Positions 1-64,000 of a stretch of 64,000 nt of DNA are shown here, piece after piece. Under the pieces are notes generated by a model. That model saw only the letters and a program-made list of their open reading frames with translations, did no database searches and was not told where the DNA came from. Position numbers and translations under genes: made by a program. How positions within the stretch are numbered: the first letter of the stretch is position 1; the number at the start of each line of letters is the position of its first letter. Location: NCBI GenBank assembly GCA_051251855.1, contig JBPOGI010000002.1, positions 384,001 to 448,000 of the forward strand, given 5' to 3'. The DNA comes from Roseibacillus sp. Its GTDB lineage: Bacteria > Verrucomicrobiota > Verrucomicrobiia > Verrucomicrobiales > Akkermansiaceae.

Positions 1-1
1 C

Positions 2-346
2 GAGGCTGAGGTTGAGAAAGCGGCCCGCATGGCTTTCGCTCATGACTTCATTGGACAACAGGAAAAAGGCTATGATACTTGGGTTTCTGAGAAGGGGAGC
101 ACTCTCTCCGGCGGGCAACGCCAGCGCATCGCCATCGCGCGTGCCTTTCTCAAGGACGCTCCTATTCTGATCATGGATGAGGCTACGAGTGCTCTGGATC
201 AGGAAAGCGAAGCGAAAGTGCAGGCAGCTCTGCAGGCTCTGTCAGAAGGAAGGACGACTTTGATCATTACTCACGGTCAAAGTTCCCGAAAGATGGCCGA
301 CCGAGTTCTGGAGTTTTCGAAGGGAGTGGTTAGGCAATCGTCTTAG
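2..346 (+). CDS. ABC exporter ATP-binding domain (MsbA-like), 5'-truncated by window edge
   Basis: Signature LSGGQRQRIAIARA and Walker B/D-loop ILIMDEATSALD; frame is open from the window start. Confidence 0.85.
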   Translation, partial: EAEVEKAARMAFAHDFIGQQEKGYDTWVSEKGSTLSGGQRQRIAIARAFLKDAPILIMDEATSALDQESEAKVQAALQALSEGRTTLIITHGQSSRKMADRVLEFSKGVVRQSS

Positions 347-374
347 GTAGGTGAATTAGGTTAGAAAAAAAGAA

Positions 375-1469
375 ATGGAATTTATTGATCTCAAAGCGCA
401 GCAAGCCCTGATTAAGGATAAGATTGATGCGCGCATTGCGTCAGTGTTGGAGCACGGGCGTTACATTATGGGTCCGGAAATTCAGGAGCTTGAAGAGCGC
501 TTGGCTGACTACGCGGGAGTGAAGCATTGTGTCTCTCTCGCGAGTGGAACAGACGCCTTGCTTGTGGCGCTCATGGCTCTCGGAGTTGGACCGGGGGACG
601 AGGTGGTGGTGGTCCCTTACACTTGGATTTCAACCGCTGAAGTTGTTGCTCTTGTGGGAGCGACGCCTGTCTTTGTGGATGTGGAAGAGACCACCTGGAA
701 TTTGGATCCTTCTCTGTTAGAGGCTGCCATAAGCGAGAAAACGAAAGCCATTATTCCGGTTGGGATCTATGGTCAGCCAGCCAACCTCACGGCAATCAAT
801 GAGATCGCAGGCAAGCATGGCGATATCCCCGTGATTGAGGATGCCGCGCAGTGTTTTGGTTCAGAGCATTTCGGAAAGAAAAGCGGAGGCCTGACTCAGA
901 TGGGATGCACCTCGTTTTTCCCTAGCAAGCCGTTGGGTTGTTATGGAGATGGAGGCGCTACTTTTACCGACGACGATGAACTCGCTCAAAAAATGCGCCA
1001 GATTCGAGTTCACGGGCAGGAGAAGAAGCATTGGCATCCGATTCTGGGATTGAATGGGCGCATGGATACCTTGCAGGCCGCTATTTTATTGCCGAAGCTG
1101 GATATTTTTGACGAGGAGATCGGGAAGCGGCAGCAAGTTGCGAGTGCCTATTCGGCTGCGATTCAGGGGAATCAACGGGGTATTCAAACGCCCGTTGTCG
1201 GGGAGGGGAATACTTCAGTGTGGGCGCAATACACTATTCTCTCACCAGAGCGGGAAGAGTTGAAGCAGGAGTTGTCAGCGAAAGGAATCCCAAGTGTGAG
1301 CTACTATGCCACTCCGCTGCACTTACAACCGGTCTTTGCTGATTTGGGTCATTCGAAGGGAGACTTCCCTGTGTCTGAAAAAATTTCGGACCAATGCTTG
1401 TCCCTGCCCATGAATCCTTATTTGAGTGAGGCGGATATCGCCCAAGTCTGTGAATCCTTTCAATCATAG
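375..1469 (+). CDS. wbpE: DegT/DnrJ/EryC1/StrS PLP sugar aminotransferase (WbpE-like)
   Basis: MEFIDLKAQ start, [26 protein letters not shown] with the PLP lysine; clustered with wbpD/A/B-like genes. Confidence 0.85.
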
Positions 1470-1474
1470 CTTCT

Positions 1475-2134
1475 ATGGACAACTTCTTCGCGCACGAAAC
1501 AGCCATCATTGATGGCGGGGTGACCATTGGAGAGGGAACCAAGATTTGGCATTTCTCTCATGTCTGCGAGGGGGCTGTGATTGGTTCAGGCTGCAGTTTT
1601 GGGCAGAACACGATGGTGGCGGGTGGCGTCATCGTTGGGAACAATGTTAAAGTTCAGAATAACGTCTCGATTTATGCCGGGACCATCGTTGAGGATGATG
1701 TATTTCTAGGACCCTCCTGTGTGTTGACCAACGTGAGCAATCCTCGTTCGCAAGTGGTTCGCAAATCTTGTTACGAAGAAACTCGTATTTGCCGAGGGGC
1801 AACTATTGGCGCCAATGCGACCATTGTCTGTGGAATCACAATTGGGCGTTATGCTTTTGTTTCGGCAGGTGCGGTGGTGACCAAAAGTGTGCCTGACTAT
1901 GCCATGATTCTAGGAGTCCCTGGGCAGCAACGAGGGTGGATGTCGCGTCATGGGCATCCTCTTGTCGAGCGAGACAAAGAAGGGGCTTTGATTTGTCCTG
2001 AAAGCGGGCTTCGCTATCAGGAAGGTGAAGAGGGACTGCACTGTTTGGACCTTGATGAGGAGCAAGAACTGCCCAAGGCGCTTGGGGTGGGTCAGAGAAA
2101 TTATCGCGAAATTCAAGAAGAGCTGAAGAAATGA
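1475..2134 (+). CDS. wbpD: Hexapeptide-repeat N-acetyltransferase (WbpD-like)
   Basis: [56 protein letters not shown] overlap with next gene. Confidence 0.85.
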
Positions 2135-3453
2135 AGATTGTTGAAAAGCTCCAGAAGAAGGAGGCCTGTATTGGGATCGTGGGTTTAGGATACGTGGGAT
2201 TGCCTCTTGGATTGGGTTACGTTGCCAAAGGCCATCGGGTACTGGGACTTGATGTTGATGAGAAAAAGGTCGAACAAATTTTAGCGGGTCGTTCCTACAT
2301 TGAGCACATCGACGGGCAAGCTATCTCAGACGCGGTTTCCCAAGGGTTGCTATCGGCGACCACCGACTTCTCGCAGGCCAGTTCTTGTGATGCTCTTATC
2401 CTCTGCGTGCCCACGCCACTGAATCAGCACCACGAGCCAGACCTCAGTTTTGTGGTGAATACGATCAACTCTCTTCTGCCCTATTTAAAAGAGGGGCAAG
2501 CTCTGAGTTTGGAATCGACTACCTATCCAGGAACCACGGAAGAGATTCTCAAACCTAAGATCGAGAGCCGGGATTTCGAGATCGGGACTGATTTTTATTT
2601 GCTCTACTCTCCCGAAAGGGAGGACCCGGGAAATGTCGATTTCTCAGCGACGAACATTCCTAAAGTCATGGGTGGTGTTACCGAGAATTGCCAGGCTGTC
2701 GGGATGGCCTTGTATGGCGCGGTCGTCGAAAAAGTGGTGCCGGTGAGTTCGACTCAGGTGGCCGAGTTTTCCAAGTTGCTGGAGAACATTTACCGCTCGG
2801 TGAATATCGGCTTGGTCAACGAACTCAAAATTGCGGCCGACAAAATGGGGATTGATATTTGGGAGGTCATTGAGGCTGCCAAAACTAAGCCCTTTGGGTT
2901 TAAGGCTTTTTATCCCGGACCTGGTTTGGGAGGGCACTGCATTCCCATTGATCCCTTCTATCTGACCTGGAAGGCCAAAGAGTTTGGGGTTCATACCCGG
3001 TTTATCGAGTTAGCCGGTGAGATCAATGAATCGATGCCGTCCTATGTGGTCCAGAAAGTAGTGGTGGCTCTCAATTCTCGCTCTAAGTCTGTGCGAGGAA
3101 GTCGGATTCTCGTGATGGGCTTGGCCTACAAGGAAGATGTCGATGATATGAGAGAATCCCCATCTTTTCATCTCATGGATGGTTTGAAGGAACTGGGCGG
3201 AGAGGTGAGCTACTATGATCCTCATATTCCAGTGATCCCTCCTTCAAGAGAGCATTCAGAGTGGGTGGGGAAAAAGTCAATTGAGTGGTCCCGCGAGACT
3301 GTAGAGAGCTTTGATTGTGTCCTCATTGCGACGCGACACAGCAGCTTCCAGATGGAGGAGGTGGTTGAATTTGCGGACCTAATCGTAGATACTAGGAATG
3401 CCGTAGGAGCCTCTGGTCTCCAAGTGCCAGAAAGCCTGGTGGTGACGGCTTAG
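2131..3453 (+). CDS. wbpA: UDP-N-acetylglucosamine 6-dehydrogenase (WbpA-like)
   Basis: GLGYVGLP Rossmann motif, [39 protein letters not shown]. Confidence 0.9.
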
Positions 3454-3472
3454 TGAGATGTAGCGGGTTTTT

Positions 3473-4408
3473 ATGAAAGTAGGAATTATTGGAGCAGGAC
3501 ACTGGGGAAAGAACTTGGTTAAGAACTTTTCGGAACTAGGCGTCTTGGAGGCGGTCGCGGATTCGGTGGAAGATAACTTGGCTTGGGTTGCCAAAGAGTT
3601 TCCAGAAGTGAAGAGAGCATATGATGCGGAGGCGCTGTTAGAGGGGGTCGAATTGGATGCGGTCGCGATTGCCACTCCTCCCCAAACTCACGCCGCTCTT
3701 GCTCGGGCGGCAATCGCGAAGGGGCTCGATGTCTTCGTTGAAAAGCCGCTGACCTTGGATTTGCAGGAAGCAGAAGAACTCTCTCGATTTGCTCAGGAGA
3801 AGGGAGCGATCCTGATGGTGGGGCATCTGTTGATGTATCAGCCTGCCATCGCTTTCATTAAGAGCTATTTGGATGAAGGCAAATTGGGGAAGGTTTTCTC
3901 ACTGAATCAACGTCGTTCGAAACTAGGAAGGGTGCGTTCGGTCGAGAACGTCCTTTGGTCTTTTGGGGTGCATGACGTAGCGGTTCTTCTCCATTTGATT
4001 GGAGAGGTGCCCGAGAAAGTGATTTCTTCGGGGCAGGGAGCGTTCACCGAGGGAGTAGCCGATGATGTCCATTTGCACCTTCAGTTTCCTTCGGGAGTGC
4101 AGGCGAATCTTCACAATTCGTGGTATTGGCCTCGAGTTGAGCGTGAATTGATCATCACGGGAGAGAAAGGGATGCTCGTGTTTGAGGAGTTGAATTCAAA
4201 AGTGATTCTTCATCGTAAAACCGTGCAATCGGATCTGAGTCATCAGGATGAAGGGGAGGAACTGTTGTTTGAAGGGGAAAGTCAGCCACTGAAATTGGAA
4301 CTCACCCATTTCTTGGAGTGCTGCCAGAACCGCCAGCAACCGCGTTCGGACGGCAGAAGCGGGGTGGAAGTGGTGAAGGTGCTCAACGAGGCTCAGATGA
4401 TGCTTTAG
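3473..4408 (+). CDS. Gfo/Idh/MocA oxidoreductase (WbpB-like sugar-nucleotide 3-dehydrogenase)
   Basis: GIIGAGHWGKN, ATPPQTH, VEKP, VGHL motifs; operon context. Confidence 0.8.
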   Translation: MKVGIIGAGHWGKNLVKNFSELGVLEAVADSVEDNLAWVAKEFPEVKRAYDAEALLEGVELDAVAIATPPQTHAALARAAIAKGLDVFVEKPLTLDLQEAEELSRFAQEKGAILMVGHLLMYQPAIAFIKSYLDEGKLGKVFSLNQRRSKLGRVRSVENVLWSFGVHDVAVLLHLIGEVPEKVISSGQGAFTEGVADDVHLHLQFPSGVQANLHNSWYWPRVERELIITGEKGMLVFEELNSKVILHRKTVQSDLSHQDEGEELLFEGESQPLKLELTHFLECCQNRQQPRSDGRSGVEVVKVLNEAQMML

Positions 4409-4501
4409 GAGGGGGAGAGTCCTCGATTCTAAAAAGGGCTAGTAATGCGACAGTGTTTCATCTAATTCAAAGTCAATGTTTCTACAAAGAAAGGTGAAGT
4501 A

Positions 4502-5680
4502 ATGACCGTGCTTGTTGTCATTCCGGCTCGCGCTGGCTCAAAGGGTGTTCCTGACAAAAATTTGAAGGAGTTTTGTGGCGTTCCATTGGGTGTTCGCACC
4601 GTGGAGCTTGCGAAGCAAAGTGAGGCAAAGCCGCGAGTGCTCGTCTCAACGGACTCCGAACACTATGCAACGGTTTTTAAGGAGGCGGGCGCGGAGGTTC
4701 CGTTTTTACGACCGGCTGAGCTATCGGGCGATGCCGCAAAATCGGAGGACGCCCTTCTTCACGCTCTCGATTGGCTCGAAAAGGAAGATGGCTATCAACC
4801 GGATGTGTTAGTTTTTTTACAATGCACTTCGCCGTTCCTAAGGCCTGAGGATATTGACGGGTGCTTGCGGCTCATTGAGGATGGTGCGGACTGCGCTTTC
4901 ACGGTGGCACCTTCGCATGCCTTTCTTTGGAAGCATGATTCCAGCGCTGGAGCTGTGGGGATCAATCACGACAGTTCCATTCGCTTGCGACGGCAGGACT
5001 TGGAACCCGAATTTCGTGAAACGGGTGCTTGTTATGCGATGAAAACGGCGGGCTTTTGTAAGCATCAACATCGTTTCTTCGGTAAGATTGCTTTTCATAC
5101 CGTGCCAGAAAAATGCGCCCTTGAGATTGACTCTTTGGCAGATTGGCAACTCTGCGAGACATTGGCTCAGCTGGAAATGGGCCGTTGTGAAAGAGGCTCA
5201 GGAGAGCTCCCTCAAGCGATCGTTTTTGATTTTGACGGAGTCTTTACCGATAACCAGGTTTCGGTGAGCGAGACCGGAGAGGAAGCCGTGGTCTGCAGTC
5301 GTTCCGATGGGCTGGGGGTCGCGCTTTTTCGCGAAAAGTATCCTGATGTGAAGTTGCTGATTTTGTCCAAGGAGCGAAATCCGGTCGTGCTACGACGGGC
5401 CGAGAAATTAAAACTTGAGGTCTTGCACGGTATTGACGACAAAGTGGACGTCTTATCAGGCTGGCTAAAAAGCAATGAAATCTCTTGGAAGGATATCGCT
5501 TATCTTGGAAATGATCTGAATGATTTGGGATGTCTTCGTAAGGCTGGTTTAGGTGTCGCGGTGGGGGATGCCTATCCGGAGGTAAAGTCAGTTGCGCAGC
5601 AGGTGTTAAAGCGCGACGGAGGAAAAGGTGCCGTTCGGGAATTTCTGGAGGCCTTTCTGAAAAGCGAGTGTTCAGGCTAA
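4502..5680 (+). CDS. neuA: Acylneuraminate cytidylyltransferase fused to KdsC/YrbI-like HAD phosphatase
   Basis: N-term IPARAGSKGVPDKN, QCTSP, RETGA, EIDS; C-term FDFDGVFTD, YLGNDLND, GGKGAVRE. Confidence 0.85.
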   Translation: MTVLVVIPARAGSKGVPDKNLKEFCGVPLGVRTVELAKQSEAKPRVLVSTDSEHYATVFKEAGAEVPFLRPAELSGDAAKSEDALLHALDWLEKEDGYQPDVLVFLQCTSPFLRPEDIDGCLRLIEDGADCAFTVAPSHAFLWKHDSSAGAVGINHDSSIRLRRQDLEPEFRETGACYAMKTAGFCKHQHRFFGKIAFHTVPEKCALEIDSLADWQLCETLAQLEMGRCERGSGELPQAIVFDFDGVFTDNQVSVSETGEEAVVCSRSDGLGVALFREKYPDVKLLILSKERNPVVLRRAEKLKLEVLHGIDDKVDVLSGWLKSNEISWKDIAYLGNDLNDLGCLRKAGLGVAVGDAYPEVKSVAQQVLKRDGGKGAVREFLEAFLKSECSG

Positions 5681-5915
5681 CCCCGGGGGCTCTGCCAATA
5701 GGCTTCCCGAATAAGAATGTTAGCGAAGCCTCCAAGGTCATGACACGAGTGGCTGCTGTTTTTAATTTGAAGCTTTTTCAAGTGTCGTTCGAAGTAAAAT
5801 TGAGTAATTCTAAACTTATAACTTTCCAGCGCTTTAAGCGAAGTTGATTGAGCCTTATCGCGACAATCCTTTCCTTTTCAGCTGAACTAAAACTCCTTAC
5901 ATTCATTTGAGTCCA

Positions 5916-6794
5916 ATGTTGCCATCAAAAATTAAGAGTCCTCCCAAAGTGATCGCAGAAGTCGGTTGCAACCACAAAGGTGAAATGGAACTTGCGCACG
6001 AACACATTATGACCGGGGCCTTGTTCTGTAAGGTCGACGTGGTGAAGTTCCAAAAGCGCTGCAATCGTGAGTTGTTGAGTGAGGAGGAATATAACAAGCC
6101 TCATCCGAATCCGGCTAATTCGTATGGAGAGACCTATGGCGGTCACCGGGAATACCTAGAGTTTGACCTTGAGCAGCACCGGCAGTTGAAGAGTTGGTGT
6201 GATCAATACGGAGTCGTCTACAGCTCATCGGTGTGGGATTTGACCTCTGCCAAAGAGATCACGAGCTTGAATCCTGAGTTAATTAAGATTCCTTCCGCAT
6301 GTAACCTTAACTTCGAAATGCTTGGTTGGCTGTGCGAAAACTATGAAGGGGAAATTCATCTCTCTTTTGGGATGACCACTCAAAAGGAAGAAGAGGAGGT
6401 TGTTTCTTTCTTTGAAGGAAAGGGAAAAGAAAAAGACCTAGTGATCTACAGCTGCACTTCCGGTTACCCCGTCTCTTTCGAGGATATTTGCCTGCACGAA
6501 ATCTTGCGTCTTCGTGAGAGCTTTGAGTCTCGCGTGAAGGCGATTGGCTTTTCCGGACATCATCTGGGGATCGCCGCAGATATCGCGGCGATGGCTTTGG
6601 GTGGGGAATGGGTTGAGCGCCATTTTACGCTCGATAGGACTTGGAAAGGCACAGACCATGCCGCTTCACTGGAGCCAGATGGCTTGCGCAAATTGACAAG
6701 AGACTTGCGCAACGTTTCGAAGTCTCTCTCTTATAAGGAAGAAGAAGTTCTAGCTGTTGAAAAAGTTCAGAGGGACAAGTTGAAGCGCACCTAG
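5916..6794 (+). CDS. neuB: NeuB-family nonulosonate (-9-phosphate) synthase without a C-terminal AFP/SAF domain
   Basis: IAEVGCNHKG, VKFQKR, KIPSA, CTSGYP, GFSGHH, ERHFTLDRTWKGTDHAASLEP; ATG at 5916. Confidence 0.85.
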   Translation: MLPSKIKSPPKVIAEVGCNHKGEMELAHEHIMTGALFCKVDVVKFQKRCNRELLSEEEYNKPHPNPANSYGETYGGHREYLEFDLEQHRQLKSWCDQYGVVYSSSVWDLTSAKEITSLNPELIKIPSACNLNFEMLGWLCENYEGEIHLSFGMTTQKEEEEVVSFFEGKGKEKDLVIYSCTSGYPVSFEDICLHEILRLRESFESRVKAIGFSGHHLGIAADIAAMALGGEWVERHFTLDRTWKGTDHAASLEPDGLRKLTRDLRNVSKSLSYKEEEVLAVEKVQRDKLKRT

Positions 6795-6833
6795 GTAAGG
6801 TGTTCTTATCGCACTCGTGCCCAATCTCCCTCT

Positions 6834-8297
6834 TTGCCCTCGCCTTCTATGCCGATGACCTACTCTGAATTCTTCAGGGACTTTGTGGAAATCGAGCAAC
6901 GTCTGGGGCTGTGTCACGCGAGGGACGGAGACTTTGCCTATTGGGACTATCTTCGGGTTCCGGTTTCTCAGAAAATCTCCTCCAGTCTCGGGATTATGGC
7001 GCGAGCTGGAGGGCAGAAGGAGAAGGAACGTTCCGTTAAGAAGTTTAGGCTTTTCAGTCAACTTGAGAACCGTCTGCTGAGAGGTTTGGGGACTTTTTCA
7101 GACTGTGAATTTTTGTTCATTGGGCCTGGAGCTATGCGGCGTAAGACTGGCAAGGATGGATTGGATTGGGACCTTTGGTGTGATCCCTTGATTCAAGTTT
7201 TGGGTGAGGAGAGATGTGTTTTGTTAGAAAAACCTGAGAAGGGGTTTCATCGGAAACAGAGCCGGACGCGAAATCTGGCATCGACCGATTCCATTGATTG
7301 GAAGAAGCGGCGATATCGAATGGGCCGTTGGGTGAAGCCGAAGGGGGAGGTTTGTTCCGCTGAAACGAAGAGGATGCTTTCCAACCTGCAAAGTGAGTTT
7401 GAAAAATCCTTTGGGTTAGAGAAAGGCCTCCTGAATCTTGAAAAGCTGTTTGTGAGTAGCAAGATGCGGCGTGAGGAAACCTTGCCCGTATTGAAGAAGG
7501 AATTTTCGCGATTGAAGCTCAAGGCGGTCTTTCTCGTAAACAGTTACTCGGGACGAGAAAGGTATATTGAGGCTGCGCGAGCTCTGAATATTCCGATTGT
7601 TGAGTTGCAACACGGGCTGATTTCAAAATTTCATTTTGGATATTCCTATCCGGAAGAAAGTTTCAAGACGGTCGTGCCTAACTTCTTTTACAGTTTCGGA
7701 AAATACTGGGAGGAATCTGTTGAGTTGCCTGTGCCTTTGGAAAGGATATTTACGATTGGTTACCCCTATCTTGAGAATACGTTGAGCGAGTTTGAGCGTA
7801 AAAAAGAGAGGACACGGCAAGTCGTTTTTATTTCTCAAGGCGCAATTGGCGATAGGCTCTCTACTTTTGCCGCGGACTTGCAGGACCGACTGCCAGGGGG
7901 ATGGAAGATTGTTTACAAACTTCATCCCAGGGAAGTGAATGGATGGCGAGAGCGTTATTCTCGACTCTCTGAATCGGGAATTCAGGTGGTTGAGAAAGAT
8001 GAACCCTCATTGTATCAGCTTTTTTCTGAATCCGATATTCAGATTGGCGTTTATAGCACGGCTTTGTTTGAAGGAATCGCATTTGGCTGCAAAACCGTTC
8101 TAGTTGACCTTCCCGGGGTGGAATCGCTGCTACCTTTGGTTGAAAAAGGAGTTGCGGAATTAGTTTCGCAACCCAGCGAAGTCGATTTTGAGGGACTCGA
8201 AGAAGGTGTTCTCCAGAAGGATCTTTTTTTCGCAGACGACTGGCAGAAGAATTTTCAAGCTGCCGAGCCGCTGAAAGAGATGCCTTCTTCCAAATGA
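6834..8297 (+). CDS. Putative nonulosonate/capsule glycosyltransferase
   Basis: ELQHG, YKLHPRE and GVYSTALFEG motifs of GT-B sialyltransferase/CDP-glycerol-type enzymes; follows neuA-neuB; start uncertain. Confidence 0.55.
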   Translation: MPSPSMPMTYSEFFRDFVEIEQRLGLCHARDGDFAYWDYLRVPVSQKISSSLGIMARAGGQKEKERSVKKFRLFSQLENRLLRGLGTFSDCEFLFIGPGAMRRKTGKDGLDWDLWCDPLIQVLGEERCVLLEKPEKGFHRKQSRTRNLASTDSIDWKKRRYRMGRWVKPKGEVCSAETKRMLSNLQSEFEKSFGLEKGLLNLEKLFVSSKMRREETLPVLKKEFSRLKLKAVFLVNSYSGRERYIEAARALNIPIVELQHGLISKFHFGYSYPEESFKTVVPNFFYSFGKYWEESVELPVPLERIFTIGYPYLENTLSEFERKKERTRQVVFISQGAIGDRLSTFAADLQDRLPGGWKIVYKLHPREVNGWRERYSRLSESGIQVVEKDEPSLYQLFSESDIQIGVYSTALFEGIAFGCKTVLVDLPGVESLLPLVEKGVAELVSQPSEVDFEGLEEGVLQKDLFFADDWQKNFQAAEPLKEMPSSK

Positions 8298-8412
8298 GTT
8301 CTCGCGGTTTTTGAAGTTCCTCGTCTTTACTTTTTTAATTGAGTTCGATTTGGATTGCAGAATTCATGGGCTGAATTTTACTTGAATAGAGCTTCAACTC
8401 CCTTGAGTTTAA

Positions 8413-9519
8413 ATGAGTGAAAGAAGGGATTTGGAACCTATGAGTGAGTTTACTCGGATAGCCTTTCTGTCATCCTCTGATCATTCGAATCGAGCGACGC
8501 TGATTTCTCGGGCGCTCAATGAAGCAGAGGACCGAGTGTTTGAGTCCAAGTCGATCTGTTTGCGAAAAAACAAATTTGATTACGAAGTCGCTCACGACTG
8601 GAACATCGAGCTTGATGCTTCGGCGAGAAATGCGGCCATCGAGTGGCTGCGAAAATGCGATTGGATAGTTTTTTCAGAAGTGAAAGGGGTGCGCTGGCCG
8701 GGGGTCTTGAAAGGGATGAGTAGTTTCGAGAAAGAACTAGCTCCAGATTTAACCTTTAAAGAAACACAGGCCTATCGGGAAGGTCACTTGGTCCTCTTTC
8801 ACCGTGGGTCTTGTTACCGCGAAAATTCTCGGAAGATTAACAAGGTCAGTGAGAAGGATAGCAGGTTGCAATACGCTTTCTATGCGGCAGATTTGCATCG
8901 CTTATCACTTGGCAGAGAGAAGGATATTTGTCTTTGGCCGAGCTATTCTCGTTCCGACTTCAATCTGGAGGACGCCATTGGTTCGTTGCCCAACAAATTT
9001 CTAAACGAGGAGACCCCACTTCAGATTTTGCATTTACCATCGAATGCCAAGAAAGGCAGTGGAGTGGTGAAGCGAAGCTTGGAATGGTTGGCGCAATCTT
9101 CGGAGCTTTCCGGAAAATTGAAAATTGTTCTGCCTGAGAAGCGAATGACTAATGCGGAGTTGTTAGCGCTAAAGAGGGAATCTCATATCTGCATCGATCA
9201 GTTTTCTCCTGAGATTGGAGGCTTCGGAATGACTGCAATCGAGAGCCTGGCTGCGGGAAGTTTGGTATTGGCTTCCATCCAAAATATTGGTGTTGATGCC
9301 ATCAATTCTGCAAATAGGTATATCTATGAAGGAGGAATGCCAATCTTGGACTTAGGAACGAGTGAGACGAGTTGCCGAGAGGCTATTGACCGGGTTGTTC
9401 GGATGTCGCGTCAAGAGCTGTCTTCTCGCGCGGAAGAAGGAGTGCGTTGGCTTGCCGCAGTCGGTTCGGCGGAAGCGCTATCGCGGAAGTTAGCCGCGGA
9501 ACTGGGTGTTAAGGCTTAA
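8413..9519 (+). CDS. Putative GT-B glycosyltransferase
   Basis: C-term ILHLPSN..KG, ICIDQF..GGFGMTAIESLAAG. Confidence 0.5.
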   Translation: MSERRDLEPMSEFTRIAFLSSSDHSNRATLISRALNEAEDRVFESKSICLRKNKFDYEVAHDWNIELDASARNAAIEWLRKCDWIVFSEVKGVRWPGVLKGMSSFEKELAPDLTFKETQAYREGHLVLFHRGSCYRENSRKINKVSEKDSRLQYAFYAADLHRLSLGREKDICLWPSYSRSDFNLEDAIGSLPNKFLNEETPLQILHLPSNAKKGSGVVKRSLEWLAQSSELSGKLKIVLPEKRMTNAELLALKRESHICIDQFSPEIGGFGMTAIESLAAGSLVLASIQNIGVDAINSANRYIYEGGMPILDLGTSETSCREAIDRVVRMSRQELSSRAEEGVRWLAAVGSAEALSRKLAAELGVKA

Positions 9520-9572
9520 AAGAGACTCTGTGCTCTCTTGTGAGGCTGAGATGCCGCAGATAAAGAAGACGG

Positions 9573-10337
9573 CTAGCCGGCCCAAAAGTCGTTGATCCAA
9601 GAAGCGGGTTTGGTGAAGTGGTGAATTTTTTTTCCTCGGTATCCTTCTACTGCCTGATCTGGGTTGGGGCGGCCGTGGAAAGCGACAATGGAAGGCGTCC
9701 CCAGTTGTTTGGGAGACTTTGGGGTGCTGAGGTAGTTGAGAGGGAAGGGAGGTCTGCAATGGAACTTGAAGCTCTTGACCCAGTCTTCGGGCCAGTAGCA
9801 CATGTTAGGGCGAATGCGCTCGGTGAGGTAAGTTTGGGGCGGCCACCAGTTTGCGACTGCCTCGTCCCGCTCTGCGAGAAATTCCTCGATGATGTGTCCG
9901 CACTCATTGATCGGAAATCGAAAGACGGAGGAGTTTCCAATTTCAGGACGAGCACGAAAGAGCGTTTTCCAAGGGGAAATCCAGTTGTGAATGATGCAGA
10001 TCTTATCGGGTTCGTGTTCGAAAAAGCGATCCAACGAACCCGAGATGATGATATCCAGATCCAAAAAGAGGGTGGGACCGGCGAAGTCTCCGAGGGTGGG
10101 GGAAAAGACGCCGAGCTTTTGCCAAGTGGTCTTTCCGCGCGGTCCGTTGATCCCAAGATCAGGAATGGGAAGAAGTTCGATGTCGGAGGGAACCTCGATC
10201 TCGCGGTCGGTGAGACAGATGAAGCGAAAGGGCCGTTTGAGATGACGCGAAACCATGCCGTGCAGGCGCAGGACATACTCGGGGCCATACTTTTCGCCCC
10301 AACGGATACAGAGTATATTGACTAGTTCGGGTTTCAT
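9573..10337 (-). CDS. GT-A (GT8-like) glycosyltransferase
   Basis: NILCIRWGEKYGPEYV, FICLTD, WQKL, LFLDLD (DxD), NSSVFRF, FHGRPNP; ATG at 10337 overlaps the upstream stop. Confidence 0.75.
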   Translation of the reverse strand: MKPELVNILCIRWGEKYGPEYVLRLHGMVSRHLKRPFRFICLTDREIEVPSDIELLPIPDLGINGPRGKTTWQKLGVFSPTLGDFAGPTLFLDLDIIISGSLDRFFEHEPDKICIIHNWISPWKTLFRARPEIGNSSVFRFPINECGHIIEEFLAERDEAVANWWPPQTYLTERIRPNMCYWPEDWVKSFKFHCRPPFPLNYLSTPKSPKQLGTPSIVAFHGRPNPDQAVEGYRGKKIHHFTKPASWINDFWAG

Positions 10338-11368
10338 TTGGTGCGCCAGCAATAGGGGTGAGAGGGTGGCAATCGTAGCGAAGTTTCCACGATGTCTGAG
10401 GCGTGAAGACGATTGTTCATCTCGTGGTGAAAGAAGTGCCGAAGAGTAGCGCCACGGGCGCGTCGTTCTTGATCGTCTGATTTTAAGCGCTGAGCTTCTA
10501 TTATTAACTCCTCCTTGTTAGAAAAGTAAGCGAGACTGTCGGGAGGAAAGAGAGTGTCGAGATCGTTGTCGGCGTGGGTCAAGACCGCGAGTCCGTTTCC
10601 TCCCATCTGAGCGATGCGCGCTGAGGAATACCAATGATGTCCTTCTTGGCGGTTGAGGTTGAGCCCCATGGTGGAGGTCGCCAAAATTTCATCGTAGCGC
10701 GTGCCCCAGACGGGAGCTTTGCCAAAGCAACCGAAGGTCTCGAATCGAAAGGAGTCGGGGAGTTCGTTTTGCAGCGCTTCTAATAGTTTGTGGCGCTCGG
10801 TGTGGTCGGTGGAGTTGCCGCAAAAGATAAGATCGCGGTCTTGTTCATGCTCTGCTTTTTGCGAGGCATTGCCGCATTCGATGGCCGGGTCGGCTGCGTT
10901 GGGCATGAATTCGACTTTGTCGCGATGATTGGGGAAAAATTGGTCGAGAACCGATTTGCCGGTGGAGATGAAGGCGCGGTCACAGACCGAGAGTCTTTCC
11001 TCGATGCGGGTGACGTTCTCGGGCACGAAGAGAGGGTCGTTGTTGCAATGAACCACTGGGCAGGCGCATTTCGAGCGCACTTTGGAGAGCGTTTCGGTAG
11101 TGAGAATGTCGGCGTGTCCAATTAAAATGAGGTCGGGTCGAAAAGCTTCGGCGGTTTCGAGAAAGCGGCGGTTAGCGGCTTTCTTTCCCAAGTCACGCAA
11201 GCCGAAAGGCGCCTCGAAGGCGGCGGTGTCGCGATCGCTGAAAAAGTGGACGAGGTGACCGCCTTGAATGAGTCCGCGATGGAGCTTTTGAGTCCAGCTC
11301 ACTCGCGTGTTGCCATATCGACGAAGTTGGCCGTAGCCAGCAAGAAGGATGCGTTTTGACGGAGTCAT
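10334..11368 (-). CDS. Glycosyltransferase (CgeB/Glyco_trans_1_2-like)
   Basis: PDLILIGH, FMPNAADP, DLIFCG, MGLNLNR, YSSARI motifs. Confidence 0.7.
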   Translation of the reverse strand: MTPSKRILLAGYGQLRRYGNTRVSWTQKLHRGLIQGGHLVHFFSDRDTAAFEAPFGLRDLGKKAANRRFLETAEAFRPDLILIGHADILTTETLSKVRSKCACPVVHCNNDPLFVPENVTRIEERLSVCDRAFISTGKSVLDQFFPNHRDKVEFMPNAADPAIECGNASQKAEHEQDRDLIFCGNSTDHTERHKLLEALQNELPDSFRFETFGCFGKAPVWGTRYDEILATSTMGLNLNRQEGHHWYSSARIAQMGGNGLAVLTHADNDLDTLFPPDSLAYFSNKEELIIEAQRLKSDDQERRARGATLRHFFHHEMNNRLHASDIVETSLRLPPSHPYCWRTK

Positions 11369-11371
11369 GCT

Positions 11372-12325
11372 CTAGTTGGAAGGCTCTAGGTTTGGGGCAG
11401 CAGAGTCGCGCCGGGTAGGATGGTTAGGGCGCCAACTGCCATCAACCCTTTTGTGGCCAAACAGGCCCAACCCCACGGCAATACGGAATTGTTGCTGGTG
11501 CCACCAAGGACTATTGAGCGGTCGCTCGGGTGATTGGAAGCCGTTGCTGGTGCGAGAAGAAGGATGTGCCCTCACGTAGGGTAGGAGTGTGTCGAGCAAG
11601 AGTTGTCGAGGCAGAAGGACGGATTGATTGGTCCAATTGAGAAAGCGCGAGTCGGTGAGATAGAGTTCCTCTTCTGAATCCATTTTGCTGATGGCATTGG
11701 GATGAACGAGATGGGGTTCCTTCTCAAGATAGATGGCTCGCCCTTGCAGGCTGCGAGCCCGTGTCGGTTTGAAGGTCTGACGAAGGCTGCGCCGCAAGGT
11801 GCTTTGCTCGGCCTTTTTCAGGCTGGCATACGAGGTGAAGTCGGGGTGGAGACTTTGGATGGCATAGAAGCCGAGATACTTGCCATAGCGAAAGCCTTCA
11901 CCCGTCTCCCAACGGTGACGCAGTCTCAGGATGTCGAGCTGGTCTTCGGCAAAGAGTCGCCGCGCGCGCTCCAGTTGAAAGTCGATTTTGGCGGAGTCTA
12001 AAAGGGACGGGCAGTCGTTTTCGGTTAAGAGGATGAGGTCGGTATCCAGCCGTTCTGCGAGGCAGGCATAGCCTTCCGCAATTCCCACATTGGGTCCGCC
12101 CGCGCAGGCGAGGTCGAATTCCCTAGCCAGCTCTTTATCTTCTTCTGATTGGTCTTGAAACCAAATCAAGCTCTGGTCGACATGACTCCATAGGTTGGCT
12201 TCCCGATGAGACTCCAGCACGGGTCGGAAAGTGTCGTGGGACTTCCACGAAACGATTCCAAGGCCGATAGAAGGTTGGTTAGGCACGAACGGGGAGAGGT
12301 TTTCAGCTGAGAAGGATTCGAGCAA
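11372..12325 (-). CDS. Hypothetical, possibly GT-A glycosyltransferase
   Basis: NVGIAEG..ILLTEND and WTNQ motifs; lies in the GT cluster. Confidence 0.45.
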   Translation of the reverse strand: MLESFSAENLSPFVPNQPSIGLGIVSWKSHDTFRPVLESHREANLWSHVDQSLIWFQDQSEEDKELAREFDLACAGGPNVGIAEGYACLAERLDTDLILLTENDCPSLLDSAKIDFQLERARRLFAEDQLDILRLRHRWETGEGFRYGKYLGFYAIQSLHPDFTSYASLKKAEQSTLRRSLRQTFKPTRARSLQGRAIYLEKEPHLVHPNAISKMDSEEELYLTDSRFLNWTNQSVLLPRQLLLDTLLPYVRAHPSSRTSNGFQSPERPLNSPWWHQQQFRIAVGLGLFGHKRVDGSWRPNHPTRRDSAAPNLEPSN

Positions 12326-12387
12326 GGACGATTGCTGATACTGGCAGGGATTGTCTTCCGGTGCTCTCTCAGAGAGAATGGCAGGAG

Positions 12388-13419
12388 ATGAAGTTGCTGC
12401 AGGTCATGCTATCCGCGTCCGAGGGCGGGGCTGAGACATTCTTTGTGAAGCTGGCCTTGGCCTTTGCTGAGCGTGGAGTTTCTCAGCGTCTTGTGGTCGC
12501 CGAGTGCGGTAATCGAGTGGAAATTTTGCGGGATGCGGGATGCGAGGTGATTCCGGTGCGCGCCAAAGGTTGGCGCAAGGCTTTGGTGGGGCGGGAGATT
12601 CAAGCGCTTGCGGATGAATACCAGCCGAGCCATGTGTTGACCTGGATGAATCGTGCCTCCAAGAGAATGCCGATAGGTGATTGGACTAAGATGGCTCGTC
12701 TCGGTGGCTTTTATCAGCTCAAAAACTACCGAAGCTGCGACTACCTGATTGGGAATACGCCGAAGATTGTGGATTACCTCAAGGGGGAAGGTTGGCCCGA
12801 GGAGCGAGCGCATCTGATCAGTAATTTCGGAGAAACGCGCAGTCAAGTGGCCGTGGGAGAAGGGCGGGAAGAGCTGGGCTTGAAGAAAGAGGATTTCGTT
12901 CTTCTCAGCCTCGGGCGCTTGCATGAGGTCAAGGCGCAGGATGTCGCCATTCGAGCGCTGGTGGAACTGCCCGATGCGGTTTTACTTTTGGCTGGGGAGG
13001 GGGCTTTGAGGACCGAGTATGAAGCTTTGGCCGAGAGCTTGGGCGTTGTTAAACGAGTTCGGTTTCTGGGTTGGCGTCAAGATGTGGAGAATCTCTTTAG
13101 TCTTTGTGATGTCTGCGTCTTTCCTTCCCGCTACGAACCTCTTGGGAACGTGGTGCTTGAAGCTTGGGCCAATCGGAAACCCATTGTGGCTGCAGAATCC
13201 AGCGGGCCGTCTTGGCTGATTCAACATCAAAAAACAGGGTGGCTTTTCGATATCGACTCGGTCGCGGGGTTGGTGGCTGGGGTCAGAGCTCTACAGGAGA
13301 ATTCGGAGACAGCACAATCCCTAGTCGAACAAGGCTACAGCACCTTTCAGAAGGAATTCAGCAAGCAGGTGATCGTCGATCGTTATCTCGAATTTTTCCA
13401 AGAGAGTTCTCAGCAATAG
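12388..13419 (+). CDS. GT4 glycosyltransferase
   Basis: GGAETF, LGRLHEVK, FPSRYEPLGNVVLEAW; AGGAG directly precedes ATG 12388. Confidence 0.85.
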   Translation: MKLLQVMLSASEGGAETFFVKLALAFAERGVSQRLVVAECGNRVEILRDAGCEVIPVRAKGWRKALVGREIQALADEYQPSHVLTWMNRASKRMPIGDWTKMARLGGFYQLKNYRSCDYLIGNTPKIVDYLKGEGWPEERAHLISNFGETRSQVAVGEGREELGLKKEDFVLLSLGRLHEVKAQDVAIRALVELPDAVLLLAGEGALRTEYEALAESLGVVKRVRFLGWRQDVENLFSLCDVCVFPSRYEPLGNVVLEAWANRKPIVAAESSGPSWLIQHQKTGWLFDIDSVAGLVAGVRALQENSETAQSLVEQGYSTFQKEFSKQVIVDRYLEFFQESSQQ

Positions 13420-13432
13420 TCCCCAAAGCCGC

Positions 13433-14536
13433 CTACTGGGTTAGAGATTGGTAGACTTCGAGAATCTGGGAGTTCATGTGCGCAAGAGTGAAGCTGTTAT
13501 TGAGAGCTGGAGAGGGAAGGCTGTTTGTTAGCCAGGTGTTCACAAGAGCGATGATTTCTTTGGGCTCGTTTGGAGTCACGGCCCCGGCAGGGAAAAGCGC
13601 TTTGAGTTGTTCGGCCACTCCACCATGGGCATAGGCAGCCACCGGTTTGCCGAGTGACATCGCTTCCAGTGACACGCGTCCAAAAGCTTCTGGGTCTTTG
13701 GAGAGTGAGAGGGTAATGTCACAGGCGGCAATGACATCGCGAAGATCGGAGCGATGGCCCAAAAAGGTGAGGTTGCTTTCAAGGCCCATGGCGCGGACGG
13801 TGTCCTTGAGTTCGGCGAGATAGCCTTCTTTCCCCGGTGAAGGCGCTCCTGCAATGACGCCGTGAAGATGAGGATGGTCTTCGAGTAATTGTTGTAGCAC
13901 GAGAAGGAAATCCTGGTGGCCTTTCCAGCGCGTGATGCGGCCGGGTAGAAGGAGGAGGGTTTTCCCTGTGAATTGGGGGTAATTGTTTCGCCAGTTTTCC
14001 TGCCAGTCCGGAGAGGGCTTGTAGTCTGGGTGGTAACGGAAGGAATCTACGCCGCGATGAATGATGGTGAGTTTCTCGGGCGGAGTTTTGGGGTAATTTT
14101 TGAGAACGTAGTCTTGAACCGATTCTGAGACGCAGATCACACGCTCTCCTTTGGTCATGATCTTGGAGTAGGAGTTGACCGAATAGGTGCCGTGGACGGT
14201 GGTGACAAGGTGGGGTCGGGAATTCTTAGGGAGCTGGCTCCAAGCAAGATAGCAAAGCCAAGCGGGAGCCCGGGAGCGGAGGTGGAGGATGTCCGGTTGT
14301 TCCTCTTGCAGGAGTTTTTTCAGATAAGAGATGTGCCGCAGAGAAAGCAGGGATTTCTTGTGGACGGGATGGGTAAGGTGGCGAGTGCCTTCGTTCTCCA
14401 GTTGAGCCACTAGACGTCCGCCATTCGAGAGCACTAGCGATTCGTGACCTTCTTTGATGAGGAACTGAGCCAGTTCTACGGTGCCTCGCTCGACTCCGCC
14501 AGAGTTGAGTTCGGGAAGGACTTGCAGAATTTTCAT
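13433..14536 (-). CDS. GT4 glycosyltransferase
   Basis: MKILQVLPELNSGGVERG, PGRITRWKG, EAFGRVSLEAM. Confidence 0.85.
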   Translation of the reverse strand: MKILQVLPELNSGGVERGTVELAQFLIKEGHESLVLSNGGRLVAQLENEGTRHLTHPVHKKSLLSLRHISYLKKLLQEEQPDILHLRSRAPAWLCYLAWSQLPKNSRPHLVTTVHGTYSVNSYSKIMTKGERVICVSESVQDYVLKNYPKTPPEKLTIIHRGVDSFRYHPDYKPSPDWQENWRNNYPQFTGKTLLLLPGRITRWKGHQDFLLVLQQLLEDHPHLHGVIAGAPSPGKEGYLAELKDTVRAMGLESNLTFLGHRSDLRDVIAACDITLSLSKDPEAFGRVSLEAMSLGKPVAAYAHGGVAEQLKALFPAGAVTPNEPKEIIALVNTWLTNSLPSPALNNSFTLAHMNSQILEVYQSLTQ

Positions 14537-14592
14537 GAAGCTTGTGATTGGGGTCTTCGCCTTGTTTTTTTCAAAAGTGGTGAAGCAACGAT

Positions 14593-15459
14593 TTATGCGA
14601 TTTTTGCAAGTAAGACCTCGGCGCAGCGGGCTGTTTCGTGCAGGGGAGCAGGCGCAGGGGGGAGCTCGGTGATGGCGTCGTATTGAGAAAACGGAGTGAG
14701 CCAATTATCTTTGGCGAGTTGGTCATGAGCACGAGAGAGGCGGGTGTTGTTAGGCGGAAGAGGGAGAGTGCCAAGGTGGCAGCCAGCGGTGAGAGCCTCG
14801 AAGAGCATGGAGGTTGAGTCCGGGGTGATCCAGGCGACTTTAGAAGTGAGCAGCTCATCGCTTAACCAAGAGCCCGTGGCTTCGGTGTGTGGGGCGATTT
14901 GGAGTTCGAGATTGAGTTGGGCGATTTGCGCGAGAAGAGTTGGAGGGGTGCGGCGAGAATCCCCAATGGTCCAGGCTAGATTAGGATTTTTAGTGATGAT
15001 GGTTTCGATGGCTTTGAGCAAGGGTGCTTCTTGCCAGTCAAAGTGTTTGCAGGGACCTCCTAGCATGATGAGGCCTTTTTCTTCCTTCGGGGGCTGTGAT
15101 TCTGGGAGGCGGTTGAGGGCTCCTTTAGTGGCGATGATGCGAGAGCCGATTTTTCTCCCAGCCTTGAGGTCGTGCTCGGGAATCAGACAGTATGAAAAGA
15201 GAAATTTGGGGAGCGTTGGCTTCATGATTACTACCGAAGGGCAGCGATGGCTTCGGGCAAACTTCAGCAGAAAAGGATGAGTATAGTGGCCGGCCCCAAT
15301 CACGAGGTCGGCCTTCTTCTGGGGTTGTGGGATTGTAGATGGATCTTCAATGCTGACGAGTTCGCAGTCCCCTTCGCGTCGTCGCAGGATTGCCTCAGCG
15401 AGACCAAGCGATTGGTTCTCGTGGCCTTTTTTTCCATCAGTGAGAATGAGAAGATGCAT
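14593..15459 (-). CDS. ELM1/GtrOC1-family putative glycosyltransferase
   Basis: TDGKKGHENQSLGLAEA, IPEHD, DSRRTP, TPDSTSMLFEALTAG. Confidence 0.8.
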   Translation of the reverse strand: MHLLILTDGKKGHENQSLGLAEAILRRREGDCELVSIEDPSTIPQPQKKADLVIGAGHYTHPFLLKFARSHRCPSVVIMKPTLPKFLFSYCLIPEHDLKAGRKIGSRIIATKGALNRLPESQPPKEEKGLIMLGGPCKHFDWQEAPLLKAIETIITKNPNLAWTIGDSRRTPPTLLAQIAQLNLELQIAPHTEATGSWLSDELLTSKVAWITPDSTSMLFEALTAGCHLGTLPLPPNNTRLSRAHDQLAKDNWLTPFSQYDAITELPPAPAPLHETARCAEVLLAKIA

Positions 15460-15472
15460 CGGAATCGGTGAA

Positions 15473-16837
15473 CTAAGATGGGTTGTCAGGCGGGGTGGGT
15501 AAGCTCGACGGTTGAGGCGCAGCGCTTGTTTCTAGAGGGGCGCTTTTAAAAAGGCTGAGGACAAAGTCGATCGTGGGAAGTTGGTTCTTATTGATCCGGA
15601 CTTCAGGAATGGTGCTGTGGCGAAGAGCTCGTTCAATCTCAGGGGAGGGTGTATCGACGAGCAGAATTTCAATTGGGTGAGTTGCCAGCCAGTCGATGGA
15701 CAAAATTTGAGAAGCCAGTTGCTCGCTCGTAGGGGCAATGGTGTGGTGGATGTAAGGAGGGGTTTCACCTTCGGTGGTTTGATGAGAGTGAATCCAAAGG
15801 AACTCGATTGAGAGGTCGAAGTCGGAAGCCTTGCGATGTTCTTGTAGCTTCTCAGCTAAGGTGTGGTCCGGAGTGCGGGTCGTTACGATGAGCATACGCA
15901 AAGGCTTAGTCTGCGCATGAGGGGTCTTGGTCTTCTTGCTTTTCATCGACAAGGGGTATTTGCCAGCGAGTCGCCAGCGGTCATGAAGCCACAAGTAGTC
16001 GGCGGGAGAACGACGAATGAGGGTCTCGAGCGCGGATACAATTTTTGGAGTATCCGGGCGCGTGCCCAATGGTTGAAAGACCATTTGCCATTTTCCCGGT
16101 GTGAGGGTTTCGATTCCTGCTGCAACGACGGGAGCGTCGGCCTTGCGGGCGAGGAGGGCTGGGAGAGGGGATAGTGATGATAGTCGATTAAAAAAGGGAA
16201 TCGCAATGCCGCCGCGTCCGACCTTTTGATCGGCGACAACAATGAGGAGTCCGCCGTTTTTTACAAAGGAGGCAGGGGCATGAAAGCCGTCGCGTTTATT
16301 GAAAAGCTTCGACCCATCTTGTTCCCTTCTTTCTAAGAGAAGTCTGTCTACGAGGGGATTCTTGAGAGGTTGATAGATGCCTCCTGCAGCTACTCCCTTG
16401 GGGAGGAATTGGTGAAGCCGATTTAGAATTTCCCAGTTGCCCATGTGGCCAAGGACCAAAATAGCTCCTTGGCCGCTGGCGAGAATTTTTTGGAGAGGTT
16501 CGTAACCTTGCAAAGCGACGTGTTTGCTGACGTCTTCGGTTGGAAGGATGGTTGTCTTGAGAGTGCCTAGGAAATTCGCGATAGTGCGTTGGCAAGTGCG
16601 TCGAGCAAGAAGGCGGATTTCGCTCGAGGATTTCTCCTCTCCAAAAGCAATACGAAGATTGCGAATGGCGAGTTGGCGGTAATTGCGAGAAAGGTAAAAG
16701 AAGAGAAATCCGATTGCGGAGCCAGCTCGGTCGATGAGAGAGAGCGGAGCTAGCCGAAAGATTGCCTCCATGAAAAGATAGCCAACGTATTCCAGTCGCC
16801 ACGAGAGTCGCTTGGTCCATTTATAACTCGCAGCCAT
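15473..16837 (-). CDS. Lipid A late acyltransferase (LpxL/HtrB family) with C-terminal extension
   Basis: NLRIAF, GHMGNWE, ADQ, YLWLHDRWR followed by ~160 extra residues. Confidence 0.75.
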   Translation of the reverse strand: MAASYKWTKRLSWRLEYVGYLFMEAIFRLAPLSLIDRAGSAIGFLFFYLSRNYRQLAIRNLRIAFGEEKSSSEIRLLARRTCQRTIANFLGTLKTTILPTEDVSKHVALQGYEPLQKILASGQGAILVLGHMGNWEILNRLHQFLPKGVAAGGIYQPLKNPLVDRLLLERREQDGSKLFNKRDGFHAPASFVKNGGLLIVVADQKVGRGGIAIPFFNRLSSLSPLPALLARKADAPVVAAGIETLTPGKWQMVFQPLGTRPDTPKIVSALETLIRRSPADYLWLHDRWRLAGKYPLSMKSKKTKTPHAQTKPLRMLIVTTRTPDHTLAEKLQEHRKASDFDLSIEFLWIHSHQTTEGETPPYIHHTIAPTSEQLASQILSIDWLATHPIEILLVDTPSPEIERALRHSTIPEVRINKNQLPTIDFVLSLFKSAPLETSAAPQPSSLPTPPDNPS

Positions 16838-16840
16838 TGT

Positions 16841-17464
16841 TTAGAGACTATCTTTACCGCGACGCAAAGGGAGGGTGAATCCGACAACGCCGACGAAGAT
16901 GAAATAGCAGGCAAGGAGTTCTAAATAAGCGGAGCAAATTTGTGGAAGGCCCGGCGGGACTTCGCCTTCGAGACTGGCTGCCCAAAAAGCGCGGGAACCA
17001 AAGAAGTAGGCGAAGACGTAAATAATGATGACTGCCGCGGCAATGAAGCCCGAGGCTGGTTGGCGTGCTGAGAGGGCGACGAAGCGAAGGGTCTCGCGGG
17101 GATTTTTCAAAAAGAGGAGGATGATTGCCCCCAGAGTCGGGACCAGAAGCCAGTCTTTGTCAAAGGGAAGGAAATCTTCGATCCACGGTACTTCGCCTAT
17201 CGTGGCAGCGACACAGCCCAATGCGAGGGCGTGGTAGATGGGGCGGAAGCGACCGGCATGGGCTGCGGCGGCCAGAAGAATGGCCATCGAAAGAAGGAGG
17301 AGGGCCGGTTGAAGAAGTTCGACGGCGGAGTTTTCCAAATCAAGCCCACTGGCTGAAGTGCGGGGAAGCCAAGCGGGAAAGAGGATCAAAATAGAGCCTA
17401 GCCCGACAAGAGCGGTGCTGGCTAAGGTTCTGAACCAATTGGGTCTGTCTTTGTCTAGAGGCAA
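16841..17464 (-). CDS. Hypothetical multi-pass membrane protein
   Basis: About six hydrophobic segments; start trimmed to an in-frame TTG so it does not overlap tRNA-Ser. Confidence 0.55.
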   Translation of the reverse strand: MPLDKDRPNWFRTLASTALVGLGSILILFPAWLPRTSASGLDLENSAVELLQPALLLLSMAILLAAAAHAGRFRPIYHALALGCVAATIGEVPWIEDFLPFDKDWLLVPTLGAIILLFLKNPRETLRFVALSARQPASGFIAAAVIIIYVFAYFFGSRAFWAASLEGEVPPGLPQICSAYLELLACYFIFVGVVGFTLPLRRGKDSL

Positions 17465-17578
17465 GGGAGGGAAGATAGTTCGAAAGCCTGTTGGCAGCAA
17501 TCGGGATTCGGGTCTTTCGTGCTCACTTTCGGGTTGCCAATGCCCAGATTGCCTTGTAGCTTCCGCGCCCCACTCAAA

Positions 17579-17668
17579 GGACAGATGGCAGAGTGGTCGA
17601 ATGCGCACGCCTGGAAAGCGTGTGAGGCAGCAATGTCTCCGAGGGTTCGAATCCCTCTCTGTCCGCCA
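17579..17668 (+). tRNA. tRNA-Ser(GGA)
   Basis: GGACAGA/TCTGTCC acceptor stem, anticodon arm CACGC-CTGGAAA-GCGTG, long variable arm, GGTTCGAATCC, encoded CCA. Confidence 0.97.
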
Positions 17669-17708
17669 GACCCCACCTCAGCTTGCTGGGGTGGGGTCTG
17701 GTGGTTTT
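17666..17708 (+). terminator. Hairpin/terminator after tRNA-Ser
   Basis: CCAGACCCCACCTCAGC-TT-GCTGGGGTGGGGTCTGG followed by TGGTTTT. Confidence 0.6.
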
Positions 17709-18064
17709 AAGGAGGGGCGAGAAACCCACCCGAGCGGAGCGAGGATAATGCCGTCTGTTCTTTTGAAAAGAATCATTCCTTCTGCGAATCCACGCGAACG
17801 CGATAGCTTAGCCTCTTTTGAGAGGCAATCCTTCACCTTCGAGCATTTAGGGAGAATTGAAATGTCGCCGAGGTAGTGACGCTCTGCAGAAAATATTCAT
17901 TGCTGAGAGTTCCGCTTTGGCTGCAGGCTCGATCGATGTTGAGTTCGGCGGAAACCTCGTCCCCGACTTTTTGTGGGGGAACCGAGACGTCCCTACTGCT
18001 GCTGCTGCTTGAGCTCGATTTATTTTGAATTGTCACTCGAACACCAGAAGGCAGAATTGTTTTT

Positions 18065-19012
18065 ATGCAAAACAACCCCAGCTCAACCTTGAGGATTCTT
18101 CTTTTGACTTGGCTTCTCGGGCTGACGGTCTCTTCCGCTGAAAGCGAACGAATTGCTGGCACTCAGGCGAGCATCGCTCCTCCGGAGGGGGTTGAAGTCG
18201 CGACTCAGTTTCCAGGGTTTATCGACAAGGAGTCCGGGTCGTCAATTATGGTGACTGTGATTCCAGGGCCTTACGCGGAGGTGACGGGGGGCTTTACCGA
18301 GGAGAATATGGCTCTTCGCCAGATGGAGTTGCTTCAAAAGAAGGAGCGGAAGCAGGGCGACCTCGAAGGCACCTTGATTCATTTGTCTCAGACTGCCGGG
18401 CAGGGAACCGAGTATCTCAAGTGGATTTGGATTTTTGGAAATGATAAGGAGTCAGTCTTCGTGACAGCGACTTTTCCTAAAGAAGAAGGGGAGGAGTTTT
18501 CCAAGAAGATGCGAGCCTCTGTGGAGTCCACGACTTGGGACGCGAATCTAAAGGTCGACCCTTTCGAAGGACTCACTTTCCGGATTGAAGAGGCTGGAAA
18601 ATTTCGCATCGCGAAGGTGGTGGGCAATATGATCATCCTAACGGAGGATGCCGTCTTTCCAACGCCGGAATTAACCGCGCCCTTCGTCATTGTCGGAGCA
18701 TCTCTTTCGGAGAATTGGGAGGGCCCTGAGGATTTGATCGCATTTGGTTCACAGCGGGTGAAACAAACGCAGGAGTTTCAAGAGTGTGAGATCGAGTCAT
18801 CCGAAGAGTGGGCCCAGGCTGGCATGGCGGGAGTGATGACAAAGGCGACAGGCGGCGGCGCTGACGGGGAACGCTTTGTCCAACAGGGCCTTCTTTTCTC
18901 GGAAGATGGTTACTACATTCTGCAAGCCTTTTGCCAAGAGGATGCACGTGCTGAACACAAGGACTCGATTCAGAAAATCTTCGACTCTTTCGAAACCGTT
19001 CAGGCGAAGTAG
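18065..19012 (+). CDS. Exported hypothetical protein
   Basis: Signal peptide (LLLTWLLGLTVSSA); 315-aa ORF. Confidence 0.7.
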   Translation: MQNNPSSTLRILLLTWLLGLTVSSAESERIAGTQASIAPPEGVEVATQFPGFIDKESGSSIMVTVIPGPYAEVTGGFTEENMALRQMELLQKKERKQGDLEGTLIHLSQTAGQGTEYLKWIWIFGNDKESVFVTATFPKEEGEEFSKKMRASVESTTWDANLKVDPFEGLTFRIEEAGKFRIAKVVGNMIILTEDAVFPTPELTAPFVIVGASLSENWEGPEDLIAFGSQRVKQTQEFQECEIESSEEWAQAGMAGVMTKATGGGADGERFVQQGLLFSEDGYYILQAFCQEDARAEHKDSIQKIFDSFETVQAK

Positions 19013-19039
19013 GGGAGGCGCTTCCCGATTTTAATCTTA

Positions 19040-20404
19040 CTACTCGATGGTGCTCTTTCTTCGAGGCATGTTAGCGTCCGTTTTTTCGAGCCAAGAGAAG
19101 AGTTTTTCCTTTAAGGGGGCGATCCGGTCGGGCTGGGCTGCTGCGAGGTTGTTCTTCTCGGAGAGGTCCTCCCTGAGGTTGTAGAGTTCAAAGGTGTCTT
19201 GATGTTGTCTCCAGATGAGCTTCCAGTCGCCATCGCGCACGGTTGATGCTCCTTGGAAGAACTTTCCGGTGCGATGGTGGGGGAAGTGTTGGTAGATAGG
19301 GCGGTCCTTAAATTCTCCCTCTTTGGTGAGTAGGGAAAGGTAAGAAGCTCCGTCGAGAGGCTTCGTTTTCTTGGGGACGGGGACTTCTGCCAAAGCAAGC
19401 AAGGTGGGAAAGAAATCGGCACCGGCGACGGGGGTGGCGATGGTGGAGCCTGCGGTGAAATGCTCAGGCCATCGGTAGATGAGGGGGACGCGGACTCCAC
19501 CTTCGTAAATGGTGCCTTTGCTTCCTCGCAGAGGAGGTTGTGCGCGGGTGCCACCATTGTCGGAAGTGAAGACGACGATGGTGTCTTCGCTCAAGTCGAG
19601 TTCGTCCAATGCCGCCAAGACGTTCGCTACCGCTTCGTCCATGCATGCTAACATTCCGTTGTAGCGATTCTTGTTTTTCTTAGTCACGCTTGGCTTAGGG
19701 TTCAGCGGGCTATGGATGGTGTAGAAACTGAGATAGGCGAGGAAGGGTGTTTCCCTGTTTTCCGTTATAAAGGTAATAGTTTCTTGAGCGAGCCTGTCGG
19801 TCAGGTATTCGCCATCTGGTCCGTCGGGTAGTTCTCCGTTTTGGTAGGGAGGGAAATAGGCTTTGGCGGCGGGTTGTCCGTAAGCGCATCCACCCTTGTT
19901 GACGTCAAATCCCTGATGCTGAGGATGCCATGCCTCATTGACGATGCCGTCCTTTGTTCGGCGAGATCCTTGGCCAGCTAGATGCCATTTTCCGAAGAAC
20001 CCGGTAGCGTAGCCTCCTTCTTTGAGGGCTTCCGCGATGGTGACCTCGTCGAGAGGCAGGTGGTCAATCATCTCCGCCTCCCAGAGGTCTCCTTGGGCTT
20101 GTTTCTTTTTGTAGTAGCTTTCAAAGCCTACTCCAGGAATATGAGCGGTGAGCTTGAGGGAGGCAGGGCTGCGGCCGGTGAGGATTTCGCCACGAGAAGG
20201 GGTGCAAACGGTGGCTGCATAGGCGTTGCTAAAGATGATTCCCTCTTCAGCGAGTTGGTCGATGCGGGGAGTTTGGGTGACTTTGGGATTTTGATAACCG
20301 ACATCGGCCCAGCCCAAGTCGTCGACAAGGATGAAGAGAATATTAGGCTTCCTTGCGGCTGCGGGGAGAGTGACGATGAGAAGGGCGGCAAGGAGAAATC
20401 TCAT
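19040..20404 (-). CDS. Formylglycine-dependent sulfatase (S1 family)
   Basis: KPNILFILVDDLG, CTPSR (CxPxR), GKWHL, FTSDNGG, YEGGVRVP; signal peptide. Confidence 0.93.
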   Translation of the reverse strand: MRFLLAALLIVTLPAAARKPNILFILVDDLGWADVGYQNPKVTQTPRIDQLAEEGIIFSNAYAATVCTPSRGEILTGRSPASLKLTAHIPGVGFESYYKKKQAQGDLWEAEMIDHLPLDEVTIAEALKEGGYATGFFGKWHLAGQGSRRTKDGIVNEAWHPQHQGFDVNKGGCAYGQPAAKAYFPPYQNGELPDGPDGEYLTDRLAQETITFITENRETPFLAYLSFYTIHSPLNPKPSVTKKNKNRYNGMLACMDEAVANVLAALDELDLSEDTIVVFTSDNGGTRAQPPLRGSKGTIYEGGVRVPLIYRWPEHFTAGSTIATPVAGADFFPTLLALAEVPVPKKTKPLDGASYLSLLTKEGEFKDRPIYQHFPHHRTGKFFQGASTVRDGDWKLIWRQHQDTFELYNLREDLSEKNNLAAAQPDRIAPLKEKLFSWLEKTDANMPRRKSTIE

Positions 20405-20460
20405 TTGGGGGTAAATGTTCGTCGTCGAAGTGGCACAAGATAGGCTCTGGCTTCGCTCGG

Positions 20461-21465
20461 CTATTTTTTCAGGTTCGGTAGATCGATTTCGGCACTTGGA
20501 GTTGTATCGGCATCAATGTCGCCGACGGCGAACTGGAGGCCGGCGAGGTAATGTTTAAGAATCAGGGGATTCCAATAGATTTCATCATTGTGACCTAGGC
20601 TGCTGTAAAAGACTCTTCCTTTTCCGACCGACTGGACCCAACAGACAGGGAAGCAATTGTCTTTGCGACTTGGTTTTTGGCGAGGCTTGTCGCTTCGCTC
20701 AGGGTCTAGGTGGAGAAGCATACGGAGCTTATCACGGGTCGCGGTGCCATCTGCGAATTGATAGATTTCATCACGAACACGGAAGTCGTCGATGCCATCG
20801 AAGACAGGCTTGATAATAGCGTGCTCAGGGTCTTCAACGACGATGGTCACGTTCGAGTTGGCATTCCAGGGGTGTCCGTTAAAAATTCCACCAATGGCTT
20901 CAGTGTATTGATGGTTCCCTTTGCAGGAGTCTGTGGCAGCGTGAATACCGGCGAGGCCTCCTCCTTGCTCGACATACTTAATGAGATTATCGACGAGGCG
21001 ATCGTTCTGTTCCTGGAGTTGCTTTCGCTCTTCGTCATTGAATTTCTTCTTCGCAACCTTGCCGTTCGGCATGAAAATGTCTCCGGTTGAGTTGAGAATT
21101 AAAACTGCATCGAAGGTTTTCAGTGCTTCAGGCTCAAAGTTGGCCAGTTGGTCACTTACCACAGCCTCATAGGCTCCTGTCTTTTCGCCCAATCTTGTGA
21201 TGGCGACTTTTCCGACGGGGATGCATTTGTGGCGAAAGCCTGAAGTTGCGCTATAAACCAGAAGTCTCCGCGCGGCTTTGGGCTTCACGATAGGAGAGGT
21301 AGGCACGGCTTCTTCGATAGCCTTGATGCTCTCTTCTGAGGGAGCGGGGTCGTTGTGGTTGGGCTCCCAATCGACTTTCTCGGCGGAGACTGGTAGGCAT
21401 GCGAGGGAAAGAACGAGGGTTAAGGTAGACTTTTTCAAAGGCGTGAAGGGATGATGAAGGGCCAT
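20461..21465 (-). CDS. ThuA-domain exported protein
   Basis: LLVYSATSGFRH, GIHAATD, DEIYQF, GKGRVFYSSLGH; start uncertain. Confidence 0.85.
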   Translation of the reverse strand: MALHHPFTPLKKSTLTLVLSLACLPVSAEKVDWEPNHNDPAPSEESIKAIEEAVPTSPIVKPKAARRLLVYSATSGFRHKCIPVGKVAITRLGEKTGAYEAVVSDQLANFEPEALKTFDAVLILNSTGDIFMPNGKVAKKKFNDEERKQLQEQNDRLVDNLIKYVEQGGGLAGIHAATDSCKGNHQYTEAIGGIFNGHPWNANSNVTIVVEDPEHAIIKPVFDGIDDFRVRDEIYQFADGTATRDKLRMLLHLDPERSDKPRQKPSRKDNCFPVCWVQSVGKGRVFYSSLGHNDEIYWNPLILKHYLAGLQFAVGDIDADTTPSAEIDLPNLKK

Positions 21466-21675
21466 GGTATGGCTCTGAAACGGCAATTGACGTGATGATT
21501 TTGCAAAAATCCGCAAATCTCGCGATTAATTCGTTGGAGTGCCTTCGAAGGGTAAGAATTCTCCTATCATTAAAGTAGTATTCGCCGATGGTCGCTCGGT
21601 TAGCGACCGCCAGTCTGACGAATAGACTCATCGTCTGATAGTTCATCATCACAAACCTCAAAAAATTCCTTTGCC

Positions 21676-24294
21676 TTGAAATCAAGAACTCTCCTCCTCT
21701 CCGGCTTAGTGCTATCCATCGGCTCTGTTCTATCTGCGGCTGAAAAAGGCAAGCATGAGAGCGCGAAAAAGTTTCCGATCTACCAACGTGGCTACCTAAG
21801 CCCCGAGGAGTCACTCAAGTCTATTGAGTTGCAGGATGACTATTCACTCAAACTCGTTCTATCCGATCCCGCCGTCATCGAGCCGGTGGCGATGGCGTGG
21901 GATGGCAATGGCGCCCTCTACGTGGTGGAGATGCGCACTTACATGCAGGATGCCGATGCCAGTGGTGAGAAAAAGCCTATCTCTCGGATTTCTCGACACG
22001 AGGATGTGGACGGTGATGGCATTTATGAGAAGCACTCCATCTTTATCGACAACCTTCTCCTCCCTCGCTTTGTCCTTCCACTGGACGATCGCATCATGAT
22101 CGGGGTGACTAATACCAAAGACCTTTGGACCTATCGGGATAGTGATGGGGATGGAGTCGCCGACGAAAAGGTGAAGGTCCATGAGGGTGGTGGTCGAGGA
22201 GGCAATATGGAGCACCAGGCTTCGGGGCTTCTCTGGAATCTTGATAACTGGCTCTACTGCACCTATGAACCCGAGCGCTATCGTTTTGTGGGGGGCAAGA
22301 TTGAGGTAGAAGCTTTGTCTAAAGGGCAGGGGCAATGGGGGATAGGCCGGGACAATGTCGGCCGCCTTTACTACACCACGGCAGGGGGAGAGACTCCTGC
22401 AGCGTCTTTCCAACAGCCGATTATCTATGGTGCCTTGAACCTCCCTAAAGAGCTGCAAGAGGCCGAAGACTTTCGCACCGTCTACCCCATTGCGAATGTT
22501 CCCGACGTCCAAGGGGGCGCGAGGCGAGTGAACAAGACGGGGGGGCTCAATCACTTCACGGGAGGAGGTGGGCAATCCATCTACCGTGGTGACCGTCTTC
22601 CGAGCGACTTGCACGGTGATATGATTCTACCAGAGCCTGTCGGGCGCCTCATTCGTCGGGTGGAGGTGAAGCGGGAAGATGGTCGCACCTTCTTAAGCAA
22701 CTACTATCCCGAGGATGAGTTCATCCGGACGACCGATGTGAACTTTCGTCCCCTTTGGTCTGCGACCTCACCCGATGGCGCGCTGATGGTGATCGACATG
22801 CACCGAGGGATTATTCAACAGGGGAACTGGACCCGCCCTGGCTCATACTTACGTGCAGTGATTGATGAGTGGGGATTGGATAAGAACATTGGAAAAGGCC
22901 GCATCTATCGTCTCGAGCATCCTACCTTTCGTCCTGATAAAAAGCCTCGCATGCTCGATGAGACAACTGCCGAACTGGTAGCTCATCTTTCCCACCCTAA
23001 TGGCTGGTGGCGCGATACTGCGCAGAAGCTTATCATTCTTCGTGAGGATGGACCCACAGTCGTGCCTGCCCTCGAGCGATTGGCGAAATCTGGCTCCTCT
23101 GAATTTGGTCGACTGCATGCGCTCTGGACTTTGGAGGGTCTTTCCGAGGTCACTCCCGAGCTCCTACAATCGTCGATAGCGGACTCTTCCTCAATCGTGC
23201 GCTGTGCAGCGATTCGGATTGCAGAACCTTTGCTCACCGAGAGTCATGAGAGATTGAGTGAGAGTATCCTCAACAGTTCCCAGCTCTCCGGCGACGTCGA
23301 GATGCAATTGCAATTGCTCAACTCGATCGCTTATTCTGCCACTTCTCATTCGGGTTTGCTAGCCTACTCCGAAAAGTTAAAAAAGGACCAGCGCGACCAT
23401 CCTGTCTTCAGAAGCCTAGCAGGAATGCATAAGTCGATCGAAGCTGCTCGAGAGGCCTCAAAGTTAATGCACCTCAGGAACAAGGCTCTTGCTGATTCCA
23501 TGGACCAAGGGAAGATTGCTTACGAGCAACTTTGTTTCGCTTGTCATGGTGCCGACGGAAAAGGCGCGCCTATGCCGGGCACTCCTGGACAGTTTCTCGC
23601 GCCCTCCTTTGTCGACAATCCTCGCGTGGTGGGTTCCGATCACACCCCCATTCGGACTCTTCTGCACGGACTGACCGGAGACCTCGACGGTAAGGAATAC
23701 GAAGGTCTGATGGTTGGGATGGGAACTAACACAGATCAATGGGTCGCCGATGTCGTCACCTACATTCGGAACTCTTTCGGTAATGAAGCTCCGCTGACCA
23801 AGGCCGAGACCGTAGCGGCCCTGCGTGCCAGCCACAGCGAACGCTCTGAGCCTTGGACCCAAGAGGAGTTAGAAAAGGCAGCCCCTGCTAATTTAAGCCG
23901 CAAGGGATGGCGTTTGACCGCCAGCCACAATGAAAAAGAAATAGCAGCGGCTACCGATGGCGACCGCAAGACCCGCTACACGACCGGTTCCTCGCAAGCG
24001 AAGGGGATGTGGGTGCAAGTCGAATTGCCCGAGGTGGCTATGCTCTCTGAGATCGAGTTGGAATACAGTCGTTCGAAAGGGGACTTTCCAGAACAATACG
24101 CAGTCTCTCTCTCAATGGATGGCAAGAATTGGAGTGAGCCAGTGGCTCAGGGGAGAGGTGCTCCCAAGCAGAGTAACATTGGCTTCCTGCCGACTGAGGC
24201 CCGTTTTGTGAAAATCGAGCTCACCTATGCGACCACCAGACTCTACTGGTCGATTCATGAGCTTTATCTCCTTGGGCATTATCTCGAGGATTAG
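21676..24294 (+). CDS. PVC-type membrane-bound dehydrogenase-like protein with HEAT repeats, cytochrome c and F5/8 type C domain
   Basis: EPVAMAWD, DVDGDG repeats, HPNGWWRDTAQ, RLHALWTLEG, CFACH heme motif, C-term DGDRKTRY..WSIHE. Confidence 0.85.
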   Translation: MKSRTLLLSGLVLSIGSVLSAAEKGKHESAKKFPIYQRGYLSPEESLKSIELQDDYSLKLVLSDPAVIEPVAMAWDGNGALYVVEMRTYMQDADASGEKKPISRISRHEDVDGDGIYEKHSIFIDNLLLPRFVLPLDDRIMIGVTNTKDLWTYRDSDGDGVADEKVKVHEGGGRGGNMEHQASGLLWNLDNWLYCTYEPERYRFVGGKIEVEALSKGQGQWGIGRDNVGRLYYTTAGGETPAASFQQPIIYGALNLPKELQEAEDFRTVYPIANVPDVQGGARRVNKTGGLNHFTGGGGQSIYRGDRLPSDLHGDMILPEPVGRLIRRVEVKREDGRTFLSNYYPEDEFIRTTDVNFRPLWSATSPDGALMVIDMHRGIIQQGNWTRPGSYLRAVIDEWGLDKNIGKGRIYRLEHPTFRPDKKPRMLDETTAELVAHLSHPNGWWRDTAQKLIILREDGPTVVPALERLAKSGSSEFGRLHALWTLEGLSEVTPELLQSSIADSSSIVRCAAIRIAEPLLTESHERLSESILNSSQLSGDVEMQLQLLNSIAYSATSHSGLLAYSEKLKKDQRDHPVFRSLAGMHKSIEAAREASKLMHLRNKALADSMDQGKIAYEQLCFACHGADGKGAPMPGTPGQFLAPSFVDNPRVVGSDHTPIRTLLHGLTGDLDGKEYEGLMVGMGTNTDQWVADVVTYIRNSFGNEAPLTKAETVAALRASHSERSEPWTQEELEKAAPANLSRKGWRLTASHNEKEIAAATDGDRKTRYTTGSSQAKGMWVQVELPEVAMLSEIELEYSRSKGDFPEQYAVSLSMDGKNWSEPVAQGRGAPKQSNIGFLPTEARFVKIELTYATTRLYWSIHELYLLGHYLED

Positions 24295-24503
24295 TCTACT
24301 TAGCTTCTTCCTCGGCAGGCCTCGCTTTCGAAACAAGCGGGTCCTGATCATCAGGGCCATTGAATTACGAGAATACAATCGTTTCTCGCTTAGGACGGCT
24401 GCATAGGCACTCAAAAATTGGAAAAGTGTTTGATTCCCCATTTCCTACAAAACTGGAATTGGTTGAGCATCTTACAATGCATTCATTTTCAGAAGTTTGA
24501 AAA

Positions 24504-24578
24504 TGGCTCCGGCGGTAGGATTCGAACCTACGACCTAGTGGTTAACAGCCACCCGCTCTACCACTGAGCTACGCCGGA
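24504..24578 (-). tRNA. tRNA-Asn(GTT)
   Basis: Reverse complement TCCGGCGTAGCTCAGTGGTAGAGC GGTGG-CTGTTAA-CCACT ..GGTTCGAATCC..GCCGGAGCCA. Confidence 0.97.
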
Positions 24579-24744
24579 ATTTAAGAGTCGAAAGGGAATT
24601 TCCCTCGCGGGCGGCGACTCTCCACAGGTAAGGGATGTTTCGCAAGTAAATTTTTGCTATCGAGGGCACTTTTTGGTGATTTTTCGTCGTCTCCTTTGTC
24701 ACGTTTTTTTTGGCTTGAATAAAGGGCTACAAAGTCGCCTTTTC

Positions 24745-25830
24745 ATGAGCACGATGATCAATCTTAAGAAAGACGCCAAATACGCCCTTGTGATTCCAAC
24801 TAGCATGGGAACTCGCCTGACGCCGGTGAACGGTCAACCCTTCCACTGCAGTGATACTTTCCAGATGACGGCGACCAGCGCTGAGTCCAATGTGGGGAGT
24901 GTGTCCTCTTATCTGGGCTTGCCGGTGAAAGTGCTCACTGCGTTTGTGCAAGGGAGCCCTGTTTCTCGCTTTATCAAAGATAATTTGGCCAGCCGCCACA
25001 TGACTTACGAGGGGCCCGAGTTCGATGCCGGTGGTCCTTGGGGTCTTCGCCATCAAATCAATTTGGCTGATAGTGGGGCGGGTTCCCGTGGGCCACGGGT
25101 TGCAAACGACCGTGCTGGCGAAGTGGGTCGCAAGCTTGCTGCCGACCAGTTCGACCTAGATCGTATTTTTGGAGAAGAGGGCGCTCAGTTTATTCACCTC
25201 TCTGGTTTGATTGCGGCCTTGTCGCCTGAGACGAGCCAGTTTTGTTTAGAAGTTGCTCGCAAGGCGAAGGCGCATGGCACGTGTATTGGTTTTGATTTGA
25301 ATCATCGCGCGAGTCTTTGGGAAGGCCGCGAGGAGGAGCTTCGCGGAGTGTTCCATGAAATCGCGACTCTCTCCGATGTCTTGGTGGGAAATGAAGAAGA
25401 CTTTCAGCTTTGCCTTGGCATCGAGGGACCACCTCCAGGAGGAGAAGGCATCTCGGGTAAGATTGAGGGCTTTAAGGAAATGATTGGCCGCGTGAAGGCT
25501 GAGTTTCCTCAGACCAGCGTATTCGCAACGACCTTGCGAGAGGTGGAGAGTGTGAATTTGCACCAGTGGGGTGCGATTGTTTCCGCGGGTGATGAGTGGC
25601 ATGTGATGGAGCCTCGCGAAATTGGGGTGGTCGATCGTATTGGTGGGGGAGACGGTTTTGTGGGTGGCTTGCTTTACGGAATTTTGCGCGAGTGGCCGAT
25701 GGAGAAGGCGTCGCAGTTTGGTTGGGCCAGTGGTGCCTTGGCGGCGACACTTCTCACTGACTACGGTCAGCCTGCAGATGAAGACCAAGTCTGGAGTATT
25801 TGGGAAGGCAACGCGCGCGTGAGGCGATAG
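24745..25830 (+). CDS. PfkB-family sugar kinase (2-keto-3-deoxygluconate kinase-like)
   Basis: FDLNHRASLW, GNEEDFQ, DRIGGGDGF. Confidence 0.8.
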   Translation: MSTMINLKKDAKYALVIPTSMGTRLTPVNGQPFHCSDTFQMTATSAESNVGSVSSYLGLPVKVLTAFVQGSPVSRFIKDNLASRHMTYEGPEFDAGGPWGLRHQINLADSGAGSRGPRVANDRAGEVGRKLAADQFDLDRIFGEEGAQFIHLSGLIAALSPETSQFCLEVARKAKAHGTCIGFDLNHRASLWEGREEELRGVFHEIATLSDVLVGNEEDFQLCLGIEGPPPGGEGISGKIEGFKEMIGRVKAEFPQTSVFATTLREVESVNLHQWGAIVSAGDEWHVMEPREIGVVDRIGGGDGFVGGLLYGILREWPMEKASQFGWASGALAATLLTDYGQPADEDQVWSIWEGNARVRR

Positions 25831-25831
25831 T

Positions 25832-25903
25832 GAGCGCAGGGACCATTTTGTCCCTGGCTTTTTAGAGTGATTGGAGGTCAGGGGCAGGAATGTCCCTGCT
25901 CCT
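25832..25903. repeat. Inverted pair of REP-like palindromes between convergent genes
   Basis: GCAGGGACCATTTTGTCCCTG and GGGGCAGGAATGTCCCTGCTCC. Confidence 0.45.
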
Positions 25904-27049
25904 TTAGTTGGTCTCTTTGTTGAAGTAGACTTTGATGTAATTCATCTTCTTCTCTTCGTCGTAGCCCTTTTCCATGACCTTGTCGGGGTTGGCGACGACT
26001 TTGGGTTTGAGACGAATTTCGATGCCCGTGTCGAGTTTCATGATCGATTTCATGAGCTTCTTCGCTTTGGAGACATCCTTTTGCGAGATGTCGAATCCTT
26101 CGGCGATAGCGACGCCGCTTTCTTCTTCGAGCTGTTGCTTCTTTTCGCGGAAGGCAGCTTTGGCTTCAGGGGTGCGGAGGGCCTGTTCCTCGAACTCGGC
26201 CATGCTGAAGTGGTTCTTGTTGTCGAAGTAGGCGAGCGCTTCTTTGGCAGCGGCGTTGACTTCCCACGGGGGAGAGGCGTCGGCTTCATCGCGAGGGTTG
26301 GCGGCCTCGTCGGCTGCGGCTGAGGCGGCGGAGCTTTCGGCCACTGCGGAGACGGCCATTTCGGCTACTTTTTTGGAGAGGAGGGCGTTGTCCGGGATGG
26401 CGATGACGTTGAGGAAATCTTTGACCCAAAAGCGGCTCTCGGAGCTGCCGCGGTCGAAGGTGAGGACGTAGAAGCCTTTGCGAGAAAATTGGTTTACGAT
26501 GAGGCAGCCCTTGTCGATTTTTTCGGGGTTGATCCCGTGTTCGGTGCTGAGTTGGAGGTCGCCATCTTGCGCTGAGATGCTAAGGAAAGGGGTGACGCTT
26601 TCGGACTTGAGGATGCAAATGGCATCGACGGTTTCTTCACCGACTTGCACACCTTCGATACGAGAGATGCAGAGGTCGCCGGACTTGATGTTGGGGTGGG
26701 TGGACTTGGTGTGTAGTCGAGTGGAGATTTCGCAGCCTTTCTCTAACAAGAGCTTGGGGTCTTCGAAAATGGCAGCAACACAGTTGTTGATCTCGTGCTG
26801 ATCGAGGGAGCTGTGATGGTGAAACTTTTGACCAATGAGGCTGAAGCTCTTGAAGGGGCGCAGAAAGATGCTGGAGAGGGTGGGCTGGTCTTCGGCCTCG
26901 ACTTCAAAGACGTGCTTGGAAGTTTGTAGAGGTTCGTCGCGAGAGGGATTGCCCACTTTGGCAAGGACAAGTCCTGCGATGGTGGCGTTGGCGAAGTCGA
27001 GTTTGATGGTCACTGACCTTGAATAGATGGGGGGATGGGGTGCGGGCAA
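25904..27049 (-). CDS. Nucleoid-associated protein (NdpA/YejK 37-kDa family)
   Basis: KVGN, HPNIKSGDL, KSE, GINPEKIDKGCLI, FWVKDFL, IMKLD; the start may be the GTG ~36 nt downstream. Confidence 0.75.
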   Translation of the reverse strand: MPAPHPPIYSRSVTIKLDFANATIAGLVLAKVGNPSRDEPLQTSKHVFEVEAEDQPTLSSIFLRPFKSFSLIGQKFHHHSSLDQHEINNCVAAIFEDPKLLLEKGCEISTRLHTKSTHPNIKSGDLCISRIEGVQVGEETVDAICILKSESVTPFLSISAQDGDLQLSTEHGINPEKIDKGCLIVNQFSRKGFYVLTFDRGSSESRFWVKDFLNVIAIPDNALLSKKVAEMAVSAVAESSAASAAADEAANPRDEADASPPWEVNAAAKEALAYFDNKNHFSMAEFEEQALRTPEAKAAFREKKQQLEEESGVAIAEGFDISQKDVSKAKKLMKSIMKLDTGIEIRLKPKVVANPDKVMEKGYDEEKKMNYIKVYFNKETN

Positions 27050-27140
27050 TTCATTTCGTGTTTGTTCCCGCAGCGAGAGCGAAAAAGTCGTAAACTTGTG
27101 AATTGACGAGAGGATCTATTCCACGTGTCGTAGAGGAAGT

Positions 27141-28154
27141 ATGATTCAGAAGACGACGGTTTTGGCAATGTGGGTGGCGGGTGCAGCGATGGCTGGGGCG
27201 CACGAGGATCATGAGCATCGGCCTGCGGGTAAGGTGGTGACTTCGGTTCAAAAGACGGGGAATGGACAGTTTATCTTCGAGACTGTCCCCGGGTTTGCAG
27301 CGATGCCAGAGGGAGTCAATGTGGGCCCGACTCATGGCGGGGTGGCAGTGGATAGTGCGGGGCACGTCTATGTAAGCACGGAGGCCAAGCATGGGGTGGT
27401 GAAGTTTTCGAAGGGAGGCGAATTTGTGAAGAGCTTTGGGCCTGAGACGAAAGCCTTGCATTCGTTGGCCTTGATTCAAGAAGGGGAGACCGAACTGCTG
27501 ATCGGGGCAGCGGTGGGAGCAGAGAAGGTTCTGAAGCTGGACTTGGAAGGACAAGTGTTACTCACCATTCCTCATGAGGGGACAGGTGAGATTCAGGGAG
27601 GATTCAAGGGGGTGACCGGAGTCACGGTTGGTCCGGAGGGGAATATCTATGTCGTCTGTGGTTATGGCTCGAACTTGATTCATAAGTTTGATGCGGAGGG
27701 AGTGCTTCTGAAGACGGCTGGGGGAAGGGGCGCCGCCGAGGGACAGTTCGTGACCTGTCATGGGATCACCCTAGATACTCGCAGTGGCGAGCCGCTGTTG
27801 TTGGTTTGCGACCGTGAGAATCGTCGTTTGGTTCACATGGACCTTGAGCTGAACTTTAAGGGGGTGCATGCGACTCATTTACGGCGCCCTTGCGCGGTAT
27901 CGATTCGGGGAGACTTCGCAGCGGTGGCTGAGTTGGAAGGGCGCGTGACTGTGCTCGGGAAGAGCGGCGAGGTGCTCGCTTTCCTAGGAGATCAGCCGGA
28001 TAAAAAACTTTGGGCCAAAAAGCCGATCCCGGAGGAGCAACTCTATGATGGTCTCTTCACTTCACCTCACGGTCTCAGCTGGGACAACGAGGGGAACCTG
28101 ATCGTGCAGGACTGGAATGTGACGGGACGGGTGACGAAGCTACAGAAGAGATAG
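27141..28154 (+). CDS. NHL-repeat beta-propeller (peptidylglycine lyase-like), exported
   Basis: THGGVAVD, YVVCGYG, FVTCHGI, CDRENRRL, SPHG. Confidence 0.75.
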   Translation: MIQKTTVLAMWVAGAAMAGAHEDHEHRPAGKVVTSVQKTGNGQFIFETVPGFAAMPEGVNVGPTHGGVAVDSAGHVYVSTEAKHGVVKFSKGGEFVKSFGPETKALHSLALIQEGETELLIGAAVGAEKVLKLDLEGQVLLTIPHEGTGEIQGGFKGVTGVTVGPEGNIYVVCGYGSNLIHKFDAEGVLLKTAGGRGAAEGQFVTCHGITLDTRSGEPLLLVCDRENRRLVHMDLELNFKGVHATHLRRPCAVSIRGDFAAVAELEGRVTVLGKSGEVLAFLGDQPDKKLWAKKPIPEEQLYDGLFTSPHGLSWDNEGNLIVQDWNVTGRVTKLQKR

Positions 28155-28204
28155 CGGTTCGAAGGATTCGAACGCGATGGTCAGAAGAGGGGCGTGAGAG
28201 AGCT

Positions 28205-28882
28205 TCAGCGGCTACGCCTGCGATGGCAAAGCGAAGAAATGGCGCTGAGAAGAAGAAGCGCCGCAGAGGTGGGCTCGGGAATACTACCGGAGCTGCCAGA
28301 AACGAATTCCGAAAGAGTGAACTGCTGAAACTCGTTGGCGGAACCAAAGCTGGGCTCAAGCGAGGGGGAATTGACTTTGTCTAAGTCAATTCCAAGAAAG
28401 ATCTGAGCGGGGAATGATTCATTGGGTAGAATATTGGGGGGAAGCGTTGCTGTCACTCCAAGGGGTGAGTCCAGAGAAGGTTGCCCACTCAGAGATTGAA
28501 GAAGGATGGTGGAGTTTTGGAGCGCGAGATCGAGCGACAGGCTCTCGGGTGCAAGATAGGCGAGCCACTTACGAGCATTCACTTCTGGACCTGAGGTGAG
28601 GATGAACAAGTCGTTGTCATCTAAAACTTCTTCCACAAAAGTGCGCTCGCTGAGAACGAGGATGGCATCTAAATTGGTGTCGAAGGTGCTGCTTGGAAGA
28701 AAGTTGTCGAGAACGGTGAAAGTGTTTCTCTCCAGCGCGGTGGATTGAAGGGAAGGGGGCGCTGCGTTAGGCAGACCTCCAAGGCTATCGATGGTTGCCG
28801 CGTTGGAACGAGCCGCACAAACGGAAATCACAACGAGAAGAAGGGTGCGGATTGAAAAGAGGTTCAAAGGGGTTGAATGCAT
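28205..28882 (-). CDS. PEP-CTERM sorting domain protein
   Basis: Signal peptide; C-term IPEPTSAALLLLSAISSLCHRRRSR. Confidence 0.85.
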   Translation of the reverse strand: MHSTPLNLFSIRTLLLVVISVCAARSNAATIDSLGGLPNAAPPSLQSTALERNTFTVLDNFLPSSTFDTNLDAILVLSERTFVEEVLDDNDLFILTSGPEVNARKWLAYLAPESLSLDLALQNSTILLQSLSGQPSLDSPLGVTATLPPNILPNESFPAQIFLGIDLDKVNSPSLEPSFGSANEFQQFTLSEFVSGSSGSIPEPTSAALLLLSAISSLCHRRRSR

Positions 28883-29018
28883 GAGATAACGCTGGAGTTA
28901 TAACTTGAGAACCCTCAGCTCTTCTTATGTTCAACTTTTCTAAAGTTTCTGCTCTTTTTGAGTGAGAAAGAGGAGGATGAATCGTCGCCTTTTATTGAGG
29001 GGTTGATAATCTGTCGCT

Positions 29019-30074
29019 ATGTCCCTGAAGCATCAACTGACGCAGTCTACCTTTGAGAATGTTCTCACCGAGAAAGAGGTTGGGGAGTTGAAAGGAGCGG
29101 TTCCGAGTGGAGTGTGGGCGCACTATGGACCAGAAGGGATAGAGCGTTTGGCTGTGGAAGATGCCCGCGAGCTGCCGAAGACGGAGGAAGGGGTGACTTG
29201 GGTTCATTGGACTGGATTGGGGGAGGGGGTGGCTTTGTCGCGTCTTTTCACTTGTTTTGGGATTCATCCCCTGACGGCGGAAGATGTTCTCAATATGGAG
29301 AGCCGCGCTAAATTGGAGGAAACGTCTGAGAGCCTTTTTGTGGTATTAAAAATCCCGGTGGCGATGGACGATGAGGGTGAGATAGAGATGGTGCACTTTT
29401 GTTTGTTTTTTGAGGGAACGACTGTGTTGAGTTTTTCTGAAATTCCGCTCAAATTTCTAGAGGACCTGAACCGGCGGCTGGACGACCCCAAGAGGAGAAT
29501 TCGGAATTTGGGGGCTGATTATCTTATGTGGGCGATTCTCGACTTGGTGACTGACCACAGCTTGCGTTTTGTTGATTACTTGAGTGATCGGGTTGAGGAG
29601 CTGGAGGATCTCTTGATCGATGACGAGGTAGAGGTCTCGCTGGAACAAATTCACGGATTGAAGAATGAGGTTTCGCAAACGTATCGCTTGTTGCGCCCCG
29701 GGCGAGAAATCACCTCGCAGCTCTGTATCTCGGATTCGGCGCTCCTCTCGTCCGACACTTCGCGCTACTTTCGTGATTTGCACGACCATGCGGCTCAGGC
29801 TTCGGAGCAAGTTGACCATCTCCGCGACAAGGCGACAGGCTTGAGGGAGCTCTACTATACCTTGATGAGCCATCGCATGAACGGGGTGATGAAGGTTCTG
29901 ACTTCGTTGTCGGCGATTTTTCTGCCGCTTACCTTTTTAGCGGGACTCTACGGAATGAACTTTGCCCACATGCCGGAGCTTGCCTGGAAGTGGTCCTATC
30001 CCGTTTTTCTTGCGTTTCTCTCGGCGCTAGCGATTGCGTTGGTGTGCTACTTTAAGAAGAAGCGGTGGCTTTAG
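29019..30074 (+). CDS. corA: Magnesium/cobalt transporter CorA
   Basis: IHPLTAEDV, YFRDLHDH, MNGVMKVLT, YGMNF, MPEL. Confidence 0.93.
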   Translation: MSLKHQLTQSTFENVLTEKEVGELKGAVPSGVWAHYGPEGIERLAVEDARELPKTEEGVTWVHWTGLGEGVALSRLFTCFGIHPLTAEDVLNMESRAKLEETSESLFVVLKIPVAMDDEGEIEMVHFCLFFEGTTVLSFSEIPLKFLEDLNRRLDDPKRRIRNLGADYLMWAILDLVTDHSLRFVDYLSDRVEELEDLLIDDEVEVSLEQIHGLKNEVSQTYRLLRPGREITSQLCISDSALLSSDTSRYFRDLHDHAAQASEQVDHLRDKATGLRELYYTLMSHRMNGVMKVLTSLSAIFLPLTFLAGLYGMNFAHMPELAWKWSYPVFLAFLSALAIALVCYFKKKRWL

Positions 30075-30432
30075 AGGCCGTTTTTGGGGGCGTCTTGCTC
30101 ATGTGCCGAACGGTGAGGTGGGGTTGAAGAACGGTGTAGGAGAAGGACTCTCCATTGTTTGCCCGTCCAACGACAAGGTTGCGGAGACGTGAGAGTCGAA
30201 GTGAAGGGTTGCAGCCAGTGGTATCAAAACGAATAGGATTTGCTCCCTAGGCTCAGGGTTTCCTTGTCCTTCTGCCTCAAAAGTTTGATTTTGGGCTGTA
30301 GAAGGGATTCAAATCAAAATTTTCCCTTGTGTGGTGGTTTTCTGCTGTTCACAGTTTTCAAACACTCGGGTCCAATCTAGTTTTCACTGCTCGAAAGGTG
30401 CACCCCATCATCAAAAATCCATAAAAAGACAC

Positions 30433-31131
30433 ATGAAGAATACAATCAAATTACCTTTACTCGTGCTGGCTGGCGCAGCTCTGGCAACCAGCTCAGCTAG
30501 TGCTGTGACACTCCTCGTCAATTTCGGCGGTGGCGGGGATGTTGATGCGGCGGTCGCTGGCGATTACGCAGTTGCCGATCCCGCTGTGGATCTCGCTGCT
30601 CCAGTCGTTTTTCAGGGATCGGGGGGAGGCACTGCTGTGGGACTTGGCATGACTGTCGATATTAGTACCAACACTGGTAACTTCACTCCTGCCGACACCA
30701 GCATCTGGGGAACAACTCCTATTCTCGATAGTTATCTTTCACGACGGGATAATCCTCTCAATGTCACCGTGACCGGAATCGAGGAGTTGGCTCCTGGAAC
30801 GACATTCGACGTAACGGTCTATGGAGTTGGCGACGCGACCGACCAATGGGGGCCTATCAGCGTCACCTATAATGGTGTGACGACAGCAGAATTCACCACG
30901 GTTGCTGATCCTGCTGCTGCCGGAAACTCGAACGGGGAATTGACTCATGAAACCTTCACCTTAACGAAAGTAGCTGGAGTTGATTCAGTCGTCCTGAACA
31001 ATTCGGGTGTAGGCGGGTCACGTTGGCAAGCAATCAATGGCTTCTCGATCACTGGCACACCGATTCCTGAGCCTTCTTCAGCTCTTCTCGTTGGCTTGGC
31101 AGGATTTGCCTTCCTGAGACGTCGCCGATAG
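30433..31131 (+). CDS. PEP-CTERM sorting domain protein
   Basis: Signal MKNTIKL..ASA; C-term IPEPSSALLVGLAGFAFLRRRR. Confidence 0.9.
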   Translation: MKNTIKLPLLVLAGAALATSSASAVTLLVNFGGGGDVDAAVAGDYAVADPAVDLAAPVVFQGSGGGTAVGLGMTVDISTNTGNFTPADTSIWGTTPILDSYLSRRDNPLNVTVTGIEELAPGTTFDVTVYGVGDATDQWGPISVTYNGVTTAEFTTVADPAAAGNSNGELTHETFTLTKVAGVDSVVLNNSGVGGSRWQAINGFSITGTPIPEPSSALLVGLAGFAFLRRRR

Positions 31132-31155
31132 TCCTCTGATAGATTTTATCTTTAG

Positions 31156-31191
31156 AACCCACTTCGGCAGATTTGTCGAAGTGGGTTTTTT
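31156..31191 (+). terminator. Rho-independent terminator
   Basis: AACCCACTTCGGCA-GATT-TGTCGAAGTGGGTT plus T-run. Confidence 0.85.
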
Positions 31192-31248
31192 ATTGGTTGT
31201 TTCCCGCAAGGTATCGGGGACAATGAGTTCCTGATTTTCACTTTCTAG

Positions 31249-33774
31249 ATGAACAAAATTTTCCGAACGAGGGGAGCTTTCATCGTGCTGCTATCCTTTG
31301 TAGTCTTGGGTGTTATCTTCGTGGCTGGGAGTAGGTTTCGGTCTCAAAAGCAGACTTTCGCTGCAAAGGCTCAGCAAATCACGAAGTCCGAGGAGCTGAT
31401 TCTCGCCCTGCAGCGGATGCTCAGTGATATTTCTAAGAGTGGGAAGAATCGGCAGCTTCCAGATTTCGACGACAGTCGTTTTTTTGAACCCTCTGTATTG
31501 GTGAGAGACCTCACGCCGAAATACGAGATTGCTTCCACTGACAATCTCGAGGTGGCCCTCAAGAACTGGCAAATTGATTCGGAGAATAGACCCGTTCCCG
31601 CAACGAACCTGAGGCTCTTCAGCGCTCTCTTCGATGGTCTCAGCGCGGTAAGAGGTTTCAAAATGAAGATTGTCTCCGGCGAATTCTCCGACACCGAGGA
31701 CTCCTTTACCACCTCTCTTGCCGTTTCAGGATCCGGAAAGCTCACCTCTGAGAACGAGCTCTCTTTCGAAGGGCATTTGGATGTTGAGTGGAGGAATAGC
31801 GGCTCCGATGGCTGGAGAATCAGTCGCTGGGAATTGTTGGATTTCGAGAGTCATGAGAACCTTACGAAGACACCCTTCTTCACCCGTGCCAATGAGGCCT
31901 GTCTGCCGAATGCGGCGGAGCGGAGTAACGCGGAACTTTCCATTCACGACGAACTCATTAAGTCGCTCTTGCTGAACGGAGGTTGCACTCCACCAGGGCC
32001 TAAGTTCGAATACGACTTCGGCTTCGAATCAGCGGCAGCTTGTCCTAGTGTTTCAGTGGTTGATCTCAATGGAGATGGTTGGGATGATTTTTATTTGATG
32101 GCTCGGTGGGGGCGCAATCAGCTCTTTATCAATCAGCAAGATGGCACCTTTAAGGAAAGCGCCGCTGAATTCGGACTCGATATTCTCAATCACTGCACGG
32201 GAGCAGCCTTTGTTGACTTTGATAATGACGGGGACAAGGACCTCATCCTCAGCCGGAGCTACGCGCGCAGCCAAATCCTTGAAAATGTAGGAAATAGGTT
32301 TCACGATGTCAGTCGTTCCTGCGGGGTCGAACTTCCTGCGATGGCGACCTCGGTTTCTGTCGCCGACTATAATAGGGATGGTCTGCTTGATGTCTTCTTC
32401 ACTACCTACGGGAGCGACCGGCTCCTTCGTGAGTTTCTTCCCATGTCGCAGCAGGAGGAGCTAGCGGCGATATCATCTCAGGGGAAGCATCATCCGGTCT
32501 TGAATGCCTTGGGGGCTCCCAATGTCCTATTGGTCAATCGTGGGGGAGGGAAGTTCAAGGTGGCACCCGAGTCACCTCAATTGGCAGGATGGAAGACAAG
32601 CCTTTGCAGTGTGTGGGCGGACTATGATCAGGACGGAGATGCGGACCTCTATGTCAGTAACGACTTCGGTCCAGATGCTCTGATGAGGAACGACTACCCG
32701 AACGGGTTCAAAGATGTGACTCTCGAGGAGGGGCACGAGTCCATGGCTGGATTTGGGATGGGAGTTTCTTGGGGAGACTACGACTTGGATGGGGCACAGG
32801 ATCTCTACATCTCTAACATGTATAGCAAGGCTGGTCTCCGCATTGGGAAGCAGATTGAAGGGATAGACCCGCGATTCGAGAAGTTTAACAACGGCAACCG
32901 TCTCTACCGTCGAAAGGAGAATCACTTTGAGCTCACTTCAGGCTTAAAGCCACCTGAGCATCTTGTGGCGAAAGTCGGTTGGTCTTGGGGAGGGCAATTT
33001 GCGGATTTTAACAATGATGGCTTTTTGGATATTTATGTGCCGTCCGGCTACTTCACCGCGCCCGATGCGGTGGCGGGCGGCGATGATTTGTGAAGTGTCT
33101 ATTGGCGCGGTGCAGTTTGCACCGACCCCGGTTTGGAGAAAGGATTTCGCAACAACAAAGGATGGAAGGACGTCGACTTTGATAGCTTCGTGGTTCAGAA
33201 GCAGGACGCTGATGGCAAATGGTTTGCGCAATCCTTTAGTGGTCATGAAACCAATAAGCTCTTCATGAATCAAGGAGGGGAATCTTTCTTCGATATGTCA
33301 GCTTTAGCCGGTTTGGATAGTGATGCCGATGGGAGATCTTTCGTCCTTTTGGACTACGACCGGGATGGTTGGCAGGATTTGATTCTAGTGAATTCGAACT
33401 CTCCTCAATTGGAAATTTTCCACAATGAAATGGGCCGAAGGTCATTCGGAGGGCGGAGTATCGTGTTTCATCTGATTGGAGGGAATGAAAGTTCGGAGGC
33501 GAGCGAAGAGTGGTCGAATCGAGATGCCCTGGGTGCTGTTGTGACCGTCAAAGTAGCTGGGAAAACAATCATGCGGGAGTTGCGTTGCGGAGAAGGACTC
33601 GGTGCGCAAAATTCTGGAATGTTACTGGTCGGTATCGGCGAGAACGAGATGATTGAATCTGGTGAGGTGAGATGGCCCTCGGGTAAACGTCAGACGCTCG
33701 ATGCTCTCGAAGCAGGAATGTTGGTCACGATAAAAGAAAGAGGCGGAATTGCCGTAAGGACCTATAACCGTTGA
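31249..33774 (+). CDS. FG-GAP/CRTAC1-ASPIC-UnbV protein with in-frame TGA at 33091-33093 (codon 615); 841 aa if read through
   Basis: ORFs 31249..33093 and 33133..33774 share a frame with only the TGA between them; DxNxDG blades on both sides; GDDL*SVYWRGAV; C-term ASPIC/UnbV motifs NRDALGA and VRWPSG. Confidence 0.8.
33108..33124 (+). other. Candidate SECIS-like recoding hairpin
   Basis: CGGTGCA-GTT-TGCACCG, 7-bp stem starting 14 nt after the TGA. Confidence 0.6.
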
Positions 33775-34013
33775 GGTTTAAAGGCCGCTTTTACAGAATG
33801 ATTAATGATTCTTAATCGCTTGCTTCCCGTCATAAGTATCCAAATTTCAATGGGCTGCATCTTTCTTTGCAGAAACCACCATGAACTTTGTCAAAACGGG
33901 TCAAATACTCCGCTTTTACGAGAAAATCGTTGTGCTCTGCTATCTGATTTCTATTATCGCGAAGCTGATTTTGTGGTGTTTGCTTAAACGCCCAATGGCA
34001 ACACCTAGAACTC

Positions 34014-34859
34014 ATGAAAAATAAAACAATACTCGCCTTATTAGCGGTTTCAGCAATTGGCGCGCAAGCAGCGGCGATTCATACTGGGCTTCTGAACTAT
34101 TGGACCTTAGATGGTAATGGAGAAGATTCAGCCAGCGACTTCACAGAAGGAACTAGCACCGTCGAAGATGATATGACAGCGGGTGGCGCTGTTGGAACAA
34201 CGACTATTCTTTCTACTGGAGGCTTGTTTGGGGGCGCCGTTGATTTTGAGGTGGGTTCTGGCGTTGATGGTCATCTCGCTGCGACAGCAAGCGCTGATAC
34301 TCAGTTCGCAGGAGAAAGTATTACTGTCTCTCTTTGGGCTCAGTTCGAAGACAATAGCACTGGCGACTGGCAGTCCCTGCTGGTGAACGGAGAAGGCAAC
34401 AACTACCGCATCTCGACTAACCGCAATAATCCTGGTCGCAACCAAGCAAGCGCAGCCTTCGGAACGGGTGACCTTAACTCAGGGGTGGATATCCGTGCTG
34501 CTGGACCCGTTTCTGGTTTTCACCACATCGTGGTCACTGCAGTCAATGGAGCTCCTGTAAACATCTACGTTAATGGTGTTCTCGAAGGCACTTCCGGCGG
34601 GAATTCTGCAATTACTAATGATGACCCAGGGGTACCCGACGAACTCTGGATTGGAAACAATGTCGATGATCCAGATCGTCAGTGGGACGGATTGATTGAT
34701 GATGTCGCCCAGTGGGATCGTGCTTTGACTGCTGCTGAAGTTACTGAAATCTATGACGCAGGAGTTCTCGGCATCAGTTTGGGTGCCATTCCTGAGCCGA
34801 CTTCAGGACTTCTTCTTGGTCTCGGTGGTTTGACTGTGCTTCTTCGCCGTCGCCGATAA
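34014..34859 (+). CDS. LamG-like domain PEP-CTERM protein
   Basis: NYWTLDG, HHIVVT, IYVNG, WDGLIDDVAQWDRALT; C-term IPEPTSGLLLGLGGLTVLLRRRR. Confidence 0.9.
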   Translation: MKNKTILALLAVSAIGAQAAAIHTGLLNYWTLDGNGEDSASDFTEGTSTVEDDMTAGGAVGTTTILSTGGLFGGAVDFEVGSGVDGHLAATASADTQFAGESITVSLWAQFEDNSTGDWQSLLVNGEGNNYRISTNRNNPGRNQASAAFGTGDLNSGVDIRAAGPVSGFHHIVVTAVNGAPVNIYVNGVLEGTSGGNSAITNDDPGVPDELWIGNNVDDPDRQWDGLIDDVAQWDRALTAAEVTEIYDAGVLGISLGAIPEPTSGLLLGLGGLTVLLRRRR

Positions 34860-34899
34860 ATTCTCATACCCTTCAAGGGTCGTACGTAATTTTTCTAGG

Positions 34900-34930
34900 A
34901 ACGACCGGTCGCAAGATCGGTCGTTTTTTT
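34900..34930 (+). terminator. Rho-independent terminator
   Basis: AACGACCGGTC-GCAA-GATCGGTCGTT plus T-run. Confidence 0.85.
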
Positions 34931-35013
34931 ATTCCCCTTGAGAGTCCAAATTGGGCACAGTATTGCCAGTTCTTTCGATGAAGCCGAGAGAGATTTCGCT
35001 CACCTATTCTTCG

Positions 35014-38000
35014 ATGCAATCATACACGTTATTTCAAAGCCTTGTTTTCGCTTCGGCTTCGTTTTTCTGGGTAGCTCCTCTTCAGGCTATTCCCAAAGTT
35101 TTGGAAGACGAACCCGAGATCATTGCTGCTCCAGGTTTAGAAAATAGGGAACTCGTCGGACCGCTGTCAGAGGTCATTGATCGCTTGTCTCCCAAAGATG
35201 ATGGCTGGGATACCGAGGCCTTTAGTGAGGCCGCTTCCGCTCAGTTGTATCGCTTGGGCGCTCTCTTGAAGTCTCCCGAGAGAGAGGACTCTGCTTACGC
35301 ATCCCTTGCCGATGAGGAATTCACTTCCGCTGTTCTTCGCCCTGATGAGAAGAATCTGGACCTTCTGGAAGGCGACGAATTTCAGGTTCGAAAATGGAAT
35401 GGCGTCATCGATTCCTCAAAGACCCTTTCTCTTTCGGAGGCTTGCAACCAGTTCCGCTCCGCCTTTGCAGCAGACGAAAAGTTGCAACTGGCAAGCAAGC
35501 TCTACAAGGTGATGCCGCAGGGCGAAGGAGTGACCCAGACTGATGTCCTGGTGGAGGCTGCGGGCAAAGCGCCTGCTGCCGGACGCCGCCAGATCAATGC
35601 CGAATGGAGATGTCATTGGAAGGATGAGGAAGGCCAGCCTCAGCTCACGAAAATCGAGCTTCTGAGTTATCAAGAAGTGACTCGTCCCTTGGGGGAAGGA
35701 AAGCCCCTCTTCTCCGATCGAACGAAGGAGGCTTTGGGCCGCAATGCGAGCTTGCAGGAGCAACTCCTTCATTCCTCGGATCATTGGCGGGCCCGATTTC
35801 CGCGGGACCTCGGGCTGGACGTGGTCGCGAACGTGGGCTTCGTGCTGGCAGACCTCAATGGTGATGATTTAGAGGATCTCTATTTTTGCCAGCAAGGCGG
35901 CCTTCCCAACCTGCTCTTTCTTCGGCAACCGAATGGCACCTTCCGAGATGCTTCCGAAGGGAGTGGGGTTGATTGGCTTGATTTTTCTCCCAGTGCGTTG
36001 GCCATTGATCTCGATAAAGATGGCGACCGCGATTTGGTGGTGGCCTTGCAGTTCGAGTTGCTCTTGATGCGCAACGATGGTCAGGCCAAGTTCGAGATCG
36101 TGACCCGCGTTCCGGTTCTGGCGCAGACTTTCTCAATCAGTGCCGCGGACTACGATCTCGATGGCGACCTGGATCTTTTCTCGTGTGGCTATAATCCAAC
36201 GATGGAAGACTTGGAAGAGAGCGGTGCCTTAGGTTCTCCTACCCCGTTCCATGATGCAAACAATGGGGGACCCAATACCCTGCTGAAAAATGTCGGGCCC
36301 TTTGAGTTTCGAGATGCGACTGTGGAGAGTGGCTTGAGCGAACAGAGCAACACTCGCTTTAGCTTTGCTTCTGGTTGGGAAGACTATGACCGGGATGGTG
36401 ACCCTGACCTCTATGTTGCCAACGACTACGGTCGCAATAATCTTTATCGCAATGATGAAGGGAAGTTTGTGGACGCTGCTGGTGAACTGGATGTGGAAGA
36501 TATGTCCTCGGGAATGTCGGTGAGCTGGGGTGATGTCAATCGGGATGGAAAGAGTGATCTTTATGTGAGCAACATGTTTTCTTCGGCGGGCAATCGGATC
36601 ACCTTTCAAAAGCAATTTCAAAATGGAGGGGCGGGGGAAGCTTTGGATACTTTCAAACGTTTCGCACGAGGTAACGCCCTCTTTCTAGGAACTCCAGAGG
36701 GAGATTTTGATGATGTGAGCGAGGAAGCCGGAGCGACGATGGCACGTTGGTCTTGGGGGTCTCGTCTCGCGGATTTGAACAATGATGGGTGGGAGGATAT
36801 TCTCGCGGCCAACGGTTTCATTAGCACGCCCGATACGGGAGACCTCTGAAGTGTCTATTGGCGACAGGTCGTGTCGCTCTCTCCGATTGATGACTTTAAT
36901 GAGCAAGCGTTGCAAAAGTATAAGCACCGCTGGAGTGCCTTGTCTCGCTTGCTTCATGAAGACCGTTCCTTCAGCGGGGGGGAGCGGCATAACGCATTTC
37001 TCAATTTGGGGGAGGGCCGTTTTGCCGATATCTCGGCGGTGACCGGTTTTAACTTTGCGGAAGATGGCCGGGCTTTGGTGACTCAAGATTGGGATTTTGA
37101 TGGCGACCTTGATGTCTGGGTCACGGCACGGACAGCGCCCCGAGTGCGTCTTCTCGAAAACCAATCGCAGAACAGTGGAGAGTCCGTCTTCATTCGTTTG
37201 CAGGGGAATGGAACGACTTCGAACTCAGATGCGGTCGGGGCTCGTTGCGAAGTTTGGTTGGTGGATGATGAGCGGCCTCTGACTCGTTCTCGGACCGCAG
37301 GAGATTCCTTTCTCTCGCAAGGAAGCTCTTGGCTTCACTTTGGACTGGGTGCCGAGCCTCAGATTGCGCGGGTCATTGTTCATTGGCCCGCTGGTCAGAG
37401 TGAAGAGTTCACCGGGATCGAGAGTGGGGGGCGGTACTTGCTCCATCAAGGACAGCCCCAAGCGAAACAGTGGAGTCCTCCTGCCCAAGTGAAGCTCGCC
37501 GAGGCCAGTCCGCTTGAATTGCCTCATGAGACCGAACAAGCCCGGATTGTGCTCCCCAACTCTTTGTTGTTGCCCCTCCTGGAAACAAACGAAGGCGAGG
37601 CGATTTCTGACCCGAGCAAAAAGGGTCCAATAGTGATTAATTTATGGTCTCAGACTTGTTCTTCTTGTCTCGAGGAACTGAAGGAGTGGACCGAGTTCGC
37701 TCCTCAATTGAAAGCGGCCGGCCTTCGGGTCTTGGCCCTCAATACTGATGCCATTGCTCAGACTGGCGATCTTCCAGAGGGACAAGAATTTTTGCGCGAG
37801 ATCGAGTTTCCCTATTCTTCCAACTCCACCAACGAGGACACTCTTCAGCGATTAGACATTTTTCAGCAGAGCTTACTGGACCGATGGCTTCCACTCCCTA
37901 TTCCTTGTAGCTTTCTTGTGAATGCTTCTGGCAAGGTGGCGGTGGTTTACAAGGGTCCCGTTGCTGCAGAGACCTTGCTCGCGGATTTAGCTCTGCTCGA

Positions 38001-38811
38001 AGCTGATTCTGTCACCTTAAGGAACAAGGCCACTCCCTTCTCCGGTAGGTGGGCTGCTGGCCCTCCTCTGATTGGTCCGAAAAGATACGTCGCACGACTT
38101 CTTGATTTCAAAAAAGTTGTCGATGCTGAGCGCTACTATCGGCGCTATCTCGAGTTGGAACGTAAGTTTCCTGACTCGCCGTCGGGTCCGAGGGCCTCTG
38201 CTTTGAAGTTTCTCGCCTTTGTGGCCTCGGGGCGAGAGGACTATGCCTCAGCAATTAGCTACCTCGAGGAGGCTGTTTCTCTCTTTCCTCAGGAACCGGA
38301 ATTTCAGCAACTCCTGAAAACGGCTCAAGACAAGAGGCGACTCTCGTCTCCTAAAGAGACTTTAAAGCCCCTGTTGGCCCAAGTGGAAGCAGAGCCCAAG
38401 AACGGTCAGGCTCATTTGGCTCTTGCTGATGGCTATCGCGACATGGGAGAACCCGCCAAAGCAATCGAAAGTTACAAGAATGCATTGAGACGCGAACCAG
38501 GATTGTTCGTGGCGGCAGGAAAGCTCGCTTGGATTCTAGCAACTCATCCGAGTCCTGAGATTCGGGAGCCAAAAGCAGCCTTGGAGCTGGCCAATCGGCT
38601 CATGTCCCTGAACGCAGCGCCGAATCCCAACTTCTTGGACCTTCAGGGAATCGCGCTCGCTGCTAATGGAGACTTCGCTGCGGCCGTTAAAAAGGCTCAA
38701 GCGGCCTTGGTGCTTTTGCCGGAAGGCTCTCCTTATCAGAAGGAAGTGAGTTCCCGCCTTGGTCTCTATAAAGAAGGAAAAGCCTATTATGAGGGTAAGG
38801 CTTCCAAGTAA
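35014..38811 (+). CDS. FG-GAP/CRTAC1-ASPIC-UnbV-redoxin(CxxC)-TPR protein with in-frame TGA at 36847-36849 (codon 612); 1265 aa if read through
   Basis: ORFs ending 36849 and 36871..38811 are in frame; TGDL*SVYWRQVVS; WSQTCSSCLEEL; TPR-like C-term; start chosen by paralogy with 39063. Confidence 0.8.
36861..36877 (+). other. Candidate SECIS-like recoding hairpin
   Basis: GCGACA-GGTCG-TGTCGC, 11 nt after the TGA. Confidence 0.6.
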
Positions 38812-38945
38812 TTGCGAGTTGATTCGAGTTCCCGCTAGTCGCTGAAATCGCGCTCTGCTTTGCGGGCGTCGAGGTCAGTGAATTCTTTTTAGGTGGCTTC
38901 AATTTCAGCTTCTTCAGAAGGGAGGTAATCAACAATTTTCTATAG

Positions 38946-38975
38946 AACGATTGGTTGAAAGATCGGTCGTTTTTT
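38946..38975 (+). terminator. Duplicated terminator (copy of 34900-34930)
   Basis: AACGATTGGTT-GAAA-GATCGGTCGTT plus T-run; C>T changes retain G-U pairing. Confidence 0.65.
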
Positions 38976-39062
38976 ATTTCCTTTTAGAGTCCTCACTGGA
39001 CACATTGATGACAACCCTCTTGATGAGGTCGTTCGTAGATTTCGAGTCTCACTTATTGTTCG

Positions 39063-42000
39063 ATGCAGTCATATAATTCATTTTCAAGCCTTGTTCTGGT
39101 TTCGACTTTTTTTCTCTGGGCGGCTCTTGTTCAAAGTGCTCCCCAAGCTTCGCAAGACGAACCTGAAATCATTGCTGCTCCTGGGTTGGATGAGAGAGAG
39201 TTGGTGGGGCCGTTGTCCGAGGTGCTCGATCATATGTCTCCCAAGGATGATGGCTGGGATACCGAAGCCTTCAGTGAGGCCGCATCTGCACAATTGTATC
39301 GCCTAGGCAACCTCTTGAAGTCTCCCGATATGGATGCCGCGACTCTCGCGGACCTCACGGATGGTAGTTTTGTGTCCGCAACTCTCCGACCCAAGGAAGC
39401 CTCTCTCGATCTCTCGGAAGAAAGCGAGTTTGAGGTTCGCAAATGGAATGGCGAACTCGATTCAACAAAGGCTCTTACTCTTTCTGATGCCTCTCTTAAA
39501 TTCCGCGCTGCCTTTGCTCCCGAAGAGGTTTTGCAAATCAAAACCAAGCTTTACAAGGTGATGCCGCAGGATGGGGGAGTCACGCTCACCGATGTCTTGG
39601 TGGAGGCCTCTGCCAAAGCTAGCACCTCTGGACGCCGCCAGATCAATGCCGAATGGAGGTGCCATTGGAAGAGCGAGGACGACCAGCCGTTGCTCACTCG
39701 AATCGAGCTTTTGAAGTATGAGGAGGTGACCCGTCCCCAAGGGAAAGGCCAGCCTCTCTTTGTTGACCGGACCAGAACCGCGCTCGGCAATAACGCGAGC
39801 TTGGATAAGCAACTCCTGCATTCCACGGACCATTGGCGGGCACGGATTCCGCAAAGTCTGGGTTTGGATGTGGTGGCGAACGTGGGTCTATTGCTCGCGG
39901 ACCTGAACGGTGATGATTTGGAAGACCTTTACGTTTGCCAACAAGGAGGCTTGCCCAACCTGCTCTTCCTGCGTCAACCGGATGGCACCTTTGTCGATGC
40001 TTCCAAAGAGAGTGGGGTTGATGTCCTTGATTTTACAGCGAGCTCCTTGGCCATCGATCTCGATAAGGATGGCGACCGCGATTTGGTGGTGGCTTTGCAG
40101 TTCGAACTCATGTTGATGCGGAATAATGGCCAAGCGAAGTTCGAGCTGATGGCTCGGGTTCCATTAGCCGCTCAGACTTTTTCGATCAGTGCCTCTGACT
40201 ACGACCTGGACGGCGATCTCGACATTTTCACCTGCGGTTATAATCCGTCATTGCAAGAGGCTGAAGAAAATGGAGCGTTAGGTTCTCCTTCTCCCTTTCA
40301 TGATGCCAACAATGGCGGACGCAATACTTTCTTGAAGAATGTGGGAGCCTTTGAGTTCCAGGACGTGACTGTGGAAAGCGGCATCAGTGAGCAGAACAAC
40401 ACTCGCTTCAGTTTTGCTTCTGCTTGGGAAGACTATGATCGTGACGGCGATCCCGACCTTTATGTCGCCAACGATTACGGGCGTAATAACCTTTACCGTA
40501 ACGATGGCGGAAAGCTGGTAGATGTCGCCGCTGAATTGAAGGTAGAGGATATGTCTTCGGGGATGTCGGTGAGTTGGGGCGACCTGAATCGTGATGGTCG
40601 AAGCGATCTCTATGTGAGCAATATGTTTTCTTCGGCAGGGAATCGCATCACCTTTCAAAAGCAGTTTCAAAATGGAGGGGCAGGGGAGGCCTTGGATACT
40701 TTTCAACGATTCGCGCGAGGCAATGCTCTCTTCCTTGCCACTCCCGATGGAGGCTTCGATGATGCCAGTGAGGATGCGGGAGCGACCATGGCTCGATGGG
40801 CTTGGGGCTCTCGTCTGGCGGATTTGAATAACGATGGTTGGGAGGATGTCCTGGCTGCCAACGGCTTCATTAGCACCCCCGATACGGGAGACCTCTGAAG
40901 TGTCTATTGGCGACAGGTCGTGTCGCACTCTCCCATTGATGACTTTAGTGAGCAGTCGGTGCAGAAGTATAAGAATCGTTGGAGCGCCTTATCGCGTTTG
41001 CTCCGCTCTGATCGCTCCTTCAGTGGCGGAGAGAGGCATTGTGCTTTCCTCAATCTGGGGGGAGAGCGTTTTGCCGACATCTCGGCGGTGACGGGTTTTG
41101 ATTTTGCAGAAGATGGTCGCGCCTTGGTGACCGAGGATTGGGACTTCGATGGCGACCTCGATGTCTGGGTCACCGCACGAACGGCTCCACGAGTGCGCCT
41201 CCTTGAAAATACTTCTCAGAATGCGGGAGAGTCTCTTTTCCTCCGCTTGCATGGGAACGGAACCACAACGAATCCAGACGCGGTGGGGGCTCGCTGCGAA
41301 GTCTGGTTAGAGGGAGATGACAGACCTCTCACCCGTTCTCGCACTGCGGGAGACTCCTTCATTTCTCAAGGGAGTTCTTGGTTGCACTTTGGGCTCGGGG
41401 TGGAGCCGAAGATTGCGCGAGTGATTGTTCATTGGCCTGCTGGTCAGAGTGAAGAGTTCACAGGGATTGAGAGCGGAGGACGCTACCTTCTTCATCAAGG
41501 GCAGCCGCAAGCGAAAGGTTGGAGTCCTCCAGCGCAGGTGAAGTTCGCAGAAGTCAGCCCTCTTGAGTTGCCTCATGAGCCCGAACAAGCCCGTATTGTT
41601 TTACCGAACTCGCTTCTATTGCCTCTCCTGCAGACTCATGAGGGTGCTGCTATTTCTGACTTCAATAAAGAGGGGCCAACGCTCATCAATTTGTGGTCTC
41701 AGACTTGTTCTTCATGTCTTGAGGAGTTGAAGGAGTGGACCGAGTTCAAACCTAAATTCGAGGCTGCGGGTTTGAGGGTGATAGCTCTCAATACCGATGC
41801 TATCGGTCAAACTGACGAGAGCTCTGAGGGGCAGGATTTTCTGAGCGAGATCGAGTTTCCTTATTCAGCTCAGTCCGCCAACGTGGAGACCCTGCAGCGA
41901 TTGGATCTCTTTCAACAAAGCTTTCTCGACCGATGGCTTCCGTTGCCAGTTCCATGCAGTTTCCTGCTGGATCGTTTCGGTAAGGCGGCGGTGATTTATA

Positions 42001-42860
42001 AAGGCCCTGTCGCAGCAGAGACTTTGCTCGCGGATTTGGCCCTGCTTGAAGCCGATTCTGAGACGTTGAGGAGTAACGCCACCCCCTTCGCCGGTATCTG
42101 GGCTGACGGTCCACCTCTAGTGGGACCGAAAAGCTATGTCACCCGGCTTTTGGACTACAAGAAGCTGGCCGATGCCGAGCGTTATTACCGGCGCTACGTG
42201 GAGATGGAGCGCAGCCTTCCGGACACCCCTTCGGGACCCATGATTGAAGCCTTAAAGTTTCTCGCTCTTCTTGCTTCTCGAACAGAGAACTTTGCTCCCG
42301 CAGTAGCGCATCTTGAAGAAGCAATTTCTATCGTTCCAGAGGACCCTGAGCTGCAACAGCTTCTTAAGGAGGCTCAGGAGAAGCTTAAAGGTGCCACTCC
42401 GACGGATCTGTTATCGCCCTTGCTGGCCAAAGTGGAAGCCGAGCCAAAAAATGGGAAAGCTCATCTCGAACTTGCGGATGCTTATCGTAATCTTGGAGAA
42501 GCAGCGAAAGCGGTCGAAAGTTATAAGAACACGCTGAGGAACGATCCGAAATTGTTTGTGGCCGCTGGGAAGCTGGCTTGGATTCTCGCAACTCACCCCA
42601 GCCCAGAGATTCGTGAGCCAGAGGCGGCTTTGCAGTTGGCGAATCGACTCGTGGCGATGAACGGAGCAATGAATCCAAATTTCTTGGACCTTCAGGGAAT
42701 CGCGCTGGCAGCTAATGGTAAATATGAAGCGGCCGCAGAAAAAGCTGAAGCGGCCTTGCCGCTCGTGCCAGAAGGCTCTCCTTACCAGAAGGAAATTCGT
42801 TCCCGCCTGAGTCTCTATCAAGAGGGGAAGGCCTACTTTGAGGGAAAGGATTCTAAGTGA
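39063..42860 (+). CDS. Tandem paralog: FG-GAP/CRTAC1-ASPIC-UnbV-redoxin(CxxC)-TPR protein with in-frame TGA at 40896-40898 (codon 612); 1265 aa if read through
   Basis: ORFs 39063..40898 and 40920..42860 are in frame; TGDL*SVYWRQVVS; WSQTCSSCLEEL. Confidence 0.8.
40910..40926 (+). other. Candidate SECIS-like recoding hairpin
   Basis: GCGACA-GGTCG-TGTCGC, 11 nt after the TGA. Confidence 0.6.
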
Positions 42861-42948
42861 TCCTTGATTGGCCCAAGTGACTTTCCATTGCGGTTTCCAA
42901 ATTCCGATTTGTTGTGTCGCCTTGTTCCTGTGAGAAAATGCGGCGGCT

Positions 42949-43638
42949 TTATAGGCGGTTTCTTCGGAAGAAAAAGATGCCCAAAGTCATTGAGGCGAAG
43001 AGGGGAAGGCTGGGCTCGGGCACGGCAGAGAAGGTGCCAAGCATCCTGACGGAGAAATCACCCGCCGGGCCGTTGTTAAAACTAAATTGCAAGCTATCGA
43101 CTTGCGAGAAGTCGGTGGCGCTCGCATTGGTGAAGGAGGAGAAGGGAAAGTCAATGAGGGTGTCGTTGGTGAGGGCGCTCGCTTGAAGGATTTGGAGGCT
43201 AGCGACCTGACTGTTGATGTCGGTTACTGAGACGCTGATTTCGAGATTTGCATCAGAGTCGGCAACGAGGAAGGCGAGCGAGGTAGCGCCACCTGCCGAG
43301 AGGTCGAAGCCACCGAGTCCGGCGCTATTGGCATCATAGGTGAGGGAGAGGTCGGCGGTGAGACCGGGGCCGAGTTCGGCAAAGTATTGGCCTGTGACAG
43401 AACTGACACCCACATTGGCAGTACGCGCAAAAGGGTTAGAGGTGACTGTTACCTCGATATTGCGCCAAGCTCCTGGAATGGAGTTTGAGGGATCTTGGAA
43501 GCTCTGTTGATGGGAGCCGGAGGAAACGGAGAGAGGGCTAGGGCCTGAGTCAAAGTTGTCGAGCGCCTGAACCAAAGTCAGTGCGGCTGGGCAATTGAAG
43601 GAGACGGCAAAAGTGCAAAGGAGAGTAGGGCGAATCAT
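42949..43638 (-). CDS. PEP-CTERM sorting domain protein
   Basis: C-term VPEPSLPLFASMTLGIFFFRRNRL; N-terminal signal-like segment. Confidence 0.8.
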   Translation of the reverse strand: MIRPTLLCTFAVSFNCPAALTLVQALDNFDSGPSPLSVSSGSHQQSFQDPSNSIPGAWRNIEVTVTSNPFARTANVGVSSVTGQYFAELGPGLTADLSLTYDANSAGLGGFDLSAGGATSLAFLVADSDANLEISVSVTDINSQVASLQILQASALTNDTLIDFPFSSFTNASATDFSQVDSLQFSFNNGPAGDFSVRMLGTFSAVPEPSLPLFASMTLGIFFFRRNRL

Positions 43639-43686
43639 GTGGGGGAGGGAATCAGTTGGCTGAATAACAACTCCCTCTATGATGGG

Positions 43687-44433
43687 CTACAAGCCTTCTC
43701 GACGCCGTCTGAGACATACTCCGAAGCTAGATATTGCAATGAGTATCAAAGAAGAAGGCTCTGGAATCGATTGAGTGTTAACTGCTCTGACAGAGACTTC
43801 AGATATCACGATGTCGGGGGCTCCTTGGCCGGTAATATTGTGCACTTCTACCTGCAGGGAGGTGAGATTTTGCATGTCGATACTCTCAAAGACATCATAA
43901 GGAATGTCGACTTGCTGGCGAGAATAGTTGGCTTCTTGTCGGAAGACGTGGGTCTCAGGGAGTCCACCGAGGGATTCCATGGAGATTTGGATTTCGAAGG
44001 GGGCTTGTGAGAACTCGACTAAGAGTCCAAGGCAATTGGCGGCGTTCGACATGGTCATATCGAAGGTCATGCCGCTGGGGGCTTGATAGTCCAACCAAGT
44101 CCGAGCGCTCACCCCAGGGCCGTAGGAAAGCACGAAGATGCCATGTTCGGCGGCGATTTCGGCAGTGACGGATCGTTCTTCAGGGATGAGGTTCGCGTCG
44201 ATGCCTAAGTTGCGCGTCCATCCTTGAAGGAGGCTTTCATTCTGAAGAGGCATGGAACTTTGCTGGGCTTCGACGGTGCGTAGCGAGAGATTCTGAGAAC
44301 CTTGGGAAAAATTGTCGAGTTGACCAATGGTGACCGCGAAAGCTTGGCTAGAAAGGGAGAAGACAAGGCTCGGAAGTAGGCTTCTTGTGCGGAGGAGGTT
44401 GTTGAAAGAGGGGAAGGTAGGCATGAACATCAA
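43687..44433 (-). CDS. PEP-CTERM sorting domain protein
   Basis: C-term IPEPSSLILIAISSFGVCLRRRR; shares LDNF, W.RN, GPG and SLQ landmarks with its neighbour; start uncertain. Confidence 0.8.
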   Translation of the reverse strand: MMFMPTFPSFNNLLRTRSLLPSLVFSLSSQAFAVTIGQLDNFSQGSQNLSLRTVEAQQSSMPLQNESLLQGWTRNLGIDANLIPEERSVTAEIAAEHGIFVLSYGPGVSARTWLDYQAPSGMTFDMTMSNAANCLGLLVEFSQAPFEIQISMESLGGLPETHVFRQEANYSRQQVDIPYDVFESIDMQNLTSLQVEVHNITGQGAPDIVISEVSVRAVNTQSIPEPSSLILIAISSFGVCLRRRREGL

Positions 44434-44668
44434 GAGGACTTAAAAACTAAGAACCCTGAGAGCTGATTTCGTTCATGCTTTTGTTGAGATTTTTTAGAAG
44501 AGGAGGAGCCTACTGCGAAAGCAAGGCTGCAGAGTGAAGCTGAGTTGAACAAGTCGGGCTGTAGGACTATCAAAATGCTCTCCAAACCTCTTTTGTCATT
44601 GGAGTGCTCCGGAGAATCTTTTCCTAAAACCAATAGCTACCTCTCCATCGGGGGAAATCATGCTTTGG

Positions 44669-44950
44669 TGGACGACAGAGGTCGAATGGCACTGTGATAG
44701 GCAAAAAATCGAGAGCTTGCAAAAGCAGGGGCCGCAGGCTCGGGAGAGTGGCTTTCTAAGCTGCTGAGGTTGCTCTCGCTCATAGGGGGACGGATGAATC
44801 ACCGCAGGAATAGTAGCTTCGGGAAGGAACAGGCCTACCCTCAACATTCTTTGTTTTAAGGTAGCGGCTTAGAAAGACCACGTTCCCATTTCCTTGTCCT
44901 CGATATCACAAGGTCTCTTAGCACAGTGCCATTCGACTGAGGTTGATCCT
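44669..44950. mobile_element. MITE/REPIN-like element, copy 1
   Basis: 16-bp perfect inverted repeat GTCGAATGGCACTGTG (44681-44696 / 44922-44937); similar to copies at 51.05 and 51.43 kb. Confidence 0.65.
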
Positions 44951-44955
44951 CTTTT

Positions 44956-46857
44956 TTAGTCGGCGAGACCGAGCTCTGCCTTTCGGGCTTCGAGTTCTTC
45001 CCAGCGGGCGTAAAGGTCGGCGACTACTTTTTGTGCGGCTTCGACCTTGGCAGTTTCGGCAGGGAGGTCGTGAAGGTGTTCGGCTTGGAAGGCGGGGTCG
45101 TTGATTTTTTCGGCGATCACTTCGACAGCGACTTCGGCTTCTGCGATGCGGTCTTCGATGGTCTCGAGGTCGGAGCGCTCTTTGTTGGAGAGAGGTTTTG
45201 CCTTCTTACGAGGGGCTTCGGCTTCCTTGGTGGACTTACTGGATTTCTCGTAGGCAGCCAGTTGGAGGCGCTCGGCAGTTTCGCGTGCTTGGCGTTTCTC
45301 GAGGTAATAGGAATAGTTGCCGGGTTGCACGACGACGCCCCCGTCTTCGAAGGCTACGATTTGGTCGCAGATGCGGTCGAGGAAGTAGCGGTCGTGAGAG
45401 ACGCAGATGACAGTGCCTTTGAAGACGGCAAGGGCCTCCTCCAGCATGCGAAGAGAGGGCAGATCGAGGTCGTTGGTGGGCTCGTCGAGAACGATAAGGT
45501 TACCGCCGTTTTTGAGGACTTTGGCGAGCATGAGGCGGGCGCGTTCGCCACCGGAGAGGAGGTCGACACGCTCGTTGATGCGGTCGTCGCTAAAGAGGAA
45601 ACGTTTGAGGTAGGAGCGGGCGGAGATGGTTTGGTCTCCGAAGAAGATCTTGTCGTTACCGTTCGAGATTTCGTCGAGGAGGGAGCCGGTGCCATCGAGT
45701 TGCATGCGGCTTTGGTCGATGTAGTTGACCTTGACGCGCTTGCCGAGGGTGGCGTGGCCGGCGGAGGGCTTGATTTGGTCGAGGCAGAGTTTGAGCAGGG
45801 TGGTCTTTCCGGTGCCGTTGCGGCCGACGATACCAGTGCATTGACCGGGGCGGAACTCGAGGTCGAGGTTGCGGAAGAGCCAGCGGGGGTCGTTTTCGCT
45901 GCCGACATTGACGCCTGCTTTTTCGAGTTCGACGACCACGTTGCCGAGGCCGGGAGGCGGGGGGATGAGGAGGTCCATCTCAGCTTCCTCGACGGGAGCG
46001 TCTTGGTCTTTGACATCGTAGAAGGCGTCGAGGCGGCTGCGAGATTTAGTGGTGCGCGCTTTGACGCCAGCGCGAACCCACTCGAGTTCTTCTTTGAGGA
46101 ACTTTTGGCGCTTCTTTTCGGTGTTACTGGCGATGTCCTGGCGGATTGCCTTGGACTCGAGGAAGGCCGTGTAGTTGCCGGGGTGGGAGTAGGCTTTGCC
46201 GCCGTCGATCTCAATGATACGGGTGGCGATGGTGTCGAGAAAGTAGCGGTCGTGAGTGACGAAGATGACGGCTCCGGTAAAGGCGCGCAGGGTGCTCTCG
46301 AGCCAGCTGATCGATTCGGCGTCGAGGTGGTTGGTGGGCTCGTCTAACAGCAGGAGGTCGGGCTGCCGGACGAGAGCGCGGCAAAGGGCGACCCGGCGTT
46401 TCTCACCGCCGGAGAGGTCAGTGATGGGAGAGTCGAGGGCGGGGGCGCCGAGGGCTTCGGCTGTGGTCTTGATGCGGAGGTCGAGGTTCCAGCCGTCAGC
46501 ATGGTCGATGAACTGAAGCAGGTCGGCGAGTTCGTCTTCGGTGCCGAGGCCTTCTTCGTAGCGGGTGATGGCTTCGGCGAGGTCGGCGACGCCGGAGGTG
46601 ATGTTCTCGAGGACGCTGAGATTGGGGTCGAGCTCGAACTCTTGGGGGAGGTAGCCGACGCGGAGTTCGCGGCGGAGGGCGATGTCGCCAGAGTCGGGTT
46701 CGGACTCACGGGAGAGGATTTTGAGGAGAGAAGTTTTTCCGCAACCGTTGCGGCCCACCATACCGACTTTTTCGCCGGCTTCGACAGCGAGGGTGACGCC
46801 ATCAAGAAGGTTTTGGTGGCCGTAGGAGAGGGTGAGTTCGTTCGCAGAAAGGAGCAC
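44956..46857 (-). CDS. ABC-F family ATPase (Uup-like)
   Basis: Two ABC cassettes (GRNGCGKT/LSGGE/LDEPTNHLD and GRNGTGKT/LSGGE/LDEPTNDLD); C-term coiled coil LYARWEELE. Confidence 0.9.
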   Translation of the reverse strand: MLLSANELTLSYGHQNLLDGVTLAVEAGEKVGMVGRNGCGKTSLLKILSRESEPDSGDIALRRELRVGYLPQEFELDPNLSVLENITSGVADLAEAITRYEEGLGTEDELADLLQFIDHADGWNLDLRIKTTAEALGAPALDSPITDLSGGEKRRVALCRALVRQPDLLLLDEPTNHLDAESISWLESTLRAFTGAVIFVTHDRYFLDTIATRIIEIDGGKAYSHPGNYTAFLESKAIRQDIASNTEKKRQKFLKEELEWVRAGVKARTTKSRSRLDAFYDVKDQDAPVEEAEMDLLIPPPPGLGNVVVELEKAGVNVGSENDPRWLFRNLDLEFRPGQCTGIVGRNGTGKTTLLKLCLDQIKPSAGHATLGKRVKVNYIDQSRMQLDGTGSLLDEISNGNDKIFFGDQTISARSYLKRFLFSDDRINERVDLLSGGERARLMLAKVLKNGGNLIVLDEPTNDLDLPSLRMLEEALAVFKGTVICVSHDRYFLDRICDQIVAFEDGGVVVQPGNYSYYLEKRQARETAERLQLAAYEKSSKSTKEAEAPRKKAKPLSNKERSDLETIEDRIAEAEVAVEVIAEKINDPAFQAEHLHDLPAETAKVEAAQKVVADLYARWEELEARKAELGLAD

Positions 46858-46964
46858 GGCTTAGACTTGGAGAAAGCAGAGACTAGAGGCCAGACTTTTC
46901 TGTTCGCCCTCTTTCGAAGAGGAGACAGAAATCGAGCTTTTCGTTCCCTTAGCCCCTTCAAAGG

Positions 46965-47582
46965 TTATTGTTTTTCGCTCTTGGTTGCCTCGAGATTTTT
47001 AAGGGTTGCTTGAGCTTGTTCGCGGACGGTGGTGTCTTCGAACTCCAAAGCGATGAGTTCTTCGAGGGAGGTTTGAGCCTCTTTGATTTGCTTTGTATTG
47101 AGGTAGCAGCGTGCGAGATTGAGTAGGCTTTTGGCTTTTAAATCAGGCTTATCGGATTCGGCTTTGGAGATGAGGAAGTAGGGGACGGCGTCCGCAAATC
47201 TTTTGTCGTTGTAGGTCAAGGCTCCGAGGCGGAAGGCTGCGCTAGCGGCGTTCTGTCCGGAATTTTTGGAGGCCTTCAGGGTATTTTGAAAGGCTTTTTC
47301 AGCCGAGGAACGTTTGCCTGTGAGAAGGTCGCAGACTCCAGAGCGATAGTAGGCGCTGGGGGTTTCGGGATGATCGGGGTTTTCTGAAATGAATTGCTGG
47401 AAGAGCTCCTTTGCAGTTTGGAAAAGTTGACGTTTTTCCTCGGCAGTTTCGCCGGAGTGTCTTTCGGACAGTGCGAGCTTGCCGGCTTTGTAGGCTTTGT
47501 CCGCTTTTTGGAAGAGTTCGGGGGTGTCTGGTGCCGAAAAGGCTCCAAGAGCAGTGAGGAGGAAAGCGAAAAAGATTTTCAT
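46965..47582 (-). CDS. Exported TPR-repeat protein
   Basis: Signal peptide MKIFFAFLL..; TPR helices AYYRSG, AAFRLG, SLLNLARCY. Confidence 0.75.
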   Translation of the reverse strand: MKIFFAFLLTALGAFSAPDTPELFQKADKAYKAGKLALSERHSGETAEEKRQLFQTAKELFQQFISENPDHPETPSAYYRSGVCDLLTGKRSSAEKAFQNTLKASKNSGQNAASAAFRLGALTYNDKRFADAVPYFLISKAESDKPDLKAKSLLNLARCYLNTKQIKEAQTSLEELIALEFEDTTVREQAQATLKNLEATKSEKQ

Positions 47583-47780
47583 GATTTTTAGGAGGCGGTT
47601 TATCGAGAATTCTTTCACTCAACTAGCCAAGTATTGTGTCCAGTTTGAAAACAAGATCAAGGTCCCATAACGGTAAGAGCGCGCTCAGGCTCGGACCAGT
47701 GGGGCGGACTGAAGTTCCGCGGTCCGTTTTTAATGCCTGCTGCTGGCAGCATCAGGCTCGGACCGCTGCAGATGCGTTTG

Positions 47781-48563
47781 CTATTGTTGGTCGTATTCGC
47801 CGAGGTCGCGGACCCAGATGTTGCGGAATTCGATAGGGTCGTTGTGCCATTGGAGCATAATGGGACCTTTCTCGGGGTGGTTCTTGGGATAGCTGGCAGT
47901 CTTTTGGTGCTGGGTGGGACCTTGTAGCTCTTTCGCTGCTTGTACGACGACTCCGTTGAAGAGGACTGTGATCTGGGCTGGAGTGACGACCTTTCCGTCC
48001 TTGGAAACGGGGGCATTGAAGATAATGTCGTAGCTTTGCCATTCACCCTGTGGAGTGGCGGGGTTTACGAGGGGCGGGAATTGGCCGTAGATGGCGCCGG
48101 CTTGACCGTCGGGGTAGGTGACGTTGGTGTGGCTTTCTCCGACTTGGACTTCGTATTTTCCCATCAAAAAGATGCCTGAGTTGCCTCCTTTTTGCCCGTC
48201 GACTTTGCGATCAGAAGGCACGCGGTACTCGATGTGGACTTGGCAATCGCCGAATTGTTCCTTGGTAATGAGAGGCTTGGGGGAGGCGATGAGGATACCG
48301 TCTTCGACCTTCCAGTTACCCTTCCAAGCGTCGGTGTTGGTGCCGTCGAAGAGAACTTTGGCATCGGAGGGAGCTTTGACCGAGACTGCGCCTCCGCTTT
48401 CGACTTTGCGAGGTTGCGGTCGGGTGGTGTCGTGAACGGAATACTCGGAACCGGGGATGAGGGGGGCATTCGGGTAAAGTTTCTTGGTTTGCTGCTCACT
48501 ATGGTGATCCGCGAGAAGAAGTCCGGTAGGAAGAAGGGCGAGAATGGTGAGTTTTGTTTTCAT
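47781..48563 (-). CDS. DUF1080 (3-keto-disaccharide hydrolase-like) protein
   Basis: APSDAKVLFDG, FGDCQVHIE, GNSGIFL, YEVQV, GEWQSYDIIF, FRNIWVR. Confidence 0.9.
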   Translation of the reverse strand: MKTKLTILALLPTGLLLADHHSEQQTKKLYPNAPLIPGSEYSVHDTTRPQPRKVESGGAVSVKAPSDAKVLFDGTNTDAWKGNWKVEDGILIASPKPLITKEQFGDCQVHIEYRVPSDRKVDGQKGGNSGIFLMGKYEVQVGESHTNVTYPDGQAGAIYGQFPPLVNPATPQGEWQSYDIIFNAPVSKDGKVVTPAQITVLFNGVVVQAAKELQGPTQHQKTASYPKNHPEKGPIMLQWHNDPIEFRNIWVRDLGEYDQQ

Positions 48564-48615
48564 AGAGCTGATTTAATAGACTGATGAAGAGGCGAGGATC
48601 TTTCAGAGGGAAAGG

Positions 48616-49266
48616 CTATCGCAAGATGAAGAGGACGACGGCTAAGGCGTGGCAGGTGGAGCCAGCAAGGACAAAGAGGTGCCAGATGGCGTGGTTGTAG
48701 GGGAGCTTTTGCCAGGCGAAAAAGATGACGCCGAAGGTGTAGGAGAGTCCTCCTGCGACAAGGAGCCAAAGGCCGGCAGGGGGGAGTTCCTTGATAATGG
48801 ATGGAAGGATGGAGACGATGAGCCAGCCCATGACGACATAGAGGGCGGTGGAGGCCCAGTGCTCGCGGTTGCCGCGCATAAGAGCCTTGGTGAGGATGCC
48901 GCCGATAGCGAGAAACCAGATGACGCCGAAGATGGTCCAGCCAAGAGGTCCGCGAATGGCGACGAGGGTGAGGGGGGTATAGGAGCCGGCGATCAGGAGA
49001 TAGATGGCCGAGTGGTCAAAGATTTGGAAGAGCTCTTTGATTTTGTGGCCCGTGAAGCTGTGGTAAAGCGTGGAAGAGAGGTAGAGCACGATCATGCTGG
49101 TTCCAAAGACGACTCCTGAGACCATGGCCCATGCGTCTTTGGCAACGATGCACATGAAGACGAGGCAAGTGATCGAAGCGACAACACCGATGCCATGGGT
49201 GATGGCGGAGGCGAGTTCTTCCCGAGGAGAGTCGCAGAGTGGGGAGCGTGGTTTCTTGGGGCTCAC
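48616..49266 (-). CDS. Hemolysin III / PAQR family membrane protein (TrhA/YqfA)
   Basis: EELASAITHG, SSTLYH, DHSAIYLLIAGSYTP, HAIWHLFV. Confidence 0.92.
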   Translation of the reverse strand: MSPKKPRSPLCDSPREELASAITHGIGVVASITCLVFMCIVAKDAWAMVSGVVFGTSMIVLYLSSTLYHSFTGHKIKELFQIFDHSAIYLLIAGSYTPLTLVAIRGPLGWTIFGVIWFLAIGGILTKALMRGNREHWASTALYVVMGWLIVSILPSIIKELPPAGLWLLVAGGLSYTFGVIFFAWQKLPYNHAIWHLFVLAGSTCHALAVVLFILR

Positions 49267-49425
49267 AGCGGGACGCTAGAGCGTTCTCCGGACCTTGGCA
49301 AGAAGGAGGGGCCAGAATACCAAGCCGATTTCTTCGTTTTTGCAGGTCGATTGGGTGGGTGACAACGGTATTTGAATTGAATGGTGACCATTTTCCTCCA
49401 AGAGCCTTCTAAAAGAAGACATTCG

Positions 49426-50964
49426 ATGAAACGAAATACAAAAACACATACGTTGATGCCTGCGCTTGGATTGGCCATGGCGATATCCGGCCCCAGTTTT
49501 GCGGGCGATAGCAGCCTTGGCGGCTACGGTGGAGCGCTGGGCGACTCTTCAGGCTTGGGCTCAAGCCTCTTGGGCGGAGCTTCGGCAGGAAATGCGAATG
49601 CATCAGGCTGGGAAGTTACGGGCGCAGCGGGTCTTTCTCTTGCAAAGGGAAATGCCGATAGCGTGGCCTATTCTGTGCAGGCTTTGGCTACTTACGAGGG
49701 CCGACATTGGGAAGGTCTCTTGGGCGCTGACTATTTTTACTCTGAAAACGACGGTGTCACTTCTACGGATTCGTTGCGACTCTATGGTCAAGGTCAGCGC
49801 TTGTTGACCGATCGTCTTTATTTGGGTCTCGCAGGGTCTTATTTGAAGGATGATGCCGCGGACCTAGACTATCGCTTCGATGTGGCGGGCGTTTTGGGCT
49901 ACCACGTCATTAAGTCTGACCGGACCTCACTTTCCTTTGAGGTGGGTCCCGGATATGCATGGGAGGAGCAAGGTGGGCTTGCTGACGAGTATGCGACTTT
50001 GCGGTTTGGCCAGCGATTCGAGCACCAGCTCAGTGGCCGTTCAAAGTTGTGGCAAAGCGCTTATGTGACGCCACAGATTGATGATTTTGATAACTATAAC
50101 CTCATTGCTGAGGCTGGAATCGATACTTTGTTGTCGGACAAGTGGTCTTTACGTACGAGCGTTCGTTACCTTTACGACAACACTCCTGCGGCGGGTCGAA
50201 AGAGTGAGGATATGACTTTGATGGTGGGGCTAGCTTACGCGCTGGGTGGTTTTCCCGAGCCTGAAGAGGCTGGTCGAGCGACGTTGAAGGCTGACCGTGT
50301 TGCTCCCGATGTGGCAGCGATGGGCTGGACGACTTCGGCCTCGTTGGGACTGTCGATGGCGCAGGGTAACTCCGAGAATTTGCAAGCTACGGTTGGATAT
50401 GATTCTGCTTACAGGACATCGACGGATGAGTTCTTTCTCAATGGACTCTATTCTTTCGGTCAGAATGATGGCAATACCTCCGCTGATGCTTTGCGCCTTG
50501 GCTCACGTTACAATCGCCTGTTGAGCGACCGTCTCTATGCTGGTGTTGGAGTGGACTATCTCCGTGATGATGTCGCTGACCTCGGCTACCGGGTGACTGG
50601 TGCCGCTGTCGCGGGATACTATGTGATTAAGTCGGACGAGATGTCTTTAGCCTTCGAAGCTGGTCCTGGTTACACGTGGGAAGAGTCTGCAGGAGTGGAA
50701 GATTCCTATCTCACCTTGCGTGGAGCTCAGCGATTCAGTTGGGTTTTAGGTTCACGCACGACTTTCAAGCAAGATGCGATTGTCGATGTGGATCCTGGAA
50801 ACTTTGACAACTATCTCCTGACGGTTGGAGCCTACTTGGACACCGACATTACAGACTCGTTGACTTGGCGTTTGGCTGGGACATACATCTACGACAATGA
50901 ACCTACGGGTAATTTGGAGAAGTCGGATACGACGCTCACTAGTGGTATTGCGGTAAAGTTCTAG
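49426..50964 (+). CDS. Outer-membrane beta-barrel protein with two tandem DUF481 (YdiY-like) domains
   Basis: Internal repeat GLSLAKGN/GLSMAQGN, FEVGPGYAWEE/FEAGPGYTWEE, YLYDNTP/YIYDNEP; C-terminal Phe. Confidence 0.75.
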   Translation: MKRNTKTHTLMPALGLAMAISGPSFAGDSSLGGYGGALGDSSGLGSSLLGGASAGNANASGWEVTGAAGLSLAKGNADSVAYSVQALATYEGRHWEGLLGADYFYSENDGVTSTDSLRLYGQGQRLLTDRLYLGLAGSYLKDDAADLDYRFDVAGVLGYHVIKSDRTSLSFEVGPGYAWEEQGGLADEYATLRFGQRFEHQLSGRSKLWQSAYVTPQIDDFDNYNLIAEAGIDTLLSDKWSLRTSVRYLYDNTPAAGRKSEDMTLMVGLAYALGGFPEPEEAGRATLKADRVAPDVAAMGWTTSASLGLSMAQGNSENLQATVGYDSAYRTSTDEFFLNGLYSFGQNDGNTSADALRLGSRYNRLLSDRLYAGVGVDYLRDDVADLGYRVTGAAVAGYYVIKSDEMSLAFEAGPGYTWEESAGVEDSYLTLRGAQRFSWVLGSRTTFKQDAIVDVDPGNFDNYLLTVGAYLDTDITDSLTWRLAGTYIYDNEPTGNLEKSDTTLTSGIAVKF

Positions 50965-50981
50965 GAGTTGGTTTTTCTTTG

Positions 50982-51017
50982 AAAGCGCGATCGGGTTTGC
51001 CCGGTTGCGCTTTTTTT
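50982..51017 (+). terminator. Rho-independent terminator
   Basis: AAAGCGCGATCGGG-TTTG-CCCGGTTGCGCTTT plus T-run. Confidence 0.85.
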
Positions 51018-51049
51018 GTCTCTCAAATAGATTTGCTGATGAGGTTTAG

Positions 51050-51325
51050 GTCGAATGGCACGAGTTTCAGCGTATTGCTCGAGATATTGCGGAAACAATC
51101 GGGAGAGCGGTCTTTAAAAGCCGCTACCTTAAATCTTGGTCAGTTGAGGGTAGGCCTGCTGACCTTCGAATCCTTGAATCAGTAGCCTTTGAACCAGCCT
51201 TTCGAATCGCGATCAACCCCAGCGGCTTACAAAGCCACTCTCCCGAGCCCTGCGGTCCTCACTTTCAATACAAACTCGCGCTTTGGACCAGTAACTGTCC
51301 TAAGCTCGTGCCATTCGGTTTAGGT
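51050..51325. mobile_element. MITE/REPIN-like element, copy 2 (inverted relative to copy 1)
   Basis: 13-bp perfect inverted repeat CGAATGGCACGAG (51052-51064 / 51305-51317); arms match copy 1 in reverse. Confidence 0.6.
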
Positions 51326-51427
51326 CGTTAATTTTCTCGAGTTCTCTCAGTAGGGAGGGACCTGGCCAAGTGTCGTAGAAGAATCGAAGGGAGTCTTCCA
51401 AAGTTGAACTTTGAAAGGAACCGGTAA

Positions 51428-51698
51428 TGGACGACTGAAGTCGTAGGGCGCTGTGATGGGTGAAAAATTGGGAGCTGACAAGAGCAGTGGCCACAGGCTT
51501 GAGAGAGTGGATTGTTTGAGAACGGAAGGCGGACGAATTACCACAGGAACAGCGGATTCGGGAATGAGCAGGCCTAGCCTTAACTTTCTGTGTTTTAAGA
51601 TGGCGGCTTAGAAAGACCGCGCTCCCATTTCCTTACTTGCGATATGGTGAGGGTGAGGTGTCTTTAACACAGTGCCATTGGCTTGAAGTCGAGCCTCC
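51428..51698. mobile_element. MITE/REPIN-like element, copy 3
   Basis: Colinear with 44669-44950, e.g. GCGGCTTAGAAAGACC..CCCATTTCCTT and CACAGTGCCATT; left end is degenerate. Confidence 0.6.
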
Positions 51699-51772
51699 TA
51701 TTTTATCCGGGAATGGATGTTTGGATAGATGAGGGTGTTTAACTCTTGGGACTTGAGTGAGGGACTTTTGCC

Positions 51773-53515
51773 TCAATCCTGAATGGTGACGCGGTCGCCA
51801 ATCTTGGTTTGGCCCCAGAAATATTGTGCGGTGGAGCGGGGGAGGCGAATGCATCCATGGGAGGCAAAACGAGAGTAGGTGTTGCCTTCGTGAAAGCCGA
51901 TGGCTTTGCAAGAGAAACGCTGGAAGTAGGGCATGGGGGCCGCGTCGTAGATGTTGGACTTCTTGTGGCGGGTCTTGTCGGTGATAACGAAGTTGCCAGT
52001 TTGGGTTCGGAAACCGCGCATGCCGGAGGAGATACGCGAGGTTTTGGCGACTTCACCGTTCTTGTAGTAGGTGACTTTCTGTTCGGAGAGGTCGATCACG
52101 AAATTACGTTCTTGGTCTTCGTCGCGATACGAGACTCCGATGAGAAGCTGCTGCATTTTGACATCTCCATTAGCTGCGGCCATTTGGATGGCATAGACGC
52201 CCTTGGTCGTTCCGGCGAAGCGGTCCATTTCGAGTTCTAGCAGACGTTCGGCTAAGGGGAGGCTACGAAGCATGACGGCGGCCATCAATGGGTTGAGGCC
52301 GGTCTCGTTGCGGCAATACCAATCGAAGAGGCCTTTGCGAGCAAAGAGGTCGCGATATTCCTCGGAGACGGGGCTTTCCATCACGACGGAAAGGTCGGGT
52401 CCGTTACTGTGTTTAAGGAGGGCTAGGGTGGCGGCTTCTTGCTTGCAAGCAAGGGCGACGAAGATGGCGCGTTGACCTTCTTTTCCAAATTGGTTGGGGT
52501 TGGCATCTGCAGAGAGGAGAGAGGTGACGAGGTCTGCTTTTCCATGACGAAGGGCGTGGATGAGCGGGGTGTCTCCGTCGGGGCCGACTTCTTCGACGGG
52601 GGCTCCTTTGGCGAGAAGGTTCTCAATGGCAGCGACGTTGTTGTTATCGATGGCGAGCCAAAGGCAATCATCGACGTTTTTGATGCGGGGAAGGAGTAGT
52701 TCGAGAGTGGGGCGGAAGTCGTTCTTGAGGGCGATTTGGAGGGGTCGCTCGCCTTTGCTGCCGGGCTGCTCGGGGTCAGCACCGGAGATAAGGAGGGTGC
52801 CGATGACGCGCGTGGTAATGGGGATGTCGAGCTTCCAGTTTTGATACTCGTTTAAGAGGGCAACGAGGGCGGGCTCTCCAAAAATGAGGCCTTTGGGGTT
52901 TGCTCCTTTTTCGAGGAGTTGGCAGGCGAGTTCACCCTGACCGTCCTGCAGAGCAAGAGCGAGGGGGCTCTGTCCGTCCAAGGCAGGCGAGTCGGGGTTG
53001 GCGCCATGTTGGAGAAGAAAGGCGACATCGTTGTCTCGCTTTGCCTGATGATAGCCGGGGAGGGCGAGCTCGCCGCTGGGCAGGGTGAAGTCAGGGCTGG
53101 CACCTTCTGCGATGAGTTGGGAGGCGAGCTCGTGAAGGGACCGATCGAGAAGAAGGGAGAGGGGAGTGTTGCCTGCTTGGTCACGGGCATCGAGGTCGTA
53201 GCCTTGCTCGCGTAAGAGCGGGAGCGCGTCGAGGTGACTGCCTGCGATGGTGTGATGAAGGGCGGTGCGGCCGTGGTCGTCGGCTTGTGAGAAATCGACT
53301 TGCGCCCGGGCTAAGGTCTTGAGAACGGGGAGGTTTCCGGCAGCAGCTGCTTGATGAACGCTTACTACGCTGGCAGGGATTTCTTGCTTTTCCAACTCGC
53401 GCAGAGCGACCTGAGGATCGGCAAAAAATCCCTTCTGGTAGAGATATCCGAGGGTGACTCCGCTGCAGAGCAGGAGGACAGTGATAAGGATGAGAAAAGT
53501 CTTTAAAATGCGCAT
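51773..53515 (-). CDS. Ankyrin-repeat protein with C-terminal L,D-transpeptidase (YkuD) domain
   Basis: N-term TM; ankyrin motifs GRTALH, GNTPL, GQSPL, GDTPL; C-term IDLSEQ, MPYFQRF, GFHEG, SHGCIRL. Confidence 0.88.
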   Translation of the reverse strand: MRILKTFLILITVLLLCSGVTLGYLYQKGFFADPQVALRELEKQEIPASVVSVHQAAAAGNLPVLKTLARAQVDFSQADDHGRTALHHTIAGSHLDALPLLREQGYDLDARDQAGNTPLSLLLDRSLHELASQLIAEGASPDFTLPSGELALPGYHQAKRDNDVAFLLQHGANPDSPALDGQSPLALALQDGQGELACQLLEKGANPKGLIFGEPALVALLNEYQNWKLDIPITTRVIGTLLISGADPEQPGSKGERPLQIALKNDFRPTLELLLPRIKNVDDCLWLAIDNNNVAAIENLLAKGAPVEEVGPDGDTPLIHALRHGKADLVTSLLSADANPNQFGKEGQRAIFVALACKQEAATLALLKHSNGPDLSVVMESPVSEEYRDLFARKGLFDWYCRNETGLNPLMAAVMLRSLPLAERLLELEMDRFAGTTKGVYAIQMAAANGDVKMQQLLIGVSYRDEDQERNFVIDLSEQKVTYYKNGEVAKTSRISSGMRGFRTQTGNFVITDKTRHKKSNIYDAAPMPYFQRFSCKAIGFHEGNTYSRFASHGCIRLPRSTAQYFWGQTKIGDRVTIQD

Positions 53516-53643
53516 CGTTGGGTGCGGGAAACGTTATTGGGTGAGGTAAAGATACCTTTTAGGGGTCTAACAGTCACCTTTCTTTCGCCCAAAGAGAAAT
53601 TCCGCATTGGATTTTGGCCTTATTGGGCCCAAAATTCGTCAGA

Positions 53644-54243
53644 ATGTCGGCTCCAGATACTCGGGTTAGCCTCATCATGCGCGTTCGAGACGTGGATGAC
53701 GAGCGCGCATGGAGCGAGTTTGTCTCCCTTTACTCTCCGGTGGTCTATGCTTTTTCGCGGAGCCGAGGGATGAGCGAAGCCGATGCGGAAGACATTACGC
53801 AGGAGGTGTTTCGAGCCTTAGCGAAAGCTTTACCAAAGTTCGAATTAGATAAGTCGATAGGGACTTTTCGAAACTGGCTTTTCACAGTGACGCGCTCGAA
53901 GTTGAACAATCACTTGGTGAAAAGTCGCAAACTACCGATTCCCACTGAAAATCTTCCCGACCGTGGTGACGTGTCAGATTGGGATAATCTTTATATGAAG
54001 GAGCTCTTTCGTCATGCCTGTGAGCAGGTGGAAGAGGCGGTGGAGGCTTCCAGTTGGCAGGTTTTCTGGCGGACAGCGGTCCAGCTGGAGAGTCCCGAGG
54101 CGGTGGCAGCTGCTCTGGGCCTGACGGTAGCCAATGTTTATCAGAAGAAGTCCCGGGTGGCATCGCGTCTCCGAGAGGCGATTCGCTTGGCGGATGAAGA
54201 AGTGCTGTCAGATCCACCCCCTGGGTCCGGTATGCCTCTCTAA
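53644..54243 (+). CDS. ECF sigma-70 factor
   Basis: TRVSLIMRV, AWSEFVSLY, DAEDITQEVF, FRNWLF, VAAALG..VYQKKSRV. Confidence 0.9.
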   Translation: MSAPDTRVSLIMRVRDVDDERAWSEFVSLYSPVVYAFSRSRGMSEADAEDITQEVFRALAKALPKFELDKSIGTFRNWLFTVTRSKLNNHLVKSRKLPIPTENLPDRGDVSDWDNLYMKELFRHACEQVEEAVEASSWQVFWRTAVQLESPEAVAAALGLTVANVYQKKSRVASRLREAIRLADEEVLSDPPPGSGMPL

Positions 54244-54264
54244 CATGAGCAGTGTTTTCCCCAA

Positions 54265-56334
54265 ATGAGTGATCCTTTACGAGATTTAGCCCCCTTTCTC
54301 GAACAGGCGCGCTCGAGTCAAAACGAGTTTACGCCTCCTGATTATCTGACAGTTCGCTTGATGCATTCAAGAGGGAGCGCAATCGAGCCGGCGGTGGCAC
54401 CGTTGCCAGAGGAGTTGGAATTACCGCGTTCGTTTGGGCCCTATATGTTGGAGTCGGTTCTTGGGCGAGGAGGAGCAGGGACGGTATATCAGGCTTACGA
54501 TGCCGAGTTGGAACGCTCAATTGCAGTGAAGGTTTTGTCTTCAGGGCTGATCAATGATCGAGAAGCGGGAGTGAGGTTTTTAAGGGAAGCTAGGGCGATG
54601 GCAAAGCTGAGTGACGATCATCTGATGCCTCTGTTGGCTGTTCATCAGGAGACGCCGGCGCCCTGCTTTACGATGCCTCTGTTGGCGGGGGAGACGTTGC
54701 ATGATCGCATTCGCCGCGAGGGAACTTTATCGTGTGATGAGGCGGTCCGTTTAGCAGAGCAAATTTGTGCGGGGCTGGCGACGGCTCACGAGGCCGATTT
54801 GGTGCATCGAGATCTCAAGCCTTCGAACATTTTTCTTGAGGAGACTGAGGAGGGGCCGCGCGCGCGGCTGATGGACTTTGGTCTCGTGAAGGCGGCAGAA
54901 GATCCGTCGATGACTCGCGAGGGTGAGTTGGCTGGGACGCCTTCGTTCATGGCGCCTGAACAAATCGATGGAGTTAATGTTGATGGGCGCTCGGACCTCT
55001 TCGGTCTTGGGGCGACGATTTTCATGTGCCTGACTGGGCGACCGCCTTTTGAGGGCGAGACTTTGACGGCGACCTTTCGCAAGATCGCGAGCGAGGATGC
55101 GCCTGCTCTTGCCAAAGTGGCTCCCGAAACTCCCGGATGGCTCTCGGGTTTGGTTGCGGAGCTTTTGTCGAAGAAAGTTGAAGAGCGGCCGAGGAGTGCT
55201 CGTTTGGTGATGGACCGGTTGAGGGAGAGAAGGCCGAGTGCCACTGCGACAGGAGGATTAATACAAAGGCGGTGGCTCGTTGGAGCGTTGGCGGCGGCAG
55301 TGATTTTTTCTTTGGTTATTTGGTTCTCGTCAGAATGGTTTCAGAGTCAGGAGCAGAGGGAAGACTTTGACTTTGTGAAGGCTTTAGCTTCTTTGGAGTC
55401 GGGGGATTCATGGAATGTGCCAGCGGGAACCATTTTCTTGGAGAGCCTCGACTTGGAAGGCAAGGACCTGCGTATGGAGGGGTCTGCTGAAGGAACGCGC
55501 CTGGTGTTTGTGAAGCTGGAGGGGCCGGCCATTGTGAATGCTGGGAATCTGGAGTTGGTGAACCTAACGATTGATTGCAGCCGCCTAGGTGAGGGAGAAA
55601 CGGTACCACTGATACAGTCTCAGGGTGAGTTGGTGACGCTGACGAATTGTCGTGTCGAGCAGAAGCAGTCCTCGAGTGAATTTCCAGGAAGCCGAACTCT
55701 GATAGAAGCGGCCGCAGACTCGCGAACGGTGCTGGATGGTTGTGAGCTTTATACCTTTCAGTCTATTATTTGGCGGATGAAGGGGGCTGCTTCCCTACTG
55801 GTGAAGGATTCTTTGGTGGTGTCGCCTGGAATCTCTTTCTCTGCGACGGAGGACGGGAGTCAGGGAGAGGTGGTGCTGAAGGGGTCGACTTGCATTCAAC
55901 AGGTGGTGTTCTCTCACTTCGATTCTTCCGATGACGGAAAATCGATCGATATTGTGGTTGAGGATTCTCTCGTTGAGAGCAACCACGCTTTAATTTGGCT
56001 GCCGCTGGGAGATGAGGAGACTTTGAGGGCTGGTCTCGACTTCCAGGCGGGTAATTCTCTTTTTCTCCTCGATAAAAATCTGCTCAATACCTCCACTCGA
56101 CCTCGAATTATTTCGCGGCGCCAAGGAACGATTGATGCTTGGCACCCTGACCAGTGGTCGGACTATTGGGGCGGGGGCGAAAAGGAAGTGACCTACACAA
56201 AGGGGTCAATATTCGAGCGTGATGGCATCACGGACCGCATGTTGGAGACTTTAAAAGCGAACGACCTTATTGCTGCGCCACGAGGTTTTAAAGATTTGGG
56301 CGTAGACCTCAAATCGGTGGGGCCATCAAAGTGA
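54265..56334 (+). CDS. Membrane-anchored Hanks-type Ser/Thr kinase
   Basis: LGRGGAGTVY, AVK, HRDLKPSN, DFG, GTPSFMAPE; TM segment; extracytoplasmic beta-rich C-term. Confidence 0.92.
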   Translation: MSDPLRDLAPFLEQARSSQNEFTPPDYLTVRLMHSRGSAIEPAVAPLPEELELPRSFGPYMLESVLGRGGAGTVYQAYDAELERSIAVKVLSSGLINDREAGVRFLREARAMAKLSDDHLMPLLAVHQETPAPCFTMPLLAGETLHDRIRREGTLSCDEAVRLAEQICAGLATAHEADLVHRDLKPSNIFLEETEEGPRARLMDFGLVKAAEDPSMTREGELAGTPSFMAPEQIDGVNVDGRSDLFGLGATIFMCLTGRPPFEGETLTATFRKIASEDAPALAKVAPETPGWLSGLVAELLSKKVEERPRSARLVMDRLRERRPSATATGGLIQRRWLVGALAAAVIFSLVIWFSSEWFQSQEQREDFDFVKALASLESGDSWNVPAGTIFLESLDLEGKDLRMEGSAEGTRLVFVKLEGPAIVNAGNLELVNLTIDCSRLGEGETVPLIQSQGELVTLTNCRVEQKQSSSEFPGSRTLIEAAADSRTVLDGCELYTFQSIIWRMKGAASLLVKDSLVVSPGISFSATEDGSQGEVVLKGSTCIQQVVFSHFDSSDDGKSIDIVVEDSLVESNHALIWLPLGDEETLRAGLDFQAGNSLFLLDKNLLNTSTRPRIISRRQGTIDAWHPDQWSDYWGGGEKEVTYTKGSIFERDGITDRMLETLKANDLIAAPRGFKDLGVDLKSVGPSK

Positions 56335-56772
56335 TTCTTGCAAGCCTTCGGCGTAGGCCTTGAAGACGAGAGCGATTTGGTCGCGGATGTTGCGAAAGAC
56401 TACGAGTTGCTCTTCCTCAGTCCCGTTGGCGAGGGCGGGGTCTTCGAAGCCCCAGTGATGGCGGTGGACTTGGCCGGGAAAGAGAGGGCAGGCTTCGGAT
56501 GCATTGCCACACACGGTGATGACGGTGTCGACTCCGTGTTCTAGGAAAGTGTCCCAGCTTTTTGAGGTGTGCGAAGAGAGGTCGATCTCAATCTCTTGCA
56601 TGACCTGGATGGCGAGAGGGTGAACGGAGCCGGAGGGGTGAGAACCTGCGCTGGAAACGGTGGCGAGGTTGCCGAGTTCTTTGCGAAGGAGGCCTTCGGC
56701 CATGTGGCTGCGGCAGGAGTTGCCGGTGCAAAGTATCAGGATATGGCGAAGATGTTTTTCGGGGAGAGTCAT
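56326..56772 (-). CDS. arsC: Thioredoxin-dependent arsenate reductase (LMW-PTP fold)
   Basis: CTGNSCRS, ITVCGNASEACP, HWGFEDP. Confidence 0.88.
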   Translation of the reverse strand: MTLPEKHLRHILILCTGNSCRSHMAEGLLRKELGNLATVSSAGSHPSGSVHPLAIQVMQEIEIDLSSHTSKSWDTFLEHGVDTVITVCGNASEACPLFPGQVHRHHWGFEDPALANGTEEEQLVVFRNIRDQIALVFKAYAEGLQESL

Positions 56773-56903
56773 CGCTTTCGAATTTGCGGAATATTACGCG
56801 TTTTCAAAGGTCAGACTTTGTTCCGATTGGTCATGAAGGATGAGTAGAGTTGACCTAGGAACACGGTGATCCTCACCGTATTCCTATTAGAGTTGGGGAG
56901 AGC

Positions 56904-57050
56904 TTAGTGGGAGCCACAGCTAGTGCAGCCTGCTTTGCCACAAACAGCACAGGAAGCGTCTCCATGAGAGCAATTGGGACCGTGTTGATGCGCGCAAGAA
57001 GAGAGGGCGACGGTGGCGGCAGCGGCGATAGCAATAGCGATGGTTTTCAT
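56904..57050 (-). CDS. 48-aa Cys/His-rich small lipoprotein (not in the ORF track)
   Basis: Manual translation MKTIAIAIAAAATVALSSCAHQHGPNCSHGDASCAVCGKAGCTSCGSH*; lipobox LSS-C; A-rich leader. Confidence 0.75.
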   Translation of the reverse strand: MKTIAIAIAAAATVALSSCAHQHGPNCSHGDASCAVCGKAGCTSCGSH

Positions 57051-57159
57051 AGTTTTCGTTTTTAAAGGCCTGTTTGGCATCTATAGGACGATGGAGGGCG
57101 GAAGGTATTCCCGACAAGTGCGAAAAGGCGCGATTTAGGTTTTGCGGAGGGAGGGGGAG

Positions 57160-58548
57160 ATGGCAGGTTGCGGCGTGAACTTGTTCAGTCATCCTTCATC
57201 CAGTGGCAACGAAGAGAAGCGTGAGGCTTTGCCGGTGTCGCGTCTATTAAGGCGGATGCGCAATTTGTTGGAGATTGAGATTGGCGAAATCTGGGTGGAG
57301 GGTGAGGTCTCGAATTTACGCAAGCAGGGGAGTGGGCATTGGTATTTTTCTCTGAAGGACGAGGGGGGGCAAATTGCGTGTGCGATGTTTGGGGCCAAGC
57401 GTCGGCCGGGGAGCGAGGTGTTAGAGGATGGTGCGAAGGTGAGGGTCTTTGGGGAGGTGACGATATATGAAGCACGCGGAACGGCACAGCTGGTGGTTCG
57501 CGAAGCAGAGGCGGTGGGAGCTGGTGCCTTGCAGGCGCAGTTTGAGGCTTTGAAGAAGAAGTTGGATGAGGAGGGGCTTTTTGCGCAAGGATTGAAGAAG
57601 CCGCTTCCTAAGTTTCCGACAAGGATTGGGATTGTGACTTCGGGCAGCAGTGCGGCTTTGCAGGATATGATCAATGTGCTTTCGCGTCGGGCACCTTGGG
57701 TCACGGTTCATCTCGCTGACGTGATGGTGCAGGGGAAAGGGGCGGAGAAGGGAATTGCGCGGGCGATCGAGAGGATGGGGAACTGGCAGAAGAATGGTCT
57801 CCCCGAATGTGAGGTGGTGATCGTGGGCCGAGGCGGAGGTTCCATGGAGGACCTTTGGAATTTTAACGAAGAGGTGGTCGCACGGGCGATTGCGGCTTGC
57901 CCGATTCCGGTGGTGAGCGCGGTGGGCCACGAGATTGATTTTACGATAGCAGACTTTGTGGCGGATATGCGGGCCCCGACCCCCAGTGCGGCGGCGGAAT
58001 TGGTGGTGCCGGATCAAGCGGAGTTGGTTGCGCGTTTTGCGACTTTGGAAGGGCGGCTGGAGCGTCGAGTATCTGATGGCCTTCAGAGACGAGAGGAGAC
58101 TTTGCGGTTTTTGAAGCGGACAGCGGTAGCGGTCTCGGCGGAGAGTGTGTTACGCGAGCCTATTACGCGCTTGGATGAAGCTGCTGATAGTTTAGAGCGT
58201 GGACTAAAGAGTGGAATGGTGGAGCAGATTTCAAAGGCGCGCGAATTGGCTGTGCGATGGAAGTCGAACCGACCTTCGGCGGTAATGGACCGCAAGAGTG
58301 AACGCTTGGAGTCTTTGAGGGGACGGCAAGAAAAGACAGTGGATAGTCAGCTTAGCAAGAAGGAGTCTTATCTCGAGCGTCTGCAGTCCTTAGTGAAGGC
58401 GTTGGGTCCGGAGTCGGCCTTTGAGCGAGGTTTCTCGATTATGGTGGGTGAGGATGGGAAGGTGATTAAAAATGCCAGCGAAGTGGAGAAGGGGATGCGA
58501 CTGGAGACCATTATGAAGGGGGGAGTGGTCAATAGTGTGGCTGATTAG
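57160..58548 (+). CDS. xseA: Exodeoxyribonuclease VII large subunit
   Basis: WVEGEVSN, SGHWYFSLKD, GRGGGSMEDLW, SAVGHEID, RAPTPSAAAE; start uncertain. Confidence 0.95.
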   Translation: MAGCGVNLFSHPSSSGNEEKREALPVSRLLRRMRNLLEIEIGEIWVEGEVSNLRKQGSGHWYFSLKDEGGQIACAMFGAKRRPGSEVLEDGAKVRVFGEVTIYEARGTAQLVVREAEAVGAGALQAQFEALKKKLDEEGLFAQGLKKPLPKFPTRIGIVTSGSSAALQDMINVLSRRAPWVTVHLADVMVQGKGAEKGIARAIERMGNWQKNGLPECEVVIVGRGGGSMEDLWNFNEEVVARAIAACPIPVVSAVGHEIDFTIADFVADMRAPTPSAAAELVVPDQAELVARFATLEGRLERRVSDGLQRREETLRFLKRTAVAVSAESVLREPITRLDEAADSLERGLKSGMVEQISKARELAVRWKSNRPSAVMDRKSERLESLRGRQEKTVDSQLSKKESYLERLQSLVKALGPESAFERGFSIMVGEDGKVIKNASEVEKGMRLETIMKGGVVNSVAD

Positions 58549-58602
58549 GTGTCTTGGAGTTTAAGAAGGAGAGTGCGGCGAGTGAGGGTGCCCGCGGTCC
58601 TT

Positions 58603-60330
58603 CTAAGGGCGAAGGATGATGGCTTCGATCCAAGAAGAGGTGCCTGGTGACCATCCTGAGACGAGGGTGCCGTTGTTGATTGTTTCTTCGCCAAAGAGCT
58701 CGATGAGTTGTTTGGTGTTGTCGTCGGCGATGGGAATGTCCTTCTTGAGGGTGAGGAGAGGGAGGGTGGATTCGTCATCGATACGCCAACGCTTTTTGAT
58801 GGCGATGGTGAGGGAGTCTTTCTTGGGGGTGAGTTCTTCGAGATTGCGAAAGCTCCAAATGCCTCGTTTTTCTTTGTCTTGGAAGTCGTCAAAGTACCAG
58901 ACCATAGAAGGTTCTTTGTAGCCGCTTGCAGCCATCGGTCCGGAAGGGATTCCGGCTGCTTCGACCAAGCGGAGCGAGAGGTGGGCATGGCGACCGACAG
59001 CGGTAGCAAGGGTGAAGAATAGGATAAAGGCGGCAAAGGAAGAGACGGCGGCAAAGCGGGCGATCTTCTCGTGACGGAGTCGCATGAGGGCTCCGCCGAG
59101 AATGGCGAGTGAGAGCATCACACCGCCGAGGAGAGTGACGAGAAGAGCGAGGTCGAGAGCTTCTTTGCCTCGAGTTGTTTGCGAAAGGCCGATGATGACC
59201 AAGAGGAGTCCGAGGACAGCTGGGACGATGAGGGCGGTATTTCGAACGATGCGACCGAAGCGTTTGAGTTCGGTTTCTTGACGGAAGGTGAGAGCCAACA
59301 GGAGGAAGAAGGCGGGATAGCCGGGAAGGATGTAGTGAGGGAGTTGGGTGGCGTAGAAAGAGAAGACCAGGAAGGGGGCGGCGAGCCAGCCGAGGAGGAA
59401 GTAGCTGTCGAGGGTGCGCGTTTGGAAGGACTTTTTGAGGGTGGCGGGAAGTTGTGCGGTCCAGGGGAGGAGAAAGGGAATGATGATGAGGAAGTAGTAG
59501 AGGCCAGGGAGGAAGAAGCGTTTGTTCATGGCTCCGGTGCCGCGTTCGACGACGTGCTTGCCAATGCCGATGCCGAAGTAGGCGCCCTCGGTATCCTTGA
59601 GGGCAGGGATGCCCCAGATGGCGACTAGGAGGAGGGAAGGAATGAGGGTGATGAGGAAGGCCTTTTCAGCGCGCCAGAGAGTGCGGGTTTGACTCTTGAA
59701 TTCGGTGGTGAGTGCTTCGTCAGCTTTGCGTTTTTTCCACCAAAGGGTGCCGAAGGTGACGAGGAGAGCGGCTTGTGGAATGGCGTAGATGAGAGGGCCT
59801 TTGGCGAGGAAGCCTAAAGCGAGCCAGAGAGTGAGGAGGAGGTAGTTGAGATACGGTTTGCCATGGTCGTGCATCACCTTGTGAAGGGTGATCATGGCGA
59901 GCACGATGAAGAGGATGAGGGGCATGTCCGCGACGGCGAGGCGCGAGTGAATGAGGACTTGGAGAGCGGTAAGCCAACCGGCTCCGGCGAGGAAGGAGGC
60001 CTTACGATCGAGGCCGATTCGTCGGGCAAAGAAGAAGAGCAGGATGGCGATGAGCCAAGAGGCTTGTACAGAATGCATACGGGCTCCGAGCTCGTTGATG
60101 CCAAAGACTTGGAAGTTGGCGCGCATCCACCAATAGGTGAGCGGGGGTTTGTCGAAACGATACTCGTCGTTGAAATAAGGCACGACCCATTCGTCGCGGT
60201 CGATCATCTCCACAGTGGCGTGGGCAAAGCGAGGCTCGTCGCGGTCAACGAGGGGGAGTGACCAAATGCCCGGGATGAGGGCAACGATGGCGAGCAAGGT
60301 GAGACCGAGAGGTGAAAGAAGTTTGTTCAA
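58603..60330 (-). CDS. ArnT-family (GT83/PMT-like) lipid A glycosyltransferase
   Basis: DRDEPRF, RFDKPPLTYW, GFLAKGP, TQLPHYILP; start trimmed to TTG 60330. Confidence 0.85.
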   Translation of the reverse strand: MNKLLSPLGLTLLAIVALIPGIWSLPLVDRDEPRFAHATVEMIDRDEWVVPYFNDEYRFDKPPLTYWWMRANFQVFGINELGARMHSVQASWLIAILLFFFARRIGLDRKASFLAGAGWLTALQVLIHSRLAVADMPLILFIVLAMITLHKVMHDHGKPYLNYLLLTLWLALGFLAKGPLIYAIPQAALLVTFGTLWWKKRKADEALTTEFKSQTRTLWRAEKAFLITLIPSLLLVAIWGIPALKDTEGAYFGIGIGKHVVERGTGAMNKRFFLPGLYYFLIIIPFLLPWTAQLPATLKKSFQTRTLDSYFLLGWLAAPFLVFSFYATQLPHYILPGYPAFFLLLALTFRQETELKRFGRIVRNTALIVPAVLGLLLVIIGLSQTTRGKEALDLALLVTLLGGVMLSLAILGGALMRLRHEKIARFAAVSSFAAFILFFTLATAVGRHAHLSLRLVEAAGIPSGPMAASGYKEPSMVWYFDDFQDKEKRGIWSFRNLEELTPKKDSLTIAIKKRWRIDDESTLPLLTLKKDIPIADDNTKQLIELFGEETINNGTLVSGWSPGTSSWIEAIILRP

Positions 60331-60449
60331 GATGGCTGCGGTGGGCGGTATTTTGAACAGAAGGAGGGGAAGGAAGCAAAGTCGGAACTCGTTTGTTTTT
60401 TTGCCGCGAAGAGGCTCAAAAACCGCAAAATCGGTTCTGGAGCAGGATT

Positions 60450-60848
60450 CTAGGCTGGGGGTTCTTCTTTGTCCTTTCTGGAGGCGGGGCCTGTCTTGAG
60501 ATCGAGAAAGAGGTTGTAGAGGCCGACGAAGGAGGGGAAGAGATTGGCGAGGACGCCCACGGAGTCCGTTTTTCCGAAGGTGAAGTAGCTGAGCAACGAG
60601 ATGGAGCCGAGGACGGACATGATCCAGAAGATACGCGGCATCTTGACCTGCTTGGCCTTTTTGGAGGCGAGGAGCTGTGGAAACCAGCGGCCGGCGAACA
60701 TAAAGACGCCAAAGTAACCAATGATCTTCCAAGGGTATAAGACCACTTCTTGGCCGAAAAATGCTCCTTTGAAAAAGGGGGTATGCATGAAGCCGTTGCC
60801 ATCGGGCACATCAGCCGCCGCTTGGGCAAGAAGGAGAAGGTCGAACAT
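60450..60848 (-). CDS. Lipid A biosynthesis N-terminal (LAB_N) domain membrane protein
   Basis: WKIIGYFG..FAGRWFPQ..S, PRIFWIMSVLG, LLSYF..DSV. Confidence 0.8.
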   Translation of the reverse strand: MFDLLLLAQAAADVPDGNGFMHTPFFKGAFFGQEVVLYPWKIIGYFGVFMFAGRWFPQLLASKKAKQVKMPRIFWIMSVLGSISLLSYFTFGKTDSVGVLANLFPSFVGLYNLFLDLKTGPASRKDKEEPPA

Positions 60849-60921
60849 GCTAAGGATAAAAGCGGAATTAGCCCTCGATGAACACTGGCTTGCTTGTCTG
60901 TATTGAGAGGCGGTAGCTCTG

Positions 60922-61458
60922 CTAAGAGTGTTGCAGAAAGGCGAGAATGGCGGATTCCTCATCTTCAGCTTCGAGCCAAGTCTTGAACTCTAGCACTTTG
61001 GTGAGGGAGTCTTCGCCGATACGATTTTTGAGGTTGTCGATGACGGCTTGAGCGCTGGCTTCTTGGCGGACGCTTCTTTGCCAGGGAAGGGTGAAAATGA
61101 GGTGGAGCTCGTCGTGAAAATTGTGGGATCGGAGCGCTTCCCATTCGCCCTTGTCGAGCCAGATGCCACCGGTGGGGGAACGGTCGATGGTGAAGGTGAA
61201 GCCGTGGCCCACTTGGTAGCGGAGCATGGGGGCCTGGGTTTCGGGGCAAGGGCGGATTCCTGCAGGTTCTTCTTCATTGGGGAGAACGTCGCTTGAAACG
61301 GGAAGTTGAGGGAGGCGACTGGGATTTTTCCCTAACCAGCGCCAGTAGGATGCGGCAGGGATGTAGTGTCCGCCGGACTCAGGGCAGTGGTAGGCGATGA
61401 GGTTGGGCTCGAGATCGCTTTTGACGAGGGCGGTTTTTGGTGAGGTGGGGCTTTTCAT
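60922..61458 (-). CDS. zf-TFIIB-like zinc-ribbon domain protein (degenerate ligands)
   Basis: CPESGG, CPET..MLRY, IDR..GGIWLDKGEW. Confidence 0.6.
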   Translation of the reverse strand: MKSPTSPKTALVKSDLEPNLIAYHCPESGGHYIPAASYWRWLGKNPSRLPQLPVSSDVLPNEEEPAGIRPCPETQAPMLRYQVGHGFTFTIDRSPTGGIWLDKGEWEALRSHNFHDELHLIFTLPWQRSVRQEASAQAVIDNLKNRIGEDSLTKVLEFKTWLEAEDEESAILAFLQHS

Positions 61459-61510
61459 CGACGTGATTACTGGAGTAATTGAGGGAGAAGTTTGGTGGCG
61501 CTTTTGGTGA

Positions 61511-62162
61511 AGGGCAAGGCCCTGATCCAAGATAGCCTAGGGCATCGCCCTAGGTGCGAGTCGAAAAATTAGTAGCAAGGGCCGAAGGTCTGGCCAAGGC
61601 GATGAGCCGGTATTAGTCCCAGACGTATTGTTCATCAAAAGAGATTTTGTGCAGTTCCAGCAAGATACGAAATTCGTCTTGGAAGGTGTTCTTTTGATGG
61701 TGCTCTTTTTGGTTGGCGATGTATTGGGTGGCTTTGTCAATTTGCGAGACTGAAACCGCGAACGCTCCGTAGCCGGATTGCCATGAAAATTGAGCGAGCG
61801 ATGGGTGTTGGTCTTTCATCCATTTGGAGGAGGACTTTTTGAGTTCTTCGACGGTTTGGCTGATGGAGACGGTGCGAGCGAGGTCGAAGAGGAGATGAAT
61901 GTGGTCTTCAACGGAATTGATGATGACAGGGTGACACTTGAGATTGGTAAGGACTTTGCCGAGATAAGAATGGAGGGTAGGGCGGATGTCGTCTGTTAGG
62001 AAAGGAGCGCGGTTTTTGGTGCTGAAGACGAGATGGACGTGAAGACGGGCGAGTGATTGAGGCATGGCTTCGTGGGGATTTGGCCGCCCTTTCAGGGCTC
62101 GGTTTTGGGGAAGGTGGACCTAGGGCGTTGCCCTAGGCTGTCATAGTTTGCCCCTTTGGGGC
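61511..62162 (-). mobile_element. IS200-like element with flanking hairpin arrays
   Basis: tnpA flanked by AGCCTAGGGC-ATC-GCCCTAGG (61534-61554) and CCTAGGGC-GTT-GCCCTAGGCT (62119-62139) plus smaller palindromes. Confidence 0.7.
61613..62065 (-). CDS. tnpA: IS200/IS605-family Y1 (HUH) transposase
   Basis: HLVFSTKNR, EDHIH (HUH), WQSGYGAF, YIANQKEHH (catalytic Tyr). Confidence 0.93.
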   Translation of the reverse strand: MPQSLARLHVHLVFSTKNRAPFLTDDIRPTLHSYLGKVLTNLKCHPVIINSVEDHIHLLFDLARTVSISQTVEELKKSSSKWMKDQHPSLAQFSWQSGYGAFAVSVSQIDKATQYIANQKEHHQKNTFQDEFRILLELHKISFDEQYVWD

Positions 62163-62234
62163 GATAGGATATTGGTCTTGTGAGTTGGGACTCAGGGCTC
62201 TGGATTCTTTTGGGCCCAATCGAATTTCGAGCAC

Positions 62235-62933
62235 TCAATCTTTCTTTGCTTCCTCGATCCCAAACGGGACTTTCCGTTTCACGAGCCAACTCACACCAAT
62301 CAAATCATGAATCCCTCTCAGGGCTCGATCCCAGTTGGTGTATTTGGATTCGCCGGCGAGGCGGTGGCGGTGGTTGACGGGGATTTCGGAGAAGTCGTGT
62401 TCTGCCTGAAGAAGCAATGCAGGGATGTAGCGGTGCATCCCATTGAAGGAGACGAGAGCGTCGATGCACTCGCGCTTCATGGCTTTGAGAGAGCAGCCGG
62501 TGTCGCGGACGCCGTCGTGGAGAAAGCCTCGACGAATCGCGTTGGCAAATTTGGAGGCGTAGCGACGGGAAGCTGTGTCTTGACGATTAGCGCGGTAGCC
62601 GCAGACGAAGTCCTTTCCTGACTTTTCTAGCTCGGCGATGAGCTTGGGGATTTCGGCAGGATCGTTTTGGCCGTCGCCGTCCATAAGGGCGACGAGGGGT
62701 TGGGTAGAGTTGCGCAAGCCGGCATACATGGCGGCGGATTGGCCCTTGTTGACGGGGAGTTGAAGGGCGCGAATTTGCGGCACAAAGGTCTGCATGATTT
62801 CCCATGTCTTGTCTGCGGAGCCGTCGTTGATAGCGATGATTTCGGCCCCGGGGTTGGTGGCGATAATTTCTTCGAGGACGTCTTTGGCGGTTTCTTCCTC
62901 GTTATAGAAGGGAACAATGATGGAGTAGGACAA
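62235..62933 (-). CDS. GT2 polyprenol-phosphate glycosyltransferase (ArnC/DPM1-like)
   Basis: [48 protein letters not shown]. Confidence 0.9.
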
Positions 62934-63064
62934 GGCGGTGGCGCGGTTTGGTTGCCCGAAAGACTAAGGCTCAATCACCTCTGGGGCTAGGGTTTTCCTT
63001 GTCCGTGAGGGGGGGCGAATCTGTTTCTTGCGTGACCTCAAATCGGTGCCACGTTGGCTGAATT

Positions 63065-63661
63065 ATGAAAACTCCTTTAATTTCATTGGTTTCACTCGGT
63101 CTTTTGGTCGCTTCTGGCTGTGCTGAGCAAAAAGCGGTCGATCCGCAGGCGAAGGAAGTGAGCTATGTGGATGAGGCCCAACTTCCCAAAGGCTGGCCAG
63201 CGCCCGGTCCTTACGGTGAGGTGGCGCAGAAAGAATATCCAGTCTATCGAGTGGCGTTCACGGAAAGTGGTGGGCGGACTCGCTCTTTTTGGACTCTTTT
63301 TCAGCATATTCAGTCCAAGGATATTCCGATGACCGCTCCGGTGGAAATGAAGATGGGTGAAAAAGATGGCGAAATGGAAATGACCTCGATGGGATTTCTT
63401 TATCAGGATACCACCGTCGGCGAGGTGGGCGCAGACGGGGAGAGGGTGGAGGTCACCGACGTGCCAGCGATGACGGTCCTATCCTACGCTTGGATGGGAC
63501 CTAACAACGATGAGGCGGTGGAGAAGGCCCGTCTCGCTTTGGATAGCAAAGCGGCTGAGCAAGAGTTGAAGGTGGAGAGCTATCGTCTGTTAGGTTACAA
63601 TGGCCCTAGTGTTCCTAAGGCGAAACGAACCCATGAATTACAGGCGATTTTGAAGAAGTAG
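63065..63661 (+). CDS. SOUL heme-binding family lipoprotein
   Basis: Lipobox ASG-C; FWTLFQHI, IPMTAPV, MGFLY, LGYNGP. Confidence 0.75.
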   Translation: MKTPLISLVSLGLLVASGCAEQKAVDPQAKEVSYVDEAQLPKGWPAPGPYGEVAQKEYPVYRVAFTESGGRTRSFWTLFQHIQSKDIPMTAPVEMKMGEKDGEMEMTSMGFLYQDTTVGEVGADGERVEVTDVPAMTVLSYAWMGPNNDEAVEKARLALDSKAAEQELKVESYRLLGYNGPSVPKAKRTHELQAILKK

Positions 63662-63664
63662 CTT

Positions 63665-64000
63665 CTACTCTTCGGAGCTTTCGATTGATTCAGTTGCTTC
63701 GGACTTCACTGTTATCACTTTGGTTTTGGCAAAGTCATCTCCGAGTCTCAAGCCTGCATTTGGAGCCTTTTCGCGGGTGTGGAGGATGAAAAGCTCGACG
63801 AGCGCGAGAGGGGGAATGGCGGTGAAAACGTTACGAACGATGCCCTTAGTGAAGTCTTTGGTGAGGGGAACTCCATCTTCGGTAACGGCCTGAATTTTCA
63901 TGGCTTTCTTTCCCACGCTTTGCCCGCCTAAGAAGGGGAGACTATCTTTGAAGAGAAGGTAAACAATGCCGAATGCGTTTGGCATGATTCCAAGGAAATC
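63665..64000 (-). CDS. RDD family membrane protein, 5'-truncated by window edge
   Basis: GQSVGKKAMKI, IVRN, RLGDDFAKTKV. Confidence 0.8.
   Translation of the reverse strand, partial: DFLGIMPNAFGIVYLLFKDSLPFLGGQSVGKKAMKIQAVTEDGVPLTKDFTKGIVRNVFTAIPPLALVELFILHTREKAPNAGLRLGDDFAKTKVITVKSEATESIESSEE

Follow-up and report, generated by a model that had tools for sequence, protein, structure and literature searches.

Three tandem CRTAC1-like genes of Roseibacillus, each interrupted by an in-frame TGA, are very probably selenoprotein genes

We analysed a window of 64,000 nucleotides from Roseibacillus sp. (GCA_051251855.1, JBPOGI010000002.1:384001-448000), in which three CRTAC1-like genes lie in tandem on the same (+) strand at 31249-33774, 35014-38811 and 39063-42860. 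A preliminary description of this sequence had reported each gene as two open reading frames sharing one frame (31249..33093 and 33133..33774; 35014..36849 and 36871..38811; 39063..40898 and 40920..42860), and we recover the same pairs. In-frame translation reveals a single internal stop in each gene, always TGA and always within the context DL*SVYWR, and the joined products have the previously given lengths of 841, 1265 and 1265 aa. The three TGAs, which we read as putative selenocysteine (Sec) codons, correspond to codon 615 of copy 1 (33091..33093, + strand) and to codon 612 of both copy 2 (36847..36849, +) and copy 3 (40896..40898, +), and they share one alignment column in a tblastn comparison within the genome. 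GTG or TTG codons are present 7-13 codons downstream of each TGA. The intervening 7-13 codons, up to the called starts of the downstream frames, are in frame and encode the most conserved peptide of the region across aligned homologous loci. A fourth CRTAC1-like match flagged as carrying one TGA (G000:C1:1659738) was rejected as a Sec site, as its TGA is the gene's real stop and is followed by low-complexity sequence.

All three products are recognized by the Pfam models FG-GAP_3 (138.5, 117.2 and 112.1 bits for copies 1 to 3; cut-off 26.9) and UnbV_ASPIC (PF07593; 53.2, 49.6 and 47.3 bits; cut-off 23.4), though no family-level NCBIfam model spans them. Copy 1 (31249..33774, +; group B) consists of an N-terminal hydrophobic anchor or signal, an FG-GAP propeller and a UnbV_ASPIC domain; it and its group have no thioredoxin-like domain, and copy 1 is also devoid of a TPR tail, making it the short form of the trio. 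Copy 2 (35014..38811, +; group A), for which a TTG at 34951 offers an alternative start, has a signal-like N-terminus followed by the FG-GAP propeller, the UnbV_ASPIC domain, a TlpA/ResA-like thioredoxin-fold domain and a TPR tail. Copy 3 (39063..42860, +; group A) shares this architecture and, in the regions compared, 86-87% identity with copy 2. Translation also places the DxDxDG blades DYDRDGWQD and DWDFDGDLD downstream of the internal stop, where the preliminary description had located them.

TGA is a genuine stop elsewhere in this DNA, as had been noted from the codons ending at 2134, 8297, 33774 and 42860; copy 2 ends in TAA. Genome-wide, TGA terminates 364 of 1595 long open frames (stop-to-stop, at least 400 codons, six frames), and this stop-codon usage rules out a reassigned genetic code. 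A search of the genome for the Sec machinery recovered all four components above curated cut-offs: tRNA-Sec (selC; 63.9 bits against a cut-off of 47, anticodon UCA), selA (455.6 bits), selB (331.1 bits) and selD (375.9 bits), the last of which itself contains an in-frame TGA.

The codon at the interrupted site is widely conserved as TGA among relatives. Of 30 loci from relatives, 28 could be aligned across the site, and 23 of these carry TGA at the aligned codon, as do 75 of the 80 best-matching public loci from Verrucomicrobiota, Planctomycetota and Acidobacteriota, the nearest of which are verrucomicrobial. Because these 80 are the best of at least 600 loci and were picked by similarity to a TGA-form query, the latter count overstates the frequency of the Sec form in the family as a whole. 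The agreement on one codon, among the three genes as in these loci, nevertheless goes far beyond chance. TAA or TAG, which the preliminary description had set against readthrough, occurs at the aligned codon in none of the 108 loci aligned across the site (28 + 80). Among 61 matches in 41 related genomes, 36 carry exactly one TGA, in open frames of 800-1400 aa, and these 36 come from 9 genomes. The proposed co-occurrence with selA was found in two phyla: selA is present in 9/9 related genomes with a TGA form, and a TGA form in 0/20 without selA; in the second phylum the corresponding numbers are 7/7 and 0/21. The compared genomes are related to one another, and these counts should be read accordingly.

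The expectation that homologues would resolve into TGA and cysteine forms held only in part. TGA recurs, whereas a simple Sec/Cys pair does not emerge: in 120 unsplit homologues the column is mostly Asp, Glu and Ser (D 30, E 25, S 18, M 10, C 6, N 5, A 4, Y 2, R 1, W 1, G 1, with gaps in 16 and the site uncovered in 1). Cysteine is thus confined to 6 of these 120 and to two non-TGA paralogues in the Roseibacillus genome itself. Such an Asp/Glu/Ser-dominated counterpart column is atypical for a catalytic Sec.

The preliminary description had further named a 3′ hairpin as part of how bacteria encode Sec, and a SECIS-type hairpin specific to TGA forms is found after each TGA. In copy 1 (33106..33126, +) it comprises a 7-bp stem and a GUU loop starting 21 nt after the TGA, with a folding energy of -10.9 kcal/mol (-13.5 for its 31-nt core); group B relatives have a hairpin at the same place. 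In copy 2 (36861..36877, +) a 6-bp stem, GCGACA/UGUCGC, closes the loop GGUCG, which begins 17 nt past the TGA (-7.9 kcal/mol alone, -10.0 for the 31-nt core). The copy 3 hairpin (40910..40926, +) is identical in sequence, and its 31-nt core folds at -9.3 kcal/mol. The bSECIS model, as set out in section 5 of PMC13188914, specifies a loop of 3-9 nt, a stem of at least 4 bp, a G within the first two loop positions, a spacing of 16-37 nt and a minimum free energy (MFE) of -7.5 kcal/mol or lower. All three hairpins fall within these limits, with loops of 5 or 3 nt, stems of 6-7 bp, G as the first loop nucleotide, spacings of 17 or 21 nt and core MFEs of -9.3 to -13.5 kcal/mol.

Folding the 60 nt after each TGA against shuffled sequences gave z-scores of -0.91, -0.90 and +0.39, and an Rfam search of 31000-43000 with E up to 10 yielded nothing credible, SECIS or otherwise; its five matches were sub-threshold and due to chance. 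It is comparison across homologues, rather than single-sequence energy alone, that singles out the hairpin. In 91 TGA forms, 96.7% of cells are paired and three of the six pairs change on both sides, one of them being A-U in 82 forms, G-C in 9 and unpaired in none. The alignment holds 13 compensatory cells, a number reached by 0 of 500 shuffles. The six pairs are complete in 89 of 102 unique TGA forms and in 0 of 25 non-TGA forms, although the W-R motif is common to both, and the Val codon behind the GGUC loop is GTC in 83/102 TGA forms versus 3/25 non-TGA forms. The hairpin overlaps the codons of the conserved peptide W-R-Q-V-V-S. Non-TGA forms conserve the peptide S-F-F-W-R-Q-V-V as well, so some of the conservation at nucleotide level reflects coding constraint, and these forms already make 2-5 of the six pairs. 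The W-R-Q-V-V coding sequence would in this way supply part of the hairpin, which may explain why Sec has been kept, or has arisen, at an otherwise variable codon that happens to lie a suitable distance upstream.

A structure model of copy 2 residues 255-1000 (pLDDT 93.6, pTM 0.93; mean pLDDT 91 for the ten-residue block holding the Sec site) runs continuously through the interrupted codon. Model residues 1-560 match murine CRTAC1 (9etn_A) with a VIA Z-score of 42.4 (rmsd 2.3 Å, 432 residues aligned), the next VIA entry reaching Z 28.9, and Foldseek returns the same structure with E 4.8e-26; these comparisons concern copy 2 only. The bacterial and murine proteins share this fold and the Pfam domains UnbV_ASPIC and FG-GAP. 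They differ in sequence, with a structure-based identity of 16-20% and a single short stretch as the sole sequence match (E 3.4e-07), and in the thioredoxin-like domain and TPR repeats that the bacterial proteins add. A literature search on the CRTAC1 crystal structure and propeller found no paper on the 9etn structure. Because the predicted CRTAC1-type fold is continuous across the site, the TGA falls inside one domain. The site itself (model residue 358) follows a strand at 353-356 and is predicted to be the first residue of a helix spanning 358-368.

Taken together, the Sec machinery, the conservation of TGA, its co-occurrence with selA and the SECIS-type hairpin support Sec, the candidate favoured from the outset, as the best reading of the recoded UGA. 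We consider it very probable that the three TGAs are selenocysteine codons and that each gene yields one putatively exported CRTAC1-like protein; selenium insertion itself we infer from the conserved UGA, the covarying hairpin, the Sec machinery, the selA link and the continuous fold. Under this reading, the in-ORF hairpin, with its loop 21 nt downstream of the UGA in copy 1 and 17 nt downstream in copies 2 and 3, would recruit SelB and Sec-tRNA(Sec), and translation through the UGA would produce the FG-GAP beta-propeller and ASPIC/UnbV domain, joined in copies 2 and 3 by the TlpA/ResA-like domain and TPR repeats. Such a mechanism would be no different from canonical bacterial Sec recoding, of which E. 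coli formate dehydrogenase, with SelB, tRNA-Sec and an in-ORF SECIS, is the type case. An in-frame UGA, an in-ORF hairpin with a small, G-first apical loop 17-21 nt away, and selA, selB, selC and selD are common to both; particular to the present genes is that the SECIS overlaps W-R-Q-V-V-S, a peptide also conserved for protein reasons.

What the residue might do is suggested by the domain fused to the propeller in copies 2 and 3. This thioredoxin-like domain is matched by AhpC-TSA (33.5 bits in copy 2 and 28.2 in copy 3; cut-off 26) and carries a CxxC motif, C-S-S-C, at residues 882-885 of copy 2 (37657..37668, +) and at 41706..41717 (+) in copy 3. Its fold matches ResA (TM 0.75, target-normalised), TlpA (0.64) and StoA, while the NCBIfam models for ResA, StoA and TlpA score far below their cut-offs (23.1 versus 170, 22.5 versus 210 and 18.9 versus 230). 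On these profile scores the domain belongs to the superfamily and not to the named ResA, StoA or TlpA proteins. Copies 2 and 3 thus share a thioredoxin-fold domain with CxxC with the TlpA/ResA-like oxidoreductases, and differ from them in that the predicted Sec lies outside this motif, about 270 residues upstream in the propeller.

The CxxC of this domain is kept in nearly all TGA forms with a long enough ORF (89/90 to 91/92). Among non-TGA forms it persists in 2/25 of those derived from DNA and in 9/100 of the unsplit database homologues. The tree offers only two independent contrasts, one as expected and one showing no difference, which is too few to claim significance for this association. 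Retention of the CxxC is nonetheless a hint of a redox relay. A helix N-terminus is a typical position of a redox-active Cys or Sec, and we give about an even chance to the idea that the Sec at the propeller helix N-terminus is redox-active, with the fused CxxC domain servicing it. In lineages that put Asp, Glu, Ser or Ala in place of Sec, this chemistry would have gone first and the CxxC later. Acidobacterial lineages, in which Sec would have given way to Ser, Ala, Glu or Asn with subsequent CxxC decay, would be a natural on/off series for this chemistry.

It is also possible, if somewhat unlikely, that Sec is inserted yet takes part in no relay with the CxxC, acting instead as a ligand for a metal or substrate, or as a tunable residue on the propeller surface. 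Almost every residue that unsplit homologues place at the site (D, E, S, N, M, C, Y) could coordinate a metal, the propeller bears calcium-type DxDxDG loops, and copy 1 and its group have Sec with no thioredoxin-like domain at all. According to a 2026 review, binding capacity is predicted for about 20% of known selenoprotein families, with metals in about 70% of those interactions, a prominence that favours Sec as a ligand. The preferential retention of CxxC in long TGA forms (91/92) and the modelled placement of the site at a helix N-terminus argue instead for the relay. Combining the relay with the comparative data, we tentatively picture the family as a large group of extracytoplasmic selenoenzymes missed by catalogues, with Sec at the helix N-terminus of a CRTAC1-type propeller and recycled by a fused TlpA-like CxxC; this fuller picture is plausible, though on balance we would not yet lean towards it.

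Readings without Sec fare considerably worse. UGA is the leakiest bacterial stop codon, and many residues are tolerated at the site, such that readthrough might occur through a near-cognate or suppressor tRNA (Trp, Cys, Arg, Gly), or a leaky stop might set the ratio of short to long product. Several observations make this very unlikely. First, the hairpin that covaries and fits the SECIS model is specific to TGA forms. Second, TGA forms are confined to genomes with selA. Third, Trp occupies the column in only 1 of 120 homologues. Finally, 364 long open frames of this genome terminate in TGA.

We regard as more improbable still that TGA acts as a true stop, leaving a conserved pair of N-half and C-half genes or a truncated N-terminal protein only. 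Gene callers do split these loci, both here and in the pairs of Kim et al. 2016 (PMC4807772, Table S9, footnote 1), and the GTG/TTG codons shortly past the TGA could serve such C-halves. Against this, the called C-halves would start within the propeller, no more than 7-13 codons past the TGA, leaving out the in-frame peptide that is the most conserved of the region and breaking a domain modelled as one continuous fold. Many homologues are unsplit and have a sense codon at the site, and a true stop would leave the selA link without explanation. Sec insertion is inefficient in bacteria, and for this reason a truncated product is probably made as well as the selenoprotein. That the TGAs are pseudogene lesions or assembly errors has nothing beyond the presence of a stop codon in its favour and is refuted to the point of negligible probability by the comparative data, in which over 100 distinct genes, taken from independent assemblies of at least three phyla, share TGA at this codon and keep the frame open and conserved on both sides.

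The preliminary description did not know ASPIC/UnbV as a classical selenoprotein family, and here a correction is needed: Table S9 of Kim et al. 2016 (PLoS One, PMC4807772) already lists ASPIC/UnbV FG-GAP gene pairs as selenoprotein candidates. Those pairs share the domain family of the present genes, and there too an in-frame UGA separates what is annotated as two neighbouring genes. Judging by the verrucomicrobial nearest loci of the present genes, the two sets come from different phyla, and the genes described here stand as a tandem trio, one of them a short form. In that table, bSECISearch predicted a SECIS in three of four ASPIC/UnbV pairs and the aligned residue in the closest match is Gly. 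The pairs are listed without analysis, and "ASPIC" and "FG-GAP" do not appear in the main text (PMC4807772). Our checks of deep-Sep, BSepDB and the 119-family table of the 2026 review did not turn up the family, and a literature search tying selenoprotein or selenocysteine to ASPIC, FG-GAP, CRTAC1 or UnbV returned no relevant paper. The family is thus widespread in bacteria and missing from the selenoprotein catalogues we checked, yet already a candidate in print. SECIS-independent selenoprotein searches seek Cys-containing homologues, and a Sec site with mostly Asp, Glu or Ser counterparts would for that reason tend to escape them.

The conserved Sec together with the co-retained CxxC domain offers a first testable lead on the function of bacterial CRTAC1/ASPIC-UnbV proteins, namely redox chemistry outside the cytoplasm. 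Because gene callers split these genes, their true products never enter protein databases, and per-genome selenoprotein counts are therefore too low in marine Verrucomicrobiota, Planctomycetota and some Acidobacteriota. Related genomes hold up to 11 TGA forms each, with 11 in one genome and 10-11 in some Verrucomicrobiota relatives, whose selenoproteomes this Sec-encoding family may dominate.

The preliminary description placed three same-strand ORF pairs in the window, each interrupted by one in-frame stop, and we found the pairs exactly as described. In-frame translation of copy 1 (31249-33774, +), copy 2 (35014-38811, +) and copy 3 (39063-42860, +) yields a single internal stop each, in the context DL*SVYWR, and joined products of 841, 1265 and 1265 residues, the lengths it had proposed. 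Read from the sequence, the internal TGA lies at 33091-33093, 36847-36849 and 40896-40898 (all +). FG-GAP repeats are present upstream of the stop in each copy (Pfam); FG-GAP-type DxDxDG loops go on after it, as had been claimed, followed by a UnbV_ASPIC domain. In copies 2 and 3, Pfam also identifies an AhpC-TSA domain of thioredoxin fold, which contains a C-S-S-C motif, and TPR repeats downstream of it. The three TGA-interrupted CRTAC1-like genes are confirmed, and the proposed selenocysteine (Sec) reading is supported by the Sec machinery of the genome, a conserved TGA, a SECIS-type hairpin, a link to selA and a continuous fold. We consider it highly probable that the TGA encodes Sec in these genes; the recoding mechanism is canonical.

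A 300-residue region around the site has matches in 10 of 41 related genomes. Exactly one TGA is found in 36 of the 61 matches, spread over 9 genomes, and TGA-form counts in three related genomes reach 11, 10 and 6. The suggested tabulation of the site codon covered 30 loci fetched from this search, 28 of them alignable across the site: in 23 the site codon itself is TGA, three distant paralogues (DY-C-STFWR type) carry TGC and two loci align poorly. Scanning a single genome for each species gave 601 confirmed relatives; among the best 80, which were picked by likeness to a TGA-form query so that the TGA fraction is biased upward, 75 have TGA at the site and the other five GCA (twice), GCC, TAC and TCG. 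Record titles of these 80 span Verrucomicrobiales, Akkermansiaceae, Roseibacillus, several planctomycete groups, Phycisphaerae, Acidobacteriota and one Flavobacteriaceae bin. The last (locus L133, titled a Flavobacteriaceae MAG), the only record of the 80 that is neither PVC nor acidobacterial, is a TGA form whose hairpin is a 7-bp variant, and on the tree it groups with the verrucomicrobial locus L106; it could be a binning error or a horizontal transfer. This genome also encodes two CRTAC1-like paralogues of ~810 aa without a TGA (G000:C1:591438-592688, -; G000:C7:337114-338409, +), and in two related genomes (G001 and G002) a non-TGA match of this type and a TGA-form paralogue share a contig, the non-TGA match lying 2-3.5 kb upstream. 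One candidate was rejected: in a 1210-aa CRTAC1-like protein (G000:C1:1656558-1660886), the TGA counted as internal by the genome search is a true stop, with low-complexity sequence beyond.

The proposed search of the genome, 4.96 Mb in 13 contigs with 95% completeness, recovered all four Sec components: tRNA-Sec (63.9 bits, cut-off 47; anticodon UCA, called tRNA-SeC by ARAGORN), selA (455.6 bits), selB (331.1 bits) and, outside the window, selD (G000:C7:93121-94050; 375.9 bits). Because SelD matches its family model end to end yet contains one in-frame TGA, it is probably a selenoprotein too. The co-occurrence test likewise came out as anticipated, in counts that are mutually non-independent as they come from related genomes: among the 41 related genomes, selA is present in 9/9 with a TGA form, and none of the 20 selA-less genomes has one. 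Across 121 acidobacterial genomes, including three unpublished ones (G120, G142 and G151), the figures are 7/7 and 0/21, a weak test since selA is present in 100 of the 121. Non-TGA forms do occur without selA, as a match in one of the related genomes and in 4 of the acidobacterial ones. One selA match from this acidobacterial sample (G047:C56:5613-6755) itself has an in-frame TGA.

Downstream of the UGA, GCGACA and UGUCGC pair in copies 2 and 3 into a 6-bp stem, which closes a GGUCG loop that begins 17 nt past the UGA; in copy 1 the stem has 7 bp and the loop, GUU, begins at 21 nt. Core energies are -10.0 (copy 2), -9.3 (copy 3) and -13.5 kcal/mol (copy 1). The bacterial SECIS model specifies an apical loop of 3-9 nt, an upper stem of at least 4 bp, a G in the first two loop positions, 16-37 nt spacing from the UGA and an MFE of -7.5 kcal/mol or lower (PMC13188914, section 5). 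The hairpins of all three copies, with loops of 5 nt (copies 2 and 3) and 3 nt (copy 1), each containing the G, fall within every one of these constraints. Single-sequence energy is non-distinctive for the three copies (z versus shuffles of -0.9, -0.9 and +0.4); the comparative signal is distinctive. Taking 91 distinct TGA forms together, 96.7% of cells are paired, both sides vary in three of the six pairs, and none of 500 shuffles reaches the observed count of 13 compensatory cells. One stem pair is A-U in 82 forms, G-C in 9 and unpaired in none, and shifting the 3′ partner by one column lowers pairing to 14-18%.

Part of this hairpin signal could arise from coding constraint, as the conservation of the peptide S-F-F-W-R-Q-V-V has protein-level causes. 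We therefore compared 102 unique TGA forms with 25 non-TGA relatives from one acidobacterial class that share the W-R motif, excluding locus L171, which comes from an unpublished genome. The full 6-pair stem is found in 89/102 TGA forms and 0/25 non-TGA forms; at least five pairs form in 97/102, versus five pairs in only 2/25. The Val codon of the GGUC loop, a synonymous choice, is GTC in 83/102 and 3/25, respectively. These contrasts point to the hairpin as a property of the TGA forms, on top of a coding sequence that already gives 2-5 of the 6 pairs.

Two separate gene products would be a further alternative. We modelled residues 255-1000 of copy 2 with 100 homologues (mean pLDDT 93.6, pTM 0.93). 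Model residues 1-560 match murine CRTAC1 (9etn_A) with Z 42.4 and rmsd 2.3 Å over 432 aligned residues (next entry, Z 28.9; Foldseek E 4.8e-26 against this same structure), and the C-terminal domain matches ResA, TlpA and StoA. In the predicted model, the Sec position (residue 358) opens helix 358-368, after strand 353-356, and its placement inside one continuous fold argues against separate products. Of the 1595 stop-to-stop open frames in the genome that reach 400 codons or more, 364 end in TGA, which is also the terminal stop of copies 1 and 3; this contradicts code reassignment, which the preliminary description had also dismissed.

The site is not a clean Sec/Cys pair, though Cys occurs. 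Among unsplit homologues, taken as the best 120 of 2009 proteins from a database search, the site column is mixed: D 30, E 25, S 18, M 10, C 6, N 5, A 4, Y 2, and R, W and G 1 each, with 16 gaps (mostly a distant group of ~1700-residue proteins) and one protein not covering the site. Two close homologues with Cys also retain the CxxC motif, and the two ~810-aa paralogues of this genome have Cys at the aligned site (DY-C-S-x-F-W).

In 91/92 TGA forms with a long enough ORF (89/90 under a different de-duplication), a C-x-x-C follows the site at a distance of 200-340 residues, against only 2/25 non-TGA forms; both cysteines are retained in only 9/100 unsplit non-TGA database homologues. A quick tree was built with FastTree from 130 distinct sequences (101 Sec, 29 non-Sec; no bootstrap, midpoint root, tool warning that long branches meet). 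On it the Sec state changes only 3 times, and the main non-Sec group, a clade of 24 sequences from Acidobacteriota, is nested within the Sec forms. With so few changes there are only 2 independent contrasts, one agreeing with the association and one showing no difference, and the association is therefore suggestive, a lead on function and not a demonstration. Copy 1 and its relatives do not have the thioredoxin-like domain; three of these relatives have a Cys two residues past Sec (U-S-C). What Sec does in the propeller, its possible link to the CxxC domain and the large paralogue expansions of some genomes are points worth testing.

The CRTAC1-like candidate selenoprotein family is absent from the catalogues checked, yet it has already been flagged in print: Table S9 of Kim et al. 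2016 (PMC4807772) includes four ASPIC/UnbV FG-GAP gene pairs among its selenoprotein candidates, with a SECIS predicted for 3/4 and Gly aligned in the closest hit. A passage search of the main text gave neither 'ASPIC' nor 'FG-GAP'. We did not find the family by word and Pfam-accession search in the main text, including Table 1, of a 2026 review of prokaryotic selenoproteomes, in deep-Sep (main text and four supplementary files), in BSepDB (main text and one supplementary file), or by full-text literature searches, whose scope leaves aside subscription papers and a groundwater-MAG survey cited by the review.

Beside and between the three genes lie small PEP-CTERM sorting-signal proteins (30331-31131, +; 34014-34859, +; 43687-44433, -), and a CorA magnesium/cobalt transporter gene is at 29019-30074. 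Right after the second PEP-CTERM gene and ahead of copy 2, the sroB sRNA model gives a sub-threshold match at 34862-34930 (+; 34.5 bits, gathering score 44, E 0.16), which may simply be a terminator-like hairpin.

Follow-up and report, generated by a model that had tools for sequence, protein, structure and literature searches.

The closest described counterpart of the RNA elements reported here is the SECIS of E. coli fdhF. In NC_000913.3 the UGA of this gene is followed, after 11 nt, by GGUUGCA/GGUC/UGCACC with one bulged U, in agreement with an earlier note on the present DNA. The consensus model of the bacterial SECIS (bSECIS) was used as given in the legend to Figure 2 of PMC13188914: a loop of 3–9 nt, an upper stem of 4–16 bp, a free energy of ≤ −7.5 kcal/mol, and at least one G in loop positions 1–2 (most often GG or GU). 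For the proteins, the sole solved relative found by sequence is human CRTAC1 (cartilage acidic protein 1, PDB 9etn; E = 1.8e-11). It shares the FG-GAP propeller and the ASPIC/UnbV-type architecture, but is very distant, has no thioredoxin-like tail and, in a low-confidence alignment, carries neither Cys nor Sec at the relevant column. Planctomycete candidates in Table S9 of PMC4807772 (2016) are alike in domain composition and in being annotated as two genes, and bSECISearch had predicted a SECIS in 3 of 4 of them. These candidates belong to another phylum and appear in the supplementary table only (the main text names neither ASPIC nor FG-GAP); the paper describes neither the structure of the SECIS nor Cys homologues nor how far the family extends, and it gives the aligned residue of the closest hit as G. 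A search by domain and family names did not find the family in the main texts of a 2026 review, deep-Sep and BSepDB, nor in the supplements searched for the latter two. The host family is large and barely documented; in print it was found only in the 2016 supplementary table.

In the window (the whole stretch of 64,000 nucleotides of Roseibacillus sp. DNA that was analysed), three CRTAC1-like genes are arranged in tandem on the forward strand, which also holds for all features given below with coordinates. Each consists of FG-GAP repeats followed by UnbV_ASPIC, the arrangement that defines the CRTAC1/ASPIC-UnbV family; Pfam matches were all above the cut-offs (FG-GAP_3 at 1e-32 to 1e-40, UnbV_ASPIC, PF07593, at 2e-12 to 3e-14), and no NCBIfam model scored above its cut-off for these propeller genes. 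Copy 1 (31249..33774) comprises 841 codons when read through one UGA (U615). At its N-terminus the product carries a hydrophobic anchor or signal; five FG-GAP_3 stretches as well as UnbV_ASPIC were found, but a thioredoxin-like tail was seen neither in the translation nor by Pfam. Copy 2 (34951..38811, one UGA, U633) encodes FG-GAP, UnbV_ASPIC, an AhpC/TSA-redoxin-like domain and TPR; its true start is likely the ATG at 35014, which gives MQSYTLF and matches copy 3. The architecture of copy 3 (39063..42860, one UGA, U612; 1265 codons with read-through) is that of copy 2, with which it is 78% identical. The C-terminal thioredoxin-like domains of copies 2 and 3 hold a CxxC, read as C-S-S-C (37657..37668, within WSQTCSSC, and 41706..41717, respectively). 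The predicted Sec codons (TGA at 33091..33093, 36847..36849 and 40896..40898) lie in the motif D-L-U-S-x-x-W-R in all three copies (D-L-U-S-V-Y-W-R in copy 1), and the column is occupied by Cys in two paralogues of the same genome.

Each TGA is followed by a hairpin. In copy 1 (33108..33124), 14 nt separate the TGA from the arm CGGTGCA (33108–33114), which pairs through 7 bp with TGCACCG (33118–33124) around the loop GUU (33115–33117), with a free energy of −9.6 kcal/mol; a lower helix is predicted between 33101–33105 (AUUGG) and 33128–33132 (CCGGU). In copy 2 (36860..36878), the TGA and 11 nt precede GCGACA (36861–36866), the loop GGUCG and UGUCGC (to 36877); a terminal G-U pair (36860–36878) extends the stem to GGCGACA/UGUCGCU, 7 bp at −9.5 kcal/mol. 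The hairpin of copy 3 (40910..40926, 6 bp, −7.9 kcal/mol) also begins 11 nt after the UGA, and its 17 nt have the same letters as the core of copy 2. The letters, coordinates and spacings claimed before agree base for base with the window, as do the leading G and the GU of the loops. The stem of copy 1 is, as had been claimed, unrelated in letters to those of copies 2 and 3 and encodes other residues (WRGAVCT versus WRQVVS). RNAfold, a check proposed at the time, placed every hairpin in the minimum-free-energy fold (−17.0, −14.1 and −11.3 kcal/mol for the 52-nt folds of copies 1, 2 and 3).

Measured against the bSECIS model, all three stem-loops lie in the coding region directly downstream of the in-frame UGA, and loop and stem sizes (3 nt/7 bp, 5 nt/7 bp and 5 nt/6 bp for copies 1, 2 and 3), the G at the start of the loop and the energies of the hairpins alone are within its limits; so is a further quantity in nucleotides, which is 21 nt for copy 1 and 17 nt for copies 2 and 3. 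The narrower fdhF type is marked by a bulged U in the 5' arm of the upper stem; the three copies lack it, as the earlier note had said, and so does the consensus of the family. In a cmscan of positions 31000–43000 with E up to 10, no Rfam SECIS model matched; there were five weak matches, none at the hairpins. Judged from the sequence, each hairpin is very probably a bacterial SECIS of the E. coli fdhF type, situated within the open reading frame just past an in-frame UGA. Following established SelB biology, SelB with GTP and Sec-tRNA(Sec) would bind the apical loop via the exposed G-U. When the UGA enters the A site, release factor 2 and the tethered SelB, with its Sec-tRNA(Sec), would compete for it, and after delivery by SelB the product would be a single exported CRTAC1-like protein of 841 to 1265 residues with Sec in its D-L-U-S-x-x-W-R motif.

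On the window alone the hairpin signal is modest, and the excess over chance comes from the comparison of homologues. The 60-nt folds gave z-scores of −0.91, −0.90 and +0.39, no more stable than shuffled sequences. The other in-frame codons of the three genes (3317 positions), taken over the same search range as the hairpins, had a perfect-stem hairpin of ≤ −5 kcal/mol in 15% of cases, while 4.7% reached −7.9 and 2.3% reached −9.5 kcal/mol. In related genomes, a perfect stem at ≤ −5 kcal/mol was present at 93 of 94 unique TGA sites versus 0 of 19 unique sites with an aligned Cys codon, a result that passes the comparison with homologues suggested beforehand; the homologues are mutually related and their counts therefore overstate independence, and copies 2 and 3, being 78% identical paralogues, represent one event. 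G-U at positions 21–22 from the U of UGA showed a similar split: every TGA site but copy 1 had it (93 of 94), and none of the 19 Cys sites did.

The TGA itself was inside the match in 92 of 101 rows from 61 related genomes and in 124 of 146 rows from the order sample. A stop stood at the site in 79 of the best 80 genome-contig loci (Verrucomicrobiota, Planctomycetota, Acidobacteriota). Among the 80 metagenome loci listed, 59 had the TGA site (all of L222–L280); the remaining 21 either were distant relatives of the non-Sec kind or lacked a site that could be recognised. Overall, the TGA occupies one column in 240 unique segments from three phyla, and the frame is open before and after it.

Three geometries occur and are interchangeable within the family. 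In register 1 the 5' arm starts 11 nt past the UGA and the loop is GGUC; register 2 (copies 2 and 3) has the arm in the same place and the loop GGUCG; in register 3 (copy 1) the arm starts 14 nt past the UGA and the loop is GUU or GUG. The loop variants seen in the family are GGUC, GGUCG, GUU, GUG, GUUC and GGCC. Loops without U were GGCC, in 4 of 51 unique metagenome TGA sites, and GGGCG in L217. Hairpins were weak in 2 of these 51 sites, and stems with one mismatch or a shortened helix were found in the TGA homologues L062, L152, L158, L168, L203, L207 and L219. The nearest relative of copy 1 in the sequences searched is at most 49% identical, so that its register is assigned by analogy to a different clade, the ten metagenomic homologues (RSVVRGD clade) that have the same geometry with other stem letters.

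The genome has a complete Sec machinery: selB (331 bits, cut-off 242), selA (456, cut-off 268), selD (376, cut-off 125), which itself has an in-frame TGA, and a tRNA-Sec of 63.9 bits (SeC, anticodon tca, by ARAGORN). The UGA could in principle be read without SelB, through a reassigned code (UGA as Trp or Gly) or through near-cognate read-through stimulated by the hairpin. Downstream RNA structures are able to stimulate read-through in other systems. Reassignment of UGA to Trp is reported for some Verrucomicrobiota in a passage of PMC13462651. In the present genome, however, TGA is an ordinary stop that terminates 364 of 1595 open frames of at least 400 codons (23%) and also copies 1 and 3, and the one in-frame TGA of each gene is always at the Cys column of the paralogues. 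Moreover, all 17 genomes that bear the family have selA, and none of the 31 genomes that lack selA bears it. A further comparison that had been proposed, with the genome's own selD and fdhA, showed the GGUC loop in the SECIS of both. Decoding without SelB is thus very unlikely.

Alternatively, a conserved peptide (W-R-Q-V-V-S or W-R-[AT]-V-V-R) might produce the hairpin incidentally; the hairpin would then have no function as RNA, and whether the UGA is decoded would not depend on it. Peptide and hairpin are indeed conserved together in each subfamily and are inseparable in the near-identical copies 2 and 3, and the z-scores given above are not significant. The earlier statement that structure rather than peptide is conserved holds between subfamilies and registers, but not between copies 2 and 3. 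In the type B helix, 86.9% of cells were paired, versus 23–72% with the partner slid; one pair was GU in 35, AU in 13, CG in 7 and GC in 4 sequences, with zero unpaired, and the covariation score was 0.201 versus 0.091 for shuffled data, a value matched by 0 of 500 shuffles. The type A helix was 90.7% paired, and in one of its pairs (CG 16, AU 4) the change turns R to S and R to L. The register 3 clade together with copy 1 was 97.4% paired, and in 4 of the 7 pairs both partners had changed. The double changes that a covariation analysis had been expected to reveal are therefore present, and some alter the encoded residues, which argues against a mere by-product of the peptide: RQVVS becomes RQVVA with CGR becoming CGC, and RRVTS, RSVGS, STVVL and SQVVA are found as well.

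Codon choice points the same way. In the 240 unique segments, codons for the same residue were frozen only inside the hairpin, with a synonymous identity of 0.87–0.95 at codons +5 to +9 (exceptions: type B, 0.38 at +5 and 0.71 at +7; type A, 0.63 at +9), versus mostly 0.25–0.65 and at most 0.80 in flanking codons. L180, a homologue with a Ser codon, retains WRQVV without the hairpin, Cys homologues retain neither, and copy 1 and the RSVVRGD clade arrive at the same geometry from unrelated letters. Conservation of the peptide as the cause of the hairpin is, on these grounds, highly improbable. With the hairpins as SECIS elements within the coding sequence, residues +5 to +10 (W-R-x-V-V-x) are dictated, the loop G-U being the start of a Val codon; W-R-x-V-V is conserved within each subfamily because the RNA fixes the peptide. 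The least probable reading by our estimate, that the TGAs are real stops of pseudogenes or of two genes each and the hairpins chance or terminator-like, has in its favour that gene callers split the genes (a product of the window is recorded as a 602-aa fragment, P0004) and that the planctomycete candidates are each annotated as two genes, but past the TGA a further 226 to 653 codons remain open and encode UnbV_ASPIC, the TGA column is conserved across all 240 segments, and the genes have no other interrupting stop.

The motif of the Cys-type clade is DYC[ST]xFWCHD. CxxC is kept in 77 of 80 Sec forms versus 3 of 104 Glu-substituted forms, and the co-occurrence suggests that Sec is probably redox-active, with the CxxC in the thioredoxin-like domain at the C-terminus as its partner. 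That the family as a whole is a large group of exported selenoenzymes, in which Sec at the propeller–UnbV junction forms a redox pair with the fused thioredoxin-like CxxC, is a tentative proposal that we regard as rather doubtful. Intact CxxC with Sec and lost CxxC with Glu nevertheless offer a testable lead to the chemistry of bacterial CRTAC1-like proteins. Some Verrucomicrobiales encode about 15–21 Sec-containing paralogues per genome, which, if true, would rank them among the larger bacterial selenoproteomes.

The hairpins vouch for a large selenoprotein family whose genes are split by gene callers and which is missing from the catalogues searched; automatic annotation is therefore wrong at these genes in hundreds of Verrucomicrobiota, Planctomycetota and Acidobacteriota genomes, and selenium use by marine bacteria is under-counted. 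If three or more registers of the SECIS have arisen by rebuilding, SelB in these organisms would accept a loop displaced by 3 nt, and the family would be a natural mutagenesis series for the spacing rules of the SECIS. It is an unusually clear natural record of an in-frame RNA structure dictating protein sequence, and its more than 200 variants, with residue-altering compensation, three registers and several loops, could calibrate the rules for SECIS prediction.

The element itself is an ordinary, textbook bacterial SECIS, and the novelty is not in the hairpins. With E. coli fdhF they share the location within the open reading frame, the stem of 6–7 pairs, the GGUC loop of the family and the exposed G-U. 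The 5' arm of fdhF starts 11 nt past the UGA, as in copies 2 and 3, and its paired stem bases are identical to GGUGCA/UGCACC of copy 1. Unlike the propeller genes, fdhF has the bulged U, and its loop starts at position 21 from the U of UGA, versus position 20 in the propeller family; compared with its GGUC, the loop of copies 2 and 3 has 5 nt (GGUCG), whereas that of copy 1 is GUU and lies 3 nt further downstream. Within the genome, fdhA, selD and a gene for a thioredoxin-like protein with UGPC (UxxC) have similar elements, with GGUC or GGUCU loops on stems of 5–7 bp, among which the GUU loop of copy 1 has no counterpart. Unlike in the propeller genes, the loop is at position 35 from the U of UGA in selD and at position 22 in the UGPC gene, while the stem of the fdhA SECIS starts 11 nt after the UGA, as in copies 2 and 3.

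Each of the three tandem CRTAC1-like genes on the + strand (copy 1, 31249..33774; copy 2, 34951..38811; copy 3, 39063..42860) contains one in-frame TGA that is followed by a short hairpin. In copy 1 the TGA (33091-33093) lies 14 nt before the hairpin CGGTGCA-GTT-TGCACCG (33108-33124). In copies 2 and 3 the TGA (36847-36849 and 40896-40898, respectively) lies 11 nt before the hairpin GCGACA-GGTCG-TGTCGC (36861-36877 and 40910-40926), which in copy 2 is extended by an additional G-U pair (36860-36878). The sequences, coordinates and spacings of the three pairs, put forward as SECIS-like in an earlier note on this DNA, matched the window base for base, and all three hairpins are present in the minimum-free-energy structure (RNAfold). 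Folds of 60 nt showed no excess stability over dinucleotide shuffles (RNAfold, z = -0.91, -0.90 and +0.39 for the three copies). The stability of the whole segment was thus unusable as a test, and the energy of the local hairpin was compared with that at background codons and in homologues. A perfect-stem hairpin of -5 kcal/mol or lower was found at 15% of 3317 other in-frame positions of the three genes, using the same search range; 4.7% of these positions reached -7.9 kcal/mol and 2.3% reached -9.5 kcal/mol. Copies 2 and 3 share 78% protein identity, and their hairpins were therefore counted as a single event. Judged from the window alone, the hairpins are only mildly unusual.

Translation with read-through yields products of 841 (copy 1), about 1265 (copy 2) and 1265 residues (copy 3). 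According to Pfam, every copy combines FG-GAP_3 stretches (four or five in each) with an UnbV_ASPIC domain. Between this UnbV domain and the final propeller blade, the TGA falls in a conserved motif, D-L-U-S-V-Y-W-R (U, selenocysteine). In copies 2 and 3 there is, in addition, an AhpC/TSA-redoxin-like domain with a C-S-S-C motif, plus TPR repeats (Pfam); copy 1 does not have the thioredoxin-like CxxC tail. No NCBIfam model matched the three copies at or above its cut-off, and human CRTAC1 (PDB 9etn, E 1.8e-11) is the sole sequence relative with a solved structure. The N-termini resemble signal or anchor sequences. For copy 2 the ORF tool called the start at TTG 34951; the true start is probably ATG 35014 (N-terminus MQSYTLF), because the N-terminus and upstream context there match those of copy 3. 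The neighbouring NHL-repeat, CorA, Laminin_G_3 and ABC-F genes gave no clue to function. Of these neighbours, the Laminin_G_3 (concanavalin-like) gene (34014-34859) separates copy 1 from copy 2. A weak Rfam match to sroB at 34862-34930 (34.5 bits versus a gathering score of 44, E 0.16) is most likely due to chance, its score being under the gathering threshold.

The genome contains selB (331 bits, cut-off 242), selA (456 bits, cut-off 268), selD (376 bits, cut-off 125), which has an in-frame TGA of its own, and a tRNA-Sec (63.9 bits against Rfam RF01852; SeC with anticodon tca according to ARAGORN). With this gene set the organism is predicted to be able to decode UGA as Sec. TGA is otherwise a normal stop that closes 364 of 1595 stop-to-stop frames of at least 400 codons, and copies 1 and 3 themselves terminate at TGA. 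Among 61 related genomes, selA was present in 17/17 of those bearing the family and the family in 0/31 of those without selA, counts that are inflated by kinship. In two genomes from another family within the order, the distance from selA to members of the CRTAC1-like family studied here is no more than about 10 kb (G045:C1:4458172-4483061 and G057:C1:197634-209082, both given as genome:contig). A further selenoprotein candidate was seen directly after selA on contig C1 of genome G000 (fetched locus L009:2835-3740, TGA at L009:3042-3044). It is a lipoprotein-like thioredoxin-fold protein with a U-G-P-C motif (Pfam Thioredoxin_7, 2.7e-10), and downstream of its in-frame TGA a 5-bp hairpin, CUUCG-GGUC-CGAAG, has its loop at position 22, counted from the U of UGA.

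The in-frame TGA is widely conserved. The family was found in 17 of the 61 related genomes, with a TGA inside 92 of 101 matches; five of the nine matches without TGA span the site. At the aligned Sec column, Cys is found in two further paralogues of the same genome (RDYCSNFW and SDYCSTFWR). With a Cys paralogue as query, 33 of 151 genomes of the order sample were matched; exactly one TGA was present in 124 of the 146 rows and no stop in 22, the fetched ones among these being of the Cys type. Sampling 400 genomes across the phylum gave nothing beyond the window's own genome at E 1e-25, and no Cys controls were gained; the distribution of the family is thus patchy. A cross-phylum scan (one genome per species) was performed using an alignment of type B only, the subfamily of TGA-bearing homologues to which copies 2 and 3 belong, and yielded 592 relatives. 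The best 80 of these 592 come from Verrucomicrobiota (Akkermansiaceae, Roseibacillus, Limisphaerales), Planctomycetota and Acidobacteriota, and 79 of them have a stop at the Sec site (71 script-confirmed TGA and 8 stops in tblastn alignments); the remaining one has Ser. Among 80 metagenome loci listed, 59 have the TGA site (all of the fetched loci L222-L280); the remaining 21 either are distant relatives without Sec or have no recognisable site. The base after UGA is A in 80/80 aligned homologues (homologue alignments A1 and A2; 33094-33095, 36850-36851 and 40899-40900 in the window), and the Ser after Sec is nearly always encoded by AGY and seldom by UCN. This preference may provide a context favouring recoding over termination.

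The relation between hairpin and codon was determined from 121 loci fetched from related genomes, all of which contain the site; unique sites numbered 94 with TGA and 19 with Cys, and positions were counted from the U of UGA (0). At 93/94 TGA sites versus 0/19 Cys sites, where the best value was -2.3, the codon was followed by a perfect-stem hairpin of -5 kcal/mol or lower. The hairpin is thus neither missing from most TGA homologues nor equally frequent in sense-codon homologues, two of the outcomes that the earlier note had regarded as speaking against its proposal. In the sole TGA exception (locus L062) the usual arms are interrupted by one C-C mismatch. G-U was present at positions 21-22 in 93/94 TGA sites versus 0/19 Cys sites, and GGUC at position 20 in 80/94 TGA sites. 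In the cross-phylum set the energy threshold was passed by 65/71 TGA sites and G-U was present in 70/71; the failures have canonical arms with a single mismatch or a shortened stem, and the loop of locus L217 reads GGGCG. The threshold was also passed by 49 of the 51 unique metagenome sites. The only sense-codon member among the best 80 of 592 cross-phylum relatives, on a Candidatus Polarisedimenticolia MAG contig (L180:838-907), carries Ser (UCG) in place of Sec; it retains the peptide WRQVV by other codons, and the hairpin is lost (-3.1). The hairpin accompanies the TGA rather than the protein.

In the type B helix (60 sequences) 86.9% of the cells were paired, versus 23-72% when the 3' partner was slid by 1-3 columns. 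One pair occurs as GU (35), AU (13), CG (7) and GC (4) and is never unpaired. The covariation score was 0.201 versus 0.091 for shuffled alignments, and was equalled in 0/500 shuffles. The type A helix (20 sequences of the second subfamily) was 90.7% paired, and one of its pairs changes from CG (16) to AU (4), so that in place of Arg one arm encodes Ser and the other Leu. Further double changes that alter the peptide are RQVVS to RQVVA with CGR to CGC, and those giving RRVTS, RSVGS and SQVVA. Silent sites were assessed as the frequency of an identical codon between two sequences sharing the residue (240 unique segments). Same-codon use was 0.87-0.95 at codons +5 to +9, with lower values at +5 (0.38) and +7 (0.71) in type B and at +9 (0.63) in type A; flanking codons were mostly at 0.25-0.65, with a maximum of 0.80. 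The Val at +7 corresponds to the G-U of the loop, and Cys homologues have Asp there. The paired double changes and the frozen synonymous codons argue that the RNA is under selection and would dictate the encoded residues, in agreement with the earlier proposal that the structure and not the peptide is conserved.

The hairpins occur in three registers. Type A uses register 1, in which positions 14-19 form the arm and the loop is GGUC. Type B, with copies 2 and 3, keeps this arm and has the loop GGUCG (register 2). The arm of register 3 spans 17-23 and is followed by a GUU or GUG loop at 24-26. Among the 94 sites, copy 1 alone lacks G-U at positions 21-22. No close relatives of copy 1 were found in the related genomes or the metagenome scan (best, 49% identity), and its hairpin was therefore assessed by analogy with a metagenomic clade rather than by covariation among orthologues. 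This clade, with the peptide DLUSDFWRSVVRGDK, has the geometry of copy 1 in other letters (CUCCGUG-GUU-CGCGGAG). When copy 1 was aligned with ten sequences of the clade, 97.4% of the cells were paired and 4/7 pairs were altered on both sides. By this analogy, the copy 1 hairpin is likely to be a working SECIS in the alternative register 3.

Among the best 120 full-length database relatives of the C-terminal half of copy 1, the Sec column is occupied by Glu in 118 (DLESNLWRTMVR; among proteins P0005-P0123); the other two are a Cys form and the fragment from the window itself. To compare the forms, tails were aligned and the residues in both CxxC columns of the thioredoxin-like domain were read. 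C..C was present in 16/16 long type A and 61/64 type B Sec forms (77/80 together) and in only 3/104 Glu forms, of which 81/104 read N..Y. Since the Glu forms mostly belong to a single clade, the association of Glu with loss of CxxC would represent one or a few evolutionary events. The pattern fits a possible cycling of Sec with the CxxC of the thioredoxin-like domain; we infer every function assigned here from sequence. With a Glu form as query, an order sample of 301 genomes gave 53 rows, 51 with TGA and 2 partial ones ending before the site. Family size was estimated in five genomes using the pattern D-L-U-x-x-x-W-R, for which the reversed-pattern control gave 0-2 matches. Matches with AG after UGA numbered 3/7 in the window's genome and 16/19, 21/31, 15/22 and 9/10 in the four others. 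Some Verrucomicrobiales (genomes G060, G623, G572 and G049) would have at least about 9 to 21 Sec-encoding paralogues each, the exact pattern giving a lower bound.

No relevant paper linking selenocysteine or selenoproteins with UnbV, ASPIC, FG-GAP or CRTAC1 was found among the papers listed, save Kim et al. (PMC4807772), whose planctomycete candidates of the same domain composition appear in Table S9 and are unmentioned in its main text. The terms FG-GAP, ASPIC, UnbV, VCBS, CRTAC1 and Verrucomicrobi* are absent from the main texts of PMC13188914, PMC12013277 and PMC13326102, and from the supplements of the latter two, which may be partial; the families could go by different names in these sources. 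More out of the ordinary than the hairpins are the family that hosts them, how large it is, and the SECIS variants it offers as a natural series.

Rfam covariance models gave no SECIS family match to the hairpins, and the comparison was made with individual elements and with the published consensus. In the same genome, fdhA has a stem at positions 14-20 with the loop GGUCU, selD a 5-bp stem with GGUCU at position 35, and the U-G-P-C thioredoxin-like gene beside selA has GGUC at position 22; the fdhA and selD loops answer the comparison with same-genome selenoproteins suggested in the earlier note. E. coli fdhF (K-12 record) has UGA, 11 nt and GGUUGCA-GGUC-UGCACC with a bulged U. This record bears out the 11-nt spacing and GGUC loop given in the earlier note, and the bulged U is indeed missing from the three copies. 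The paired bases of copy 1, GGUGCA/UGCACC (33109-33123), equal the letters of the fdhF upper stem minus the bulged U, an identity that is probably coincidence or convergence. In PMC13188914 the bSECIS consensus is given as a 3-9-nt loop with G within its first two positions, a 4-16-bp stem, a spacing of 16-37 nt and -7.5 kcal/mol or lower, and copies 1, 2 and 3 each agree with it on every count. Overall, the sequence comparisons make it very probable that the three hairpins are bacterial SECIS elements, akin to those of fdhF, fdhA and selD.
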